A DNA stretch of 64,000 nucleotides from sequence record OM456492.1; one strand, 5' to 3'. Positions 1 through 64,000 of this stretch are shown here, in pieces (position 1 is the stretch's first letter; every line of letters starts with the position of its first letter). The translations under genes were made by a program, and so were the position numbers. Below the pieces are notes generated by a model. It did no database searches. It saw only the letters and a list, made by a program, of their open reading frames with translations, and had not been told where the DNA came from.

Positions 1-419
1 ATGCAAACAATCTTCCCATATCCATCGAGTTCTATACGTGGAGAAATCGTGATGGTGCCTGCACGCATCACTTCAATCGCTAACGCTTTGAGTGGGCCGT
101 GTGGTGTGAATTCACCGCGGAGTTGAAAGTAACCATCGACAACGCCATAGCAGACGTTCGATACATAACCGCAAACGCGTACGAGTTCAATACAACGTAT
201 CCGATCAATGGCGGCCTTTACTTCCCCGAACGATTGACACGGTTTAATCACAGGCGCGTCGAATTCACAGAAAACGTGTCCGCGACGTAATGCTAACGAT
301 ATCGTTTCGTCGGGACGGGCCGAGTCTTTAAATTCGTCGCACGGTATAGACAGTATCAGTCCACTCGCGGATGCCACGGTTTGTGCGGGTATTTCCTTAA
401 CCTCGGTTTGTAGTTTCAT
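1..419 (-). CDS. Prohead protease (T4 gp21/phiKZ gp175, peptidase S80)-like paralog, probably degenerate; runs off the window
   Basis: Not in the ORF track; manually translated from ATG at 419, open to the window edge. Contains GHVFCEFDAP, IDRIRCIELVRVC, LRGEFTPHGPL and TISPRI, resembling the GExGHP / RxxxI..VC / GxxxPxGP / FSxR blocks of S80 proteases. Confidence 0.55.
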   Translation of the reverse strand, partial: MKLQTEVKEIPAQTVASASGLILSIPCDEFKDSARPDETISLALRRGHVFCEFDAPVIKPCQSFGEVKAAIDRIRCIELVRVCGYVSNVCYGVVDGYFQLRGEFTPHGPLKALAIEVMRAGTITISPRIELDGYGKIVC

Positions 420-423
420 TTAT

Positions 424-510
424 TCACTCGATAATTAATGGGGTTAAAATCAAATCCATGTAACCTAGGGTCAATAGCGCCACTATCTCAATCGGCGTTA
501 AATTCTCCAT
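424..510 (-). CDS. Small hydrophobic peptide (28 aa, MENLTPIEIVALLTLGYMDLILTPLIIE)
   Basis: Manually translated; GAGG SD; TAATG overlap with the upstream stop; fills the gap in a tightly packed operon. Confidence 0.5.
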   Translation of the reverse strand: MENLTPIEIVALLTLGYMDLILTPLIIE

Positions 511-719
511 TAATTTTCCTCTTTGAGTATCATGGCAACCGCTTTACGACACGCATCCACCGCATCAGGATAAGTGTCACTGTTCGGGTCCACACGGTCA
601 ATGCACATCCTGAACGTGCTGGTTGCGGTCTCTCGACGTTCCGCAGTACGAGTGCTGGTACTGATTGCGATATAAATACAAAACAGCACCGCCGCGGCGA
701 TAGGCCAACGTAAGTTCAT
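510..719 (-). CDS. Small membrane-anchored protein with a Cys pair
   Basis: N-terminal hydrophobic helix (WPIAAAVLFCIYIAIS); TGATG coupling to the upstream gene. Confidence 0.75.
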   Translation of the reverse strand: MNLRWPIAAAVLFCIYIAISTSTRTAERRETATSTFRMCIDRVDPNSDTYPDAVDACRKAVAMILKEEN

Positions 720-1417
720 CAGTAATCCCCCGTTGCCCCTATTGCAGTCGCTACTTTACTGACAACCTCGTCAACCGGAAGCACCACCTCGTCTTTCTTG
801 CTCACAATCTCTGGTACTTCTTTGACATGTTCAACGGTCACGTCAAACTTCCGAGTATAACCGACAAGTAACTTTGCCATATCTGCACGACTAACGAACT
901 GTTGTTCTTCCGACAGATGTAACGACGTATCAAGTAGTCCAGAATGCATGAAGTTTTCAATGAGCTGGTCTTCTTCCGCTTTGAAGTCGTACCGCTCGTT
1001 CGGTGCAGCCACAAATGCATAACCGAAATACTTCCCCTCTTCCTGTTCAGGGCGTAACGATTTAACTAACTCCTCAGCGTGTTCGCAGAAGTCCGCCAAA
1101 GTATAATCGTCAAGTGTGGCAACTGCGGTTTCTGTTACAATTTCACCGGTGTCGAGTTCAGTGAGGTGCATCACCCAAAGATGCCATGGTCGCGGTTGGT
1201 CGAACAGCCCACCGACTAACATATCTGTGGCGATGGCACGAATACGAGGACTTGCCGTAAAGTGAAAACCACGGCCCGCGTACGGCCCGAGGCGACGAAT
1301 CGAACTGCCGATAAACGTGATACGATTCAGAGCGTTTTCAGCGACGGTGTGTGCCGTACGTTCTGTGGCAACTTTCGGGTTATACTTTTTGTTACGGGGT
1401 TTCTTTTGCTTAGCCAT
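719..1417 (-). CDS. Hypothetical phage protein with basic N-terminus (KKPRNKKYNPK)
   Basis: 232-aa ORF, TAATG-coupled in the operon. Confidence 0.85.
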   Translation of the reverse strand: MAKQKKPRNKKYNPKVATERTAHTVAENALNRITFIGSSIRRLGPYAGRGFHFTASPRIRAIATDMLVGGLFDQPRPWHLWVMHLTELDTGEIVTETAVATLDDYTLADFCEHAEELVKSLRPEQEEGKYFGYAFVAAPNERYDFKAEEDQLIENFMHSGLLDTSLHLSEEQQFVSRADMAKLLVGYTRKFDVTVEHVKEVPEIVSKKDEVVLPVDEVVSKVATAIGATGDY

Positions 1418-1887
1418 TAGTTAAAAACCTTTTTGCAAACTGTGTGGAATACTTTACGAACTTCACGAAGGGATTGTTCGGTGTGCAGATAACGATACGT
1501 TATCTTCCACGCGTTATACGTGTTTTTCAGGGTGATTTCGCTGAGGTCATAAACGAAATCATCATCAGGGTACATGAGTCTCGCCATGGATAAATCCCAC
1601 AATGGTGGAATATCCGCTTTCATTAACTCAGCAACTAGCTCATGCGCTTTGTGCTCAAAGCCAACACCAAGAACAAACACTACATGGAACTCCCCTGGCG
1701 AGTTCTTTTTAGAATATGGTCCGTGTCCATGACATGACCACATTGTCGTCGCGCCGGGGTAACGGCAAATAACTTCACACGCATCCCGTACCCCACGCTC
1801 AACCCAACCGTTTACGAGCGCTTCGGATGCCCGTAGTTTAAACCGATCCAAAACTTTCAGATCCACGCCACCGTATAAAACTGGCAT
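1417..1887 (-). CDS. TYW3-like fold protein (intact SCxG motif)
   Basis: KLRASEALVNGWVERGVRDACEVICRYPGATTMWSCHGH matches the TYW3 N-terminal pattern KxxAxxxLxxGxVDxxIxxLxxxINxxxxxxTxSSCSGR by eye; SD GGAG. Confidence 0.55.
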   Translation of the reverse strand: MPVLYGGVDLKVLDRFKLRASEALVNGWVERGVRDACEVICRYPGATTMWSCHGHGPYSKKNSPGEFHVVFVLGVGFEHKAHELVAELMKADIPPLWDLSMARLMYPDDDFVYDLSEITLKNTYNAWKITYRYLHTEQSLREVRKVFHTVCKKVFN

Positions 1888-1915
1888 CTTTAATTCTCCT
1901 TAAGGGTGTCTTCAT

Positions 1916-2368
1916 TTAATGGTTGTGTTCTGTAAAAATTGCAAGTGCGAGCCAGTGCTCCATCACGCTTTCCATCACATCTGGGTCAGGCCGATAGTTG
2001 AGTCTAAACGTCCAGCTTGGATAACAGAGATTCGCGTTGCCTTCTTGACGCAGCCAAGTAAAGTTTAACTGAAAACGTTTCCCGTATTCGTGCGGCTGCC
2101 ATCCTTCTAATAAATGATTAATGTCTTTAAGACCTGCCTCGGTGGCCACAAATGTTAAGCTGTGGTGTCTACGTGTACGTAGCTTGTCTCCGTCTTTGCG
2201 AACTTCTCCCGTGAATGCCCAAACGGTTGCGATATTCGGCCATTCGCTAAATGCCCTAATAATTGCACGCGTTTTAACATCGACTGGTTTTTCAGCATCC
2301 AGCGCCCGGATTGTGCGCTGCTTGTACGCGGCCAATTCCGCATCATTGACGACTGAACATTGAAACAT
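1916..2368 (-). CDS. Paralog of the 1417-1887 protein, motif degenerate
   Basis: KQRTIRALDAEKPVDVKTRAIIRAFSEWPNIATVWAFTGE aligns with the neighbour; shared C-terminal YxxW-x-(I/F)-x-x-x-Y block. Confidence 0.65.
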   Translation of the reverse strand: MFQCSVVNDAELAAYKQRTIRALDAEKPVDVKTRAIIRAFSEWPNIATVWAFTGEVRKDGDKLRTRRHHSLTFVATEAGLKDINHLLEGWQPHEYGKRFQLNFTWLRQEGNANLCYPSWTFRLNYRPDPDVMESVMEHWLALAIFTEHNH

Positions 2369-2401
2369 GGTATACCCCCAAAGGGTTAAAAATAAAAAGA
2401 A

Positions 2402-2427
2402 CCCTACCTAACCGAAGTTAGGTAGGG
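2402..2427 (-). terminator. Intrinsic terminator, cUUCGg loop
   Basis: 11-bp stem CCCTACCTAAC-TTCG-GTTAGGTAGGG followed by a T tract on the minus strand. Confidence 0.9.
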
Positions 2428-2433
2428 GACTAT

Positions 2434-2739
2434 TTAAGCGACAACGCGTTTGCGTTTATCGACGACTTTCTTGGTTGCTTTCGCTGCCTTCTTACTGGCA
2501 GGGATAGTATCAACCGGGGTGTCGGCTACCAAGGCACGCTCTACACCGTCTGCACGTACGACGCGCAGATTCTTCGCCTGTGGTAAGCCTTTGAAAGTGA
2601 TGGTCAAACCCGCGCGGAGACCTTGATACAGAAACCCTTGCAGGTTCAGTTTCTTGGCGGTTGCAGTGTTCTCACAACCTTTCTCCACGTACAGCAGAGT
2701 CGTACCTGCGCGTTTAACAATTGTGTATTGTTTAGCCAT
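2434..2739 (-). CDS. Small basic protein with Lys/Ala-rich C-terminal tail
   Basis: 101-aa ORF, SD AAGGA; ends ASKKAAKATKKVVDKRKRVVA. Confidence 0.85.
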   Translation of the reverse strand: MAKQYTIVKRAGTTLLYVEKGCENTATAKKLNLQGFLYQGLRAGLTITFKGLPQAKNLRVVRADGVERALVADTPVDTIPASKKAAKATKKVVDKRKRVVA

Positions 2740-2770
2740 CTACTTTTTCCTTTCTTTACAGTTAGGTTCA

Positions 2771-2793
2771 GTAAAATAACATCTATCTGAAAA
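2771..2793 (-). promoter_or_regulatory. Class B phage promoter-like motif
   Basis: Minus strand TTTTCAGATAGATGTTATTTTAC; related copies at 11044, 30895 and 31152, all intergenic and upstream of minus-strand genes. Confidence 0.65.
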
Positions 2794-2801
2794 GTCGTGC
2801 G

Positions 2802-3116
2802 TTAGACCATCATCTCTAAGCGCACATACTCTTTACGGCTAGGATGTACCTGCGCCATAATCCGATGATGTACACGGTCGATGAGCAACGTTTCGTTTAC
2901 ACGCGGAATAAACCGGAATACGTTTAACGGTAACGTGAACTCAACACCCGTCACAATATTAGACAATGTTATCAGTTCATCGCCGATGCTTTTAACTTCC
3001 GCAACCACAGAACGATCGTGTACCTCACCACCTAACGGGGGTGTGAACGCCCGAATAAAACGGACGTGCAGTTCCTGGTGCGTCAGTGTGGTCTCAATGG
3101 GGTTTAGGCTCGACAT
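2802..3116 (-). CDS. Hypothetical protein
   Basis: C-terminal part of ORF 2802..3278; start moved to MSSLNP (3116) to minimise overlap with 3094..3411. Confidence 0.7.
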   Translation of the reverse strand: MSSLNPIETTLTHQELHVRFIRAFTPPLGGEVHDRSVVAEVKSIGDELITLSNIVTGVEFTLPLNVFRFIPRVNETLLIDRVHHRIMAQVHPSRKEYVRLEMMV

Positions 3117-3411
3117 GAAGCTGTCCTGGGGCATACGCGGTACCTTTTTCATTGGTTGTGTTAGCAACGCACCACATCCACTGCTTAGTTTCTTTGTCTT
3201 GCCAAGAAAACAAGATAGAACCCTCGCGGATTTCAGACGCATCAACTTCGGGATGGAATAACATGAATTCGTTTTCATCGTCGTCCATCACGACATACTG
3301 TCCTTCTTCCATACGGTCGAAGTTAGCGACACCAACGGTAAGCGGTTCCGCGTCGACAGAAAGAGTCACTTCACGTTTTGGCAGGTCACGATGAATAGCA
3401 CTTAACCACAT
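3094..3411 (-). CDS. Hypothetical protein
   Basis: 105-aa ORF with GAGG SD. Confidence 0.75.
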   Translation of the reverse strand: MWLSAIHRDLPKREVTLSVDAEPLTVGVANFDRMEEGQYVVMDDDENEFMLFHPEVDASEIREGSILFSWQDKETKQWMWCVANTTNEKGTAYAPGQLHVEPKPH

Positions 3412-3476
3412 TCTCTTAATTCCTCTTTACGTGGGTTGTTTCACATAAGTTAGTGGACTGATGTAAATAAAAAGGG

Positions 3477-3502
3477 ACCCCCTTACCCGTGGGCAAGGAG
3501 GC
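3477..3502 (-). terminator. Probable intrinsic terminator
   Basis: G:U-containing stem GCCTCCTTGCCC-AC-GGGTAAGGGGGT then TTTTT on the minus strand. Confidence 0.65.
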
Positions 3503-3507
3503 AAACC

Positions 3508-3990
3508 TTACAGTTGGTTTTCTTCGCGGTCGTCTGTCAGGACGGCTGCGCAGATAAAGCGCGCGAGTTTCAATTTCGCAGCCGCTGTCTCCTCTGCAGA
3601 CGGATTCGGGTCAACCGGCGCAGCCAAATCAACATCTGCCAGCTCTTCCGCGTATTTCTCAGCAGCTTCATCGAAGCCTGCACGGATACCTGCCAAAAGG
3701 TCTTGTACTTCATCGCTTGGCACAGGACCATCGATAAGAATCTTCTGAGCGTCAGACGGTTCCACATCAGCAAAGTTCATTTCGTTTAACATGCCAATGC
3801 GTTCTGCGTTAGAGGTGATGAGTTGTGCCAACAGTTTTTCAAAACGGTTGATATGCTCATCGTCCAACGGTTGACCGGTCAGTAGCTCGTAGTAGCGGGC
3901 CATAAGTGTGTTCGCGTCGGCCCCTTCCTCATGACGCACGCCTAAATCAAAATCGTGCTGAGGGAGCTGACCTAATTCGATCATATCCAT
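3508..3990 (-). CDS. Acidic hypothetical protein
   Basis: ORF 3508..4002; SD GAGG favours the MDMIELG start at 3990; TATGACCC motif just upstream. Confidence 0.85.
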   Translation of the reverse strand: MDMIELGQLPQHDFDLGVRHEEGADANTLMARYYELLTGQPLDDEHINRFEKLLAQLITSNAERIGMLNEMNFADVEPSDAQKILIDGPVPSDEVQDLLAGIRAGFDEAAEKYAEELADVDLAAPVDPNPSAEETAAAKLKLARFICAAVLTDDREENQL

Positions 3991-4012
3991 AGTTAACCTC
4001 AACGGTATTTAA

Positions 4013-4020
4013 GGGTCATA
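4013..4020 (-). promoter_or_regulatory. TATG late-type (nvRNAP) promoter core, TATGACCC
   Basis: Identical 8-mer at 15882-15889 and 38990-38997, TATGACC at 14552-14558 and TATGAC at 43712-43717, each just upstream of a minus-strand start; phiKZ late promoters have a TATG core. Confidence 0.55.
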
Positions 4021-4030
4021 CAATGGCGAA

Positions 4031-4309
4031 TTACGCCGTTACCGGAACAGGGGTGATTAACAGCTCCCCTTCCACCTCACGTAGCTGATAACCGTACATG
4101 ACGTTGTAGGATTTAATACCGTCGCGCTGTTTGGCTTTCGCGACGAGTTTTTCTAACACGCGACTATGTGCACGAGTCATTTCTTCTTTCGAATAAACGA
4201 CTTGGAGTACGTGCTGTTCGTCAATGACGGCACGAAACTGCATCACATCACCGTCTTCAACGTTGTAAACGACTTCTTTAGACTTCGACACTGTACGATT
4301 AATTTGCAT
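4031..4309 (-). CDS. Hypothetical protein
   Basis: ORF 4031..4321; SD GGAG favours the MQINRT start. Confidence 0.8.
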   Translation of the reverse strand: MQINRTVSKSKEVVYNVEDGDVMQFRAVIDEQHVLQVVYSKEEMTRAHSRVLEKLVAKAKQRDGIKSYNVMYGYQLREVEGELLITPVPVTA

Positions 4310-5111
4310 TATCTTCTCCATTACTAGTTTTCAGAGTACGTCCGTACACATAACTTTCGGGCAGCCAACCGTTTTCTAATAACCACATTGCGGCAGGCCC
4401 CCCAGTATATTGGTGGTAGGTGTAAATCAGTTCATCCCCCACCGGTAATTCAGACTGGATACAGTGCATCAACAGCCCGAACTCCTCTCGGCTTAGAGTA
4501 ACCACCCCTTCTGCGGTAAACCATCCACCGATAACCCAGCGATGCCCACGGTGCGAAAGCACTGTCAACTTGTAGCTATCAGCGTTTCGCCACGACATCA
4601 GCCTCCCGCCCGTAACGAGCGTTGAGTAGATAGAGCTTGTACCGTAAAGCATCCTAACCCAATCCAAGAACGCTTTCTTACTATCGAACAACGAACTAAC
4701 GTCCCCACAGAAATCCTCATCGTGGCTAGGCACCGATGAATTAATTTTGCGATAGTTTACCGTTTCGCAACAAAAGCCCATGCGTCCATATTCGTCCCCT
4801 TCAGAACGAGTAAAATGCATCGCGTAGTTACACCCCGCTGAGCGGAGTAAAGCATCCGCAAGCGAGGTTAACTGGGCGTCTAAAGCACGAACCATGTTGA
4901 TAACTTCTAACATGTATCCGTGGTCCAGACAGAGCACGATCGCGTCTGGCGCAACTGTGTCCCGACTGAATACTTCAAAGATTCGGTAGTAAAGACGACG
5001 TTCATCTTGTAACGTGGAAGGATCGATATCATTTAACAACGATAACGCTTTACGGTCTTCCAACCACGTTCGGTCCAGAATCCTCTCCGTGCGTTCGATA
5101 ACTCTCAGCAT
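4299..5111 (-). CDS. Hypothetical protein
   Basis: 270-aa ORF, SD GGAG. Confidence 0.85.
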   Translation of the reverse strand: MLRVIERTERILDRTWLEDRKALSLLNDIDPSTLQDERRLYYRIFEVFSRDTVAPDAIVLCLDHGYMLEVINMVRALDAQLTSLADALLRSAGCNYAMHFTRSEGDEYGRMGFCCETVNYRKINSSVPSHDEDFCGDVSSLFDSKKAFLDWVRMLYGTSSIYSTLVTGGRLMSWRNADSYKLTVLSHRGHRWVIGGWFTAEGVVTLSREEFGLLMHCIQSELPVGDELIYTYHQYTGGPAAMWLLENGWLPESYVYGRTLKTSNGEDNAN

Positions 5112-5120
5112 ATTCTCTCC

Positions 5121-5924
5121 TTACGCAAGGGTGTAATGATGCGTGATTACACGATACTCTAACCCTTCGATAGAAGGAAGCTCGTGCTCTATCGCAACAC
5201 CCATGTTGACCTTCTTACCTTTCTGTCCCGCCAAATGCAAAATGGCATGGTAGTGTTTTAGAAACTCTACCGAGTAGGCAATCGGGTCAAAAGTTTGGCA
5301 GCAGAATTGCTCAGTAATGATGCTCTTCGGGAACTCCTTATAGAGCATTAATGAAAACGGTTTCTGGCCGTGCAGCCCCACAAACGCAGAGACAAAACCA
5401 TTTGCTAACTCGCCCAACATCTCTCGCGTTCCTGCGTCTTTTAGCGTAGGTCGCATCAGATAGCAAATATCTTGGGTTTGTTCTAATGACAATGTCTCCA
5501 ACGGGACAACTGATGGGTCTGACGTAAAACCGTATTTCGGACTAACAGTAATCTCCACACGTTTCGTTACAGCTTCGAACCCCAGACGCTGGTATAGTGC
5601 TGCGTGTTCGGTGTCGTGCGGGAAACAGGTAATATCGAGCATCTGCACTTCCAGGAGTCGCGTTAAACGCTTCCACTCGTGGAACAGGGGCTCGGAGAGC
5701 ACGTGCAGCTCGTAGATGTAGTAAACAGTACCTGAACGACATCCACGAAAATACATTTGCGCGCGACCGCTATTGCTCAACACTAACCAATGATCGTCTT
5801 CTTGGTCTGCGACGGGTCGCAAATCTTGAATCCGTTCGCGGAGTTGCCCCAAGGTGGTCAATCGACCACTAAACTCTACGGTCAGGTCGTTTTTGTCCAT
5901 ACCGTATAGATTAAATAGTTGCAT
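5121..5924 (-). CDS. Divergent GNAT-fold protein
   Basis: YIYELHV (beta-4-like) and DTEHAALYQRLGF (GNAT motif B-like); the acetyl-CoA R/QxxGxG loop is not evident. Confidence 0.55.
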   Translation of the reverse strand: MQLFNLYGMDKNDLTVEFSGRLTTLGQLRERIQDLRPVADQEDDHWLVLSNSGRAQMYFRGCRSGTVYYIYELHVLSEPLFHEWKRLTRLLEVQMLDITCFPHDTEHAALYQRLGFEAVTKRVEITVSPKYGFTSDPSVVPLETLSLEQTQDICYLMRPTLKDAGTREMLGELANGFVSAFVGLHGQKPFSLMLYKEFPKSIITEQFCCQTFDPIAYSVEFLKHYHAILHLAGQKGKKVNMGVAIEHELPSIEGLEYRVITHHYTLA

Positions 5925-5933
5925 GTTGGTACC

Positions 5934-6752
5934 TTATAAGGTGCCGATTAGCTCTGTCACCGCTTTACGCTTATTCGCATCCGCAGACATATATCGACCT
6001 ACCTGAACTTCGCGCCAAGTAAAGCCGTAATAAATATCGCGTGTGAGTAACGTATCTGCGTTTGACAGAACGACCTTATTGCCATCGGCAGCTTGTTGTT
6101 TTAAAAGTTTCGCTAACTCGCGGTGGTCAGCTTGTGAAAATTCTTTGCTGTGATACTGCGCGTGTTTAGCCGTATCCGAAAGTGGGATGTAAGGCGGGTC
6201 AGCGTATATCACAGCGTTAGATGGGCACTTATTTAGGATGTCGCGGAAGTCCGCGCAGAGCAATTCGACGTTGGTTTCCGAACAACGTTTTGCCCACGCC
6301 AGAATTTCCTCTTCAGGGAAATAGACACCGTTCGGGTGTTGACCATAGGGCACGTTAAACCCACCCGACTGATTGTATCTGCACAAACCATTGTAACCAT
6401 GACGTGTAAGATACAGGAACATCGCGGCGCGCTGGAGATTAGGTTTCCCCGTGGTTGCTTCGCTGTTAAATCCCTCGCGTCGTTCCATGTAGAGACCGCG
6501 GTCCGTCCCATTTGCAAAGAGCGCCTTTGCTTCCAGAATCAGCGCTTCCGGACGATCGCGCGCCATGGTCAGTAACTCGATTAAGTCCGGGTTCGTGTCG
6601 CCGAGAATATAGTTCGGGTATTTAGTGTTTAAAAACACTGACCCTGCACCCACAAACGGTTCAACGAAATACTCAGCATCTGGAAGCACCTGTAGCAGCT
6701 CGGGAAGTACGCGACTCTTACCACCCATCCATTTTAAAATTGGTCTTATCAC
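5934..6752 (-). CDS. dam: DNA adenine methyltransferase (Dam/D12 family)
   Basis: PILKWMGGKS, FVEPFVGAGSVF (SAM binding), YNGLCRYNQSGGFNVPYG and catalytic IYADPPY; GTG start. Confidence 0.95.
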   Translation of the reverse strand: MIRPILKWMGGKSRVLPELLQVLPDAEYFVEPFVGAGSVFLNTKYPNYILGDTNPDLIELLTMARDRPEALILEAKALFANGTDRGLYMERREGFNSEATTGKPNLQRAAMFLYLTRHGYNGLCRYNQSGGFNVPYGQHPNGVYFPEEEILAWAKRCSETNVELLCADFRDILNKCPSNAVIYADPPYIPLSDTAKHAQYHSKEFSQADHRELAKLLKQQAADGNKVVLSNADTLLTRDIYYGFTWREVQVGRYMSADANKRKAVTELIGTL

Positions 6753-6758
6753 CCGTTA

Positions 6759-7757
6759 TCATCCTCTCATGCCAGATTGAAACATATCACTAATAGTCAG
6801 CCTGGTTGTAGTCTCCACCGGAATGCTAGGTTCTTCTTTCAGCACACGATCGGTGCGGTTCCCATTCACCCGTTTCCAGCTAATAAGTTCAGGATCGCGT
6901 TTCAGCGTTAGTGTACGTAGTACCTGCTTGCAACGTAAGATGTTGCCATACAGGTGATTTGCTGGATCATTATCAGCAGCTGTTTCAATATAGACTTGGT
7001 CGGAATGACGTTGTGCGAAATCGAATAGCGCGCCCATTAGCCGGCGGCCAATGCCACGTTTACGGTGTGTAGGTGCAACGGTTAAACCAGAAAGTTCAAC
7101 GACGCCTGGTGTAACCAAGCGCATCTGGGCAACACCGACGATATCATGACCGTCTCGCCAAATTGCAGTCTCCACATTAGCGTGCTGAATTCTTGCTATT
7201 ACTGTTTCTGCTAACGGACCAATGTGCGTATAGTAGCCACGCATATCGTATTCTAGCTCTTCGCAAATTGCACCGCTAATCAAATTCAGGATAACGTCTT
7301 TATCTTCCTTGGTAAGTTCTGCGTATGCATCACCAGAAATAATCTTGATTTCCGGTGCGGTGATTACTTTGTCAAACAGTTTGGAATGACATGCCCAAAC
7401 GATATCTGAAAGAACAAACCCTTTTTCGACCAGTTTTTGTTCAACATCGTCAGTAGGTGCTGGACACGACATATATTCGAATCCGGTATGGTCGAGCACA
7501 AGGGCCAAACCAACTTTATCGAACGCCCCAGGTACAAACTCCTCAAAATAGTGACAGGTTAGTGTAGGGTCACCGTGTCGATAGGTGGCCACTAAATAAC
7601 CCTCCCAGGTTTCTTTATTCTTCACCACGTAAACAGAATAAGTCTCGTCCTTTAGAAACTCTTTTAGGCGGCGTGCTCGTACAGTATCGGTACCGACGTT
7701 ATTTCGGAACTCGGCAGTGCGGATGCTGGTGCGAAACAATTTAGCCACAGTTTTCAT
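6759..7757 (-). CDS. Two-domain GNAT acetyltransferase
   Basis: C-terminal domain LTVAPTHRKRGIGRRLM (motif A) and NDPANHLY; N-terminal half has a degenerate GNAT-like LVEKGF; start moved to MKTVAK (SD GAGG; a terminator lies in the extra 5' part). Confidence 0.85.
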   Translation of the reverse strand: MKTVAKLFRTSIRTAEFRNNVGTDTVRARRLKEFLKDETYSVYVVKNKETWEGYLVATYRHGDPTLTCHYFEEFVPGAFDKVGLALVLDHTGFEYMSCPAPTDDVEQKLVEKGFVLSDIVWACHSKLFDKVITAPEIKIISGDAYAELTKEDKDVILNLISGAICEELEYDMRGYYTHIGPLAETVIARIQHANVETAIWRDGHDIVGVAQMRLVTPGVVELSGLTVAPTHRKRGIGRRLMGALFDFAQRHSDQVYIETAADNDPANHLYGNILRCKQVLRTLTLKRDPELISWKRVNGNRTDRVLKEEPSIPVETTTRLTISDMFQSGMRG

Positions 7758-7818
7758 TGTAATGCCCTCAAAAGGTATTGCTGTCACAACATGAGGATAA
7801 TGCGTAAAAAGACAAAAA

Positions 7819-7844
7819 ATTAAGGGGTCCGAAGACCCCTTAAT
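7819..7844 (-). terminator. Intrinsic terminator, cUUCGg loop
   Basis: 11-bp stem ATTAAGGGGTC/GACCCCTTAAT plus T tract on the minus strand. Confidence 0.9.
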
Positions 7845-7846
7845 GA

Positions 7847-8503
7847 TTACAGTTCCGGTTTGGAGGCAAGCGCCGTCCAAGTTTCGGAATGTTTGACACT
7901 GACGTGCGCTAAGCGATTCACCATGAACGCAAATTTGTCCATATGCTTCTGCACTTCGTTATCAGTCAGATTACCAGCGATAACTTTACCGTCTTTGGTC
8001 AGCACGATATAGCCGTGGTTGTTGTCTACCGTAGTGAACGCCACATCAATCGTAACCGGGTACAGTTTCACCAGCGTCGGCAGAATATGACCAACACGAT
8101 CGGCCATACCCGCAAGCTGGCCACAAAGGTCGGCTTTATCCTGCATGAACAAACGCAACATCGCTACTGCAAACACCGGATAGATATTTTCGATTTGCGT
8201 GTCGTAACGAGACAGACCGATAACTTCATCACCGCGGGTCAGCACCATGTTGTTCAGATGTGCGCCTTTATAGATGGTAAAGCGTACGTCGCTACCAAGG
8301 TTAACCGCAACGATTTCCTGACCAAGGTCAATCGGATATTCGCGCTCGATGTGAATTGTTTTCAGACGCTCACTGATCGGTACAATCACATCCGGCTTCG
8401 GAATGCTAGATGTATGCGTGGATTCAGTGGTGCGCGTTTTTGTGGATTTAACCACGCTGCTTGCCATTGAATCTTTTGCTACAGTTTTAGGGGCCTTCGC
8501 CAT
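7847..8503 (-). CDS. Hypothetical protein with Ser/Thr-rich N-terminus
   Basis: 218-aa ORF, SD AAGGAG. Confidence 0.85.
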   Translation of the reverse strand: MAKAPKTVAKDSMASSVVKSTKTRTTESTHTSSIPKPDVIVPISERLKTIHIEREYPIDLGQEIVAVNLGSDVRFTIYKGAHLNNMVLTRGDEVIGLSRYDTQIENIYPVFAVAMLRLFMQDKADLCGQLAGMADRVGHILPTLVKLYPVTIDVAFTTVDNNHGYIVLTKDGKVIAGNLTDNEVQKHMDKFAFMVNRLAHVSVKHSETWTALASKPEL

Positions 8504-8535
8504 GATATACTCCTTAAGGTTTACACTAGTTAATC

Positions 8536-8916
8536 CTAGAAAGCTGCTTCTGGAAAGTCGTGTTCAAATGCCCGACGGTCATTCTCTACACGGTTTAAAT
8601 GTGTCGGTAACGACACGCAATTATTACAGATACAAAGTTCTTTATCCCCTTGACTGGGGTCAAAGTCGTACCATTTCCATTCAACGGTATCTCGTTTCGG
8701 GAAGGTACCTTTGCAGTCGTCGCAGACCACTTCTTCCGCCGCAATTGCAGCCTGCAATTTTTCCCAGCAGTCTTCGCACATGTAATACGTTTCGCGGCCC
8801 CATGGGTCGCACTCTGCCGTATAACGTGGAGCTATAGAGCCCACTTTAAGATGTTTACATCGTTCATCCTCTTCCGTCATCACGCGACGGGTGATACCAT
8901 TTACAAACCAATTCAT
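8536..8916 (-). CDS. Cys-rich putative zinc-binding protein
   Basis: CEDC, CDDC and CNNC pairs plus additional Cys/His; SD GGAG. Confidence 0.75.
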   Translation of the reverse strand: MNWFVNGITRRVMTEEDERCKHLKVGSIAPRYTAECDPWGRETYYMCEDCWEKLQAAIAAEEVVCDDCKGTFPKRDTVEWKWYDFDPSQGDKELCICNNCVSLPTHLNRVENDRRAFEHDFPEAAF

Positions 8917-8927
8917 ACGTTTGCTCC

Positions 8928-9293
8928 CTACATCACTGCAGAAGGTTTACGTGCCATGACTTTAAGTCCCGTATCTCGTACCCGGATAGGACAATTATTC
9001 ATGTAATCAATGCAGGATTCTATTTTGAAGCTGTGTCGACATTTACCGTTGATGGAACGGTAGACGATTTCGTAATTCAGGCGCAGTGTATCAGCAACAC
9101 GCATCAACGTTTCAATAGTCACGGCCTTCTCACGTTCATTTTTAATCGCAGATATTTGTGACGGTGAGCAGCCTACTAATAACGCGATGTCTTTCTGCGT
9201 AACGTCCTTCGCAGTAACACGCGTAATAATGTAAGAAAGACGAACCAAAAACGTTTTCTTTGCCAACACAACGGCTTGATGTTTAAAACGCAT
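8928..9293 (-). CDS. XRE/Cro-family helix-turn-helix regulator
   Basis: VTQKDIALLVGCSPSQISAIKNEREKAVTIETLMRVADTL; first gene after an early-type promoter. Confidence 0.85.
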   Translation of the reverse strand: MRFKHQAVVLAKKTFLVRLSYIITRVTAKDVTQKDIALLVGCSPSQISAIKNEREKAVTIETLMRVADTLRLNYEIVYRSINGKCRHSFKIESCIDYMNNCPIRVRDTGLKVMARKPSAVM

Positions 9294-9296
9294 TAG

Positions 9297-9323
9297 AATA
9301 CTCCTTTAGATTAATAGTCGATT
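9297..9323 (-). promoter_or_regulatory. Conserved 27-nt 5' leader/RBS element
   Basis: Minus strand AATCGACTATTAATCTAAAGGAGTATT, identical at 37926-37952; 2 mismatches at 45619-45645. Confidence 0.8.
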
Positions 9324-9343
9324 AGAGAGTTTAACGACAACTC

Positions 9344-9369
9344 TCACTAAGGTAATATATATCTGAAAT
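9344..9369 (-). promoter_or_regulatory. Class A early (vRNAP) promoter, TATATTAC core
   Basis: Minus strand ATTTCAGATATATATTACCTTAGTGA; TATATTAC is the phiKZ early promoter consensus; 26-bp copies at 37974 and 46477. Confidence 0.85.
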
Positions 9370-9425
9370 TTAGTGGACTGGAAGCAAAAAGCATAGGACT
9401 GTTCTGATCTGTAAAAAAGACAATA

Positions 9426-9453
9426 CCCTCTTACCCGAAGGTAAGAGGGGTAC
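9426..9453 (-). terminator. Intrinsic terminator, cUUCGg loop; identical 28-bp copy at 36041-36068
   Basis: CCCTCTTACC-CGAA-GGTAAGAGGG on the + strand with an A tract upstream (U tract on minus). Confidence 0.9.
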
Positions 9454-9455
9454 AA

Positions 9456-10079
9456 CTAACCTGCCAGAATACGTTCAACGATACGTGCGGCTTGTAACGC
9501 TATATCGTCGTCAGCCGTAACGCGCATCAGCGGGAACTTATCGCCGCCATCTGTGGTGATGTGGAAAGCAAAACGGTAATGGTCGCGTAAGGCGTCCCAA
9601 TCGGTCTGTGAGCGCAGATACTTCGCTGTCAGTACCTCATCATCCCAGTTCTTGCCCTGGGCTTCTGCGCGCTTCTTAAAGCGTTCTGTGGCGGTTTCGT
9701 AGGATACATCGGTTGCCACGTAAAGTTTCGGTGCGTTAATGTGGTCTAACACCCGCGAACGGAAAACTTCCCCTTTACCATCTACGCCCTGGTAGACAAT
9801 GGTCGATTGACAAAAACGGTCAAAAATAACGACATCGTGCTCTGGTACAACGAAGTCCATCGTGTAATGGAAATCCAGACACATCGCTTTGGCAATACGT
9901 TCATTAGAGGCGTGCTGGATAACCAGAGAGCGTGCACTAATACCGGCTTCAGTGGTATTCGTCGGGTGATTGACGATGATGGCATTAACGCCAGCGGAGC
10001 GCAACATCGCTTGAATCGTTTTAGCGAGTGTTGATTTGCCAGAAAAATCTGGACCATCCAGCGCCACTGAGTTTAACAT
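9456..10079 (-). CDS. tmk: Thymidylate (dTMP) kinase-like P-loop kinase
   Basis: VALDGPDFSGKST P-loop, VVIFDRF (DR motif), HPT after the P-loop; start moved to MLNSVAL. Confidence 0.85.
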   Translation of the reverse strand: MLNSVALDGPDFSGKSTLAKTIQAMLRSAGVNAIIVNHPTNTTEAGISARSLVIQHASNERIAKAMCLDFHYTMDFVVPEHDVVIFDRFCQSTIVYQGVDGKGEVFRSRVLDHINAPKLYVATDVSYETATERFKKRAEAQGKNWDDEVLTAKYLRSQTDWDALRDHYRFAFHITTDGGDKFPLMRVTADDDIALQAARIVERILAG

Positions 10080-10155
10080 TTTATTCTTCCCCAAAAGTTT
10101 AATTAATTGTAGTGGTGTCACAATATAGCGACCAAACGTAAAGAAAAAAATAAAA

Positions 10156-10177
10156 CAGGCACCCCGAAGGATGCCTG
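10156..10177 (-). terminator. Intrinsic terminator
   Basis: CAGGCACC-CGAA-GGATGCCTG hairpin with a long T tract on the minus strand. Confidence 0.8.
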
Positions 10178-10190
10178 ACATTAGATGCTA

Positions 10191-10949
10191 TTACTCGATA
10201 GCCTTGTGGTTCTTCATTTCTGGTGTCCAGGTGTGTTCAATCCATGCTTCGATGACCGGCTTGATGCCCGGACTCTTGAAGAAAGCATTTAATGACGGCC
10301 ATTCCCCTAACGCGTACTTGTTAGTGAAATTGAGCGACATTACACTGAAGCCTTCGCCTTTGTTAAACAACGCAGAAGGGGCCAAGGAATAAGACAACAT
10401 GGCCTGCGGCGTATCCGATTCGGGACGCAGCAGTGTCATGCGGCGGGTAACACGCAGTTCAATATCGTTGAAGTTAGCCCGGAGGTCTTCTTTAAATTTG
10501 ACACTGCGGAAGAAACGATTTCCTGTTTCGGATGCTTTATTTACCAATCGCTCGGTTTGCATCACGTCTTTAAAATACGCATTGATGCATTCTTCAATGA
10601 AGACATAGCGTGGTGCAGCTTCACGCAGTGCTTCTAAGTCGAACTCTTTCCATGCGGGGATGAGTTCAGGCTTACGGGCGATGTGTTTAAAGAACATCCT
10701 GGCTGAGACTTCGCGCAGTGCTTTCAGCAACCCGCGAATAACATCTTCCCGCGTTGCGTTAGTTGCGAAGAACTCAGTCGTGCCATGTACAACGGTACCG
10801 CCTGTTTTAGCGCTGATGAGCTTATGCTCTATCATAATCGGCATCCCGCCCTTACCGATCATCTCTTCGTTATACAAAAATACATAACGATATTCGCCAC
10901 AGGCAGTGGGGACGGACAGGAACTCTTTCTTCGTAGTATTAACAGTCAT
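10191..10949 (-). CDS. Hypothetical protein
   Basis: 252-aa ORF behind a structured leader and class B motif. Confidence 0.85.
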   Translation of the reverse strand: MTVNTTKKEFLSVPTACGEYRYVFLYNEEMIGKGGMPIMIEHKLISAKTGGTVVHGTTEFFATNATREDVIRGLLKALREVSARMFFKHIARKPELIPAWKEFDLEALREAAPRYVFIEECINAYFKDVMQTERLVNKASETGNRFFRSVKFKEDLRANFNDIELRVTRRMTLLRPESDTPQAMLSYSLAPSALFNKGEGFSVMSLNFTNKYALGEWPSLNAFFKSPGIKPVIEAWIEHTWTPEMKNHKAIE

Positions 10950-11043
10950 GGTATTTCTCTCTTAGTTTAAGTTGGTGAGTTTTAACCGACTCACAACGGC
11001 TTCTAGCATATGCTAAGGATGAAACGTAAATTTTGTACGTCTC

Positions 11044-11068
11044 CCTAAAATAATATCTATCCGAAAAA
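11044..11068 (-). promoter_or_regulatory. Class B promoter-like motif
   Basis: Minus strand TTTTTCGGATAGATATTATTTTAGG. Confidence 0.7.
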
Positions 11069-11079
11069 CAATAGAGTCG

Positions 11080-11101
11080 ACCCACTCCCGAAGGAGTGGG
11101 T
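11080..11101 (-). terminator. Intrinsic terminator, cUUCGg loop
   Basis: ACCCACTCC-CGAA-GGAGTGGGT directly after the stop of 11107..11706. Confidence 0.8.
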
Positions 11102-11106
11102 ATAAC

Positions 11107-11706
11107 TCACTGATGATCAACTTTCGGTTCAGACCACTCGGGGACTGGCGGAAGTTTAATATCAGTTGCGTATTCTGAAGGCACTGCGAGTGTGGTAAAG
11201 CCACGACATGCCAAATAGTGCTGCATTCGTGCTGCCTGATTCGGTGTGTCGGTGATCACCAAATGGGTCTTACGCATAAGTGCGAGTACCGCCTGTCCTT
11301 CTTGCGGCGTAGGTGTACGTGGATGCTTACTGATAATGCTCATTAACCAGTCACGCGCAATACCACCTATATTACAACTGGCCTCGCGCAAATCAACCAC
11401 ACCTTCACCTTCACCCACCACCTGTTTGGTAGAGTTAGGATAAAAGCGATACGGTGCACGACGACGCTTACGACGTACTTCTGAAATAGCACGTCCAAGT
11501 ATCATCTGTGCGTGTTTAACACTACAGCCGTCCACCGGTCTACGCATGTTCGTTACTAAACAGGCAATTTCTAACACCTTGCCGATTTGATAGCGACGCT
11601 TAAAGCCATGACGACTTATGTCTACGTATTCTGGAAGATTGCCGTTTTTATTGATGTTTGCAACCGTAATCAAAAACAGCGAATCGAGAATCATCTCAGA
11701 CATCAC
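11107..11706 (-). CDS. Hypothetical protein (Arg-rich patch)
   Basis: 199-aa ORF, SD GGGG. Confidence 0.8.
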   Translation of the reverse strand: MMSEMILDSLFLITVANINKNGNLPEYVDISRHGFKRRYQIGKVLEIACLVTNMRRPVDGCSVKHAQMILGRAISEVRRKRRRAPYRFYPNSTKQVVGEGEGVVDLREASCNIGGIARDWLMSIISKHPRTPTPQEGQAVLALMRKTHLVITDTPNQAARMQHYLACRGFTTLAVPSEYATDIKLPPVPEWSEPKVDHQ

Positions 11707-11715
11707 AGTTTCCCC

Positions 11716-12087
11716 TTAAAACCCCGCAACGACTGCAGACATAAAGTCATGAACGACTTTACGTTGTTCTGCAAGCGGGTAGCCAAATTTAGTAATGTCG
11801 TGCATCCACCGTATTTGGTGGGTCCGACCATCGTGACGGAATGTGGAGCGCAGTACCAGGAAATAATCCGCACTGACTCGGAAATGTAACGAGCAGCTGC
11901 CATGTTTGGCTCGCACGGTCAACTGAATACGCTTTACGCCGTCGCCTAGATACTTAGCGTCGATGTCGACCTGGTCAACCTCTGGTACGGTCCGTAAGGC
12001 TTGCGCGACGTCTTCCAGGTCCCCGTTCTTGCTCACATTAGCGCCATGGAGCGCTGCGGTACAGAGTTGAAGCTCTCGATAGAACAT
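11716..12087 (-). CDS. Hypothetical protein
   Basis: 123-aa ORF, SD GGAG. Confidence 0.8.
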   Translation of the reverse strand: MFYRELQLCTAALHGANVSKNGDLEDVAQALRTVPEVDQVDIDAKYLGDGVKRIQLTVRAKHGSCSLHFRVSADYFLVLRSTFRHDGRTHQIRWMHDITKFGYPLAEQRKVVHDFMSAVVAGF

Positions 12088-12641
12088 CCTTCTAGTCTCC
12101 TGTCCCTCCCATAGTTCAAGGGATTTTTATAATACCAATCTTCATGCACAGGAGTCACGCGGATATACCGGCTGTAAAACAACAAGTATTTGTAGAAGGT
12201 ATCAATACTGACGTCTTTGTCCACTGATAAAAAATAGTTTAAAGACGGGTCGTCTGGGAACGACACAAAGATACCGGTGAAGTGCGTATCGGCATAGGGG
12301 CCATTAAACGGCGTCACTTCACACTTCAGGCAAGGTAAACCAACCTGAAACGCGTTCTGTCCTGTCCAGTAGATTCCGCGAGTTGTTGCGTCGCGTGTTT
12401 TCCCATCGGGACGACAAACAATCCCTGCCATAAAACTGGACCGTTGACTTGAGTCGGCGGCATTTAAGAACCGGATTATTCTGTCTACTGAAAAATATTT
12501 TAACGTGCCGGGTGGTATTTGCCAGAACTGTCCCATCGCACGTACCACCTTCCAACCAGGGCGATTTCTTGCCCCAAAACGCTTTACACAAAAAGTATAT
12601 CGCGAGCCAGTCTGATGCGGCACGCTGCGGACAGCTACCAT
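12033..12641 (-). CDS. Hypothetical protein
   Basis: 202-aa ORF, SD AAGGAG; 55-nt overlap with the downstream gene. Confidence 0.7.
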   Translation of the reverse strand: MVAVRSVPHQTGSRYTFCVKRFGARNRPGWKVVRAMGQFWQIPPGTLKYFSVDRIIRFLNAADSSQRSSFMAGIVCRPDGKTRDATTRGIYWTGQNAFQVGLPCLKCEVTPFNGPYADTHFTGIFVSFPDDPSLNYFLSVDKDVSIDTFYKYLLFYSRYIRVTPVHEDWYYKNPLNYGRDRRLEGCSIESFNSVPQRSMALM

Positions 12642-12642
12642 G

Positions 12643-13110
12643 TTAAAGCTCCTTTACCATATCCTGGTATTCAGTTCGGAATCCGAAACGTTCATAAAAC
12701 GCAATAGCACGGTCGTTATTACCGAGCACGTTAAGCTGCATCCATGCACAGCCTTTTGATTTGCCGTAATTTTCTACGGCTTCAATTAACTCATGCCCGA
12801 CGCCTTGAGAGCGAACCGATTCGTCTACAAAGAAGTTATATACCCAGAGGAAACGTTGTCCCTTTTTGGTGTAGCCAAAGGTGATGAAGCCCACAGCCAC
12901 ACCACGGTCATCAACGGCGCAAGCGCACAGCGTACCTTCACCCCAAACCTCCTCCAGTTTTGAGATTTGATTAAACCCTTCACGACCGTTTAAGTCGGCA
13001 AGTTTTATTTTCTGATCGTCGTATAACTTGTTGTGTAGTCCTAACAAGTCCGCGTAGTATTTCTTTCCATACGGAGAGTTGGGCTTGGTGACAAAAACAA
13101 TTTTCATCAT
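12643..13110 (-). CDS. GNAT acetyltransferase
   Basis: VYNFFVDESVRSQGVGHELI (motif A) and LNVLGNNDRAIAFYERFGF (motif B). Confidence 0.92.
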   Translation of the reverse strand: MMKIVFVTKPNSPYGKKYYADLLGLHNKLYDDQKIKLADLNGREGFNQISKLEEVWGEGTLCACAVDDRGVAVGFITFGYTKKGQRFLWVYNFFVDESVRSQGVGHELIEAVENYGKSKGCAWMQLNVLGNNDRAIAFYERFGFRTEYQDMVKEL

Positions 13111-14240
13111 TTCACCTCAGCCAACGACTGTTTTGTCCACTCCATTAGACCCTCCGCCACACGTACCAATGCTGTGGTAAATGCATCTTCCATCGCCATT
13201 GCATTGCGGTACCGCAGAGTAGCTTCTTTCAGCTCAGCCCCTTCTAGGTTCTTAAGCTCGGACTTCATCGCTTCCACTTCTTCGTAGATACCAGTGTAGC
13301 CCACAACACGGTTCTTTGTTCCGCGTGCTGCAATAGATTTGATAAGTGCTTCCACAGCCTCTATTGCTTTCCCACACTGATGCATATCCAGCGATTTAAT
13401 GGTTTCACCATACTCGCCGTCACGCGCAATTGCCCAACTGACCTTACCACTATGGTGCTCAACCACAACGATATTTCCAGGGACAGGAAAAGCTTCCACC
13501 TTTTTAAAGGGATCGATGATGCCAAGCAACCCAGCAGCGCGCTTAACTGCCCAGTTCGTGGACTTGCTGATTTGTTTTAAGCCTGGCCCTTCGAATGCTT
13601 TGCTTTTCTTCAGGGCGGTGCGTGTGTAAACCGTGTACTTTTGCACGACGCCTTCGTACGCATTTGTTTGTTTAGAAAACTTAACACACGCTTCAAAATC
13701 GGGGCGATCTTCAAAGCAAATTTTAGACGTCCAGCTGCTCGTGTGAACGTCAACTGGAGCGAGTGTTTTGTGGTCATCTAACAACGACATTCGCGTTTTA
13801 AGCTTATTGAGCTTACGTTCCATGAAAGCAGCTTTCGAGGTTATTTCTTTCAAACGGTCGGCTTGCTCTTTCGCCAACGCCTCCGCAAAATCGTAGAAAC
13901 GTAACGCGAGCTTTTTAGAGAGTTTACCTGCGCCCTTTGCGGTTGCACCTAGTCCTGCGCCCACTAACTTTCCAGTACCTTTAACAGCTTTCGCAGTAAT
14001 GCGCCCTGCTACACGATGAACGCCAGCCAGCGGGTCAGTATCAGTCATAAACTGAGCACGCTCCATCGCTTCACGCGATTCACGAGCAACCAACATATCT
14101 TCACCGTCATCGGTTAAGCACCAACGCTGACGAATCGCACAAACCGCAGGGAAGTCGGGCTTAACTCCCAGACCTTCGAGTGCGACCAGGCGATCGTAGT
14201 CGTCAGTCAGGACTTCTAAATCTAAATCGAGCGTCGACAT
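13107..14240 (-). CDS. Probable inner-head (virion) protein with propeptide
   Basis: Acidic N-terminus with VALE and VARES protease-type sites, then an amphipathic/basic body like the 46571-49185 paralogs. Confidence 0.65.
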   Translation of the reverse strand: MSTLDLDLEVLTDDYDRLVALEGLGVKPDFPAVCAIRQRWCLTDDGEDMLVARESREAMERAQFMTDTDPLAGVHRVAGRITAKAVKGTGKLVGAGLGATAKGAGKLSKKLALRFYDFAEALAKEQADRLKEITSKAAFMERKLNKLKTRMSLLDDHKTLAPVDVHTSSWTSKICFEDRPDFEACVKFSKQTNAYEGVVQKYTVYTRTALKKSKAFEGPGLKQISKSTNWAVKRAAGLLGIIDPFKKVEAFPVPGNIVVVEHHSGKVSWAIARDGEYGETIKSLDMHQCGKAIEAVEALIKSIAARGTKNRVVGYTGIYEEVEAMKSELKNLEGAELKEATLRYRNAMAMEDAFTTALVRVAEGLMEWTKQSLAEVK

Positions 14241-14250
14241 CCCCTGCTCC

Positions 14251-14523
14251 TTATATCTGCGTCAAAGTATAGTAATAGTTGCGATGTGGCCAGCGGACGC
14301 ACAAGGCAAATATCTCTCCCGTATCCGGTGTGGTGTAGACCGTCTGAATTGGGTCATTTTCTTGTGGCGCGACTTTCGAATCAAAACCGTGACGTTCCAG
14401 GTAATCGAAAAACTCATCTTCGGTGCCTGGGAACAGACGAAGGCTGGTCACCTTCTTAATGGGTTTTGACGGCGTAGGGAAGAACGCTTCCCACAAACGA
14501 CGAGCTAAACTGGTAGTTTGCAT
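14251..14523 (-). CDS. Hypothetical protein
   Basis: 90-aa ORF, SD GAGG. Confidence 0.75.
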   Translation of the reverse strand: MQTTSLARRLWEAFFPTPSKPIKKVTSLRLFPGTEDEFFDYLERHGFDSKVAPQENDPIQTVYTTPDTGEIFALCVRWPHRNYYYTLTQI

Positions 14524-14553
14524 AATAGCGACCTCTGATTAAAGGCAACGTGG

Positions 14554-15153
14554 TCATAATAAGCACAAGCTCTCAAGCCACAGATGTCCTTCAAGCGCAT
14601 GGTGGTAACAAGGAATACCACACTGCTTAGCGTATTTCACGCCCATGGCAGTACCGCCGGTCGGATTACCTTGCTTATCTAAAGGCGCAGAGTAATAAAC
14701 TGCGTCTACAGGCGTTGCTAAATCATCGCCCATAATTATATTCAAATTACGCCCGTGAAGCGCCCAGGCGAACTCCTGGAGCTTTTCTGGCGCGGGATGA
14801 AGCTTACCTACTATCTCACGATAGCGGTCATCCTGAGGGATTACACGGAACTCTACGTTGGGATTCTGTTTCTTGAGCCAGAGCTTTTTCTCATCGGGTA
14901 GGTAACAAATGAACTCATCGTCCCACGCCACTTTCTTGCCAGTATCTCGGTCGATTGTATTCGCCCACTGTCGGGCAAACCGGAATTGCAATTGGTCAGG
15001 GCCAGACCAACAGCCGCCGGAAGAAAATTGAATCGTGTAACCTTTGGCGTGCAACGCATTAAACCCGCGTAACAACCGCATGTACATTTCAGACATGGTA
15101 TCTTCATCAGTCTTCCGAGAACCGATTACCGCAATTTTATAAATCTTTTTCAT
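14554..15153 (-). CDS. SLOG-superfamily (DprA/YspA-like) protein
   Basis: KIAVIGSRKT, SSGGCWSGPD, LHGRN, TGGTAMGVKYAKQCGIP motifs. Confidence 0.8.
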   Translation of the reverse strand: MKKIYKIAVIGSRKTDEDTMSEMYMRLLRGFNALHAKGYTIQFSSGGCWSGPDQLQFRFARQWANTIDRDTGKKVAWDDEFICYLPDEKKLWLKKQNPNVEFRVIPQDDRYREIVGKLHPAPEKLQEFAWALHGRNLNIIMGDDLATPVDAVYYSAPLDKQGNPTGGTAMGVKYAKQCGIPCYHHALEGHLWLESLCLL

Positions 15154-15207
15154 GGACTTACCTCCTATACGGAGTGGACGATTCGTAAGAAAAAAAAAAA
15201 TAAATAC

Positions 15208-15232
15208 CTACCCTCGCCTTTAGCGAGGGTAG
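15208..15232 (-). terminator. Intrinsic terminator
   Basis: CTACCCTCGC-CTTTA-GCGAGGGTAG plus a long T tract on the minus strand. Confidence 0.85.
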
Positions 15233-15236
15233 TGTC

Positions 15237-15854
15237 TTAAACAAACTCACGATAACGAAAACCGTTAAGCTTCGTGATAGTCACTTCTTCTAACAGCTTA
15301 CGCCCCCAGAAACCAGCCAAATCATATTCCAGACCAGGGAGCGTTGTCTTGGTTAAGTCTTGGCCAATATGGTACGGTAGTGCAATGCGCGTACGTGTTT
15401 CGTAAACAAACGATTCACACTCGTAGACGAGGATATAACGATCAGTCGGGATGTCGTACTCTACATGACACTGCGCAGGGTTTTCCCACGCCTTACTTAC
15501 GATGATGCCACGTTCTGCACAGGCTGATTCAAAACTAGCCATCGCGGCTTCGGACCATACACGCAAATCGGCCGGTTTACCTTTCGACAAATCAAACCAT
15601 GTGAGATGTTTAGGCTTCAACGTGATTATATCACTGAGGCTCAATTTGCGGTAACGTACAACCACATAGTCATCAGGCTTACTCTTATTAGTCAGCAAAG
15701 CACTTACACGGCCGTCCGGTTCCGGTGGGCCATAACTTTCCACCCGTATGCGTTCTGTGGTCAGGGGTGTATAAACAGTTTCAGCATTAAAAGCATTGAC
15801 TAAATCGAGCAAGGTTTGACTGTGATGGTGGTTAAAGTCAATAACAAAAGACAT
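15237..15854 (-). CDS. Probable virion structural protein, paralog of 20153..20680
   Basis: N-terminus VIDFNHHHSQTLLDLVNAFN resembles RIDLSKTPKQILVERINYVF; own TATGACCC motif and terminator. Confidence 0.6.
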   Translation of the reverse strand: MSFVIDFNHHHSQTLLDLVNAFNAETVYTPLTTERIRVESYGPPEPDGRVSALLTNKSKPDDYVVVRYRKLSLSDIITLKPKHLTWFDLSKGKPADLRVWSEAAMASFESACAERGIIVSKAWENPAQCHVEYDIPTDRYILVYECESFVYETRTRIALPYHIGQDLTKTTLPGLEYDLAGFWGRKLLEEVTITKLNGFRYREFV

Positions 15855-15914
15855 GCCTCGCTCCTGGTATTTGATTAAGGGGGGTCATAATACTTCACAG
15901 GAAAATAATAAACA

Positions 15915-15938
15915 GTATAGGGGCCGAAGCCCCTATAC
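15915..15938 (-). terminator. Intrinsic terminator, cUUCGg loop
   Basis: GTATAGGGGC-CGAA-GCCCCTATAC. Confidence 0.85.
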
Positions 15939-15945
15939 GCTGTGT

Positions 15946-16335
15946 TTAGTAATCGTACAAAGGATACCGCGCGGAAATTTCTTTACCTACCCAAAAAGTT
16001 AACCGGTGGCTATTAACGCCGCAGTGTGTTTGTACTGACGGGGCAATTGTCGCTTTAACTTTCGACGAACACGTACCCGCATCTATTGGCTGGTACGTCT
16101 TGCGCTTTGTGTTAACGAGATAAAAGCCACCGCCTGGACACAGTTCAGAACGTCCGTAGTTGACCACGACAAACTCACCACTTTCCACCGTCACGACTGG
16201 TTCATCTTTGTCGCTGAATTTCACAGGTGCGTCAGTTTCCCACATTGGTTTGTATTGCGGGAAGTCCTGAACAGTAAACGCGTATACTGACGTAGTAACG
16301 CAAATTATAAACACAGCTAATACAGCACGCATCAT
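15946..16335 (-). CDS. Exported (periplasmic) protein with signal peptide
   Basis: MMRAVLAVFIICVTTSVYA-FT signal peptide with an AxA-like cleavage site; Cys pair in the mature part. Confidence 0.75.
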   Translation of the reverse strand: MMRAVLAVFIICVTTSVYAFTVQDFPQYKPMWETDAPVKFSDKDEPVVTVESGEFVVVNYGRSELCPGGGFYLVNTKRKTYQPIDAGTCSSKVKATIAPSVQTHCGVNSHRLTFWVGKEISARYPLYDY

Positions 16336-16337
16336 AT

Positions 16338-16814
16338 CTAGTCCTCTTCCAGATAGGGTAGAAGCCAGTCCATTTTCTCCAAACGGTGAATCATGTTGCG
16401 AGTGTTTGGCGATACCTGTAAGGCATCGTGGAACTGTTTTTTGAAGTGATGCCAGTGATAAGAGAAAGGTTTAGTTGGATAGCCCGCTTCCTTGAGAACC
16501 TCTTCCCATTCCAACTTCTGGATAAGGTGTTCGTCAACCAAAACCACAACTAAAGCCTTCCAGGCACTCCGACGAAAATGCCGGGACAACCGATGTTTTA
16601 AATCGGCATAACTTTTTCTTTTACTGGACCGTATTGCTGGTGAAGTCTTACTGTGATGAAAAGAACGTCTCGTAAGATTCAGAATCTTAACAGGAGTACC
16701 CCTAAGCGAACTGTCTGCAATATTCAGTTCATGCTGAGGAACAAGCTCCACACGGCGGATGACGTTTATACGGGTTCCATCCGTATCTCGTGTTTCGTAA
16801 GCAACACGTATCAT
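16338..16814 (-). CDS. Basic hypothetical protein
   Basis: 158-aa ORF in the operon. Confidence 0.8.
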   Translation of the reverse strand: MIRVAYETRDTDGTRINVIRRVELVPQHELNIADSSLRGTPVKILNLTRRSFHHSKTSPAIRSSKRKSYADLKHRLSRHFRRSAWKALVVVLVDEHLIQKLEWEEVLKEAGYPTKPFSYHWHHFKKQFHDALQVSPNTRNMIHRLEKMDWLLPYLEED

Positions 16815-16831
16815 TATACACTCTCGCTCGT

Positions 16832-17317
16832 TTAGACGAATTGACCTTCTGCCATCGAAAGAAAAATGGGAACGCTTTCAGCGTAATGAGTTAAAAGCTT
16901 TTCCTCCGGTGGCGTATGTGACGAAATAACATTGTAGTTCGTCATACGAAAATACCGTTGGCCATCGGCAGCAATATACCATCGGTCAATCTGGAAGCCT
17001 TGTTGGTGAAAGAATCCCAGCGCAGGAATGTTAGTCGGGTGAACACGACAGCTGATGTGTTTACGATCGGAGTTCTGTTGAAGGTACTTAAGCATAAATC
17101 TGCCGACGCCACCGCGACGAGATTCTTCAGGTACAACCATATAGACCAAATGGCCAGGTTCCCATGCCATGATTCCCCGTACGATATCATCCTCAACAAA
17201 CATCGTGAGTTTAATAGGCTCCTCGCGGATACTGTTTAAGTCGCGTACCCATTCAACCAGTTCAGGATAAACATTCGCGGGAATCTTATCCTCGACCACA
17301 TTAATAACAAGCATCAC
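16832..17317 (-). CDS. GNAT acetyltransferase
   Basis: LVYMVVPEESRRGGVGRFML (motif A) and VHPTNIPALGFFHQQGF (motif B). Confidence 0.9.
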   Translation of the reverse strand: MMLVINVVEDKIPANVYPELVEWVRDLNSIREEPIKLTMFVEDDIVRGIMAWEPGHLVYMVVPEESRRGGVGRFMLKYLQQNSDRKHISCRVHPTNIPALGFFHQQGFQIDRWYIAADGQRYFRMTNYNVISSHTPPEEKLLTHYAESVPIFLSMAEGQFV

Positions 17318-17952
17318 TTCTCTCCACTAAGCAGGTATCTGGCTTCTGCCAATGACAGGGACGGTTTTAACAGAATGTGCAGCGGCAGGATTGTTGAACG
17401 GCGAAACTGTGCCGGTGTTTTTGCCAGGTATTCCAGATAGCGATTGACCGACATTTCTTGCCAATCGATAGTAGGACGAACCCAACTTATCTGTAACCAT
17501 TTCCCCAATGAGACGTCACGCTTACCGCGTGGCATAATTATACTTAACTTGTATCCGTGGTCAAACTGACGCGGCGGATGACCTGGCTCCCAAGGAACCT
17601 CGGGACCTAGCGCATCTGTGAGAAACCCTTCTTTAATTAACACATTTCTGATGGTAGCGAATATCCGTCCTCGTTGCGCGGTGATCTCTTTGACGTGTGC
17701 CATGGCATTTAGTTTACGTTTGGTAATCGCAGTAGAAAGAGCACTAACAAATTGCCCCTCGACATACGGCGCGTTCAAACAGCTACGAAACGGCACGACG
17801 TAAAACGCTTCCCACAACACTTCTTCAACTGCCGACAATAACAACGCTTCTTTCTCAGCAGCAGTAAAATCCACAGATAACATTTTAGTAAATGAGCCCA
17901 ATATAGCGCTAAACGGTAGTAGTACAGACCGTTGACGAAACTGTAATTGCAT
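17314..17952 (-). CDS. Hypothetical protein
   Basis: 212-aa ORF, SD AAGGA. Confidence 0.8.
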   Translation of the reverse strand: MQLQFRQRSVLLPFSAILGSFTKMLSVDFTAAEKEALLLSAVEEVLWEAFYVVPFRSCLNAPYVEGQFVSALSTAITKRKLNAMAHVKEITAQRGRIFATIRNVLIKEGFLTDALGPEVPWEPGHPPRQFDHGYKLSIIMPRGKRDVSLGKWLQISWVRPTIDWQEMSVNRYLEYLAKTPAQFRRSTILPLHILLKPSLSLAEARYLLSGEK

Positions 17953-18014
17953 TTTTTATATTCCTTTTGGTCTTGCTTACACAGTAATTTACATAGACGT
18001 AATAAAAAAATAAG

Positions 18015-18045
18015 AAGCCTCTTCTCCCAAAGGAGAAGAGGGCTT
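18015..18045 (-). terminator. Intrinsic terminator
   Basis: TCTTCTCC-CAAA-GGAGAAGA core stem with extension and T tract on the minus strand. Confidence 0.8.
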
Positions 18046-18047
18046 AA

Positions 18048-18620
18048 TTACACTTTAGGTGCGATAGTCTGTTGCTTCGCGTTGCTCTTGTTCAGCTTAT
18101 ACTCAACGACTTTGGCACCAATGGCCATCGAATTGTAAGCAAGCGTCTTAATCGGCCATGTGAAGAACACGGCCTGAGCAAACAAAGGTAAGAACGCCAC
18201 AATCAACACATCCGTCAATTCTTGCGGATAGTGCAGGTGTGTATCCCAGGCCATTGCTGCGGAGACCAGTACGGTGGTAAGCACCAGTAAAGCGATAAGG
18301 ACTTTCTGAGGACCTTTTAAATTCGGCCACAGGGTCAATAACGTTTCTTTGGCAAGCTTTTCATCCATACTCTCCACAGCTGCTTTCGCCTGTGATTCAA
18401 ACGTCTTCGCCATGTTCCCAACCTGTTCAAGAATCAGGGGGCGTAGTGACGTAAGAATCACGTTAGCAGGCTTAGTGACATCAATTACAACATCACTTCC
18501 CAAAGCGGTCTGAGCGGCTTTTTTTAGTCGGGCGCTCTCTTCCAGGCTTAATTTGTTGGTGCCCGCCTGGATAAGAACATCCAACACATCCGTCGAAGCT
18601 TCTTGCAAAGACTGCGACAT
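18048..18620 (-). CDS. Two-TM membrane protein
   Basis: Hydrophobic helices VLIALLVLTTVLVSAAMAW and VLIVAFLPLFAQAVFFTWPI; basic C-terminus. Confidence 0.8.
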   Translation of the reverse strand: MSQSLQEASTDVLDVLIQAGTNKLSLEESARLKKAAQTALGSDVVIDVTKPANVILTSLRPLILEQVGNMAKTFESQAKAAVESMDEKLAKETLLTLWPNLKGPQKVLIALLVLTTVLVSAAMAWDTHLHYPQELTDVLIVAFLPLFAQAVFFTWPIKTLAYNSMAIGAKVVEYKLNKSNAKQQTIAPKV

Positions 18621-18622
18621 CG

Positions 18623-19273
18623 CTATTTCCTCCGGCGTCTTCCTTTCCGCTTACCGGCCTTAGCTTTAGGAACCTTAACCTTGGGCGGAAGGAGACTATT
18701 TAGGTTTAATAAGTTGACCCTGACGAAGATATTACCCACCGCCACGGCATCGATACTGTGTTCATCCAATACCGATAAGTCGCACCTGGTATGGTTTGCG
18801 TAGAGTTTGGTCACCGCTTGCTGCATATGCGATTTATCTGTACCCTTTGCTTCCACACCAACGTACGACTTCACAATAATAGGATTAAACCCATGGAGAT
18901 ATTTTTCGGGAAACACGTCCCAAAGCGTTCGCCGCAACATCAGTTGCAACTCCACCCCAGATTCGTACGCGGAGAGCTTAGCTCTCCGCATGAACGGAGT
19001 TTCGGTAGCGACAAAAGTCGGCCTTGCCAGTTTTAAAAACTCACGAAAGCGTTCTTCTAATTCCACCAAACGCGCATCACGTTTCCCTACACACTCGCCA
19101 AAAGAGCCATTATGCGTAGGGTCCGCAACATGAGCCGTGCCCGCCCAGACAACTTCACCTTGAGGTTGGCCAAATTCCCAGTCGATAACCGCCATCCCAA
19201 GATGGGCAGTACCGGGGTCAACAGCCGCAATCCTCACCATACGGTCGGGTAACCTCGGCTCAGGAATCAGCAT
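18623..19273 (-). CDS. ruvC: RuvC-like Holliday junction resolvase
   Basis: IAAVDPGTAHLG, VATETPFM, EHSIDAVAVG catalytic acidic motifs. Confidence 0.9.
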   Translation of the reverse strand: MLIPEPRLPDRMVRIAAVDPGTAHLGMAVIDWEFGQPQGEVVWAGTAHVADPTHNGSFGECVGKRDARLVELEERFREFLKLARPTFVATETPFMRRAKLSAYESGVELQLMLRRTLWDVFPEKYLHGFNPIIVKSYVGVEAKGTDKSHMQQAVTKLYANHTRCDLSVLDEHSIDAVAVGNIFVRVNLLNLNSLLPPKVKVPKAKAGKRKGRRRRK

Positions 19274-20160
19274 CAGTTAGCTGTCCCTAAGAACCACGGT
19301 GCCGGCTGACCGATACGGATAGTCAGCGACAGACGATCGTTGGTCTGTGCCAGGTTAGTGAACAGGGAGATGTAGTAGAGCGCCTGCACACCGATGGCTT
19401 CGTTATAGCTAAACTGTGAGCCGGTGGCGGATTCACCCGTTTCTGGGGTGTCAACGCCAGAACACAGCGCAATTTCAGAAATAATCGAACTGCGTGGTGT
19501 GCCACGTAGAATAGCCGTAACGTTCATATATTCCTGAACATCAAACTCAGTCCATGGAATCACCAGGTCTGCGCCCGATTCAACATAACGTCCGTCGGGA
19601 ATCTCTACAGTGCCGTCATCGTCATAATCGTAGTCTGGGAGTTCTTTCGGTACTGGGTTCAGTTCCGCATCGGTATAAACAAAATCTTTTACGGTTTCAA
19701 CACCGTTTTCACGAGTGATGTCCAGGTCAGTGGTCTTCACTGCGCGCATGTCGATACGTTTCAGATAATACGCCCAGTAATCCCGCGCGCCGATAGTTTC
19801 ACGAGTACGGAAAGCGTACTGTTTACGTTGCTCATCAGATAAGTCATTATCCAATGTACGCAGTACCAATGGAACGCGCGAGAACATCCCTGATGTAATC
19901 GGGGATTTCGCGACAGGAACAACGTCTGCCACAACATCAGATTGATCAACGATGTGTCCGCGATTACCTACGCACATGTATCCTAAATGCGGACGTGTAG
20001 CACCATCGGGAACCTTCGCGGTCATGAGTTTATAAAACTCGTTCATCGTAGATTTCTGCGGGTACTGCACGTCAGCACCTGTCAATAACGCGGTCGTAAG
20101 TCGCATCGCGTTAAGAGTCACTGTTGACAGTTTACCATCGTAAACTTTGGTGTTAGCCAT
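19273..20160 (-). CDS. Virion structural (baseplate-associated) protein
   Basis: Core-block position next to baseplate and portal genes; YMCVGNRG and ISEIALCSG motifs typical of these tail/baseplate proteins. Confidence 0.65.
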   Translation of the reverse strand: MANTKVYDGKLSTVTLNAMRLTTALLTGADVQYPQKSTMNEFYKLMTAKVPDGATRPHLGYMCVGNRGHIVDQSDVVADVVPVAKSPITSGMFSRVPLVLRTLDNDLSDEQRKQYAFRTRETIGARDYWAYYLKRIDMRAVKTTDLDITRENGVETVKDFVYTDAELNPVPKELPDYDYDDDGTVEIPDGRYVESGADLVIPWTEFDVQEYMNVTAILRGTPRSSIISEIALCSGVDTPETGESATGSQFSYNEAIGVQALYYISLFTNLAQTNDRLSLTIRIGQPAPWFLGTAN

Positions 20161-20680
20161 TTAAAAATTCTCCTGGGCGAAACCCGTCGAGTGCCCGTTT
20201 AGTTACCAGCTGCGCCAGCTTACGGGGAGTTGGGTCAACAAAGGTAATCGCAATCGTGCCTTTGAAAGATAGATGGTGCGGGATTAAGCGCGCCTCATAC
20301 GATTCCATTTCTGGGGTAATCGGTTCAACCATGATGTCGTACGTATCGAGCTGGAGACCCAGCTCGTCAACAATGTACGGAACTAATTCATGGCTCCACT
20401 CCGCTGCACCTTTCGGGACTTCAACCGTTACGCCTTTAAGTAACTTGTTTAAATCCGCGCGAGTCAGGTAAAACTCTTGGGTGCCGTGTACCCCGTTTAC
20501 AAAGCGCGCTGCAACTTTAGACTCCACGCCTTTAGCGCGTCGCTCTGCTCGTGTCAGTGGCCACACCCCACGTGGGTTAAACTCGTAGTTATTTTCACTA
20601 TACGATAACTTAAAAACGTAATTGATTCTCTCAACCAGAATCTGTTTCGGGGTTTTTGATAAATCTATACGGTATCCCAT
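20153..20680 (-). CDS. Virion structural protein
   Basis: Position in the structural operon; paralog of 15237..15854. Confidence 0.65.
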   Translation of the reverse strand: MGYRIDLSKTPKQILVERINYVFKLSYSENNYEFNPRGVWPLTRAERRAKGVESKVAARFVNGVHGTQEFYLTRADLNKLLKGVTVEVPKGAAEWSHELVPYIVDELGLQLDTYDIMVEPITPEMESYEARLIPHHLSFKGTIAITFVDPTPRKLAQLVTKRALDGFRPGEFLNG

Positions 20681-20687
20681 AAGTCTC

Positions 20688-22871
20688 TCACTTTGGTAAT
20701 TGGTCTAGCCGGAAGCCATCCATGTCACGGTCGACCACGCGCTCGGCAAGCGTCCACTCCTCAAATGACGTCCGCACACGGATAACATCGATAGGCGGTT
20801 GTATCATATCGACCACAACATCCTGTTCGACCTTCGCACGGATACCAGGATAGACGTTCATCCGCAACTTAATACGTTGTGGGATTGCCATTTCCTTTAT
20901 CACAGGAGCGACAGGGATGGGTTTATCCGTCGTCATGAATGAACTGCGGCTCACACGCTGCACGTCTGTCAGAGGGTAAACGATATTTGTTGTATCGGCA
21001 GCCTCTGCGAGAATGTCATCCAGAATAGGAATGACGGGGTCGGTAACATCGTAAGTGTCAGAACCCATACGTGCGGCAAAATGGACAGTATAAGACGATA
21101 GCTTCGTCATTAACCGCACCATCGCGCGTTGTATTTCAGCTTGTGAGACAGACGCACGTGTTTCCAGATTAGTGGCCACGTTTAGAGCGTCGGTGGCGAT
21201 GTCCTGCCAGGTTTCCGCGGAGACTAACTCGTAATCAAAACCAAACGTTTTGAAAAACTCGTCGTAATCGCGGTAAGGTAGGTCAAGATCGCACTTATAG
21301 TCACGGTAGTGGTAGGTAAACAGCATTGTGCCGGCAGCACGGTCGGCTAGCTTGTGTCGATTATACGAGTAACGGTAACGACGACGCTTCTGCACCATGA
21401 TTTCGCTGATTTCATCGTACAATTCATCAGCAGACATCAAATTACCGATAACTTCGTGATGTGTGTCCGTGTAATAGTTAATCAACGCATTAAAACGACC
21501 AGGCCATGAGCTTGGCAGATACTGCTCCATCTCATCAAAACCAACCCAGCGTTTAATTAACACGCCGAACACATTCCACACCGGTATTTTATCCAGCGCA
21601 ATATCAGAATAACCTTTGAAGCTCGCATACAAGAACAGCGCCAGCAGCTCTTTTGAAGTGAGCTTTAGCGTGTCCCCGTTCGTTGGGTTAAGAATTTCGT
21701 GATAAATATTGTACTGACCACGTGCTACGATATGCATCCACTCGTTGAACAAGCCGTGCATAAATTCCCAACGTTCAATTGCCTCTGGGTCGATCGCTGT
21801 TACCTCAACCAACTTCGTTGGTAGGTTTGGATACTGCGTCAAACTTAAACGCCGATCAAGGTCATCCTGATAATCAGGTTCGTGAACCGGGTTATTGTAC
21901 GCCAGATTAACTTCTTTTTGGATAATGTCAGTCGTGCTGACAATGTCCAAATCGCGACCTGAATCACGCTCGGTGTAGTTAAGCGACGATTGGTAACCGA
22001 TTGGGAGCGGTGTCAAGTCTTCATCGCTGCCGGTCGTCGGGTCATGAATTTGCTGAGCGACCTTATAACCAACCGCAGGCATACCCCACCCAGTCAATAG
22101 GGTGTCAATCATCCAGGTAAAGATTTCTTCCTTACCGGAGTTACGTTCCCAGTAACGGATATTGCGATACAGTGTGAATTTCTGTTTGAGGGTTAAATAG
22201 GGCATGAACTCGTGCAATTCTTGGTGCGATGCCAAGAACTCGGTCACGTAGTAGGAATGCGTTTCCGTTGTAAACTGTAACCGTTTACGGATGTACATGA
22301 TAAGTCCTGGCCATATCGGGTACTGCTGCATGTAAAAGGCCAGTACGAAACAGTCGTTGTGAACTTTCCAGCCATCCGCCATGAAACGCACATGTGCTGC
22401 ACGAATAAAGTTCTCAATATGTGTAATTAACGACGTCTCCTGCGGTTCAACTAAAGCAGGATCGTAATACAAAATTGAGCAGTCATCGACACGTATCGCG
22501 TATGCAATATCAACGGGATTGAAGGCACCACGAATGTATACTGCATAATCCGGGTACTCGGCGATTAAGTCGTCAATATACTCCGGATTAGAACGATATA
22601 CGTTTGAGGTCTTTTTATGACGGGAGAGGTTCTGCGTCGTTAACTCTATCTGCTCTTGCGTGTCGAGTGACGTAATGTATATCGGCTTGTCGATTGCATG
22701 TCGTTTACCTGCTAAGTGTAGGTAATACCGCCACGTCTCACGGTTCTCGGAAACGAAACCGCCGTTTTTGGTTATTGCCAGGTTCATCTGTTGCGCGATG
22801 CTCTCTGATTTGACAATCAGGGATTTCGCTAACTGGATAGCCTGGTCACGAAAAATGTTAAATCTCTGCAT
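20688..22871 (-). CDS. Baseplate wedge-like virion protein (P2 gpI/T4 gp7-like)
   Basis: LYRNIRYWERNSGKEEIFTWMIDTLL resembles the gpI-type motif; ATG start at 22871 (track used TTG at 22883). Confidence 0.6.
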   Translation of the reverse strand: MQRFNIFRDQAIQLAKSLIVKSESIAQQMNLAITKNGGFVSENRETWRYYLHLAGKRHAIDKPIYITSLDTQEQIELTTQNLSRHKKTSNVYRSNPEYIDDLIAEYPDYAVYIRGAFNPVDIAYAIRVDDCSILYYDPALVEPQETSLITHIENFIRAAHVRFMADGWKVHNDCFVLAFYMQQYPIWPGLIMYIRKRLQFTTETHSYYVTEFLASHQELHEFMPYLTLKQKFTLYRNIRYWERNSGKEEIFTWMIDTLLTGWGMPAVGYKVAQQIHDPTTGSDEDLTPLPIGYQSSLNYTERDSGRDLDIVSTTDIIQKEVNLAYNNPVHEPDYQDDLDRRLSLTQYPNLPTKLVEVTAIDPEAIERWEFMHGLFNEWMHIVARGQYNIYHEILNPTNGDTLKLTSKELLALFLYASFKGYSDIALDKIPVWNVFGVLIKRWVGFDEMEQYLPSSWPGRFNALINYYTDTHHEVIGNLMSADELYDEISEIMVQKRRRYRYSYNRHKLADRAAGTMLFTYHYRDYKCDLDLPYRDYDEFFKTFGFDYELVSAETWQDIATDALNVATNLETRASVSQAEIQRAMVRLMTKLSSYTVHFAARMGSDTYDVTDPVIPILDDILAEAADTTNIVYPLTDVQRVSRSSFMTTDKPIPVAPVIKEMAIPQRIKLRMNVYPGIRAKVEQDVVVDMIQPPIDVIRVRTSFEEWTLAERVVDRDMDGFRLDQLPK

Positions 22872-22882
22872 CGGAGACCCCA

Positions 22883-25624
22883 ATGGAAGATATTAGTAAA
22901 TTAACGGGCGACCCCGCGGTAGCTGCTATACTGCGTAAGTCCACGAGCCCGTCGGCTCAGCAGCAACGCGGTAAGCGTGAAGATGGCGGCGTTACACCAA
23001 CCCGTACAGAACTCACAGGCATCGCGAGTAGCCGCATTCGCACCGTTAAAAATGCCGAACGTATCTTTGATGCGCTCCCTGAGTTAGAGGTCATTGTTAC
23101 CATCGCGACCTCCTCACTCCTGTCCACAAAAGATTTGATTAACACCACGCTGATTTACGATAACGTGGCTGATATCCCGATCGACCTGCGTCAGCAATTG
23201 TTGGAACCTGTGCGTGAGTTCCACGACCACACGCGTCAGTTGCCAAACAAACTGTATCAGTGGATTTACGATGCACTGAAATCCAAAGGCGCGAGCCCGG
23301 TGTTGTTGATTTCAGATACCGGATTCGATGAACTGTTCGGCTTAAAGCCGTCGGTTGCAACCGAATCGTTGCGCCGTAGCCAATCTGACTTCTTTGAACG
23401 TCAGTTGGGTATCCTGGGTAAGATTGGCGGTGAAAACAAACCAAAGGTTGGTGTAGAAAGTATTCTGGGTCGTGCACGTGGCGCTGATAAGCCCACCAAA
23501 CCGCAGACCATTAAACTTAACTTTGCAGCAGCCCCTAACAGCCCGTTTAAAGCAGACGGAATGCTAGCTTCTCTGGATATCGTTATCACCGACAACCCGC
23601 GTATTACCCTGTTGCCTGAGGCTTATCGCCGTGTGGCACAGGAGAATGCTCGTACCGGCCTGTTCGGTCAGTTAGAGCAGTACGCATATGAACAACCTTC
23701 TACACCGACAGGTGCATCGGGGTATAACGCTGACCAGTTCACTGACAGTGAACAAGAGAAGGCAAAACTCGGTTTAATCAACATCGGCGACCTCAACGAA
23801 GCGTACCAAAAAACGCCTGAGCAGAAGCTCTACGGCGAAGTACCAAAAATGAGTTTCTCCGATGCCAACAAAATCGAGTACACGGAACGTTTGCTGCCAG
23901 CAGAATCTACACTCCCGCTCGTTATCGGCGATGACGTACGCAACCCCATAGGCTATCTGGCTATCGTTGACGAAATGGGTAACTTCATTAACTCGCGCTC
24001 TACACTTTACGGTGACGCGAACTTCATGAACTACCTGAACAACGACGGTATGGTGGATTCAACAATCAACCGTGCGAACCTGGGGATGGGTAACACATCC
24101 CGCATCACGCCGGACATCGCTAACCGTTTAACGGCGCGTTATGGTGAGATTGCTGAAGACCAGCTAACCAAAGCATTGGGTGAGGCGTTAGGTGGCGCTG
24201 AAATTAGCATGACTGTGACAGAAACTTTTAGTCGTATCATGTTAGCACGCCATCTGGCAAAACGCCACACGCAGGTTATCTATATTCCTGCGGAAAACCT
24301 TTGCTACTTTGCCACAGACTTCGATGAAGACGGGATCGGTGTGTCTATTACCGAACGTTCGTTCGTTATCTCTACTGTCCGTATGGCGCTGCTGTTCGCT
24401 ACCATGAACTCTGCGGTGTTAAACTCTGCCCGTCACATGCAATACGACATTGAGTTAGCACCAGACGACATGAACGGTCAGAAAACAATTGACCAGCTGA
24501 AAACAGACATCATGAACTCCTATAACCGTCGTCAACCGATGTGGGGGGACATGAACGACACCTGGGCAATGACGACAAACGCAGGTATTGCGTTCAACGT
24601 TATCGGTAACGACTACTACGGTAGTACCAAAGTGTCTGTGTCGGATACCACGCCGGATTACAAATATCCGGATAAGGATTTCGACGAAGGTCTGTTACGC
24701 CGTACTTGCCATATCGCTGGTGTTGACCCTGACCTGGTAATGACCCCGGAGAACATCGAATTCGCTTCACAGATTTTCTCTAAATCGTTGCTGGTCACGC
24801 AACAAGTTGTTAAGAAGCAAGAGATTCTCTCTAAGCCACTGACACGTTATGTAGTCAATGGGATGTTGGCCTCCCCGTCGTTACAATCGGCGATGATTAA
24901 AATCATTGCAGAGTATATCAATGCTAACGGCAAAGGGATGACTACTGACCAGATTACGAAAAAGGTCTCTGAGTATCTGGCTGCCTTCATCAACGGTATG
25001 AAAGTAACCTTACCACCGCCAGACACCTCAGCAGCAGCCTCGCAGATGGAGTTGTTCGATAAACGTACTGAGTTCTTTGAGAAGCTGGCTGATCTAGTTG
25101 TAACGGATGACATTGCTGCGCAACTTCAGCAGGAAGGCATCTCGATGGACCCGAACGATCTGAAGACGATGATCAAATCCTTCTATACGCGCAACTGGCT
25201 GCGTAAACAAGGCATTGAAACTGACTTCTTCGATCTGGTTTACGACGATAAATCTCGTCAAGACAACATCACCATGATGACTGATGAAGCGATGGCTGCT
25301 TCGAAGACGCTGATTCAACTGGCGAAACGCTTTACAGGTCGTCTGGAAACGTTGGCGAAGAATGCTGACCTTGATCCTAATGATGCTTCCGGAGGTTTCG
25401 GTGGCGGTTTTGATGCGGGCGGTGACACCGGTGGCGGTGAGGGTGATCTCGGCGGTGGGGGTGACGATGATTTAGACCTCGATCTCGATACGGATAACGG
25501 AACCGACGGGGATAGTACAGGGGAAACGACTGAGTCGACCGAAACCACGGATACATCCACCGAGGGAACGGAAGGCACAGAAGACGAAGGGACTACCGAC
25601 GACAACCCAGACAACGTCCTCTAA
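22883..25624 (+). CDS. Portal protein
   Basis: 913 aa, divergent from the baseplate gene as in phiKZ-like phages; size matches the recalled ~100-kDa SPN3US portal; VATES processing site; acidic Gly-rich tail. Confidence 0.85.
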   Translation: MEDISKLTGDPAVAAILRKSTSPSAQQQRGKREDGGVTPTRTELTGIASSRIRTVKNAERIFDALPELEVIVTIATSSLLSTKDLINTTLIYDNVADIPIDLRQQLLEPVREFHDHTRQLPNKLYQWIYDALKSKGASPVLLISDTGFDELFGLKPSVATESLRRSQSDFFERQLGILGKIGGENKPKVGVESILGRARGADKPTKPQTIKLNFAAAPNSPFKADGMLASLDIVITDNPRITLLPEAYRRVAQENARTGLFGQLEQYAYEQPSTPTGASGYNADQFTDSEQEKAKLGLINIGDLNEAYQKTPEQKLYGEVPKMSFSDANKIEYTERLLPAESTLPLVIGDDVRNPIGYLAIVDEMGNFINSRSTLYGDANFMNYLNNDGMVDSTINRANLGMGNTSRITPDIANRLTARYGEIAEDQLTKALGEALGGAEISMTVTETFSRIMLARHLAKRHTQVIYIPAENLCYFATDFDEDGIGVSITERSFVISTVRMALLFATMNSAVLNSARHMQYDIELAPDDMNGQKTIDQLKTDIMNSYNRRQPMWGDMNDTWAMTTNAGIAFNVIGNDYYGSTKVSVSDTTPDYKYPDKDFDEGLLRRTCHIAGVDPDLVMTPENIEFASQIFSKSLLVTQQVVKKQEILSKPLTRYVVNGMLASPSLQSAMIKIIAEYINANGKGMTTDQITKKVSEYLAAFINGMKVTLPPPDTSAAASQMELFDKRTEFFEKLADLVVTDDIAAQLQQEGISMDPNDLKTMIKSFYTRNWLRKQGIETDFFDLVYDDKSRQDNITMMTDEAMAASKTLIQLAKRFTGRLETLAKNADLDPNDASGGFGGGFDAGGDTGGGEGDLGGGGDDDLDLDLDTDNGTDGDSTGETTESTETTDTSTEGTEGTEDEGTTDDNPDNVL

Positions 25625-25651
25625 ACAAAAAAAAGAAAAAGAAATAAGGTT

Positions 25652-25675
25652 TACCTCTCCCTTCGGGGAGAGGTA
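25652..25675. terminator. Bidirectional terminator between convergent genes
   Basis: TACCTCTCCC-TTCG-GGGAGAGGTA with an A tract before and a T tract after. Confidence 0.9.
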
Positions 25676-25686
25676 CCTTTTCTTTT

Positions 25687-25989
25687 TTAATCTTCTGTAG
25701 CAGCTTTAGGTTTATTAACCAGTTCGTCGAGCATGATACCAATCGCCAGAGGGTCGTTCTGGAAAGGTTCTAGCTTTTCCAATACCTTTGTATCCTTTGC
25801 TGCTTTTAACGCCTTCAGGAGGCCTTTACGGGCGTTATAGAAGATTTGCCAGCGACGTCCATGACTGATCGCGGTTTTGGCTTTGTGGAAGTCGGCTAAG
25901 AAAGCTTCAGTCGCTTTGTTTTCAGGTAACTCAAAGCGAAAACGCACACTACGCTCAAAATCCATGTTGACAACAATGAACTTTACCAT
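25687..25989 (-). CDS. Hypothetical protein
   Basis: 100-aa ORF, SD GAGG. Confidence 0.8.
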   Translation of the reverse strand: MVKFIVVNMDFERSVRFRFELPENKATEAFLADFHKAKTAISHGRRWQIFYNARKGLLKALKAAKDTKVLEKLEPFQNDPLAIGIMLDELVNKPKAATED

Positions 25990-26023
25990 GCTCGAACCTC
26001 ATTATAGAGCTACTCTATAATAA

Positions 26024-26290
26024 TTACGCCAGCGTAATGTGGTACTTATCAATGTCAGGGAATCGCTCTTTGATCATCCCGCAGAACATATCCAGCACCG
26101 GATCAGTTTTTGCGGCCTTCTCCATCTCAGGAAAAACACTACGCAGTGGCACGCCAGGGTTCTGCCCTGCCGTTTTCTTAAGCTCTTCTTTATACTTTGC
26201 CAACAGAGATTTAACCCCTGTTGTCTTCGGGAAGCCACACCCAGCGACCCCATCGTTTTCAAAATAGATTACTGCTTCAACACTAGACAT
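26024..26290 (-). CDS. Hypothetical protein
   Basis: ORF 26024..26308; SD GGAG favours the MSSVEA start. Confidence 0.75.
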   Translation of the reverse strand: MSSVEAVIYFENDGVAGCGFPKTTGVKSLLAKYKEELKKTAGQNPGVPLRSVFPEMEKAAKTDPVLDMFCGMIKERFPDIDKYHITLA

Positions 26291-26330
26291 TTTAATACTC
26301 CTTTTCACGATAGAATAAAAAATAATAATA

Positions 26331-26348
26331 GGAGACCCGAAGGTCTCC
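26331..26348 (-). terminator. Intrinsic terminator, cUUCGg loop
   Basis: GGAGACC-CGAA-GGTCTCC plus T-rich tail on the minus strand. Confidence 0.8.
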
Positions 26349-26355
26349 GTATTAC

Positions 26356-28032
26356 TTAGTACAACACAGGTGCAGTTTTCTCACCATTGCTCAGAAGCAG
26401 GTAGGTGTGCTGCGGCAGCTGCATTAACACAATTGCATGTGGTACGTTTTCCTGTACTGCTTCGTAGATAGACACAACAGGGTCTGCGGTATTGCCCAGA
26501 GACGCTACCGTAACTACGTCATGTTTATCAACAGAATGGTACATGCCCGGAATCACGATGGTGAACTGGCTCTGAATCAGATTAACCACCTTGCCTGAAT
26601 CGCTCAGCTTGATAGTCAGTTTGCGCAGAGAGTTCGCTACCATCAGGAACAGGTCACGGAACCAGTCTTCATGTTCACTTACACCGTTGTCGCCAGCGGT
26701 TGCAGTGAACAGATCTTTTACGAAGAAATCAATATCGCTGATTTTCCGTTCGAAATCGATAGCGTTGAACTTCGGCACATCTTTACCACGCTTAGTGCCC
26801 AGCGATAACGCATTGTGTACTAGGAACGTGATGTTTGCCAGATATGCATTAGCAAAGCGAGAAATCTCACTGATAACCACTTCTGCTTCACTGCTGTTCG
26901 CAATCGCATATTCGTGCAGCTCTTTCGTGTTCTTACGCAGTTCATCGATCGTACGTTTCACCTTAGCCATGATAGTTTCAACATCTTCTACCAACGCCAG
27001 GTTGTCGAGATCGGATTTCAGTGCGTCGTGCTTAGCAACAAATTGTTTCATACGCTCGCACATATCAGTGTTAACACCGACCAAATACGCGCGATAACTA
27101 TCCCGTGCACGCACAATCAGGTCAGCTCCGTCGTAGAAAACAACCTCTTCATTACCGTTAAAGATATCTTGCAACGGTGTAGCCCAATCACGCGTTTCCG
27201 CGTAAACAGATTGCTTAATGCGACTGTTAGCTTCCTTCGCTGGAATCGACATTTTAAGCTCGGGGGTTTTCAGCTCGTGAAGTGCGTAGTCTTCCATCAA
27301 ATCAATCTCCTGCAGAATGTTGTTAATTGGGCTATTGGTAGTGTCCTTCTCGGTTTCTTCTGTTGCGCCGAGTGGAGAAAGCACCGGGTTATTAACTGTA
27401 GCATTAGACACCGGCATTGGTTGTACAGGCACCGTTGCTGGTTCAGGCTGGGGCTGTTGTGCTGGGGCTGGGACTACTTGCGCCGGTTGTGGGTTCAGGA
27501 TAGGATCACTAACCAGGTTAAGACCTGCACCGCCAGCAATCACGGTTAGTGCCGCATCTGTGTTACCAATCTTAACACCACCAGATGGCGCAGAAGACAT
27601 GGTCAGGCCATCAGTAACACGGACACCGCCAGAACTGTTACCGCCCAGTAACCCACCTGCGTTGCTACCACCACCTAAACTACCACTGCCACCCAAACCG
27701 CCGGACTGCTGAGAACGAATTTCGGCAAGAATCTTACCGACTTGTTCCCAAGCATTAACCAGTTTGGTGTGACGATCGTCGTTATACGCGTCGCCTGCGT
27801 TATGCACCTGCTGATAGGCAGCTGCTTTATACGCGTCGACCGCATATGCGATAACCTGTGCTTCACTACCCCCCTTGGATGCTGCCCATGCCGCAACATA
27901 CGTCGCAATCTTTAACGCCTGATCTGGCGGAATGCTACGGCTGCGCATCACGTTATTCAGCTGCGACAGCACCGCATCCTGATCGAGGTGTTTAACGATG
28001 ACGTTTTTGATTTGTTCAACAGTAATGCTCAT
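26356..28032 (-). CDS. Conserved hypothetical protein with Gly/Ser and Pro/Gln low-complexity linker
   Basis: 558 aa, SD AAGGAG; follows the RNAP subunit gene. Confidence 0.85.
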   Translation of the reverse strand: MSITVEQIKNVIVKHLDQDAVLSQLNNVMRSRSIPPDQALKIATYVAAWAASKGGSEAQVIAYAVDAYKAAAYQQVHNAGDAYNDDRHTKLVNAWEQVGKILAEIRSQQSGGLGGSGSLGGGSNAGGLLGGNSSGGVRVTDGLTMSSAPSGGVKIGNTDAALTVIAGGAGLNLVSDPILNPQPAQVVPAPAQQPQPEPATVPVQPMPVSNATVNNPVLSPLGATEETEKDTTNSPINNILQEIDLMEDYALHELKTPELKMSIPAKEANSRIKQSVYAETRDWATPLQDIFNGNEEVVFYDGADLIVRARDSYRAYLVGVNTDMCERMKQFVAKHDALKSDLDNLALVEDVETIMAKVKRTIDELRKNTKELHEYAIANSSEAEVVISEISRFANAYLANITFLVHNALSLGTKRGKDVPKFNAIDFERKISDIDFFVKDLFTATAGDNGVSEHEDWFRDLFLMVANSLRKLTIKLSDSGKVVNLIQSQFTIVIPGMYHSVDKHDVVTVASLGNTADPVVSIYEAVQENVPHAIVLMQLPQHTYLLLSNGEKTAPVLY

Positions 28033-28063
28033 TGTAAATAATACTCCTTAAGAGATGTAATAA

Positions 28064-29842
28064 TTAGCGGCCGATTTTAGCAATGTCTTCTTCGGTCGGT
28101 CTGATGTACGGGTCCAGTTTAGGGTTCCGCATCATTACCAAACTTGGGTTGGTCTTCATGTACGGGTTGAGGATGTTTGCCTTAAACGGTGCCGACTTAG
28201 GAATATAGTAGACGTTACCACATTCCAGATGCGACGCAGATGCGTGCTTAGTACGGTCGTTCAAGTTAACGGTCTTGCCTCCTTTCTTCGAACGCTTAGC
28301 ATCGGTTTCGGTTTGACCGATGGCGTGCGTAGACACTGCCAATACCATTGATTCTGTAGAGGCGTTGAAGAAACTGATACCGCCGTTGCTCGTAATGGTG
28401 CGCATCACCAGATTGAGCACGATCTGTTTGTTCAGTGCGTCTCGAATAGACTTCGCCGCTGTCTCTGGAGTCCGATGTTCCAACTGCCCCAGCTTCCAAC
28501 GTATTTTCGAGATCGTTGTGGTAAAGCCACGTTGACCCAACAACAGGTAATCGGTTACCGTAAGACGTTTTCCGTACATAGACGGAATATCATCTTGCTT
28601 GGTAAGTCGAGTGCGTACCATCAGCTGCGTGGTATACCAGAGGAAATCAAACATATCCAAATCATCAGGGATGGACGGATCATTTGCCATCAGCTCACCA
28701 CGGAAGGTGCTGTTGACATAGCGTTCACATTCCTGGAAGTGGCTGTCCATACTGCGACTCAGTTCGATATCCGAAGGCTTCAGTCCGCGAATACTGCGGC
28801 CCAACACTTCACGCCAGGAGGCTGCAGAGTTGAGGTTTGCAATATCTTCGTCCATTGCCATTTCATTAATCTGTGTAAACAGCCCCGGTAATGTTGGCGC
28901 ACGACCGTTCTTACTGTTCTGTTTACCTGCGTAGTAGTGCGCTGCTTTGAAGAATGCGGCAGTCGCTACCAGCAACAGATGTTCGTTTTGATCCCAACGC
29001 CCTGCATCGGTGTTAGGCATATCTTCACGTTTAACCAACAGCACGTACTGGATGGTCTTCGCGAGTTGTGGCTCACCAGATTGAATCACCACATACTTCG
29101 TTAAGTCCACATCACGTACTTTAATTGCTGGCCAAATCGCCACATCAACGCCCGCATAACGCTTCACGGCTTGTTTAAAGCCATAACGCCCAAAGAGCCA
29201 ATACATCAGTGGCTTCTCATCTGTGTCGTGTCCAATCTGTCCAGTTGAGACAAACAGATTCGATGTACCTGGCAAGAACAGCTGCTCAGGGCGACCATTC
29301 ACCAGAATCTTCGTTGGTTTCTTACAGAACTTGATAGACACCTTGCGAGTGAAGTCAAAGTTAATAAAGATACCGCCGTGCTCACGACATATACCAGGTT
29401 GATGGATTACAGGTGCTACGTGGTACGTTGTACCATAGTAGTTCATTAAGCCGCCACGACGAATAAACGGCAGGCTCATTGGTCGTTGCACCGGGCGAGG
29501 ATCACCTGGAACTCGGAACGAGGCCATTACCATATACGTGTCAGTGGATGAGATGTTAATAATTGACCGGCCACGATTATTTCGTGAATTGTTATCCGAC
29601 TTCGATAACTTAAAGATAAAAGCTTCAAACGGCGACATTTGGCGACAACCTAATACCGTTAACCCTTCTGGTAATTTCGGGTTATCGATTTCATCATACG
29701 TCAACTCGCGACGTAGAATGGTTGCCACACGATCATGTATCCCGTCTTTAGCTTGTGTGTACCCAACTCCTTCTGCAATTGCACGATTAAAAGGCACTAT
29801 TTCGCCTGCCTCTTTAATCTTCCTAATCGCATCTTTAAACAC
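28064..29842 (-). CDS. Non-virion RNA polymerase beta-like subunit, N-terminal part (phiKZ gp123-type)
   Basis: MSLPFIRRGGLMNYYGTTYHVAPVI resembles beta PLMTxxGTFIINGxERVIVSQL; position after the MCP block; GTG start with GGAGG. Confidence 0.8.
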   Translation of the reverse strand: MFKDAIRKIKEAGEIVPFNRAIAEGVGYTQAKDGIHDRVATILRRELTYDEIDNPKLPEGLTVLGCRQMSPFEAFIFKLSKSDNNSRNNRGRSIINISSTDTYMVMASFRVPGDPRPVQRPMSLPFIRRGGLMNYYGTTYHVAPVIHQPGICREHGGIFINFDFTRKVSIKFCKKPTKILVNGRPEQLFLPGTSNLFVSTGQIGHDTDEKPLMYWLFGRYGFKQAVKRYAGVDVAIWPAIKVRDVDLTKYVVIQSGEPQLAKTIQYVLLVKREDMPNTDAGRWDQNEHLLLVATAAFFKAAHYYAGKQNSKNGRAPTLPGLFTQINEMAMDEDIANLNSAASWREVLGRSIRGLKPSDIELSRSMDSHFQECERYVNSTFRGELMANDPSIPDDLDMFDFLWYTTQLMVRTRLTKQDDIPSMYGKRLTVTDYLLLGQRGFTTTISKIRWKLGQLEHRTPETAAKSIRDALNKQIVLNLVMRTITSNGGISFFNASTESMVLAVSTHAIGQTETDAKRSKKGGKTVNLNDRTKHASASHLECGNVYYIPKSAPFKANILNPYMKTNPSLVMMRNPKLDPYIRPTEEDIAKIGR

Positions 29843-29853
29843 ACCGGCCTCCC

Positions 29854-30858
29854 TCAGAGAATCATCCCAACGAGTGCTACCCCTGCAGCCAAATACGCGG
29901 GAATGGATTTCAAGAACTCCGAGCTATCTTTTCGCTGATAGGCTCGGGACTCGTATTGGTCTTTACGAACATCGGAACGCAACTTAAGCTCATTCGTCTG
30001 GATTGTGTTAAGGGTGTTAATCCTCTCCTTCTCCAGCGCCAGATTATTAAGTTGTGTACGATAATCGAGGTCTTGCCGATTCTTTTTCTCATCGAGATCT
30101 TGCAACTTGGCCTGATACGTGGCTTCCAGCTTCGCACGAACATCTCGCAACTCTGGAATGTTATCGAGCCACCGATAACGCCTCGCTTCATCTTCAGATG
30201 CAAACGCCCGGAACGGGGACATCGGGTCATCGAAAGAGTACATTATCATTTTACCCCCTTCGACACACTCCGCACCACCGATTACCATGTATATACCCTC
30301 GTCGTAATACTTCGATCGAATCGGTTCGACTTCCAACATCGTTGTATAGAACCTCAGCCACTTTAAAGGTGCTGGGTCTTCGTACTTCTGCACAACTACC
30401 ACGCCCAAGGCAAATTCTTTACGATCCCCTCCCGGCTTACCAATAACCTCAGAATCGAGTTTTACTGGTTGGGTAGAGAAAGCCATTCCTAGCTTCTTCA
30501 ACACCACCAAGTCGCCACGCATTAACGCACCGATATCATCAACTACATACATCAGCGTTGTTTCGCCGTTCGTAGTTAATTCCTTACATATCTGCGCATA
30601 CTGCTTTGGCGAATGTGCGTCGCGCAAACCAGATAGGTTAGCACCGTTCGCAAACACCGTATAGGTCACGTAAATCACAATCCCAAATTCCGCCGCTGTG
30701 GTGGACGACGGGGCTAAAACAAAATGCCCGCCACTGAGTTCAGTGACGTAAATGGGAAACCCGGTATTATTTTCGTACGTGATAGTCTTCGACACGGCAC
30801 CACGGTGCATGGGCCGCTGGGTTAGCGTTGGCTGAACGTCTAAATCATAACGGTTCAT
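29854..30858 (-). CDS. Conserved protein with C-terminal coiled coil and hydrophobic anchor
   Basis: Heptad-rich C-terminal region ending AYLAAGVALVGMIL; start moved to MNRYDL. Confidence 0.75.
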   Translation of the reverse strand: MNRYDLDVQPTLTQRPMHRGAVSKTITYENNTGFPIYVTELSGGHFVLAPSSTTAAEFGIVIYVTYTVFANGANLSGLRDAHSPKQYAQICKELTTNGETTLMYVVDDIGALMRGDLVVLKKLGMAFSTQPVKLDSEVIGKPGGDRKEFALGVVVVQKYEDPAPLKWLRFYTTMLEVEPIRSKYYDEGIYMVIGGAECVEGGKMIMYSFDDPMSPFRAFASEDEARRYRWLDNIPELRDVRAKLEATYQAKLQDLDEKKNRQDLDYRTQLNNLALEKERINTLNTIQTNELKLRSDVRKDQYESRAYQRKDSSEFLKSIPAYLAAGVALVGMIL

Positions 30859-30894
30859 TGAGCATCCCAGTAATAATACCAAAAGAATTATTCA

Positions 30895-30918
30895 CGTAGA
30901 TAATATCTATCTCAGATT
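30895..30918 (-). promoter_or_regulatory. Class B promoter-like motif
   Basis: Minus strand AATCTGAGATAGATATTATCTACG; contains the palindrome AGATAATATCT (30898-30908). Confidence 0.7.
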
Positions 30919-31114
30919 ACTTTGGGCACGGGTTCATACCCAGTGCCCGTAACGTAAAAAACTTTAGGGTATTAGACGTCTGGCTATCTACAGGAACGTC
31001 AGCATCGCCCCCGAAACTTGTGGCCCACGAGTTATCCCTGTGCGTACGAACCATAAATCCAGCACCGTCAAACATTGGTGCGGACAGTTTTGATTTCTCT
31101 AAAACGATATCCAT
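30917..31114 (-). CDS. Small hypothetical protein
   Basis: 65 aa, SD AAGGAG, class B motif upstream. Confidence 0.75.
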   Translation of the reverse strand: MDIVLEKSKLSAPMFDGAGFMVRTHRDNSWATSFGGDADVPVDSQTSNTLKFFTLRALGMNPCPK

Positions 31115-31151
31115 TACTGTCTCCTTAAGTTAAAACCGAATGACTCTCTCC

Positions 31152-31175
31152 CTAAGATAATATCTATCTATAATT
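31152..31175 (-). promoter_or_regulatory. Class B promoter-like motif
   Basis: Minus strand AATTATAGATAGATATTATCTTAG; palindrome AGATAATATCT at 31155-31165. Confidence 0.7.
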
Positions 31176-31196
31176 TTTTAGAAAAAAAAAAGAAAA

Positions 31197-31222
31197 AGCT
31201 TACTCCCCGAAGGGAGTAAGCT
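31197..31222 (-). terminator. Intrinsic terminator after the MCP gene, cUUCGg loop
   Basis: AGCTTACTCCC-CGAA-GGGAGTAAGCT plus a long T tract on the minus strand. Confidence 0.92.
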
Positions 31223-31252
31223 AATCTTAGGCAACGTAATCCTTACGGATTA

Positions 31253-33553
31253 TTAGCCGCCAGCGCCTTCACCGCCAACACCTGGCTGGGCAGCGCCGCC
31301 ACCAACATCACCAGCATTACCACCGTCAGTACCGCCGGTACCGTTGGAAGTAGTAGTGACGTTGAACGCCAGTTTCTCTTCCACGAACTTGGTGATACCT
31401 TTAATCCAGATCAGACCAGTGATCGGGCAGTGGCAGATGTGCGCGTTACGAGGCTGTACTGCCAGCTCTTTGCTGGTAGCGCCGTTACGCTGGATGTTGA
31501 TGTTGGTTACCATGATCGGAGACCAGAAGTGGTTACCCCAGTTCAGAACACAGTAAGAACCATCATCAGCGGTTGGAACTTTCAGAACCCACTGCAGGCG
31601 GCGAGTCCAGCTGCCGTCAGCTTCGTTCTTCACACGCCAGCGGTCATCGTTGGTGGTGATAACTTCGTACTCGTAGCGATCGCCCAGCAGACGCTGGTCG
31701 CCCTGAACCAGCAGCAGCATTGCAGCAGTCGGTTCGTCAGTTGCGATAACAACTTTCGGCAGTGCGTTCGGGTCCGCAGTCAGCAGGCGCAGAGCCGGCA
31801 TGAAGCGAGAGTCCTGGATAGCGCGAGTTACCTGGTCACCGATACGCTGTACCAGACCCTGACGGGCGTTGATGAGCGCATCTTTGGTATCCAGAGACTG
31901 GATCACTTTGTCCACTTCGTAGTCGCTTTCGCTGTACCACGGAGCAACCCAGTGACGGCCCAGACCGCGGATAGCAGGTTTGTCCCACGGAGTGATCATG
32001 GACGCAGCTGCGTTCTTAACCGCTTCGGTGTAGGACAGAGTCTGAGTGATAGCCAGCATTTCGTTACGGATGTTAACCGCAGAAACGAGGTCGTCCAGAC
32101 GTTCGGTGTCGTCGTATTCAACGCCAACCGGAGATTTGGTCATGATCGGAGAACCGTACTGCAGTTTGTAGTTCTCTTGTTCCCAAATCGGGTCGAGCAG
32201 AAGGCCCTGGGTTCTCCGGTTCTCGTTGGTACGAGTACCGTCGAAGCGCCAGCCCAGCAGCTCCAGTTTCAGGTTGTCGATGATGACTTTGCCGGTGCCG
32301 CTTTCGATATCAACAGCAGTACCAGTTGCATCGTACAGACCTTCGATTTCCAGAGACGGTGCAGTCACGTCAACACGACCAGAGAACTGACCGTTGGTGA
32401 ACAGAGACATGCTGATGTTCATGGAATAACGAATGGTGTAATCGTTCTGTGCCAGAGCGGCCAGTGCCGGGATTTCAGCACCTTTCCAGTCCAGAGACTT
32501 GGCGTTCAGGGAGAACACAGTGCGACGGAACTGCAGGACCAGCTCACGGCCATCACCTTCAGGAGGACGCTGGAAGGTAGCGAACTGCATGTCGCGTACG
32601 TTCAGTTTGATCAGCGCACCATCTTTCGCTTCTTCGGTCGGCTTACGCACAGACAGCAGCAGGCTACCCAGCGCTGCACCCGGTGCGATTTCGTCGGTTT
32701 CATCGTAACCTTCCTGCACGATACCCGGATGGGCAGACAGCTGGAACAGGTTCAGACGACGCTCAGAGAAGCTCAGGTAGTTGGTCGGATACGCCGGCAC
32801 ACGACCCAGCTGAACGTTTTCGTTTTCGATGATGTCTTCGGATACGAAGAACTTCGCGTTCTCACCGGTTTCCATCACGTAAGGAACGATACGGATAGCA
32901 TCGTCCTGCAGGACTTTGTGGTTAGACAGCGCGTTATGCAGCGGCTGACGGTTGTCTTCAACCACGTCTTTGGTCAGCAGCGCGTTCAGGATACCACGAG
33001 TTACAGTGGTAACTTTGGTACGAACGGTGATGCCGACGTCGTTGGTGTCCACAGTGATGGTCGGGAACAGGGTTTCTGCAAACTTGGATTGAGTTTCCAG
33101 AGCACGCACGTTCAGCGTCCAGGTCAGACCCAGGTTTTTGTCCAGGTCTTTGTTGGTGTAGTATTCGGTTGCGACCAGCGGAGTTTTACCGTAGTCAGCA
33201 GCCAGAGATGCTGCACCAGAAATAGCGATCGGCATATAGCTGGCGTATTCCGGCTTCGCGCTTTCAGCAGCAACACGGGTCATGAAGTCATCTTCGTGAC
33301 CGGCAGCAGCCAGAATCATCGCAGAAGCAACCTGAGCAGCGTGGCTCATGGTTTTGCCAGGGTTTACAGCTTCGTAGTGCTGCTGAGCAGTGTCACGCAG
33401 GTTGGTGAAGCCGGCAGCATTTTTACGTACAGATTCGCCAACGGCTACGGTTTGCCATACGTCATTAGCGGAAGAGCCTGCCTTGGCAGCAGCGACCAGA
33501 GCATTGCCCTGCTGAACCAGCTGGTCCAGACTAGCGATACGGGTATCTTTCAT
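31253..33553 (-). CDS. Major capsid protein
   Basis: 766 aa, extreme high-expression codon bias, N-terminal propeptide with AVGES/AAES/ATE sites, position between the helicase and RNAP subunit genes as in phiKZ-like phages. Confidence 0.92.
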   Translation of the reverse strand: MKDTRIASLDQLVQQGNALVAAAKAGSSANDVWQTVAVGESVRKNAAGFTNLRDTAQQHYEAVNPGKTMSHAAQVASAMILAAAGHEDDFMTRVAAESAKPEYASYMPIAISGAASLAADYGKTPLVATEYYTNKDLDKNLGLTWTLNVRALETQSKFAETLFPTITVDTNDVGITVRTKVTTVTRGILNALLTKDVVEDNRQPLHNALSNHKVLQDDAIRIVPYVMETGENAKFFVSEDIIENENVQLGRVPAYPTNYLSFSERRLNLFQLSAHPGIVQEGYDETDEIAPGAALGSLLLSVRKPTEEAKDGALIKLNVRDMQFATFQRPPEGDGRELVLQFRRTVFSLNAKSLDWKGAEIPALAALAQNDYTIRYSMNISMSLFTNGQFSGRVDVTAPSLEIEGLYDATGTAVDIESGTGKVIIDNLKLELLGWRFDGTRTNENRRTQGLLLDPIWEQENYKLQYGSPIMTKSPVGVEYDDTERLDDLVSAVNIRNEMLAITQTLSYTEAVKNAAASMITPWDKPAIRGLGRHWVAPWYSESDYEVDKVIQSLDTKDALINARQGLVQRIGDQVTRAIQDSRFMPALRLLTADPNALPKVVIATDEPTAAMLLLVQGDQRLLGDRYEYEVITTNDDRWRVKNEADGSWTRRLQWVLKVPTADDGSYCVLNWGNHFWSPIMVTNINIQRNGATSKELAVQPRNAHICHCPITGLIWIKGITKFVEEKLAFNVTTTSNGTGGTDGGNAGDVGGGAAQPGVGGEGAGG

Positions 33554-33565
33554 TTCAAGTTTACC

Positions 33566-34090
33566 TTATTTAGATAAATGACATGCGTACAACTGCGTCA
33601 GCACTTCGTGCGCAGCAAACTGCGTCGACGTACTGAACGTATCATCCACGACACGAGTCTTGGGACGCATATATTTAAAAAGTTCTGCGCAGAACATCTT
33701 TTTCGCAGCGTGGTCTTCACTTAAAGAAAAACCCGGTCCGGATTTAGCTTCTGCAAAAGACGCCACAACAACATCGCCACGTTGTGAGAACACCCAACGT
33801 AAACGACCGTCGAATGATTCCCCATATAAATCAGCAAGGGTTTCATTCGTACCTTTCTCAACCAGGTTTAAGACCTGGTCATAATAAAGAGTCGGAAGTG
33901 CAGGTGGTGCCATAATCGATTTATAAATCGAAATAGGGTCACTCACTGGCAGTATGATGGAACTAAAGCCCGACGAGCAGTCATATAACCAGTTAAAGAA
34001 GCTTGCTTGGAGTTCCTCCAACTTTTTAACGCCAGCCCCTTTATCTATGTTAGATTGAACTTCCCACGGTGGACTAAAACGAATTTGCAT
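33566..34090 (-). CDS. Conserved (probably virion) protein upstream of MCP
   Basis: Start moved to MQIRFSPP (SD GGAG). Confidence 0.75.
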   Translation of the reverse strand: MQIRFSPPWEVQSNIDKGAGVKKLEELQASFFNWLYDCSSGFSSIILPVSDPISIYKSIMAPPALPTLYYDQVLNLVEKGTNETLADLYGESFDGRLRWVFSQRGDVVVASFAEAKSGPGFSLSEDHAAKKMFCAELFKYMRPKTRVVDDTFSTSTQFAAHEVLTQLYACHLSK

Positions 34091-34104
34091 TTTAAGGATG
34101 CTCC

Positions 34105-35667
34105 ATGAATAGTAAAATGATGTTGATAACCGCCTTAGCCGCACTGTATACAGAATCTATGCTGACGGACCCTAGCAAGGATCATGATGTCATAAGAAAA
34201 GTTCTGATGCAGATCAAGCTTCCGGAATATGCGGAAGATGGCGAAGAGCGCTTTGCACTCATCGAGATCAAGGACATTATCACATCTATCATAGACGGCG
34301 GCATGGAATACGACCACGCGAGCGTTATGAAGCGCTTGAAGCTGGCCACCACTCAAGTACGTCCTCTATACGATACGATTACCAAATTCCTCGAAGACGA
34401 TTTGCCCGAGGAAGAAGACAAACGTACCGAGCATCTTAATCGACAACTGTCTCAATATTATTTCCAATTACGTCAATGTTTACAGAGCGTCGAACTCAAA
34501 ACAAAAATGGGTCGCGCGTTCGGAGCATTGAATGGAACTGAGACACGTGTTGATCTGAACACCGCAGTGCTCGAACTCAAAGAGGCGCTATCTACGTTCG
34601 GTGAACGCTCTCATAATAAGATTCCATCATTGGTCGGTGAGCTGGTTACAGATAATCGGGCTCCGTTTGTTAAAGTGTTCGACTCGATTAACAAGAAAGC
34701 TGCAGGTAATGGTTTGCAGACGGGCTGGAAAGCCATTAACCAAATGCTCGGTTGTAACAAAGGGATTACCGAAGAACTGTGGCTAATGCCAGCGTTACCT
34801 TTTAACTGTAAATCTTTGTTCAGTCTCTTGCTGAGCCTATCGATTCCTATCTTCAACACGCCTGAGAAAGTAATGGCGGATGTGAAGGGCACACTGCAAC
34901 CAATTATTCTTGACTTGAGTTTAGAAAACGAACTCGACGTTAACTTAGCTTACGGCTATCAAGCTCTGTACGGTCATTTTGAAGGACAAGTTCCACAGAT
35001 GACCATTTCGCAGGATGCAACCGCTGAAGAGAAGTTAGCACACACAACAGCAATGTCTGATTACCTCTGTGGTAAGATTCGCGCAAACGGTTGGGACTAC
35101 GTTTTCCAAAAGCACACCAACTCCGATTTTAAAGTGCACTACATCAACGACCTTATTCTCGACTTACGTCGTCGTGGTTATCATGTTGTTGGCATTCGCG
35201 CAGACTACTTAGGCACAATCAGCAAAGCAGGACACGGCAACGGTATTGCCGGGAGTGATATCAAAGAAATTTATCGTATTGCTCGTAACATTCAAGTGGT
35301 ACGCAACCGTGGGTTCTTAATTGCCCCACACCAGATTTCCCCAGAAGGTAAGCGCTTAAAAGCGTTAGACCCGGTAGGCTTCTGTAAGAACTTACCTGGT
35401 CGTGGTCTTTACGATAGTTGTTCGAGCCTTGATAACGAGGCCGATGGTGAAATGTATTTTAACAAGCGTGTGGTCAACGGCCATAGCTTCTTAGAAGTTC
35501 AACGCGGTAAACACCGCACCATTATCGATACTAAAGAGTCTTATCACTACACAGTGATACCTTTCCAGGATGTAGGCATCCTGCCTTGGGATTGTGATAA
35601 AGAAGAAACCGTAACAGCGTCGTCTATCAACTTCTTCACCGGTGGAATGGGTGATGATTTGTTCTAA
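34105..35667 (+). CDS. dnaB: DnaB-like replicative helicase
   Basis: SF4 motifs: ALPFNCKS (H1 position), ILDLSLEN (H1a), IRADYLG (H2), APHQIS (H3), SLDNEAD and RGKHR (H4). Confidence 0.88.
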   Translation: MNSKMMLITALAALYTESMLTDPSKDHDVIRKVLMQIKLPEYAEDGEERFALIEIKDIITSIIDGGMEYDHASVMKRLKLATTQVRPLYDTITKFLEDDLPEEEDKRTEHLNRQLSQYYFQLRQCLQSVELKTKMGRAFGALNGTETRVDLNTAVLELKEALSTFGERSHNKIPSLVGELVTDNRAPFVKVFDSINKKAAGNGLQTGWKAINQMLGCNKGITEELWLMPALPFNCKSLFSLLLSLSIPIFNTPEKVMADVKGTLQPIILDLSLENELDVNLAYGYQALYGHFEGQVPQMTISQDATAEEKLAHTTAMSDYLCGKIRANGWDYVFQKHTNSDFKVHYINDLILDLRRRGYHVVGIRADYLGTISKAGHGNGIAGSDIKEIYRIARNIQVVRNRGFLIAPHQISPEGKRLKALDPVGFCKNLPGRGLYDSCSSLDNEADGEMYFNKRVVNGHSFLEVQRGKHRTIIDTKESYHYTVIPFQDVGILPWDCDKEETVTASSINFFTGGMGDDLF

Positions 35668-35675
35668 CGAACACT

Positions 35676-35693
35676 GGGGAGCTTAGGCTCCCC
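35676..35693 (+). terminator. Hairpin after the helicase stop (weak U tract)
   Basis: GGGGAGC-TTAG-GCTCCCC. Confidence 0.55.
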
Positions 35694-35810
35694 TACGGGC
35701 AGTTTATGCGTCCTGCCGAGATCAAAAAAAATACGACGAACTATTTATATGCGTGGAATTACCCGAGTGTTCTAGCACTCGGGTATAATTATTCCAGGCA
35801 AATATTCCTG

Positions 35811-35957
35811 TTATCTCTTGTTGAGTATTATCTCACCTCCTAGTCCTTTAATGGTACGGGTGGAAGTCTGCGGTTGGCGGGTAACCTCTTGCAGACGTTG
35901 TTGAAAAGCGACTTGTTTCAGCTGTTGCTGACGCAGTTGTTGCATAAAGGTATTCAT
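35811..35957 (-). CDS. Small Gln-rich peptide (48 aa, MNTFMQQLRQQQLKQVAFQQRLQEVTRQPQTSTRTIKGLGGEIILNKR)
   Basis: Manually translated; SD GAGG 5 nt before ATG; below the ORF-track cutoff. Confidence 0.65.
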   Translation of the reverse strand: MNTFMQQLRQQQLKQVAFQQRLQEVTRQPQTSTRTIKGLGGEIILNKR

Positions 35958-35983
35958 GTTAACCTCTAGGTGGATGTGAATAA

Positions 35984-36005
35984 GCTCTCTCCTTCGGGAG
36001 AGAGC
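35984..36005 (+). terminator. Plus-strand intrinsic terminator, cUUCGg loop
   Basis: GCTCTCTCC-TTCG-GGAGAGAGC followed by TTTTATTTTCTTTT on the + strand. Confidence 0.8.
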
Positions 36006-36040
36006 GCCTTTTATTTTCTTTTCGGAAAATAAATATAAAG

Positions 36041-36068
36041 CCCTCTTACCCGAAGGTAAGAGGGGTAC
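36041..36068 (-). terminator. Intrinsic terminator, identical to 9426-9453
   Basis: CCCTCTTACCCGAAGGTAAGAGGGGTAC. Confidence 0.9.
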
Positions 36069-36070
36069 TA

Positions 36071-36931
36071 CTACGGTTTATAATCAACTTCGTTGATCTC
36101 ACCGCAAGCCGGACAAGCAATGTTCATTGTCTGCGAAGTGTAGCGATGGGTTCTCGGTACTGTAGCGACATGGTTGCGGTTACAGCCGGAACACGTCCAA
36201 CCGACCACTGGTGCCTTCGATTGTTTCGGGGCAGGAGTGTCTTCTTTTAACAATGCGACTACCGCGTGAAATTTACGAAGTTCTGCGTTAACATGCGCTT
36301 CCCAGTCGGCGTCCAAACGCGCCGTGAACCAACGTTGAATCTTCTGGCCAAGGCCGTCTTGATTTTCTTCTTCATGGGACATCACAAACTTGAGATTTGC
36401 GCGACCCCATTGCACGACGTTCTCTACTTTAATCCCGTCTACGGTGTCGCTGATTGGCGTATAGTTAAAAGTTGGATAGGTGAGATAACAAGCTTCAGCT
36501 GTTGCAAAGACCGTATTGCCTTCAAACAGCGCCATGGCCTCATCGCCCTTAGCATCCTTCTGTGCGGCTTCCAATCGTGGGCAATGGAAACCTTCAAGTT
36601 GCTGGATTTTGGTCGTTAGCGCATTGATACCCTGTAGCACGGCAATGCGCTTTTTGCTGTCTGTGATCGTCGCCATTACCTTGCACAACGCGCGCGAGAT
36701 AGCGCTATACATTGACGTTTTGCGGTTTTCATCGAGGAAACGCTCCTGCTGCTCCAGGTCGTAAGAAGACAGGCCATAGCTCTGCCCTTCGACCAACACG
36801 ACGTAAGTACGACGTTTGTCGCGGTCCAGCTGGACAATGGCCGCGTCGGTTAACGGATCGCTAGCCAATACTTCGTGGTCGGGAGGTAGGGGGAAATCCG
36901 AACTTTTGATAAAATCGGTAATGCTGTACAT
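36071..36931 (-). CDS. Hypothetical protein with C-terminal zinc ribbon
   Basis: WTCSGC...IACPACG. Confidence 0.8.
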   Translation of the reverse strand: MYSITDFIKSSDFPLPPDHEVLASDPLTDAAIVQLDRDKRRTYVVLVEGQSYGLSSYDLEQQERFLDENRKTSMYSAISRALCKVMATITDSKKRIAVLQGINALTTKIQQLEGFHCPRLEAAQKDAKGDEAMALFEGNTVFATAEACYLTYPTFNYTPISDTVDGIKVENVVQWGRANLKFVMSHEEENQDGLGQKIQRWFTARLDADWEAHVNAELRKFHAVVALLKEDTPAPKQSKAPVVGWTCSGCNRNHVATVPRTHRYTSQTMNIACPACGEINEVDYKP

Positions 36932-36933
36932 TT

Positions 36934-37356
36934 TTAGCCCTTAAGATAGTTAATAAAGTCGTCTAAACTAATATCACGGAATGGGAAGTAAACACCTTCA
37001 AGCGGAATCGTGTAGTGTTCACTAATGGCACGTTGCCAATCCAGAACAGTTGCGGGGTAGTTCACAACCTCAAAGTTAGGATGCGTAATTGGCGGAATTG
37101 CGTTGTAAACATAGCCGTTGATATTTTTCGATGGGAACGCTGCACGGAACTTCGGCTCCATGTAGAACATTTCCTCTTTTACTTCCTGGCCTTCCCAGAA
37201 ACGATAGCCACCCTTACCGTCAGGAATATAAATCGCCTTATCTCGCGGTATAGGGGAATCCTTGGATAGCGGAACAAATCGCCCGTACTGGTCAAGAACC
37301 ATCCAGTCAGTGTCATTCTTTAAATACTTTTGGAGCTTTGCATTAATCATTTTCAT
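36934..37356 (-). CDS. Hypothetical protein
   Basis: Start moved to MKMINAK (SD AAGGA; a terminator lies in the 5' extension). Confidence 0.8.
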   Translation of the reverse strand: MKMINAKLQKYLKNDTDWMVLDQYGRFVPLSKDSPIPRDKAIYIPDGKGGYRFWEGQEVKEEMFYMEPKFRAAFPSKNINGYVYNAIPPITHPNFEVVNYPATVLDWQRAISEHYTIPLEGVYFPFRDISLDDFINYLKG

Positions 37357-37374
37357 GTTCCTTAGGCAAAAAAT

Positions 37375-37396
37375 AATACCACCCGTAGGTGGTATT
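37375..37396 (-). terminator. Intrinsic terminator
   Basis: AATACCACC-CGTA-GGTGGTATT plus T tract on the minus strand. Confidence 0.8.
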
Positions 37397-37408
37397 AAAT
37401 TATCTATA

Positions 37409-37597
37409 CTACTTCTTCCCGAGTTCCCCACGGAACTTCGCCAGCTCTTCTTTCCAGTCCGGCTTCGGTAGTGCGCTTTTCGGCCCCACGATAAATGTGC
37501 GTTCTGAGGTTTGTGGATTCACCTCTACTGTTTCGTTATCTTCCACTTCGCGAAGCACGATTCCGTTTTTACCATCGTAATTAACTAAAACACCCAT
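37409..37597 (-). CDS. Small hypothetical protein
   Basis: 62 aa, TAATG-coupled. Confidence 0.75.
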   Translation of the reverse strand: MGVLVNYDGKNGIVLREVEDNETVEVNPQTSERTFIVGPKSALPKPDWKEELAKFRGELGKK

Positions 37598-37779
37598 TAG
37601 TAAATCTCCTGCTGCATTGGAAACACATTACCTGTCGGTGAGACAAGTAAAACTTGCGCGGTAACGTGAACGATTTCTTCTTCGTCCTGACGACGAACAC
37701 CGTTAGTGAGATTATCCCACTCACGTTTAAAACGCGGGTGAGATAAGAACTCGGCAAACTCCGTATCAGAAAAGTCCAT
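37597..37779 (-). CDS. Small acidic hypothetical protein
   Basis: Start moved to MDFSDTEF, TAATG-coupled to the upstream peptide gene. Confidence 0.75.
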   Translation of the reverse strand: MDFSDTEFAEFLSHPRFKREWDNLTNGVRRQDEEEIVHVTAQVLLVSPTGNVFPMQQEIY

Positions 37780-37922
37780 TAGCCGCGACCTGTACACATG
37801 GCAACAGAGTTACCGTTATCGATGCACTTGTTGTAATCTTGAGTTACAGTGATGGACAGTACCGCGAAAGCAACAACTGCAACGATGGCAAAGATGGCAC
37901 GTTTATGGTTACGAGTTAACAT
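37779..37922 (-). CDS. Small membrane peptide with Cys pair (47 aa, MLTRNHKRAIFAIVAVVAFAVLSITVTQDYNKCIDNGNSVAMCTGRG)
   Basis: Manually translated; directly behind the conserved leader (SD AAGGAG) and early promoter. Confidence 0.8.
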   Translation of the reverse strand: MLTRNHKRAIFAIVAVVAFAVLSITVTQDYNKCIDNGNSVAMCTGRG

Positions 37923-37925
37923 GGC

Positions 37926-37952
37926 AATACTCCTTTAGATTAATAGTCGATT
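37926..37952 (-). promoter_or_regulatory. Conserved 27-nt 5' leader/RBS element
   Basis: Identical to 9297-9323. Confidence 0.8.
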
Positions 37953-37973
37953 GAGTTGATAGATTGTCTTCTA

Positions 37974-37999
37974 TCACCTAGGTAATATATATCTGAAAT
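37974..37999 (-). promoter_or_regulatory. Class A early promoter
   Basis: Minus strand ATTTCAGATATATATTACCTAGGTGA, identical to 46477-46502. Confidence 0.85.
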
Positions 38000-38018
38000 T
38001 ATTTTTATTCAGAGTACA

Positions 38019-38120
38019 CCCTCTATAACGCTCTCAAACGCGTTTTGAGAGCTTTTATCGTTTTAGAGGGTCGTTCTACCGTTAGACTAGCTTTAGAAGG
38101 ATGTGAGTGCGTTTAGAGGG
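38019..38120. repeat. Cluster of direct and inverted CGTTT(T)AGAGGG-like repeats
   Basis: Direct copies at 38041-38051, 38059-38070, 38092-38100 and 38110-38120; inverted copies at 38019-38030 and 38031-38040. Confidence 0.65.
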
Positions 38121-38134
38121 CTAAAATAAAGAGA

Positions 38135-38157
38135 CCTGGTCTCACAAGGAGACCAGG
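38135..38157 (-). terminator. Intrinsic terminator
   Basis: CCTGGTCTC-ACAAG-GAGACCAGG after the stop of 38165..38962. Confidence 0.8.
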
Positions 38158-38164
38158 CACACAT

Positions 38165-38962
38165 TTACATCAAATCCAGGCTCTGTGAGACCGCAACTTC
38201 CGGTTCACTGATACCACTGGTCACTGACAATGTAAAGCGACGATCGTTAATCACTTCAACTGCTTCGCTCGCACGCAGTGAATACTTGTCGGCGATTGGC
38301 AGTACACTGTTATCGTTCTGCGGCGGCAGAATCTGTGCCGGGAACGGAATGTACGAGTTGAAAGTGATATACGGACCGACTTGCATCATCGGGAACACTT
38401 CGTTCACGTTATTCGACATCCCTTCATCCGAAGAGATAACGGAGTGACGCAGACAGGCACGCAGACCAACGGTGTACTCCGGATCGCGCGATTCGCCAAT
38501 CAGTGCGAAACGAAACACGTTGAAATCGTAGTCGTCTGCAGCGAAGTGTTCTGGCAGGATACGCTGTACGTATTCAGGGTAAGTGGTCACGTCACCCGGA
38601 ATAACATTCACGGCGAGTTTCTGTGCCAGGAAATACGCATTCGCGAAACCATACTGACCCGCCAGCGCGGCTGAAATCGGTGCTGTGGTTACGCAGTGCA
38701 GGAATAAGTGATAACCCAGCCCGCCTTTATCTTCGATTGCCAGGTCCTTCTTACTCTGCACACCGTCAGCAGTATAAATAACTGCTACTGTCTTATCCAA
38801 CGTCGACGCCATGACAAAATCCAACTGCACCTCACCGCTCTGCGGTAGTACCTTAACCAGGCGATCCCAGAGCTTGGTCGGTTTGGTGAAGTTAGCGGCT
38901 TCATACGCGTCAATGTCGAGAACAGTTTGGCCGGTCATGCGAAAGGTGTGAATCGCTTTCAT
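38165..38962 (-). CDS. Hypothetical protein, high-expression codon usage
   Basis: 265 aa; own TATGACCC motif and terminator. Confidence 0.9.
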   Translation of the reverse strand: MKAIHTFRMTGQTVLDIDAYEAANFTKPTKLWDRLVKVLPQSGEVQLDFVMASTLDKTVAVIYTADGVQSKKDLAIEDKGGLGYHLFLHCVTTAPISAALAGQYGFANAYFLAQKLAVNVIPGDVTTYPEYVQRILPEHFAADDYDFNVFRFALIGESRDPEYTVGLRACLRHSVISSDEGMSNNVNEVFPMMQVGPYITFNSYIPFPAQILPPQNDNSVLPIADKYSLRASEAVEVINDRRFTLSVTSGISEPEVAVSQSLDLM

Positions 38963-39005
38963 TGCAATATTTTCCTTAAGGTTACTTACGGGTCATACTA
39001 GATGA

Positions 39006-40319
39006 CTAAGCTGTAAATTTTTCATCTTTGAGCCAAAGGCTCAGTTGTGATTGGGTGTTATAGCGTCCCGATGCCATCGTTTGACCGTCGATAGCAGACT
39101 GGAACACCTCCCCCACCAACGTGCCGTAGCGGGTATAGACCCCATACTCGTTGGCAAAAACGTATTTTACTGGCATACCGGGATATAGGATACCGTGCGT
39201 TGAACGGTTCCAGGTTGTTTGCACAATCGTACCCAGACTCATCTCTAGTTTAGACCGCTGTGGTTTATCGGTATCACTAAAGTGTTTATCAGGATCGATG
39301 GGTGCGTTAACCACGCCACCGGGATACGCAGCAGGGTCAGCCTGTGCCACAAATTTATCAGGTGTGGTCATACTGATGTCACCAGGCGTAAATGAACTAC
39401 TACGCCCATCCAACACACGTACAGACCCTACCCGGTAACCTGTACCCTGGTTAAGTGCAGCCTGGTCACGGTATTCCAAACTACTGGTGTCGCCGCCACA
39501 AATCAGATAGATAACATTACCCGCGATATCGGTGGTGCGGTCAATGTGAGCAGCCTGTTCACGTGGCAGATTATAGATGACCAGTTTAGGCTTCGTTGTG
39601 TTATTAAACTTCAACGAGTCCCAGGGCCGATACAGATACCAGCGCTGCAAGTATTGGAAGACCCCAATACCTTTGCTGTAAACACCGTAATGGTTCTGCA
39701 GATAATCAAACACGCTTAAGAAGTCTTCGGAGTCCGGTATAACGATATCACGATATGCCTGCTGTTCTTCCTCGTCGTATTCAATTCCTTTCAACTGCCC
39801 CTCTGCAGCCACCCCTTCCGGCAACGTATCCGCCAATATCGAGCGAGCCACTGTTAATCCATCTGTTTCGTGGTAGATGCCGCCCACTTGACGATTACGC
39901 AAAAACCACATCGACTCATCCATCAGCTCCAATGTTACCAAAGCGATAGATTTCTCATCAGACTGACTCAAGAACATCGTCGGTGTTTCCGCGTTGTGGT
40001 CGCGGTTATTTATCACGATGCCGCGGTAGTTAAAGACCCCCGCGATTTTCTGTCCACGACGCAATAACAGCTTTACCTTCAAATCCCCTTCTGCGGACGA
40101 CGTGATCATTCGCATGTGGCTGTAGGGTATAGCCAAGGTGAGATGTGTCAATAAACAGATATCACGCGTAAAGTGACCAGTGTGAATGATAGACAGCATC
40201 TTCAACACCGTCACTGGGGCACCGTGCACCGTGAGGAATATTCCGTAGTCGATAGCCGGTAACCCCCGAGCATTAGCGATGTGACCGTTCGCCATCTGTT
40301 GTAACCGACCAAACGACAT
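39006..40319 (-). CDS. Virion protein, probable baseplate hub (gp27/late-control-D-like)
   Basis: IVIPDSEDFLSVFDYLQNHYGVYSKGIGVF resembles hub proteins; position in the tail block. Confidence 0.55.
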   Translation of the reverse strand: MSFGRLQQMANGHIANARGLPAIDYGIFLTVHGAPVTVLKMLSIIHTGHFTRDICLLTHLTLAIPYSHMRMITSSAEGDLKVKLLLRRGQKIAGVFNYRGIVINNRDHNAETPTMFLSQSDEKSIALVTLELMDESMWFLRNRQVGGIYHETDGLTVARSILADTLPEGVAAEGQLKGIEYDEEEQQAYRDIVIPDSEDFLSVFDYLQNHYGVYSKGIGVFQYLQRWYLYRPWDSLKFNNTTKPKLVIYNLPREQAAHIDRTTDIAGNVIYLICGGDTSSLEYRDQAALNQGTGYRVGSVRVLDGRSSSFTPGDISMTTPDKFVAQADPAAYPGGVVNAPIDPDKHFSDTDKPQRSKLEMSLGTIVQTTWNRSTHGILYPGMPVKYVFANEYGVYTRYGTLVGEVFQSAIDGQTMASGRYNTQSQLSLWLKDEKFTA

Positions 40320-40858
40320 TAGCGACCTCCTCGGGCTCTATAAGCGTACTCAATACGTTTCATAATCGTATCATTAAAACGGTGGAGTTTAGACTCCAGG
40401 CGGACCTGCCCAAATAACGACTGAACACAGTCCGCCATCGTTGCCGTGGGTTTCTTGAAATACCCGTAGCGGTTAGCCACAGGAAACAGTTTCGAAGCCA
40501 GCACATTGAACTGACGCAACCCTTCGATAGGGACTTCCCGGTAAATCAGCGTCGGGTTCTCCAGATAGTTCAGCCAGTCCGCAAGGTGTTCCATAATCCA
40601 CCCGTACACTTTAATCCCGTCATGCGGGTCGTGTACATCTAACGCACCACCGGTCGCTAAATACTCAGCGGCTTCCGAGGGATGCAGATAGATAGGCTTC
40701 ATGTTCAGTAACAACGCTTGTCGTTTCTTCGGGTCTTCTGGCAAGAACAATCCGTGTTCCTGACTGGCGTAGGTTGTGATGGTTGCATATTCCGGTACCC
40801 GGAAGAACACCCACGCTTTAAACAGCATAAATGCTGCACTGCGCTTCTTCTCCGACAT
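40319..40858 (-). CDS. Conserved hypothetical protein
   Basis: 179 aa, coupled in the structural operon. Confidence 0.8.
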   Translation of the reverse strand: MSEKKRSAAFMLFKAWVFFRVPEYATITTYASQEHGLFLPEDPKKRQALLLNMKPIYLHPSEAAEYLATGGALDVHDPHDGIKVYGWIMEHLADWLNYLENPTLIYREVPIEGLRQFNVLASKLFPVANRYGYFKKPTATMADCVQSLFGQVRLESKLHRFNDTIMKRIEYAYRARGGR

Positions 40859-40860
40859 TA

Positions 40861-42216
40861 CTACCTCGCGTATTTCAAAATCACGTAGACCATCGGGACG
40901 TAATAGAACTGACTGTCCTTCGGTAAAGCCAGCACCAATTCTGCTAGACGTGCGGCCACTTCACTAGGTACTGGTTGTTTGTTCAGATACAAGTACAAAC
41001 AATGCTCCAGAACCGAGCTGTACGAGCCGCTATAGAACGTTTCGCTTAACAGGTAGGGTTTATACGTCAACGGCAGAAAAGCCACCATATCCTCGCCTGC
41101 GTTGCCCTGATACTCAGGGAACATAACCGGTTCAAATGCTTCGAACTCTGGCCATTCCCCATCGTACGTTGCCAACTGACGAATCTGTGATGTAAAGAAG
41201 CGCGTTGAACTGAACTGTGACCATGCGATGGTGTTGCGGGTCTGCATCGTTCTGAAAGTGCGCGGGTTAACTGCGCTGCATTCTTTCTCAACGTACGGTA
41301 GTAGTCCTGGCTGTTGATTTAACAACACCGTGAACAGCGTTTCGATATCTTGCACAGGTTTCGGCGGGTGTGGGTAAATACGGATATCTTTACCAACGGT
41401 TCGAAGACCGATAGCCTTCACAAACATCGCCAAGAAGACGTCGTAGTAGCCGCCTGCCTTTAACCCGTCGAGTTTCCAGTCGCGTGGATAAGCAAGAGTT
41501 TCTAAACTGGTATCGTAGAAACGGCGAACAAACGTCGTCTCAATGTCCTTAATGCGGTCTCCCAGCTCCAGGAACGTACGATACTCGTTGGGGGTCAGTA
41601 AGGTATCACCACCGGTCCACGCACGCTCACGGACGTAATGGAGCGTTCTGACGGTACACAGACGAATCGTCTCTGCAATCTGCGGAGTAATCTCGTACAA
41701 CATCGTGTAACGTATCTGATACGTTGCAATTTTGTTGTTCGACATTCGGGTAACGGCAGTGATGTTAAACAGACCGTGTCGATGATCACCTATTGGGGCA
41801 ACGAAAAAGTCGCCTTCATTCGGTGTAATCGACGCGACCAGTGTCGACGTCCCGGTCAGCTCGAAAGTCTTACGTTGTTCGTCCTGCGTACGGTCAAGCG
41901 GCGCGTTAACACGCAACGACAAATTAACAATCTTAAGCAGCTGTTGCGTAGGGCTGTCGTTCTGGGTATCGAACATCGTCTTCGGATCGTTGCGACCCGA
42001 CAGCGCGTGATAAAAATCAACCGGCCATTCAGAACCTTCGTTGTATTGCAGGAGATACTGTTTCGGAATCCTGTCGAAGTCCGTTACCGTGGTGCGGGTT
42101 GGAATCGTTACCAAGTTACTGGCTTCTTTCACCCCGTCCTGCGGTTTATTGATAATCGGAATCTCAGGTTCAACAGGAACGAATTTGGTATCACCCCTCT
42201 TGTTCGCCTTGAGCAT
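40861..42216 (-). CDS. Virion neck/head-closure protein (T4 gp14-like)
   Basis: PNEGDFFVAPIGDHRHGLFNITAV resembles gp14 PxEGDLIYxP...LFEI. Confidence 0.6.
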   Translation of the reverse strand: MLKANKRGDTKFVPVEPEIPIINKPQDGVKEASNLVTIPTRTTVTDFDRIPKQYLLQYNEGSEWPVDFYHALSGRNDPKTMFDTQNDSPTQQLLKIVNLSLRVNAPLDRTQDEQRKTFELTGTSTLVASITPNEGDFFVAPIGDHRHGLFNITAVTRMSNNKIATYQIRYTMLYEITPQIAETIRLCTVRTLHYVRERAWTGGDTLLTPNEYRTFLELGDRIKDIETTFVRRFYDTSLETLAYPRDWKLDGLKAGGYYDVFLAMFVKAIGLRTVGKDIRIYPHPPKPVQDIETLFTVLLNQQPGLLPYVEKECSAVNPRTFRTMQTRNTIAWSQFSSTRFFTSQIRQLATYDGEWPEFEAFEPVMFPEYQGNAGEDMVAFLPLTYKPYLLSETFYSGSYSSVLEHCLYLYLNKQPVPSEVAARLAELVLALPKDSQFYYVPMVYVILKYAR

Positions 42217-43693
42217 TATCGGCTCCTCTGATGGCTATAATCGTGGTATTAAATTGCGTCAACAGGACACGGCGATAGAACTTCGTGATTTCGTCAATCA
42301 CACTTGGTGGTAACACAGGTTTATCCCACCACCAATCCGGGCAATCCCAATCTGGGAATAACCACTCAATAAGCACTTTTGCCGCTTTTGGATAAAGATG
42401 CAGTGGCCATAAGTCCAGATTACGCCAGTCGTGTATTGCCGACTCTGTTAAGTAGTACGCTTTCTCGACATGAACTTCACGGTTACGTAGCGAGAAGACG
42501 CCGTTCTCCCAATGATAGAAACGCGGTTCAATAATTTGACCGTTCTCGAACAATTCCATACGGATAATGCCCGTCTGACCTGTCGGGTCTATCGTGCGAC
42601 AGTGCTCGATATAAGGAACCACGTCGGCATTCCAGACATACGGTAAATCATCGATGCTACAAACCTCAGGGTCGATCATGTTTTCTTCACCGAAGGCTAC
42701 ATCGGTGCCGAACACATGCAGAAGTTTTGCTTTTAGCGGCGAGTGTGTGCGTTCGAACTGTTCTGTCGGTGACAGCAGATACGGCAGGCGTAAGAACTGA
42801 CGGGATTCATTAATCCACCACGTCCCGTCGAGATTCTTCTGCTGTTGGTGACGTTGCACACCTTCTTCATTACTCACAAACGGCGGGTCTATCTCAGGCC
42901 ACCATTCATCAGGCAACGGTGTTTGGTTGATGATGTACGGATAAGTAACCACCACCTCTTCAGGGCGTTGATACGAGAAACGTATAACGAAACTGGTTTC
43001 GTAATGGTTCTCATCGTTATCCCAGGTAGGAGAGATAACATCGTAAACCGTCTCGATACGGGTTGGTGCGTAGCGTACCGCTAAGACATTCTGGCCACCG
43101 GCGACATTGCCTGTGGTGAAAACGTCGGGTGTGAAATGTGCCTTTAGATAGGCTTTAAAGTCGTCGTACTTCGGTACGCGGGTCCCTGCGGCGATATAGC
43201 ATTCGTTCAATAGCTTAAGCGCAGGCTTTGGAATCAGGTAGTACGCTTCGGATTCCGTCATGGTCGAATAGCGACCCATGTCGATAAGTGAATCCAAGCG
43301 GTTTGCCCAACGTAACAATTCGTCACGCGATGGGCCGACACGCCGTAGCGTGATAGTCACGTTATACATTACGCGGACAGGAGCAGCGCGTACTTGGTCT
43401 TCGGGGTTATGGAAGAATGGAATCTCTGCCGCTAACCCAACTTGACGGTTAATGCGTGCACGTTCATCGCGTTCTTCTTCCACTTCGACGTAGACACGGT
43501 TCGGTGCTGAATAGTCCACCGGTGTCTCATCGCCGAGCGTAGAGCCTGGCTGATGGGCGGTGTTGAAGCTATCCGTGAAAACAACACTGGCACGTTCAAT
43601 ACCAGATTCGTTTAGCACACGTTCTACGACGCCGTCGACCACAGCTTTGCGCATGGTCTTGTCCAACGATGGAATTTCAAAATACTGTTGCAT
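42191..43693 (-). CDS. Virion neck/tail-completion protein (gp15-like)
   Basis: 500 aa; adjacent to the gp14-like gene; TATGAC motif upstream. Confidence 0.55.
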   Translation of the reverse strand: MQQYFEIPSLDKTMRKAVVDGVVERVLNESGIERASVVFTDSFNTAHQPGSTLGDETPVDYSAPNRVYVEVEEERDERARINRQVGLAAEIPFFHNPEDQVRAAPVRVMYNVTITLRRVGPSRDELLRWANRLDSLIDMGRYSTMTESEAYYLIPKPALKLLNECYIAAGTRVPKYDDFKAYLKAHFTPDVFTTGNVAGGQNVLAVRYAPTRIETVYDVISPTWDNDENHYETSFVIRFSYQRPEEVVVTYPYIINQTPLPDEWWPEIDPPFVSNEEGVQRHQQQKNLDGTWWINESRQFLRLPYLLSPTEQFERTHSPLKAKLLHVFGTDVAFGEENMIDPEVCSIDDLPYVWNADVVPYIEHCRTIDPTGQTGIIRMELFENGQIIEPRFYHWENGVFSLRNREVHVEKAYYLTESAIHDWRNLDLWPLHLYPKAAKVLIEWLFPDWDCPDWWWDKPVLPPSVIDEITKFYRRVLLTQFNTTIIAIRGADNAQGEQEG

Positions 43694-43744
43694 TAGCTGT
43701 CCCTCGTTGTAGTCATATCACTGGCCTAAAACGCAAAAAAAAGA

Positions 43745-43764
43745 AAGGGAGCCGAAACTCCCTT
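43745..43764 (-). terminator. Intrinsic terminator
   Basis: AAGGGAG-CCGAAA-CTCCCTT plus T tract on the minus strand. Confidence 0.75.
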
Positions 43765-43770
43765 CGTGTT

Positions 43771-44100
43771 TTAGTGGGCCAGCCAAGCTAGCTGCCACTT
43801 CTTACATTTTATTCCGCTGTGTCCAACTGGATTGCGGATAATGTCCATCGTTTGCCCGACAACGAATTCAATCATCTTGTCCGATAACCTTTTACCCATC
43901 GCGATAGAGAGGGCTGTAACTTGATCAGGGCCATCGATGTATGCATAAACCGGCTCGTTGCTGCCGAAAATGAGATAGAAGGAACCCTCGCACACCACAA
44001 TTGACGTCAGTGGTAGAATACAATCGGTATACTCTTTCGCCAGTTCAGCCGCTTTTGGGGTTACTTCCATCACGTAACCTTTAACAGTTTTCTTTTCCAC
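43771..44100 (-). CDS. Hypothetical protein
   Basis: 109 aa, GTG start, SD GGAG. Confidence 0.75.
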   Translation of the reverse strand: MEKKTVKGYVMEVTPKAAELAKEYTDCILPLTSIVVCEGSFYLIFGSNEPVYAYIDGPDQVTALSIAMGKRLSDKMIEFVVGQTMDIIRNPVGHSGIKCKKWQLAWLAH

Positions 44101-44101
44101 T

Positions 44102-44653
44102 TTAAACTCCAGCGATACGATTTAAAATTTGATACGTCCAACGGTGCGTGTGTTTCTGACCGTCGGGTAAATGGGTCATGGTGTAGTCGACTTGAAAAAC
44201 ATCTCTGTCGATTTCTGGGAAGAAAGCATCGGCACCTTCAACAGCGATGTCGATACGCGACAGATAGATACGATCCGCGCGAGCGAGGGTTTGTTGATAA
44301 ATTGATGCGCCGCCGATAATCATCACCTCTTGCTCTTTCCCGGTATCTTTCTCAATACGCTCCAGAGCTTTGATAGCTAAATCAATACTCGTGTGATACG
44401 TCACCAAACGCATGTCGGTGTGTTCTTCCCGGCCACTAATATAAGCTTCTGGGTTACGAGTAACGATTAAGTTACCGCGGTTAGGCAAAGGACGACAACC
44501 TAACGATTCCCAGGTCTTGCTGCCCATGATAACGTTCTTCCCTGTGGTGATTGCCTTAAAGTTAGCCAGGTCGGCAGGCAGACGCCATGGCAGTTCGTTG
44601 TTTTTACCGATGGCGTTGTTGCGGTCCATCGCGACGATAATAGAGAGTTTCAC
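44102..44653 (-). CDS. folA: Dihydrofolate reductase
   Basis: IIVAMDRNNAIGKNNELPWRLPADLANFK, VIMGSKTWESL, LPNRGNLIVT, MIIGGASIY, GADAFFP. Confidence 0.97.
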   Translation of the reverse strand: MKLSIIVAMDRNNAIGKNNELPWRLPADLANFKAITTGKNVIMGSKTWESLGCRPLPNRGNLIVTRNPEAYISGREEHTDMRLVTYHTSIDLAIKALERIEKDTGKEQEVMIIGGASIYQQTLARADRIYLSRIDIAVEGADAFFPEIDRDVFQVDYTMTHLPDGQKHTHRWTYQILNRIAGV

Positions 44654-45024
44654 GGTTTGCTCCTACGGGCTTTAGATAATTCTTTCATTGCGTGGCGTAA
44701 ATAGCGACTAAATTCAAGACGGCTGTACGTGAATGTCACCGGATAGTCCAGAATCACCGACAGTGATACCGTTCTGGCATCCACCTCGACCAACAGACTG
44801 TTCGTACAGCAACCTGCAAACATCCCACGGCCAACCAACGGCCGCTTCAGTCTGATGGTTAGCGTACCCAACCATTCTCTGTTGCCAAGCAGTAACAAGG
44901 CTTCTGCCAGGTCTTCCTCGACTATCGCTAGACAGTGTTCATCGTCTCGTACACGGAGGCGAATCTGCGGTTCTACGTTTATAGTTTCTGTTGTCATCTC
45001 AAATTTAAATTTATCACCCATCAC
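44650..45024 (-). CDS. Hypothetical protein
   Basis: 124 aa, overlaps the folA start by 4 nt. Confidence 0.75.
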   Translation of the reverse strand: MMGDKFKFEMTTETINVEPQIRLRVRDDEHCLAIVEEDLAEALLLLGNREWLGTLTIRLKRPLVGRGMFAGCCTNSLLVEVDARTVSLSVILDYPVTFTYSRLEFSRYLRHAMKELSKARRSKP

Positions 45025-45040
45025 ACAACCCCAAAAAAGA

Positions 45041-45061
45041 AGGTGGCTTGTTAGGCCACCT
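45041..45061 (-). terminator. Intrinsic terminator
   Basis: AGGTGGC-TTGTTAG-GCCACCT plus T tract on the minus strand. Confidence 0.7.
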
Positions 45062-45068
45062 TATTAAA

Positions 45069-45614
45069 TCATTGAACCATACGCTGCGCGTCGTAAGACG
45101 GTGCGAGGTTCACAACACGACCATGTAGAGTTTGCTCTGCTTCGTCTAACAGGTCATCACGTACGAGCGTCTGGCGAATATAGAGTGTTGCACGCACCCC
45201 TTCTGCATTATAAGGAGCGGTGACCATTTTGGTCTGGTAACCATCAATCGTCACCGGAACTCGCTCGCCGCTACGACGAACAAAATGCTCCAACTTACCG
45301 TAATCGTGACTGCAGACTTTAGACATGTCAGACAATCCCGCATCGATTAAGTATTTCCAAAGACCGATGATGGCTTCTGAGCAATGTTTGTTAAGTTCGC
45401 CTTCGACGACAAACTCGTACCCACCGTACGTTAGAATGTGCGTGCCTGCTGAACGACGGTCACATTCTAAAATGAACACGCCCAGACCAATCATAACTGG
45501 ACGTGGGATTGTCATGACACCGGTACTAAATTGCAGCGTAGTAACCTCATCCCAAAGGGGTGATGATTTATCGTTACTTACGCTGATAATATCTTTAAGA
45601 TTGACACGTTTCAT
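45069..45614 (-). CDS. Hypothetical protein
   Basis: 181 aa behind a conserved-leader variant. Confidence 0.85.
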   Translation of the reverse strand: MKRVNLKDIISVSNDKSSPLWDEVTTLQFSTGVMTIPRPVMIGLGVFILECDRRSAGTHILTYGGYEFVVEGELNKHCSEAIIGLWKYLIDAGLSDMSKVCSHDYGKLEHFVRRSGERVPVTIDGYQTKMVTAPYNAEGVRATLYIRQTLVRDDLLDEAEQTLHGRVVNLAPSYDAQRMVQ

Positions 45615-45618
45615 TATA

Positions 45619-45645
45619 AATACTCCTTAAGATTAATGGTCGATT
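45619..45645 (-). promoter_or_regulatory. Conserved 27-nt leader variant
   Basis: Minus strand AATCGACCATTAATCTTAAGGAGTATT (2 mismatches to the 9297/37926 copies), immediately preceded by TATGT. Confidence 0.7.
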
Positions 45646-45672
45646 ACATACGGTTTCAGGCTAACGTAATAT

Positions 45673-46434
45673 TTACGCTGCTGGTTCTTCAGCGGTTTTC
45701 ACTTCAACTGGTTTCATCATAGAGTTCGCACAGTCGAAGATAGCATCCAGGAAACCACGGAACGGCTTCATGGCCTCACGCTGGGCGTTCTGACGTTCTT
45801 CTTCAGCTGCGACTTCTTGCGCCTGAATTTCTTCAGCGGTCAGCTCCGGGTGTTCCGTCATACTTTCTGCCAGCGACATCACTTTCGGCTGCGCATTCCG
45901 AATCGGAATACGGCGGATGACCTTGGTGATGTTCCCGAGCTTCATCCCACCCAGCGCGGTTTCGAACAGTGTACCAAAATCCTGCAGTGGGTCTTCGCTG
46001 ACTTCCAGTACCGCCGGAGTCGCAACCAGACCAAAGGCAATGACCAGTTCAACAGCAGTGTCGGTGACGTGCACAGCGAACGGGGTTTCTTCCATCTGCA
46101 GGTAAGTGTTACCATTATAGGTCACCGGAATGAATTTGATTTCTTCCCCTTTCTTCAGTCGCAGTGTATCGACTGCGGCTTTGTACTGAACTTCGTACAG
46201 TTCCGGTTTAACACCGTCAACGTTATCCAGTGTAAAGAGCAGGTCGCCAACCGCCATACGACGCGGAAGTTTGCGTTTGTTGATTTCGCGCAGCCAGACT
46301 TGTAAGCCTGTGAATTGAATTGGGGACAGTATGATTTTAAAGCCGTTGGTTGCTTGCAGGGTAGCACCGTCGTCTTCGTTACGTTCGATAGAGCCATTAG
46401 CCAGAGTGAGCAGATTGATAGTTTTCATTTTCAT
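45673..46434 (-). CDS. Hypothetical early protein, high-expression codon usage
   Basis: 253 aa directly downstream of a class A promoter. Confidence 0.88.
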   Translation of the reverse strand: MKMKTINLLTLANGSIERNEDDGATLQATNGFKIILSPIQFTGLQVWLREINKRKLPRRMAVGDLLFTLDNVDGVKPELYEVQYKAAVDTLRLKKGEEIKFIPVTYNGNTYLQMEETPFAVHVTDTAVELVIAFGLVATPAVLEVSEDPLQDFGTLFETALGGMKLGNITKVIRRIPIRNAQPKVMSLAESMTEHPELTAEEIQAQEVAAEEERQNAQREAMKPFRGFLDAIFDCANSMMKPVEVKTAEEPAA

Positions 46435-46476
46435 ATTCCTTAAGTGATAGTCGGTTAAAAGATTACCAATGCAATC

Positions 46477-46502
46477 TCACCTAGGTAATATATATCTGAA
46501 AT
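46477..46502 (-). promoter_or_regulatory. Class A early promoter
   Basis: Identical 26 bp to 37974-37999. Confidence 0.85.
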
Positions 46503-46535
46503 CTTTTCTAATCCGAGACAAAAAAAGAAAGGGTA

Positions 46536-46559
46536 AATCCCCCACCGAAGTGGGGGATT
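46536..46559 (-). terminator. Intrinsic terminator, cUUCGg loop
   Basis: AATCCCCCAC-CGAA-GTGGGGGATT plus T tract on the minus strand. Confidence 0.88.
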
Positions 46560-46570
46560 CGCCAGTCTAA

Positions 46571-47830
46571 TTACTTAGACTTTTCGTACGCACCGATACC
46601 GGCGCTGATGTAGCCGTTAACGCCGGCGATCAGGTTTTTCTGGCCAGTTGCAACGCAACGTTCGGTCCAGGAGATGTACTGGTTCGCAACGGTGATTGCA
46701 CGACGTGCAACGCGGACGTTGGAAGTCAGTTCAGCGTTGTCGTCGATCTTCACGCCGTCGATACGTTTCAGCAGCGCCTCAATAGCCCGCTCGTACGATT
46801 CTTGAGCCTGGTTATTTTTGTGGTACGCTTTCACGTTCTCTTCGACTGCTTTACCCAGCTGGTTGAAGAACGCAACCAGAGAAGACAGCGTCTGAGTAGA
46901 CGGAGTAGAAACAGATTTTTCTACGCTGCCTTCAGCATCGATAACGGTGAAGGAAGCTTCCAGGTCATCCCCGTTCACTTTCACGTCAGCTTTACCGATC
47001 TGGTTACCCAGCAGTTGAACTTCGCCCGCTTTGCCTGCAGTGGCTTTGTTAACCGCTGCTGCGAAGCCGCTGTTCAGTTTGCCGCCTTCAACTGCGCTGA
47101 CCATGCTGGTTGCAGCTTTGACCACTGCATCCTGCTCGCCGTAGATGCTGCCGATAGTAGACAGAACACCTTTCAGTGCATTGATGTCGTCACCAACAAA
47201 CTTACCACCGGTGGTCAGGTTCTTAATGAACCCACCGCTAACGGTGTCTTTCTTCTGCTTGCCCAGGCCACGCAGAGCCGCGTCATATTTCTTAGCGCGC
47301 GCCTGAATGGATTTACCCTGGTTGCTGAACTTGAGCCAGCGATCTTTGATTTTACGGCCTTGTTCTTTCAGCCAATCGAAGATACGTTGCAGGAACGCTT
47401 TGATGTCTTCCCACAGGCTTTCACGAGCAACCTGACGGCGTTTACGTGCGCCGTAAGATTCCTGCGCAACGCTTACGCGGTGATCGAATGCCCAACGTTT
47501 ACGGATAGATTCCTGCGCAACGTCCAGCTGCTCAGCAGCTTCGTCAGGCATATCTTCTTCCACTTCCATTGGCTCTTCGCCATCTTCGCCTTCGCCGTCA
47601 GCGGCGGCTTCAGCAGCATCAACTGCATCCAGCTGTGCATCAGTTTCGTCACCGTCTTCTGCCAGCACGTCTGCTTCTGCGTCCAGCTGGTCGATCGGTT
47701 TGGTGTCATGCTCGATGTCAGCCAGAGTACCTTCCACGGACTCAGCCGGCAGCTCGATGCCATCTGGAACGACAGTGCCTGCGCCTTCGACAGATTCACG
47801 AGCGAGTTTACTTTTTACAAAGTTAGCCAT
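46571..47830 (-). CDS. High-copy inner-head/ejection protein (SPN3US gp54-type)
   Basis: Acidic propeptide with ARE/AQE sites; paralog of 47908..49185; strong codon bias. Confidence 0.85.
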   Translation of the reverse strand: MANFVKSKLARESVEGAGTVVPDGIELPAESVEGTLADIEHDTKPIDQLDAEADVLAEDGDETDAQLDAVDAAEAAADGEGEDGEEPMEVEEDMPDEAAEQLDVAQESIRKRWAFDHRVSVAQESYGARKRRQVARESLWEDIKAFLQRIFDWLKEQGRKIKDRWLKFSNQGKSIQARAKKYDAALRGLGKQKKDTVSGGFIKNLTTGGKFVGDDINALKGVLSTIGSIYGEQDAVVKAATSMVSAVEGGKLNSGFAAAVNKATAGKAGEVQLLGNQIGKADVKVNGDDLEASFTVIDAEGSVEKSVSTPSTQTLSSLVAFFNQLGKAVEENVKAYHKNNQAQESYERAIEALLKRIDGVKIDDNAELTSNVRVARRAITVANQYISWTERCVATGQKNLIAGVNGYISAGIGAYEKSK

Positions 47831-47907
47831 CTTTTTCTATCCTCTAGGCGGTACGCCGTGTACCGCCATTAATGATTTGTCAACTGACGTTCAGTACGTA
47901 AAGCGGA

Positions 47908-49185
47908 TTAAGCTTTAGACTTTTCGTACGCGCCAATACCAGCGCCGATGTAGCCGTTCAGGCCGCTGATAACAGTGTTACCAACGTGAGCCACAGCACG
48001 GTTCAGAGTCTGGTAGTTACGCACAGCCTGGTCAGCTGCAGTGCGTGCATTACGCAGCGCTTCCCACTCGCCTTCGTCGTTGGATTTTTTCAGAGCGGCA
48101 GCAGCTTTGGCAGCAGACTCTTCCAGTTTCTCAACGTCAGCGTCGTAGCTGCGGAAGTCTTGCAGGACTTTCTCGAAGCCTTTACCGATAACGTCCAGGG
48201 CAGACGCAGCAGATGCCAGTGCAGAAATAGCCGGAGTAGCGATTTCTTTCGTTTCAGAAACGTCACCCGTCGACAGGAAGGCCACTGCGGTGAATTCCTG
48301 ACCGCCTGCCAGAGTTTTGGTGCCGGTCTGTACATAGGCGTTGCCTGGCAGTGCCAGAACTTTCTGACCGCCTTCGCCGTCTTCGAATTGCGGCAGTGCG
48401 CGCAGTTTCTTCGCAGCGGTACCAAACAGGGCAACGTCAACAGCGCCTTTAGCAGCGGTTGCGGTACCGTCTGAAGTTTTGGTGATCGCTACAGCAGAGT
48501 CAGCCGCCTGAGAGGACAGCTTGTTGATAGCATCTTTCGCTTTACCGCCGGTCAGCTCTTTCGCGATAGCGATAGAGTTGGCCACATCGAATTCACCTTC
48601 GATAGACAGTTTGCTAATAAAGCCACCAGAAATGTTTTCTTTCTTCTGTTTGCCGAGCTTACGCAGCATCTCCTGGTAAGCTTTCGCACGTTTCTGCGCG
48701 GACTTACCAACGTTGATGTACTTCAGTTTCAGCTCTTTCGCTTTCGCGATAACTGCTTTACACAGTTCAACGAAGCGTTCGAACAGATCTTTCAGGGTTT
48801 CTTTCCAGCCTTCCTGAGCAGCTTTGGTCATACCGCGACCACGACGATAGGATTCGCGTGCCAGTTTGGTACGATCGATAGCCCAGCGTTTACGGATAGA
48901 TTCCTGCGCCACTTCGGTGTGAGCGATGGCTTCTTCAGGCATCTCTTCACCGTTTTCGATTTTTTCGTCAGCAGCGTCGATAGCAGCTTCGGTACGCTCG
49001 GTATCAGCAGCCAGAGTTTCCTGGTCACCATCGAGCTGTTCCAGCTGACCGTCGATAGACGCAACTTCTGCCAGCTGAACGTCGATGTTCTCTTCTGCCG
49101 GTTCAACGTTGCTCAGACCGTCGATTACGTCGCCGGTAGCTTCAACGGACTCGCGGGCGAGTTTACTTTTTACAAAGTTTGCCAT
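47908..49185 (-). CDS. High-copy inner-head/ejection protein (SPN3US gp53-type)
   Basis: Same N-terminus (MANFVKSKLARESVE) and C-terminus (GIGAYEKSK) as its neighbour; ARE/AQE sites. Confidence 0.85.
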   Translation of the reverse strand: MANFVKSKLARESVEATGDVIDGLSNVEPAEENIDVQLAEVASIDGQLEQLDGDQETLAADTERTEAAIDAADEKIENGEEMPEEAIAHTEVAQESIRKRWAIDRTKLARESYRRGRGMTKAAQEGWKETLKDLFERFVELCKAVIAKAKELKLKYINVGKSAQKRAKAYQEMLRKLGKQKKENISGGFISKLSIEGEFDVANSIAIAKELTGGKAKDAINKLSSQAADSAVAITKTSDGTATAAKGAVDVALFGTAAKKLRALPQFEDGEGGQKVLALPGNAYVQTGTKTLAGGQEFTAVAFLSTGDVSETKEIATPAISALASAASALDVIGKGFEKVLQDFRSYDADVEKLEESAAKAAAALKKSNDEGEWEALRNARTAADQAVRNYQTLNRAVAHVGNTVISGLNGYIGAGIGAYEKSKA

Positions 49186-49241
49186 TTGTTTCGGTTCCTT
49201 TGGTTATAACCCAATTACACGCCCCTAAATAAGGGGCCCCC

Positions 49242-49799
49242 TTAGGGACGTGCGATTTTTAAAAACACTGCTAACGACGAGATCATATCGGATAACCCGT
49301 TCGGACGTGTCAACCAACGTGCCAGCAGTTCGTGGTCTGCATAAGATAATAGACGCCGGTCAGGCGTGTACGTCTGATGCGCAGTTCCCATCTGGCGAAC
49401 TTGCCCACTACGACCGTAAGCCGCAGCAAGAAGTCGTGAGCCCAGGGAACCGGTTCGCTCTACTTGCTTAGTAGAGTGGATATCGTTCATGTACGATACC
49501 AGAAGAACGGACCACTGTCCTGTTGACACTGTACGGCGTTTACCGTCAAGTATGAACGATGCAGTTTCGTTATAGAACGTATTAAACGTAAAACCGACCT
49601 GCGGATATTCGTCATATAATACTTGTTGGACAGAGTCAGCGCCCATCATGCGGAAATACGGCAGCACGACGGCTGCAGCTTCCAGGGTTTCATGTATCAG
49701 TTCGTCGTCATGAACCAGCACGGGGTTTTGGGTCAGTTTCGCCATGTAGTTTTTAATCAACTTCTCGGCGAGGTTAAAATTCTGGTCATTGTCAAACAT
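49242..49799 (-). CDS. Probable head protein
   Basis: 185 aa in the head-protein operon; SD GGAG. Confidence 0.65.
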   Translation of the reverse strand: MFDNDQNFNLAEKLIKNYMAKLTQNPVLVHDDELIHETLEAAAVVLPYFRMMGADSVQQVLYDEYPQVGFTFNTFYNETASFILDGKRRTVSTGQWSVLLVSYMNDIHSTKQVERTGSLGSRLLAAAYGRSGQVRQMGTAHQTYTPDRRLLSYADHELLARWLTRPNGLSDMISSLAVFLKIARP

Positions 49800-49822
49800 G
49801 AGACTCTCCTGATAATACGGCC

Positions 49823-50755
49823 TTAAACAAGACCGTATTTTTTCTCCAGACGTTCACGTTTGTACTTGAGTTCCATCAAGCGCTTTTCGTGCGCTTCGAT
49901 GAGTTTCTCAATGTGCACGTCCCCTTCACCGGCAGCCAGTTGTTTCTTGTACAACAGAATACGCAGTTCAGTCGCTTTCGCGGCTTCCACGCACTCGTCA
50001 TAACGATCCATTTGCCATTCTGCAATATTCAGACGCACGCGGTAGACGATCGACAGCGGGAACGGGACGGAGGACATACCCAGCGGGTCAGTGGTGTTCG
50101 AACCGAACTGCTGAACCAATTGGCTATATGTCTCTTCGTCAAACACCGCTTCGGGTATCTCAGCGTAGTCTGCTTTCAGTTTGGTAATGGGGGTTGCCAG
50201 GACGCGCACCGCAATACAGAAAGACGTCTTACGAGTTTGCAGATACTGAAGGTCTTTCGGACCGATTCCCTTCACTGCAATGTTCGAGTCTTGTACAGCG
50301 GCAATCTCTTCGGCCGTGATGTAGTTAATCAGGGTGCTAGCGTAACCGACGAAGAATTCGATCATATCCAGCAACTGCAACACGGTTTGTTTGTTGAACG
50401 TTAGAGATGATGTCACCAACGTCTTCCCGATGTCACGGTCGATACACTGCTCCAGGAAAGGTCGCAGCGCCTGTACGTTCTGCATAGACGCGATGACGTA
50501 CTCCAGCATACTTGCGTTACGTAACCCTTTAACTTCCAAACCGGAGCTATGCAGGTACTTAACGATTTCAGTAGAAAGGTCTGCAACAGGCTTCGCTTTA
50601 AATGGCTTACCCTGGATACTTCCTACCAGTTCCTGGAGGTTCTGGAACTGTGGCTCTAACGCAGCAATCGAGTCGCAGTTAGATGACAGTTGATTTTTTA
50701 AGTTGGTGGCTTCGAAGCTCGGCAGCAACATCGCCAACATATTCGGAATCGGCAT
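49823..50755 (-). CDS. Inner-head protein
   Basis: Helical protein in the head cluster; start moved to MPIPNML (SD GGGG). Confidence 0.7.
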   Translation of the reverse strand: MPIPNMLAMLLPSFEATNLKNQLSSNCDSIAALEPQFQNLQELVGSIQGKPFKAKPVADLSTEIVKYLHSSGLEVKGLRNASMLEYVIASMQNVQALRPFLEQCIDRDIGKTLVTSSLTFNKQTVLQLLDMIEFFVGYASTLINYITAEEIAAVQDSNIAVKGIGPKDLQYLQTRKTSFCIAVRVLATPITKLKADYAEIPEAVFDEETYSQLVQQFGSNTTDPLGMSSVPFPLSIVYRVRLNIAEWQMDRYDECVEAAKATELRILLYKKQLAAGEGDVHIEKLIEAHEKRLMELKYKRERLEKKYGLV

Positions 50756-50765
50756 TCTTTTCCCC

Positions 50766-51884
50766 TTACAGTACCGGATTCGCGCCAGCGCGATAGGCAT
50801 CGATGATTTTGTTTACATCGCCGCTACCGGACTTCGCCTTGCTAAAGTCTGATTTGTCGAGTTCCTGAGACCCGGTCTGACCACGCGTATAAATGGTTAC
50901 ACGGTTCCAGGTCTGGTCGACAACCACGTAGTAAACAGTCAGGGTGTCTTTGAACACACGCTGGCGGATATTGTAATCATCGAAGTCTCCGCCCAGTTGA
51001 GCAGTCAGATCATCGATAGTTTCTTGAGAAACCACCATAACCGAAGAGGCGTTGTTGATGGATGGGCTCAGCGTCAGCAGGCCAGACAGCCAGTTGGCGT
51101 TTTTCTTTTCCATCATCTTGCGGTAATAACCGGACTTATCACGGAAGCGGTTCTTACGGTATTCTTCGATGAGGTCATTACACAGCGCGATATCTTTCGC
51201 ATAGCTGAGAGAGCCTACCTTCGCACGCAGTACGCGTTCCCAGAATGTTTTGGTCTGATCGCTGAACGCAATCAGTGTCTTCATTTCATCGGTCGGCAGA
51301 GACTTCACATCAAGACGCAGACGCATCGGCAGCTCAACTTTATTACCGTCACGTTCGAAGGTAACAGAGAACACTTTACCGTTGGACAGGCCTTCTTGAT
51401 CATGCAGGAGCTTCAGCGTGTTGTTCGGCAGCACAGAACCTGCGGACGATTCAGTCGCTACTTTGTTATCGGATTTCTGGCGACGGGATTCACCGACCGC
51501 AAGCCCGATTTTATCGTATGACGGCAGCGTGTGACGGGAGGACTCGCCGATTGCGAAAGACGCTAAGCGAGAACCCGAACGTGCAGCCGCGTCGAGGGCA
51601 TTACGACGGGTGCTAACCTGGTCAAGCGTACCAAGGATATCAACCTCAGGAACACCTACCAGAATTGAGATGGCGGTAAGTTGGTTGCCCGCGAGCAGGA
51701 TTTGGATTTTCTCCAGAATACCTGGCAGGTAATCTAAGCCCAACAGACTTTGTTCAACCAGCGTGGTGTGCTCGTTGTACAGCACAGAGTTGAATTCTTC
51801 CGTCGATTCCGCCCGCTGGCGAAGCAGCATGGGAAACTTAGAAAGAAAGGAGACGAGCGATGTCTCAAATGTTTTTTCTGCCAT
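50766..51884 (-). CDS. Inner-head protein with processing sites
   Basis: AIGES, AVGES and VATES motifs clustered mid-protein. Confidence 0.7.
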   Translation of the reverse strand: MAEKTFETSLVSFLSKFPMLLRQRAESTEEFNSVLYNEHTTLVEQSLLGLDYLPGILEKIQILLAGNQLTAISILVGVPEVDILGTLDQVSTRRNALDAAARSGSRLASFAIGESSRHTLPSYDKIGLAVGESRRQKSDNKVATESSAGSVLPNNTLKLLHDQEGLSNGKVFSVTFERDGNKVELPMRLRLDVKSLPTDEMKTLIAFSDQTKTFWERVLRAKVGSLSYAKDIALCNDLIEEYRKNRFRDKSGYYRKMMEKKNANWLSGLLTLSPSINNASSVMVVSQETIDDLTAQLGGDFDDYNIRQRVFKDTLTVYYVVVDQTWNRVTIYTRGQTGSQELDKSDFSKAKSGSGDVNKIIDAYRAGANPVL

Positions 51885-51906
51885 TTTTAACTAAACTCCG
51901 GAGTTA

Positions 51907-53169
51907 ATGATGAGTAACGAGACCGATAAGAACGATCCGGGGTATGACCCGAATACCGACTACGACAATTCGTATCAAAACCCGAATAATATCGATGCAG
52001 TACCATCGGTCGCCGACTACTTTGACCGTCGACTGTCCGATGCGAAACCCACCACGGCGTACAACGTTAATGATGAGTTATCGGGTTGGAATGACCGTAT
52101 CCGTCTTACGTTAGGTTTGGGTCTGGCTGCGCAGCGTGTGACCAACCCCTACATGGGGTTCAACCATATGATGGCGTCGAACCCGACGCCTGTTAACCGT
52201 GAGTACGGTGGTCTAACCTTTATTACCCGCCCTGACTTCAACTTGTGCTTTGACAACATTGCCAACTCGCGCAAGATGTCGAACATGGCTTCTCAGCCGA
52301 AATCGTCACTCGACTATTCCATTCTGGCAGCGTTAGACCCAGATTTTGAATTGGGGTTCTCTGATTCACCGATGGAAGATGGGCGAAGAAAGAACCGTTT
52401 GGGCACGCCATTCATGAAGGACATTATGTTTGACAATCTTCAGGCATTCATACCATTGCTGAGTACACAGATGCTGAGCCTCTCGGGGATGCCTGACCAG
52501 TCTGTCGATAACTGGATGTCTGAAGAAGGTTTGATGCGCGAACAGTGGGGTATGGTTGACTCCACACATGAAATCAATAACCAGTACAGCATGTCGATGT
52601 CGCTGAACAACCCATACGGTAACCCAATCATGCGAATGATGGGTGTGTGGCTGGAGTATATGTCCGGCATTAAAATGGGTAAGTTCAAACCGAAGATGCG
52701 TAACTCCATCCAACGTCGCATTGACTACCAGTCAAGGATGTACGGGTTTAAATACGACGCACTCGGAAACATTACCCGTTTCTGGACAGCGTGTGTTTGT
52801 TGGCCGATGAACGATAACGCCGGTCAAATGGCGAACGTCGATAACACCAAGCCTCAATTAAATGACGACACCACAATTAACCTCAACTGGCAATGCATCG
52901 GCGCGCGCTTCGATGACCCATTGTACATGGAGATGTTCAACTTGACGGTGTCTATGTTTAACCCGGATATGATGCCGCAACCAGGGAGTGTTGCAGCGGG
53001 CAACTTTATTCCGATTGCCGAAGACCAGCTTGTGCCGATTGCACCACAGCTACTACCGCTGTTCAACTACTACGGCTATCCGCACATCGACTCCCTGCGT
53101 CGTAAGCTGACCTGGTATGTTTATCAGGCAGATTACCAATTCATCCTTAAACGAGCGGGCTTACTGTAA
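51907..53169 (+). CDS. Virion structural protein (tail/baseplate, tube-initiator-like)
   Basis: FIPLLSTQMLSLSGMPD motif; TAATG-coupled to the baseplate wedge gene; ATG at 51910 may be the true start. Confidence 0.65.
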   Translation: MMSNETDKNDPGYDPNTDYDNSYQNPNNIDAVPSVADYFDRRLSDAKPTTAYNVNDELSGWNDRIRLTLGLGLAAQRVTNPYMGFNHMMASNPTPVNREYGGLTFITRPDFNLCFDNIANSRKMSNMASQPKSSLDYSILAALDPDFELGFSDSPMEDGRRKNRLGTPFMKDIMFDNLQAFIPLLSTQMLSLSGMPDQSVDNWMSEEGLMREQWGMVDSTHEINNQYSMSMSLNNPYGNPIMRMMGVWLEYMSGIKMGKFKPKMRNSIQRRIDYQSRMYGFKYDALGNITRFWTACVCWPMNDNAGQMANVDNTKPQLNDDTTINLNWQCIGARFDDPLYMEMFNLTVSMFNPDMMPQPGSVAAGNFIPIAEDQLVPIAPQLLPLFNYYGYPHIDSLRRKLTWYVYQADYQFILKRAGLL

Positions 53170-56129
53170 TGACTACGAAAACGTACGACGCATTATCAAA
53201 AGACTTGCTGCTGATGGCACATAACCCATCAGCAATGCAGTCGTTAATGCTGAACCAGCTCCAAGACGTGCAGGACGCCGACGGGCAAATCCTGCTACGT
53301 GACCCGACCGACCCGGTGGTCTACATGACCGAGGTCGGAATTACGATGGGCCACACCATTATCCAGGGCGATCGGGACACCATTCCGAAAATGTTCCCCT
53401 CTATGGCGCAAACACACGATGATCTGTTCCGTCACATGTCTGACGTGGATTATGTCGATGTTTTTGCCCAGCCATCACAAGCAACCTTACTGCTGCTTCT
53501 AGATGTCGACTCTCTATTAGCGAAGGCGATGCCATTAAACGTGGCAGGTATTCGTAAAGTCGTGATTCCACGGGATACCGTCTTTACTGTTTCAGGTTAC
53601 AACTTTGCCATACAGTATCCCATCGAAATTCGAGTGCTACCGTATGGTACCGTTGATAATCCAGCTTTCCAAGTCTTGTGGATTACCGAAACCCAGTCAC
53701 CGATATCGCCCGTAACCACTAACGCGTTGGACTGGGAACTGACAAGTGTCCCTAGCACACCATCGCAGATACTGGCTATCCGTATTCCGGTGATGCAGTA
53801 CAGTGTAAAGGACGAGAACGATACGTTGTTGGGGCAGAACACGTTTGTGATGACGCGCACGTTCACCAACAAGTTCTTCTACGCACGGGTGTGGAATAAA
53901 CCGTCCAATTCAAACACCTGGACAGAAATCCATCACACGCACAGTCGTGACGTTTACGATCCAAACACACCTACGGCGCTGATTCAAGTCGTTAACCAGT
54001 CCATTCGCTGTACGATACCGTCTATCTACATGGCGAAAAATCTGGTAAGTGGTGAAATCCGCATGGACGTATATACGACCATCGGGCCACTCGACCTCGA
54101 CGTTTCTGCATTCCCGGCAGACGAGTACACCTTCTCATTGCGCGACTTGAACGGTGAATACGATGCGGGATACATCAACCCGTTGAAATCATTCTCCATC
54201 AAAATGCTGGTTGCGGAAGAAGGCAGTTACGCCACCGGGGGGCGTACACAACTTTCGTTTGATGAGTTGCGCGACCGTGTGGTAAATAACGCTGTGGGGA
54301 TTCGCAAACTGCCTGTAACGGAAAAGCAGTTAGAAGCCACCGTGTCGGATTACGGTCTAACGTTATCGAAGCCAAACGATTACGTAACTGGGCGTACTTA
54401 CTTCCTGACTGCGCCGATGCCGGAGTCCACGTTATCTAAAGTGAGTTCCCCTATCGGGACCATCACCGCCCCGCTGTACTTTAGCTGGGATGAACTGGTG
54501 AAACTGCCGACGGTCCGTATTAACGGCAACCGTTTGACGATTGAGCCGGATACGCTGTATCGCTTTACGGATACCAGTCTGCAAATCGATGCGGAGATGA
54601 CCATCCTTGCGAAGACCATGCGTAAAGAAGATTTGGTTAATGCGGGTAACACTAACCGTTACCTGTTCACGCCGTTCCATTACGTGGTGGACATTAACAA
54701 CAAATCTTGCGATGTTCGTATTTACCAACTCGATAAACCGCAGTTGAACTCAAAACGTTTCGTTAGCACCAACGTGACAACGGAGCTGAGTGTTGTTACT
54801 GCGGACTATCAGATTGAGAAAACGAACGAAGGGTACGTTTTGCGTACAGTGACTAAGTCAGAACCGCCATACCAGGCGTTAAGTGATGACCAAGTCTTTG
54901 CGCAGATTTCCTTCTCGCCACGCAACGCAGACGGTAAGTTGGCGTACATCAACGGCACCTTAGTGGGTCGTCAAGGTTCGGAGCGTGTATGGGAATTCTT
55001 GTTGAAAACCAATCTCGATGTTGACCGTAACGATGAGTTGATTATCAACAACACCCGAATCACCACCGAAGTGGATGTGGACACACCTGCACCGTTGTTA
55101 ACCGAGTATAACGTGTTCTACGGCTGTACGGGTTACTACCCCGGTAATTACGAACGCGCTGAAATGGATACAATGATTGTACCGCCTGCGCGCGATGGTA
55201 TTGGGATTACTCATGAGATTTTCAAAATCGAGCTGGGTAAAGCCATGTCCTATTACTGGCGAAAAGCACGTGCAGTAACGGACAGCATCAACTACGAATA
55301 CTACCAGAAGGACGTTCTGGCGTATTGGGAAAAGGATGTTATTAAAACCAAAGAAGATGGTGTAACGCCTGAGTATACGTACGACCCTAATGCTGTTCCA
55401 CCGTTGCAAATCACGTACCTGCATCGCAAAGGCGATCCGAAAATAGACCCGGCCACCGGTGAACAAGAAATCGCACACCACGTTGGGGAGCAAATCTTCG
55501 ACGGGAACGGTCAGCCTATTATTGCGAAACCGCGCAGTATTAAGTTCCGTAGTGAAATGGCTGTCTTTGATGCCCGTTATAAGTTCGCAACCTCGAAAGC
55601 GGTTAAAACGTACCTTGATAGCGTAATTGACAACATCATCAACTATGTTACGGTGGTACTGCCTAATCTGAAACCGCTGCTGTTGGAGCAAACTGAAGGC
55701 TTCTTTGTTCCTATCACCACGATGGGTTATATCGACGTACGTACCGAAGACGGGGTTGTGTCACCACTGCCTGCTGAAAACCAGTTCACTGTCAAATATT
55801 ACCTCACGGCAGCGAACCGCGCAAACAGCGAGCTTCTGGCACAAATCCGGAAACGGACTTCGCAAGTCATTAACGATTATCTGTCAACACATCTGACCGT
55901 TTCAGCAACCGAGATTGGTAATGCGTTACGCACCACGCTTAACGATGCCATTATCGGTGTTGAACTCGACGACATGGGGCCAGATAAAGACCTGCGACTG
56001 TTCACTGTCGTTACCGAAGCGGCACGTGCCACGATTGGTAAGAAGCTCGATATCGAAGCCAATGGCGATATCGGTTTGAAAGATGACATCGTACTGTCGT
56101 ACAACCGTCACGATACCGAAAAAGAATAA
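53169..56129 (+). CDS. Baseplate wedge protein (Baseplate-J/T4 gp6-like)
   Basis: GGRTQLSFDELRDRV...RKLPVTEKQLE matches the GG.D.ES.EELR.R...R.AVT..DYE signature; 986 aa. Confidence 0.75.
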   Translation: MTTKTYDALSKDLLLMAHNPSAMQSLMLNQLQDVQDADGQILLRDPTDPVVYMTEVGITMGHTIIQGDRDTIPKMFPSMAQTHDDLFRHMSDVDYVDVFAQPSQATLLLLLDVDSLLAKAMPLNVAGIRKVVIPRDTVFTVSGYNFAIQYPIEIRVLPYGTVDNPAFQVLWITETQSPISPVTTNALDWELTSVPSTPSQILAIRIPVMQYSVKDENDTLLGQNTFVMTRTFTNKFFYARVWNKPSNSNTWTEIHHTHSRDVYDPNTPTALIQVVNQSIRCTIPSIYMAKNLVSGEIRMDVYTTIGPLDLDVSAFPADEYTFSLRDLNGEYDAGYINPLKSFSIKMLVAEEGSYATGGRTQLSFDELRDRVVNNAVGIRKLPVTEKQLEATVSDYGLTLSKPNDYVTGRTYFLTAPMPESTLSKVSSPIGTITAPLYFSWDELVKLPTVRINGNRLTIEPDTLYRFTDTSLQIDAEMTILAKTMRKEDLVNAGNTNRYLFTPFHYVVDINNKSCDVRIYQLDKPQLNSKRFVSTNVTTELSVVTADYQIEKTNEGYVLRTVTKSEPPYQALSDDQVFAQISFSPRNADGKLAYINGTLVGRQGSERVWEFLLKTNLDVDRNDELIINNTRITTEVDVDTPAPLLTEYNVFYGCTGYYPGNYERAEMDTMIVPPARDGIGITHEIFKIELGKAMSYYWRKARAVTDSINYEYYQKDVLAYWEKDVIKTKEDGVTPEYTYDPNAVPPLQITYLHRKGDPKIDPATGEQEIAHHVGEQIFDGNGQPIIAKPRSIKFRSEMAVFDARYKFATSKAVKTYLDSVIDNIINYVTVVLPNLKPLLLEQTEGFFVPITTMGYIDVRTEDGVVSPLPAENQFTVKYYLTAANRANSELLAQIRKRTSQVINDYLSTHLTVSATEIGNALRTTLNDAIIGVELDDMGPDKDLRLFTVVTEAARATIGKKLDIEANGDIGLKDDIVLSYNRHDTEKE

Positions 56130-56135
56130 AAAGCA

Positions 56136-56161
56136 CTACCCTCTCCCGAAGGAGAGGGTAG
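56136..56161. terminator. Bidirectional terminator
   Basis: CTACCCTCTCC-CGAA-GGAGAGGGTAG between convergent genes, with A-rich and T-rich flanks. Confidence 0.9.
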
Positions 56162-56170
56162 CCTTTTATT

Positions 56171-57904
56171 TTATTCGCCGTCAAGCATATTTTTGCGATT
56201 ATTGCCTTTCACCAACGGGTTACGTTTGGCCAGGTTCAGTATCGTCTGCAGTGTAGCGGCAGCACCGCAACAACGACGCACCAAAGACAGGTTACGTCGC
56301 AAGCCGACGAAGAGGTCTTCGTCACCGTCTGGGGAGAATAACACCATCGAGAGTTCGCGACCGTCGGTGCGCAGACCAGAAGGTTGATTAAGCTCGTTCA
56401 TGATGACTTCGCTAATCAGGTTAACGTATTCAACGTTATCCTTGGTTGCTTTCTGGAACTGCTCCAACACCTTAATCGTGTTATTAACCGCCTTATCCAG
56501 CGCACTGTAGCGGTTCAGGTTAGTCGCAGCGGTGTCGTTGGTAAAGCCTTGTTTACCTAACGTTACCACTACAGCCAGCAGCTCACGTTCGTCACCAACC
56601 GATAACGTGCCCGCTTGGCGCATTTGCTCTAAGCACTCGCGTCCCAAGAACGCAGATGCTTGTGCATTAACCAAGACTTTACCAGGCACGAAATCCACAC
56701 CATCATCATGACCCACTAAACCACGAACTTTGTTTTCTGGAATAACGACCAAAGGTGCAGTAGCGTATTCGAATCCTTTGCGGGAAACGTCGCTGATGAT
56801 GAAGTTCATCGTGGTGTTCAGCTGCGCTAACGCCTGACCGAAAATAAGCGCGGTATCATGTGCTGCTTTGTTAACCTGCTTACCATTGTGCGTGGTGGTT
56901 GAACCTTGCTGATTCTTAAAACCTTCGGCAACACTTGGGTCAATCATCGCTTTAAAGGCACTCTGGAGCGAGCCAAAGTAACCGATAAGTTCACTGGCAA
57001 CATTCGACATCTGATGGAAGTTCAACAGGTTCGGGATACGTACACCGGCTTCGCGAGCAGACTTCGGTAACGCCTGCCAGGCTTTCTTACCCACTTCAAT
57101 CGGGTAGATACCGTACGTCACGTTGTGTTGTAACAGGGTGTCTAACAGATCGTGAATAACCTGCTGGCTTGACTGACGTTTCTTAGTGTAGCCTTTGAAC
57201 AACTCAGTGAACGGCGAACGACCCAGCGCGCTGCTCAAGTCGTTCAGATACTCTTCCGCGTTCATGTTCGTAAACACTTCGTCGGCCATCGCGATAGCCA
57301 AGTTCAGGTTTTCCAGGTCACGACCTTTCAGACCCTTAGAGGCTTCGATGTATGCATCTTTCACTGCGCTGATTTTCAGCTGACCGATGATGGTATTTTC
57401 GGTCTGGGAGAAACTCTCTGCTTTTTCGCCGACTTTCTCAGCGTAACCTTCGCCGTCGAATTCGCCATTACCAGCAAACCCGTTACCGTTGCTGATAATC
57501 CAACCGATGATTTTGATAATCGCGGTCATGATCAGCACAACCAATCCCACTTTACCTGCATTTGCCCAGGATTCGAGCGCAACAATAGTCTCTTTCTGGT
57601 GCGTGCGGGTATAGTTCGAAGTCAGGATTTTGCGAACGGCTTCGGGAATTGTACCTGGGCGAGAAGATTCAACAGCGACAGCGACATCTTTCGACAGACC
57701 TGCGCGACGCACTTCGTCAAGAATCGCGTCAATTTGCAGAATCAGTCGAGAGCCGTAGATTAAGTCAGCTTCGTTGCGTTGCATGTACAGATTGAGCTGG
57801 TTGACAGAATCAATACGCTCGGCCATACGTGAACGCAGGACTTCACCGATCTCCCCCAAACGCCATTTGGGGTGGGTGGCGTTACCTGTCATTTCCATGC
57901 TCAT
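56171..57904 (-). CDS. Head/ejection protein (SPN3US gp47-type) with a hydrophobic helix
   Basis: VAVES and VALES sites followed by VGLVVLIMTAIIKIIGWII. Confidence 0.75.
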   Translation of the reverse strand: MSMEMTGNATHPKWRLGEIGEVLRSRMAERIDSVNQLNLYMQRNEADLIYGSRLILQIDAILDEVRRAGLSKDVAVAVESSRPGTIPEAVRKILTSNYTRTHQKETIVALESWANAGKVGLVVLIMTAIIKIIGWIISNGNGFAGNGEFDGEGYAEKVGEKAESFSQTENTIIGQLKISAVKDAYIEASKGLKGRDLENLNLAIAMADEVFTNMNAEEYLNDLSSALGRSPFTELFKGYTKKRQSSQQVIHDLLDTLLQHNVTYGIYPIEVGKKAWQALPKSAREAGVRIPNLLNFHQMSNVASELIGYFGSLQSAFKAMIDPSVAEGFKNQQGSTTTHNGKQVNKAAHDTALIFGQALAQLNTTMNFIISDVSRKGFEYATAPLVVIPENKVRGLVGHDDGVDFVPGKVLVNAQASAFLGRECLEQMRQAGTLSVGDERELLAVVVTLGKQGFTNDTAATNLNRYSALDKAVNNTIKVLEQFQKATKDNVEYVNLISEVIMNELNQPSGLRTDGRELSMVLFSPDGDEDLFVGLRRNLSLVRRCCGAAATLQTILNLAKRNPLVKGNNRKNMLDGE

Positions 57905-58344
57905 GAAATTTGCCCTTTCAGTTCTGCCATGTAGAAACCAACCACCTCCATAAAGCGGCTAATCCACAGACCGACGGTTTCCCAGATATCTTCCCCGAGT
58001 GCCTGGTTGAAAATCTCACGAACTGAGAAACTTTCCAGAGCTTTAGCGCCGCCATACACGTTGCAGTAACGATTGCAGTACAGACCCACGGTCATGTCCT
58101 CAATCACGCCTAAATCAACACAGTACAGCTCGTTAACGTCAGAGACGATATTACGCATTACCGGACGTAAAAACGTCCCAGCGGCCTCTGCAGCGCCATA
58201 TTGGCCATTGTCAGCCAATACCGCGTTATACGCCAGTGAGAAAGCAACCAGGCCGGTCAAAGCACGCTGGGCGTGTACACCTTTCCCTTCGTTGGTACGT
58301 TTGAAATCCAGTACCAGGTTATTTAAAGAAACTTTATGCGTCAT
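57901..58344 (-). CDS. Probable head protein
   Basis: 147 aa, ATGA-coupled in the head operon. Confidence 0.7.
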   Translation of the reverse strand: MTHKVSLNNLVLDFKRTNEGKGVHAQRALTGLVAFSLAYNAVLADNGQYGAAEAAGTFLRPVMRNIVSDVNELYCVDLGVIEDMTVGLYCNRYCNVYGGAKALESFSVREIFNQALGEDIWETVGLWISRFMEVVGFYMAELKGQIS

Positions 58345-58359
58345 GTTAAGTACCCTTAC

Positions 58360-59712
58360 TTAGGAAGAAGTCGCCTGACTAAGCTTCGCAGAAGCCACAC
58401 GCAGGTCATTAGAAAGATAGCGCTCCATCGTACGCTGATAATCCACCCCAGCACGCTCACGGCGACCGCCTGGGGTCAGCGTTTTCATGATGAAGCTAAA
58501 GACGTTATCTTTGTCTTTCACGGTTTTCAGCAATTCGTCGATAGACGCAATGCCCTGCAGGATACGTTTACGGTGCTCATTCGCTTCTTTCGTGGTGCTG
58601 CCTTTTAAGGTGTTCAGCTCCTCCACTAAGTTACGACGCATCGTCTCAAAACGTTCCTGTGGCGGATCGTAGATAGTGTTGCGTGGATCGTTCACAATCA
58701 GGCCGAACGCCACGGAGATAGCCGTGAAGAACAGACCAACTGGATTAGTCGAAGCCACAATCAGCAGCGAAACGTTAAGCATCTCCAGCATCAGATGCAC
58801 ACCGTAGTTCATGTACGACGTGTTCCGGCAGAGATAGAATTGGGACGTTTCGATTTTGTACAAGGCTGACGCCAGGTACGGGGCTGCACCAAAGCGAGCT
58901 GCGAAGTCATCTGCAGCACGTTCCCAGGTACGGTTAGCGAACCCTTCCGAACCGGTAACAAACGGACGCTCAAGCAGAATGTCTGTCACCAGATGCATGT
59001 AGATGTTCTCTTTAGACATCTCTTTGCAGATAGTTTCCGGCTGATTCACTTTGGTGTTCAGCATACGTTCAACGTCTTTTACGACTTTTAAACGCACTGT
59101 CGGGTCTTCTGTTTGCATCATGCGGTTCGCTGCAGCATCCGCAATCAGGTTCGTTACCACCGTACGCATCAAGGTACGGAAGTAGTAGTAGACGTGGCCG
59201 ACCTCATGTAGAATAATCGCCGCGACTTCTAAATCCGTTAACTCGATACCTGTCAGTAGTTTCGGGGTCAGCCAAAGTGGGGACGGCACCTTGCTGAGTT
59301 CGCCTGAAAGCTTCGCATTTTTATCGTCGAACTCGCCGTTCAGCTCGTTCTCTTTTAAGAACTTACTGTAGACATCCAGGTCGGTGTTACCCTGCACCAT
59401 CTTGCGTTGCAGGTCGGCGATGATTGGGTTGTTCGCGTCGAGCTTCGGTGGCTCCACACCCGCAAACACAACGTCCGCCACACCTAAGTCGGACCCGTTA
59501 CGAGGCAGGACTGTAATACCGTTGTTGTCAAAGACCCAGGCAGCAATACCAGAACTCTGATAACCCGCTGGCGAGAAGTCGCCCGCATCACGGAACTTAC
59601 GTACCACTTCCGCCAAAGAGGCGAGTTTCTTTTTATCTTGGAATCCGATGGACTCCGAGGCCACGGCTTTCGCGTCGGCCAACGAGGTTATGTGCTTTTG
59701 CCAGTGTCCCAT
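58360..59712 (-). CDS. Virion HEXXH zinc metalloprotease-like protein (M48-type)
   Basis: IILHEVGHVY, downstream WERAADDFAARFG (ExxAD), hydrophobic hairpin VSLLIVASTNPVGLFFTAISVAFGLIV, VASES propeptide site. Confidence 0.7.
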   Translation of the reverse strand: MGHWQKHITSLADAKAVASESIGFQDKKKLASLAEVVRKFRDAGDFSPAGYQSSGIAAWVFDNNGITVLPRNGSDLGVADVVFAGVEPPKLDANNPIIADLQRKMVQGNTDLDVYSKFLKENELNGEFDDKNAKLSGELSKVPSPLWLTPKLLTGIELTDLEVAAIILHEVGHVYYYFRTLMRTVVTNLIADAAANRMMQTEDPTVRLKVVKDVERMLNTKVNQPETICKEMSKENIYMHLVTDILLERPFVTGSEGFANRTWERAADDFAARFGAAPYLASALYKIETSQFYLCRNTSYMNYGVHLMLEMLNVSLLIVASTNPVGLFFTAISVAFGLIVNDPRNTIYDPPQERFETMRRNLVEELNTLKGSTTKEANEHRKRILQGIASIDELLKTVKDKDNVFSFIMKTLTPGGRRERAGVDYQRTMERYLSNDLRVASAKLSQATSS

Positions 59713-59782
59713 TTAGACGTTCCTTTTAGAAAATACGTTACCCACAAATCAGTATAGCAGACACCATATTTGAGAGTAGACC

Positions 59783-61567
59783 ATGGAAATCAATACCTAT
59801 TACGCACCCGAGGATGTCATCGCTAAAGAGTGCAAGCACGTCGCTTATGCGACGGACGAAGAAAAAGAAAATGACTTTGTCCTCATCAAAGAGGTCATCC
59901 ATACTAAGGATGGCAGGCTTATCCCGCGCTTGGTAATGCGTGAGAATTTAAAGCGTCCGGTGTACGTTACCCGTGAAGAATATCGTAACCACCAGGAGAA
60001 AAAAGAGTTCGAAGAAAAAGGAAAATGTCAAGAACTCTGGACTACTGATGCGCAGATGGCGAAGACGTTGCAGATGGGTTTAGGTGCACGTTTCCCTGAC
60101 CCGAAAAAGAACCTGCGACGTGTTTGTACTAGCCCGTACGTTTATTGGGCTGACTTACCGATTACCAGCTGGATTAAACAGAAATACTTAAAGCGTTGGC
60201 CAAACAACATCAGTCCTAACCGTCTTTGCGTATACGACGTGGAGACCAACGAAATGGACGGCACGAAGGAACCGTGGATCGTGTCATTTATCTTAGACGA
60301 CGAAATCCATTTCTTTGGTGCTAAGAACTACATGGACCGCATCGGTAAAAACGCGGAAGAAGTCATTCTCAAAAAAGCGCAGGAACTCTTAAGCAAAATC
60401 GAATTCGATGAGAAAGACAAAAAGACTGGCGAAAAGGTGACAAAGACCAAAGACATTATCAGTGGTTATAAAATCTTCACCTATACCTGCGCTACGGCAG
60501 GGCAGTGCATCGTCAGGATGTTCGAAGAAATTCATCCGCGTCTTCCTGATTTGCTGGTCGCATGGAACCACCAGTTCGATATTTCACGCATGTTAGAAAC
60601 CTTGCAGAAAGAAGGCATCGATCCACTGGGCGTCTTTAACCATCCGGATGTGCCGGAGAAATACCGTCGTCTGTGGTTTAAAGAAGACCAGGCGAACAAA
60701 AAGACAGAATCCAAGTCACTCACCAAAGCACCGTCACAACAGTGGCACGTACTCTACTGTACTGCGTCTTTCTACTGTGTGGATGCCATGGTGTTATTCC
60801 GTTCGTTGCGTGTCCACGAAGGCCAACGTCCTTCGTACAAGTTATCTGCCATACTGTACACCGAACTCGGTTTACACAAACTCGACATTCCTGGCCTGCC
60901 GTATGAAGATAACCTGCAATGGCACATAAAAGCACAACGGGACTACCCTGCCGAATACGCCGTATACAACATGATGGATAACTTGTTAATCGTGTTGTTG
61001 GATAAGAAGACAAACGACTTGTCTTCGGCAATATCCATTCTGGCAGGTTTCTCGATGTACGATATCTTCCCGTCGCTACCAAAACGTATCTGCGTGGCTT
61101 TTACCTATTATCTGTATGACAAAGGATACGTCATCGGTTCCGTAGGGTCTGCAATGCGTAACGATTACGATGAAGAGGTTATCGGTACAGACGGTTGGAT
61201 TGTTACCCTGACAGCATGTATGAATGCTGAGAACGGTCTGAATAACATTCTGGAGGAGATTGACGAATATTACTCTGCGTTCCGTGGTCAAACTGCGGAT
61301 GCGGACTTAACCCAGGCCTACCCTTCGGCCACAAACATGATGAACCAGTCTCGTGAGACCACACTCATTGAACTGCTGTCCATCAATGGGGTTAGTGAAG
61401 AGATTCGACGTCGCACGGGCGTCAACTTAACTGCTGGGCGAGTTAATGCCATGGAAATAGCGACAGACTTCTTCTGCTTACCGGACAAAGACACTGTCCT
61501 GTCTACGTTCTTACGTAAGCAAGGGGAAGTAGTGACAGAGCCTATGGAGTACATCTGCGGGTTCTAA
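59783..61567 (+). CDS. Family-B DNA polymerase, exonuclease + motif A subunit (split polymerase)
   Basis: ExoI VYDVETNE, ExoII AWNHQFDI, ExoIII YNMMD, motif A DADLTQAYPS; no motif B or C. Confidence 0.88.
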   Translation: MEINTYYAPEDVIAKECKHVAYATDEEKENDFVLIKEVIHTKDGRLIPRLVMRENLKRPVYVTREEYRNHQEKKEFEEKGKCQELWTTDAQMAKTLQMGLGARFPDPKKNLRRVCTSPYVYWADLPITSWIKQKYLKRWPNNISPNRLCVYDVETNEMDGTKEPWIVSFILDDEIHFFGAKNYMDRIGKNAEEVILKKAQELLSKIEFDEKDKKTGEKVTKTKDIISGYKIFTYTCATAGQCIVRMFEEIHPRLPDLLVAWNHQFDISRMLETLQKEGIDPLGVFNHPDVPEKYRRLWFKEDQANKKTESKSLTKAPSQQWHVLYCTASFYCVDAMVLFRSLRVHEGQRPSYKLSAILYTELGLHKLDIPGLPYEDNLQWHIKAQRDYPAEYAVYNMMDNLLIVLLDKKTNDLSSAISILAGFSMYDIFPSLPKRICVAFTYYLYDKGYVIGSVGSAMRNDYDEEVIGTDGWIVTLTACMNAENGLNNILEEIDEYYSAFRGQTADADLTQAYPSATNMMNQSRETTLIELLSINGVSEEIRRRTGVNLTAGRVNAMEIATDFFCLPDKDTVLSTFLRKQGEVVTEPMEYICGF

Positions 61568-61583
61568 AACAAAAAAAGAAAGG

Positions 61584-61607
61584 CCTCTCTACCCTAGGGT
61601 AGAGAGG
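61584..61607. terminator. Bidirectional terminator (perfect 24-bp palindrome)
   Basis: CCTCTCTACCCTAGGGTAGAGAGG with an A tract before and a T tract after. Confidence 0.88.
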
Positions 61608-61616
61608 TACTTTTAT

Positions 61617-62117
61617 TTAGCCGCCAAAGGCGTGCATAACCAGCGAACGGAGGTCCGGGTCGTTCAAGCGACGGGCCAGACGGTCAACATCGTTGGTATC
61701 ACGGAAACGACCTTTATCGGCGCAGCGTGCGTAACGAATCAGCATGTTAATAAAGATAACGAAGACTTCACGCTCGTCACGATTCGGGAAGTTCTCACTG
61801 ATACGGTTATTAGCAGCCGGTGCGTAGAAAATACCGTTACGGTGCTTATTAGCCGCTTCTACAAAGGCGTAGAAACCATCCAGGAAGGCCTGACCGCGCA
61901 GTTTAAACAGCTCACGGAAAGAGTGATGCAGCTTATTATACGCATCTTTCTCAGCCTGGGTACCAGATGCTTTACGTGGGCCGGCGTTGTTACCTGCTTC
62001 ATCGAGCATCGTGGTGATCAGTTTAACACGATACTGGTCGTCGTTGCTGTAAGAAGCGCTATCACGGACCACGCCTTCTGTACGTGGGTCAAGGGTAGTA
62101 GTGTCTTTCTTAGTCAT
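61617..62117 (-). CDS. Conserved hypothetical protein
   Basis: Start moved to MTKKDTT (SD AAGGA). Confidence 0.8.
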   Translation of the reverse strand: MTKKDTTTLDPRTEGVVRDSASYSNDDQYRVKLITTMLDEAGNNAGPRKASGTQAEKDAYNKLHHSFRELFKLRGQAFLDGFYAFVEAANKHRNGIFYAPAANNRISENFPNRDEREVFVIFINMLIRYARCADKGRFRDTNDVDRLARRLNDPDLRSLVMHAFGG

Positions 62118-62130
62118 GAGGAAACAATCC

Positions 62131-63429
62131 TTAGGTGATGTGGAATTTAGGGATGTACTCTTTAACCACGGTTTCACGACCGTGCATCGCACCCATTGCA
62201 GTGGTCATAACGTTCGAGAAGCCGGAAGAGATATCCGCAGCGATTGCCCGTGGCTCTTCTGCTTTGTGTGCAGAGGCGCACGCCGCACAACAGTCTACGT
62301 GACCTTGCTGACATAAGATGGGGCGTCGGAGTCGAACAACTTTACCAAATTGAGTTTTCAAATACTCTTCGGTGAGTTGGGTAACCTTACCGTTAATCAT
62401 CGCATTCATGCCGACATAACGCTTGTAGTTATACTGGTTAATTACAAGCGCATGGGTCAGTTTTGTCCCGCAATCCCCAGGTACGATTTTGTGGTTCTGG
62501 AAAATCATCTGGATGATACGTACCTGCTCACCACCTTTGGCGGTTTCCGCACCACGCATGAAAGAACCTTCACGAGTGTCATTGAATTTCTCAATAAGGT
62601 ACTTCATCCCAGTCTGGTCGACTTCCATCAAACTCGTTGGGATTAAGGTAAAGTCTGCCCCTTCTTTAAAAGCGGTCTGAATACCGTACATCAGCATCAG
62701 CTTACGGCGTCGCATACGTGCTTTGGGCGAGCTGTAAAACTCAACGGACTGGTCGCCACTCAACCACTCTTTATCAAGTTCGTCGAGAGCTTTTTCAATC
62801 ATAACGATAACCGCAGGGTTATCCAGTTCGTCTTTGTGCTTTAACAGCAACGCATCACGCACCTTATACGCATCAGGATGCGTTGTAAGGCTTCTAATAG
62901 TACCAGTTGGGGCTATCCCACGACACAGCGGAGCAAGCTCGTGTAGACCCCCTACAAAGCGTCCTATCATGTATGGCCGAATCGCGTCTTCGTTGTCTGG
63001 ATCGGTGTCATCGTATTCCACACATCGTTCGTACATCTCCTCACGGTAGGCTAGCGGGTCACGGGACTCTGCCAGATACGGGAGACGGGTACCGAATGCG
63101 TAATAGATAGCAATCCAGTTAAAGACATAACGACCCACAGTGGTCGGGATAGGGCCAGCTAAGCCTGGATACATCTCAGGACGCAATTCAAACTGCTCTT
63201 CCGGCACGAACAGCTCTTCATCTTTTTTGCACCCTTCAATCGGCACCCACTTGGTTTCTTCGTTTTCCCAGTAGTGGGGCAAGCCGTCAATGTAGTTCAG
63301 GTCATATTGCTCAGGTGGCTCACCTTTTTCATTAAAGATGGCCACGTTGAAAACCGCAATACGCCACACCAGTCTACGCCAGGCTTCTGCATTACACGCA
63401 GCGACCAAGTATTCAATCTTGTTCATCAT
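62131..63429 (-). CDS. Virion RNA polymerase beta'-like middle subunit (phiKZ gp80-type)
   Basis: GDCGT and RRPILCQQGHVDCCAAC zinc-binding motif like beta' RSPLTC...C..C; bridge-helix-like GSFMRGAETAKGG. Confidence 0.88.
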   Translation of the reverse strand: MMNKIEYLVAACNAEAWRRLVWRIAVFNVAIFNEKGEPPEQYDLNYIDGLPHYWENEETKWVPIEGCKKDEELFVPEEQFELRPEMYPGLAGPIPTTVGRYVFNWIAIYYAFGTRLPYLAESRDPLAYREEMYERCVEYDDTDPDNEDAIRPYMIGRFVGGLHELAPLCRGIAPTGTIRSLTTHPDAYKVRDALLLKHKDELDNPAVIVMIEKALDELDKEWLSGDQSVEFYSSPKARMRRRKLMLMYGIQTAFKEGADFTLIPTSLMEVDQTGMKYLIEKFNDTREGSFMRGAETAKGGEQVRIIQMIFQNHKIVPGDCGTKLTHALVINQYNYKRYVGMNAMINGKVTQLTEEYLKTQFGKVVRLRRPILCQQGHVDCCAACASAHKAEEPRAIAADISSGFSNVMTTAMGAMHGRETVVKEYIPKFHIT

Positions 63430-64000
63430 CTACCTCCACGTCCCCATTGGCGTATATGACTTTCAACGCTTCCAATCCTTTCCGCAAGATTTCTCCTGCC
63501 GGGACGTTGTCGACGTTCAACAAGGCAAGGTTCTTTTCTAAATCACCGTAAGCCCCGTCAAACTCCGCATGAGGAATAATCGATAAACCTACCGCATACA
63601 TCGTCAACAAGTCAATTTCGCTAATGTCTTCTACGCGAAACTCTAACGACTGCTGCACCACCGTTAAGTCTGGCTCAGCAGGCAGATTCATAAAGACAAA
63701 CGCTGACGGGTTCTCAGGGAACAACCGCAAGTAAGTGACGATACGCTGTTGACGCTCATCGTCGCCGTTTCGTTTCTGGCTTTCCAACGACTCTGCTGCT
63801 AAGAAGTTCTCCATCACGGTAAGCACGCGTGGGCTGACAACGGTAATCAGGTCTTCGAAGTGCAGGTTTTCGTCACCGTAAACATAACGACACATGTTCT
63901 CCAGGATATACTCTGGCGTCTCACCAGAGGAGACAATCCCGTAAAGGGCGTCGCTGTCTTCGAACTCTTCGAAGGCTTCTAACACACCGTGAAGGATGCG
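63413..64000 (-). CDS. Probable virion protein, 5'-truncated by the window
   Basis: Frame is open to position 64000 (RILHGVLEAFEE...); AAES motif. Confidence 0.7.
   Translation of the reverse strand, partial: RILHGVLEAFEEFEDSDALYGIVSSGETPEYILENMCRYVYGDENLHFEDLITVVSPRVLTVMENFLAAESLESQKRNGDDERQQRIVTYLRLFPENPSAFVFMNLPAEPDLTVVQQSLEFRVEDISEIDLLTMYAVGLSIIPHAEFDGAYGDLEKNLALLNVDNVPAGEILRKGLEALKVIYANGDVEVDDEQD

Follow-up and report, generated by a model that had tools for sequence, protein, structure and literature searches.

Zinc peptidases of family M48 carry an HEXXH motif and, 60-90 residues downstream, a third zinc ligand that is the Glu of an ExxAD-type motif. ZMPSTE24 and Ste24p (M48A; 4aw6, 6bh8, 5syt, 4il3) are seven-TM barrels whose TM6 and TM7 carry the two motifs at their ends. 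HtpX and BepA/YcaL/LoiP (M48B/M48C), which have the identical zinc-site signature, are envelope or membrane quality-control proteases; HtpX has a hydrophobic hairpin between HEXXH and the Glu ligand, and BepA has TPR repeats. Among phage proteins, the internal proteins of T4 (IPI-III, Alt) lose a short N-terminal peptide that is cut after Glu by the prohead protease, and their ejection has been demonstrated. To our knowledge, none of these T4 proteins is a metallopeptidase. Chimallivirus capsids assemble, according to reports, at the inner membrane, and we know of no phage factor identified so far that acts on the membrane of the chimallivirus early DNA vesicle. Cryo-EM places phiKZ gp85/gp86 and Goslar gp66/gp65 in the vertex-binding complex (PDB 8Y6V) on the inner capsid surface.

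The window analysed here (64,000 nucleotides of record OM456492.1) comes from SaP7, a nucleus-forming Salmonella jumbo phage of the SPN3US type. Three minus-strand open reading frames of 450, 147 and 577 aa (gp45, gp46 and gp47) occupy exactly the coordinates given in Table 1 and form a single operon with a strong terminator at its end. The gp45 protein is 100% identical to the SaP7 entry and about 98% identical to the SPN3US "virion structural protein 1" (phrog_2767). We favour, with moderate confidence, the reading that this is an operon of head genes in which gp45 is an M48-fold peptidase, carried as head cargo and acting at the host membrane or early vesicle, and gp46 and gp47 are counterparts of vertex-complex proteins.

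Table 1. Features of the gp45-gp46-gp47 operon and its flanks (coordinates are those of the window).
Feature	Residues	Position	Strand	Description
Leader, 70 bp		59713..59782	-	separates divergent gp44 (DNA polymerase) and gp45
gp45 ORF	450 aa	58360..59712	-	head-packaged, predicted M48-fold zinc metallopeptidase; phiKZ gp84 orthologue
gp45 N-terminal propeptide	1-20	59653..59712	-	prohead protease cut after E20 (VASE/S)
gp45 HEVGH	169-173	59194..59208	-	two putative zinc ligands and catalytic Glu
gp45 ERAAD	264-268	58909..58923	-	putative third zinc ligand Glu in M48 ExxAD motif
gp45 hydrophobic helix-turn-helix hairpin	303-340	58693..58806	-	from hydropathy and model
gp45 YDPPxER motif and C-terminal helical bundle	345-450	58363..58680	-	from model and conservation
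gp46 ORF	147 aa	57901..58344	-	head protein, remotely homologous to phiKZ gp85, the dimer of the vertex-binding complex
gp47 ORF	577 aa	56171..57904	-	head protein, essential; corresponds to phiKZ gp86 and Goslar gp65
gp47 propeptide	1-111	57572..57904	-	cleavage sites AVE-79 and ALE-111
gp47 hydrophobic "TM-like" helix	114-137	57494..57565	-	start of mature protein; inside model helix 103-138
Bidirectional intrinsic terminator		56135..56162	.	between convergent gp47 and gp48; operon end

Both zinc-site motifs that a preliminary description had read in gp45 are present, together inside FANRTWERAADDFAARFG; the composition of the protein predicts 0.007 HExxH motifs by chance. E264 sits in NRTWERAADDFA, 91 residues past H173. 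H169, E170, H173, E264 and D268 do not vary in either of two sets, of 39 and of 147 homologues, in which overall identity is about 25%. Given this strict conservation of catalytic residues, we infer that gp45 is a working peptidase rather than a relic. When a profile of the 147 homologues was searched against 177,635 PDB sequences, ZMPSTE24 was the top match (E 5e-5) and both motifs were aligned, HEVGH to HELGH 335-339 and ERAAD to E415-x-x-A-D of ZMPSTE24, within SRRFEFQADAFA; Ste24p had an E of 0.008 in the same search. Pfam PF01435 was matched by 19 of the 39 homologues (E up to 0.1, best E 2.2e-7), and no competing Pfam family was found among these relatives. Taken alone, gp45 scores 17.8 bits against PF01435, under the curated Pfam cut-off of 20.3, and phiKZ gp84 has no Pfam match. 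NCBIfam holds no family for the gp45 group. The family of these jumbo-phage-type proteins is very large (4,484 clusters). Single-sequence searches of PDB sequences with gp45, gp46 and gp47 returned nothing useful.

The predicted model of gp45 (pLDDT 82, pTM 0.83) was compared with known structures by Foldseek, as the preliminary description had proposed for M48; ZMPSTE24 leads the list, with E values of 0.07-0.2 and no match below 0.001. With VIA, ZMPSTE24 (4aw6) reaches Z 7.5 over 188 aa at 17% identity, Ste24p Z 6.9, BepA (6sar/6ait) Z 5.9-6.2 and the peptidase 3c37 Z 6.1 (about 145 residues aligned for the last two), all below 8 and in the range that helical proteins commonly reach by chance. 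ZMPSTE24/Ste24p is the best match to the catalytic core in the profile, Foldseek and VIA comparisons alike. By motif and profile, and with weak agreement from the fold searches, gp45 is predicted to be an M48-type (Ste24/HtpX/BepA fold) zinc peptidase, best described as a head-packaged variant of this type.

The hydrophobic hairpin noted earlier is also there. It consists of two hydrophobic helices with an STNPVG turn between them (Kyte-Doolittle 2.31 over 15 residues), modelled at residues 303-320 and 324-340 with pLDDT about 87. The region is hydrophobic in 36 of 39 homologues, and the sequence itself is not conserved. This is the sole hydrophobic stretch of gp45 and lies past E264; TM segments N-terminal to HEXXH or between the two motifs were not identified. 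Because the hairpin follows the third zinc ligand, the topology of gp45 is not HtpX- or Ste24-like. Thus, of the proposed likeness to the membrane proteases HtpX and Ste24, the M48 assignment stands, but the membrane arrangement does not. Unlike Ste24, gp45 combines this lone hairpin with a separate N-terminal domain and a C-terminal helical bundle, and is a virion protein; also lacking are the TPR repeats of BepA. In the C-terminal region Y348, D349, R354 and E430 are conserved, and VIA matches there are to generic helical bundles only.

Mass spectrometry identified gp45, gp46 and gp47 as head proteins in SPN3US, which bears out the earlier claim that the protease is packaged. Cleavage of gp45 at ASE-20 was determined by mass spectrometry in this near-identical phage (PMC5694885; PMC10052503), at least 90% of the 147 homologues retain E20, and the propeptide equals the T4 targeting sequence in length (PMC5694885). 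The relative abundances of gp45 and gp47 in the mature virion are similar (SC/M 2.99 and 2.17). The processing of gp45 resembles that of T4 IPI-III and Alt, and mass spectrometry attests its packaging; ejection, demonstrated for the T4 proteins, would be a further parallel.

The orthologue of gp45 in phiKZ is gp84 (PHIKZ084; BLASTP 2e-21, phrog_2767), likewise a head protein encoded upstream of gp85/gp86, but 37 residues shorter on the N-terminal side. Since phiKZ orf84 tolerates zero transposon insertions, gp45 is probably essential. Neither a function for gp84 nor a metalloprotease reading of SPN3US gp45 was found in the literature available outside subscription. Also not found were gp84 and its Goslar counterpart in the solved phiKZ and Goslar capsid maps. 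This absence from symmetric maps, together with the short targeting-type propeptide, suggests that gp45 is internal head cargo.

The third gene encodes a protein with a published history. In SPN3US, gp47 is essential and part of the head; it is cleaved at ALE-111 and has a predicted TM helix for which contact with the host membrane was proposed (Ali 2017, PMC5694885); the TM helix and the idea of membrane contact were thus already in print in 2017. Mass spectrometry located cuts at both AVE-79 and ALE-111 (PMC5694885; PMC10052503). Ejection of gp47 was inferred from the mutant phenotype only, 47(am1) virions being intact in appearance and not infectious (PMC5694885). In the window, VALE/S at residues 108-112 is followed by GKVGLVVLIMTAIIKIIGWII, the most hydrophobic 19-residue window of gp47 (KD 2.58). 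The TM-like helix expected just after this site is therefore present, but it aligns with an amphipathic helix of capsid-bound phiKZ gp86. By alignment with mature gp86, it would be the first helix of the mature subunit; helices of this type are hydrophobic in the SPN3US-like and RSL2-like clades and amphipathic in the phiKZ-like clade.

The gp46 and gp47 proteins are remote counterparts of phiKZ gp85 and gp86, which in phiKZ belong to the vertex-binding complex lining the capsid corners from within. With the gp47 model as query, phiKZ gp86 (8y6v_G) ranked first of 48,161 chains (Z 7.7, 239 aa from the cleavage site on); this match surfaced only in the exhaustive aligner, Foldseek returning noise only. 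In hhalign comparisons, the N-terminal module of gp47 matched gp86 at 93.5% (E 2e-7; reversed control P 0.29) and gp46 matched the gp85 family at 93.6% (E 2e-7; reversed control P 0.07), the latter with groups that share no clade. The propeptide of gp47 carries the G-[LIV]-S-R-D...ES..PG.IP...T.N.S motif common to the gp86 family. An initial hhalign link between gp47 and gp86 (85.8%) is weakened because members of a Ralstonia-phage clade were present in both groups. Full-length profiles of strict groups gave no significant match (1.5-21%), so it is the fold match, gene order and the N-terminal module that carry the homology of gp47 and gp86; a profile restricted to SPN3US-like gp47 sequences had no match in the PDB. 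Of 59 loci, 30 keep the three-gene order and 14 more have one partner gene of the two, and gp46 (147 aa) and gp85 (149 aa) both lie between an M48-like and a gp86-like gene.

The two systems share gene order, head location and a propeptide cut at an aligned x-E site. They differ in that gp47 is 155 residues longer than phiKZ gp86, has a strongly hydrophobic first mature helix, and is essential in SPN3US, whereas phiKZ tolerates deletions in orf85-86. The link to a solved complex changes the reading of the published "ejection protein" label of gp47, and gives a structural frame for the non-infectious 47(am1) particles. Two long metagenomic ORFs were considered as simple fusions of gp86 and the M48 protein. 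This is ruled out by the layout of L064, which encodes a gp86-type N-terminal module followed by an M48 module, with separate gp85-like and gp86-like genes downstream; the second ORF (L065) is weak (15.6 bits).

In the mechanism that we favour, gp45 is built into the head, loses its 20-residue N-terminal peptide to the prohead protease and stays in the mature virion. Its hairpin, like lipid-facing segments, is conserved in character and not in sequence, which points to an enzyme that operates while docked to a lipid bilayer. As the capsid has no membrane, gp45 would most likely act once ejected, either at the inner membrane of the host or at the early infection vesicle. A buried protein-protein interface within the head would suit the hairpin equally well. 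The main alternative places the activity of gp45 in the prohead, at the time of assembly, and the conserved gene neighbourhood with capsid-bound proteins is as compatible with a role in the head as with ejection. Such an internal enzyme could be a second-step peptidase that trims, for exit from the shell, the long propeptides and core fragments which the prohead protease releases, or one docked by the vertex-binding complex, with the hairpin as protein-protein contact. The gene order shared with vertex-binding complex genes and the similar abundance of gp45 and gp47 point this way, as do the natural fusion of an M48 module to a gp86-type N-terminal module, the propeptides of 111-254 residues that need clearing from the head, unassigned helical density beside gp65 in Goslar, and the fit of the prohead protease motif to only 20 of 63 semi-tryptic peptides of phiKZ virions. 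However, gp84 and its Goslar counterpart are absent from the capsid maps, an uncharged hairpin of 40 residues with freely drifting sequence is more typical of lipid than of protein contact, and the cleavage sites reported for SPN3US heads include none that is non-canonical (PMC10052503). We consider this reading unlikely on balance. A head protein that merely retains an M48-like fold, catalytically dead, would account for the sub-threshold Pfam scores of gp45 and gp84, but pseudoenzymes usually lose catalytic residues, and here five are invariant across 147 sequences in which most other positions vary; this is the least probable of the readings that we weighed.

The preliminary description went further than our favoured reading in making gp45 and gp47 an ejected pair, inserted in the inner membrane of the host or in the early vesicle and acting together, with the protease processing co-ejected proteins or destroying host membrane sensors. 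Both are head proteins with hydrophobic helices, are co-transcribed in a conserved gene order and have their module types joined in one metagenomic ORF; the intact-looking 47(am1) virions are non-infectious, and chimalliviruses inject many head proteins and wrap their early DNA in a lipid vesicle. Binding to the capsid is compatible with ejection, because one protein of the vertex-binding complex, gp184, is a validated injected protein. Injection of gp45/gp84 or gp47/gp86, however, was not found in the literature searched, and every cleavage seen in SPN3US heads fits the prohead protease motif (PMC10052503). The gp47 helix, hydrophobic in some clades only, has as its counterpart in the alignment an amphipathic helix from a protein bound to the capsid. 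Further, deletions are tolerated in phiKZ orf85-86 and insertions in orf84 are not, so the partners are not equally needed. We think a joint module of this kind unlikely. Of similarly low probability is a broader proposal, in which gp45/gp84 would be the founding members of virion-delivered M48 metalloproteases across jumbo phages, leaving the head with the DNA, anchored by the hairpin in the host inner membrane and cutting membrane proteins, thus helping early-vesicle pinch-off or disabling membrane-bound defence sensors, with the SPN3US-type gp47 helix released from the vertices as partner. Finally, the gp45 hairpin and gp47 helix could hold the procapsid at the inner membrane while it assembles, the peptidase fold being secondary. 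The hydrophobic segments are conserved, and the two proteins, as substrates of the prohead protease, enter the prohead at an early stage. A tether, however, has no need of invariant catalytic residues, both segments persist in the mature, detached head, and phiKZ-type gp86 lacks a hydrophobic helix; we regard tethering as improbable.

As a conserved head protein whose protease site is intact and whose hairpin is lipid-like, gp45 is a concrete candidate for a membrane-acting factor, and one that is genetically testable because of the SPN3US amber-mutant system. If instead the head interior is where gp45 acts, a giant capsid would possess a second maturation protease, something so far unreported.

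Several features of the operon bear on its expression. A scan of the gp45 leader for sigma-70-like promoters, a type of search that excludes phage late promoters, found none; an AAGGA ribosome-binding site lies 8 nt upstream of the gp45 ATG. The gp47 start and gp46 stop overlap by 4 nt, and the terminator stem is 12 bp long, including 7 GC pairs, with T-runs on either strand.

We predict that gp45 is an M48-fold peptidase with an architecture of its own, packaged in jumbo-phage heads along with gp46 and gp47. Over the 3.9 kb around these genes, identity is 100% to Salmonella phage SaP7 and ~98% to SPN3US (genus Seoulvirus), a well studied 240-kb jumbo phage whose gene numbering is followed here. 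The gp45 homologue of Asesino, a close relative of SPN3US and a nucleus-forming chimallivirus, is 76% identical. The gp45 and gp46 genes are separated by 15 nt, gp46 and gp47 overlap by 4 nt, and a candidate terminator lies between gp47 and the convergent gp48; therefore, the three genes form one transcription unit. Given the flanking genes, gp48 (the phiKZ TnSeq paper calls its phiKZ counterpart a putative baseplate wedge protein) and gp44, the head operon has a tail gene on one side and a replication gene on the other, an arrangement also found in phiKZ.

Coordinates of the head operon, its flanks and a long metagenomic ORF
Feature	Coordinates	Strand	Description
gp48, flanking	53169-56129	+	986 aa virion protein, counterpart of phiKZ gp87
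Bidirectional intrinsic terminator (candidate)	56135-56162	both	perfect 12-bp-stem hairpin, T-runs on both strands, between convergent gp47 and gp48
gp47 ORF	56171-57904	minus	577 aa
gp46 ORF	57901-58344	minus	147 aa
gp45 ORF	58360-59712	minus	450 aa
gp44, flanking	59783-61567	+	DNA polymerase part
L064 ORF	L064:2846-6466		ENA metagenome contig; continuous 1,206 aa, three parts

The zinc motifs of gp45 are located where the preliminary description had placed them (HEVGH at residues 169-173, ERAAD at 264-268), and the hydrophobic hairpin that it named is a two-helix stretch at residues 303-340. Alone, the protein scores just below the cut-off of Pfam PF01435 (17.8 bits, E 0.003; cut-off 20.3 bits), although 19 of 39 homologues (~20% identity) match this family (best E 2.2e-7), the only one to recur. 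An exhaustive profile search identified 4,484 clusters at 50% identity with E <= 0.001, 1,848 of them with E <= 1e-30, and nearly all members are full-length (410-450 aa). Invariant across an alignment of 147 homologues are G137, H169, E170, G172, H173, E264 and D268, among which are the M48 zinc ligands and the catalytic Glu, as well as R354 and E430 beyond the zinc site, where a YDxPxxR motif is also conserved. With a profile of this alignment, ZMPSTE24 was the best match among 177,635 PDB sequences (E 5e-5, both motifs aligned), and Ste24p was recovered with E 0.008. The AlphaFold model (pLDDT 82, pTM 0.83) has three short strands followed by a long active-site helix. ZMPSTE24 chains lead the Foldseek results (E 0.07-0.2), and an exhaustive structural aligner returned ZMPSTE24 (Z 7.5, 188 aligned residues, 17% identity), Ste24p (Z 6.9), BepA (Z 5.9-6.2) and the M48 peptidase 3c37 (Z 6.1). 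In this comparison with M48 structures, which had been suggested as a check, each score is modest but all point to one family. Based on the family profiles and structural scores, gp45 very probably has an M48 fold with an intact zinc site. Discussion of gp45 or phiKZ gp84 as a metalloprotease was not found in the literature searched, and this enzyme assignment, which we consider solid, was little noticed before. Two automatic GenBank names do lean toward a protease: Proteus phage 7 has a "beta-barrel assembly-enhancing protease" and Erwinia phage AH06 a "peptidase".

The topology of gp45 is not that of HtpX or Ste24, to which it had been likened. The hairpin of HtpX is located between both motifs, whereas that of gp45, its sole hydrophobic element, follows the third zinc ligand; in Ste24 the motifs cap TM6 and TM7, whereas gp45 lacks N-terminal TM segments. 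The hairpin itself is genuine, and its character is conserved: the region is uncharged in 36 of 39 homologues, with 43-96 residues, a Pro/Gly turn and a freely drifting sequence. Judged from sequence, this pattern is typical of lipid-facing segments, and could also mark a buried protein interface.

By mass spectrometry of SPN3US virions, all three proteins are head components, with SC/M values of 2.99 for gp45, 1.05 for gp46 and 2.17 for gp47 (compared to 8.84 for the tail sheath, with ~264 copies, and 1.29 for the portal, with 12 copies). Substrates of the prohead protease gp245 include gp45, which is cut at ASE-20 with removal of 20 residues, and gp47, which is cut at AVE-79, with maturation cleavage expected at ALE-111 (PMC5694885, PMC10052503). 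The window encodes VALE|S at residues 108-112 of gp47, and after it comes the 19-residue stretch with the highest hydrophobicity in the protein (KD 2.58), in agreement with the preliminary description. Ali et al. (2017; PMC5694885) had predicted, with TMHMM, that mature gp47 begins with a transmembrane helix, so the gp47 half of the finding was already known.

The same arrangement occurs in phiKZ, where gp84 (413 aa), gp85 (149 aa) and gp86 (422 aa), all annotated as head proteins, are followed by convergent gp87. By sequence comparison, gp45 and gp84 are clear orthologues (BLASTP 2e-21, both phrog_2767). At 59 viral-contig loci with a gp45 relative, gp85-like and gp86-like genes are directly downstream in 30, and one of the two in 14 more. 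Pairwise comparison of gp46 with gp85 and of gp47 with gp86 gave no match, and the SPN3US authors report no phiKZ homologue of gp47 (PMC10052503). An initial positive profile result for gp47 and gp86 was discounted, as it was inflated by a clade common to both groups. In profile-profile tests between groups without a shared clade, the gp46 family matched the gp85 family at 93.6% (E 2e-7; reversed control P 0.07). The N-terminal module of gp47, represented by SPN3US-like sequences only, matched phiKZ-like sequences at 93.5% (E 2e-7, residues 53-141 against 23-112; reversed control P 0.29, unrelated-family control P 0.55). This module covers the propeptide end, the x-E cleavage site and the first mature helix, and has a common K-x-x-x-W pattern. 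Full-length strict groups of gp47 and gp86 reached only 1.5-21%, and the SPN3US-only gp47 profile had no match in the PDB.

The gp47 model (pLDDT 85) has as its best match, of 48,161 chains, 8y6v_G, which is phiKZ gp86 (Z 7.7, 239 of 297 residues aligned, model residues 105-575 against chain residues 120-418). With a gp47/gp86 profile that includes intermediate sequences, the top two PDB matches were 11fg "PVC Protein gp65" (E 5.5e-5) and gp86 (E 0.0016). The former chain (11fg / 11mk, 934 aa, matched at residues 71-224) we take, by its name, to be Goslar gp65. By cryo-EM, phiKZ gp85 and gp86 belong to the vertex-binding complex at the inner capsid surface, as do Goslar gp66 and gp65; like gp47, gp65 greatly exceeds gp86 in length. 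It is likely that gp47 is the counterpart of gp86, of which the modelled chain begins near the cleavage site (PMC11297242).

Once gp46 and gp47 are placed as counterparts of the vertex-binding complex, gp47 is to be read differently. Through this correspondence, what had been described as a "TM helix" exposed after cleavage lines up with the opening helix of a subunit bound to the capsid. In phiKZ-like phages the counterpart helix is amphipathic, and strong hydrophobicity is confined to the SPN3US-like and Ralstonia RSL2-like clades; in the gp47 model the hydrophobic stretch lies within a single long helix (103-138), after the propeptide helices. A gp47 propeptide fragment is retained in the head (Ali et al., 2017, PMC5694885), and thus, by our own inference, may keep covering the hydrophobic helix. 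The phiKZ protein gp184 is modelled in the capsid-bound complex and was also validated as injected by western blot. Capsid binding in the virion therefore does not predict staying behind, and ejection of gp47 is compatible with its match to the complex. The TM-like helix at the mature start of gp47 stands, but the presumption of a free transmembrane ejection protein is removed by the capsid-subunit match. A joint module, in which gp45 and gp47 are both injected and act together at the host membrane, we consider unlikely.

In SPN3US, gp47 is essential, and 47(am1) particles are intact in appearance but dead (Ali et al., 2017, PMC5694885), whereas phiKZ tolerates deletions in orf85-86, obtained with Cas13a. 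The phiKZ TnSeq tables list zero insertions after selection across orf84-orf87 (L062:3964-9902, the phiKZ locus), for which the authors suspect polar effects. For orf84 (1,242 bp), the 0 insertions compare with one per 42 bp genome-wide, which suggests that the protease gene matters, polar effects being also possible.

In T4, capsid-targeting propeptides mark injected internal proteins, and M48 enzymes generally work at membranes. Both accord with gp45 leaving the head as internal cargo and acting at the membrane after ejection, a reading that we hold tentatively, as somewhat short of an even chance. Consistent with it, the gp45 propeptide is short, comparable in length to the T4 sequences (PMC5694885), E20 is kept in at least 90% of the 147 homologues, gp84 is missing from symmetric capsid maps, and the hairpin looks lipid-facing, while the capsid is without lipid.

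Action of gp45 inside the prohead or head is rather less probable, with an appreciable chance nonetheless. It is favored by the fixed neighborhood with the vertex-binding complex genes, the abundance of gp45 close to that of gp47, propeptides of 111-254 residues that need clearing, unassigned density beside gp65 in Goslar, and the large number of semi-tryptic termini that depart from the prohead protease motif in phiKZ virions. Also favoring it is a long ORF on the metagenomic contig L064, in which the M48 module bears a gp86-type N-terminal module instead of a short peptide. This ORF comprises an unknown 375-aa N-terminus, the gp86-type module (376-499), which carries a VVALE|A site of its own, and the M48-like module (HEIGH at 929, EMAAD at 1024); ordinary separate gp85-like and gp86-like genes are encoded downstream. 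A second, weaker long-ORF case occurs on another metagenomic contig (L065:3753-6272). There is a slim chance that gp45 is a membrane tether during assembly, and a slimmer one that it is an inert structural protein.

Several records of the Salmonella phages SPFM1-SPFM20 have gp45 and gp47 genes that are fragmented or ORF-shifted, with 275-445 aa proteins that align over 4-11% of the query, or hits split into 3-6 pieces. These look like assembly frameshift errors, not biology.
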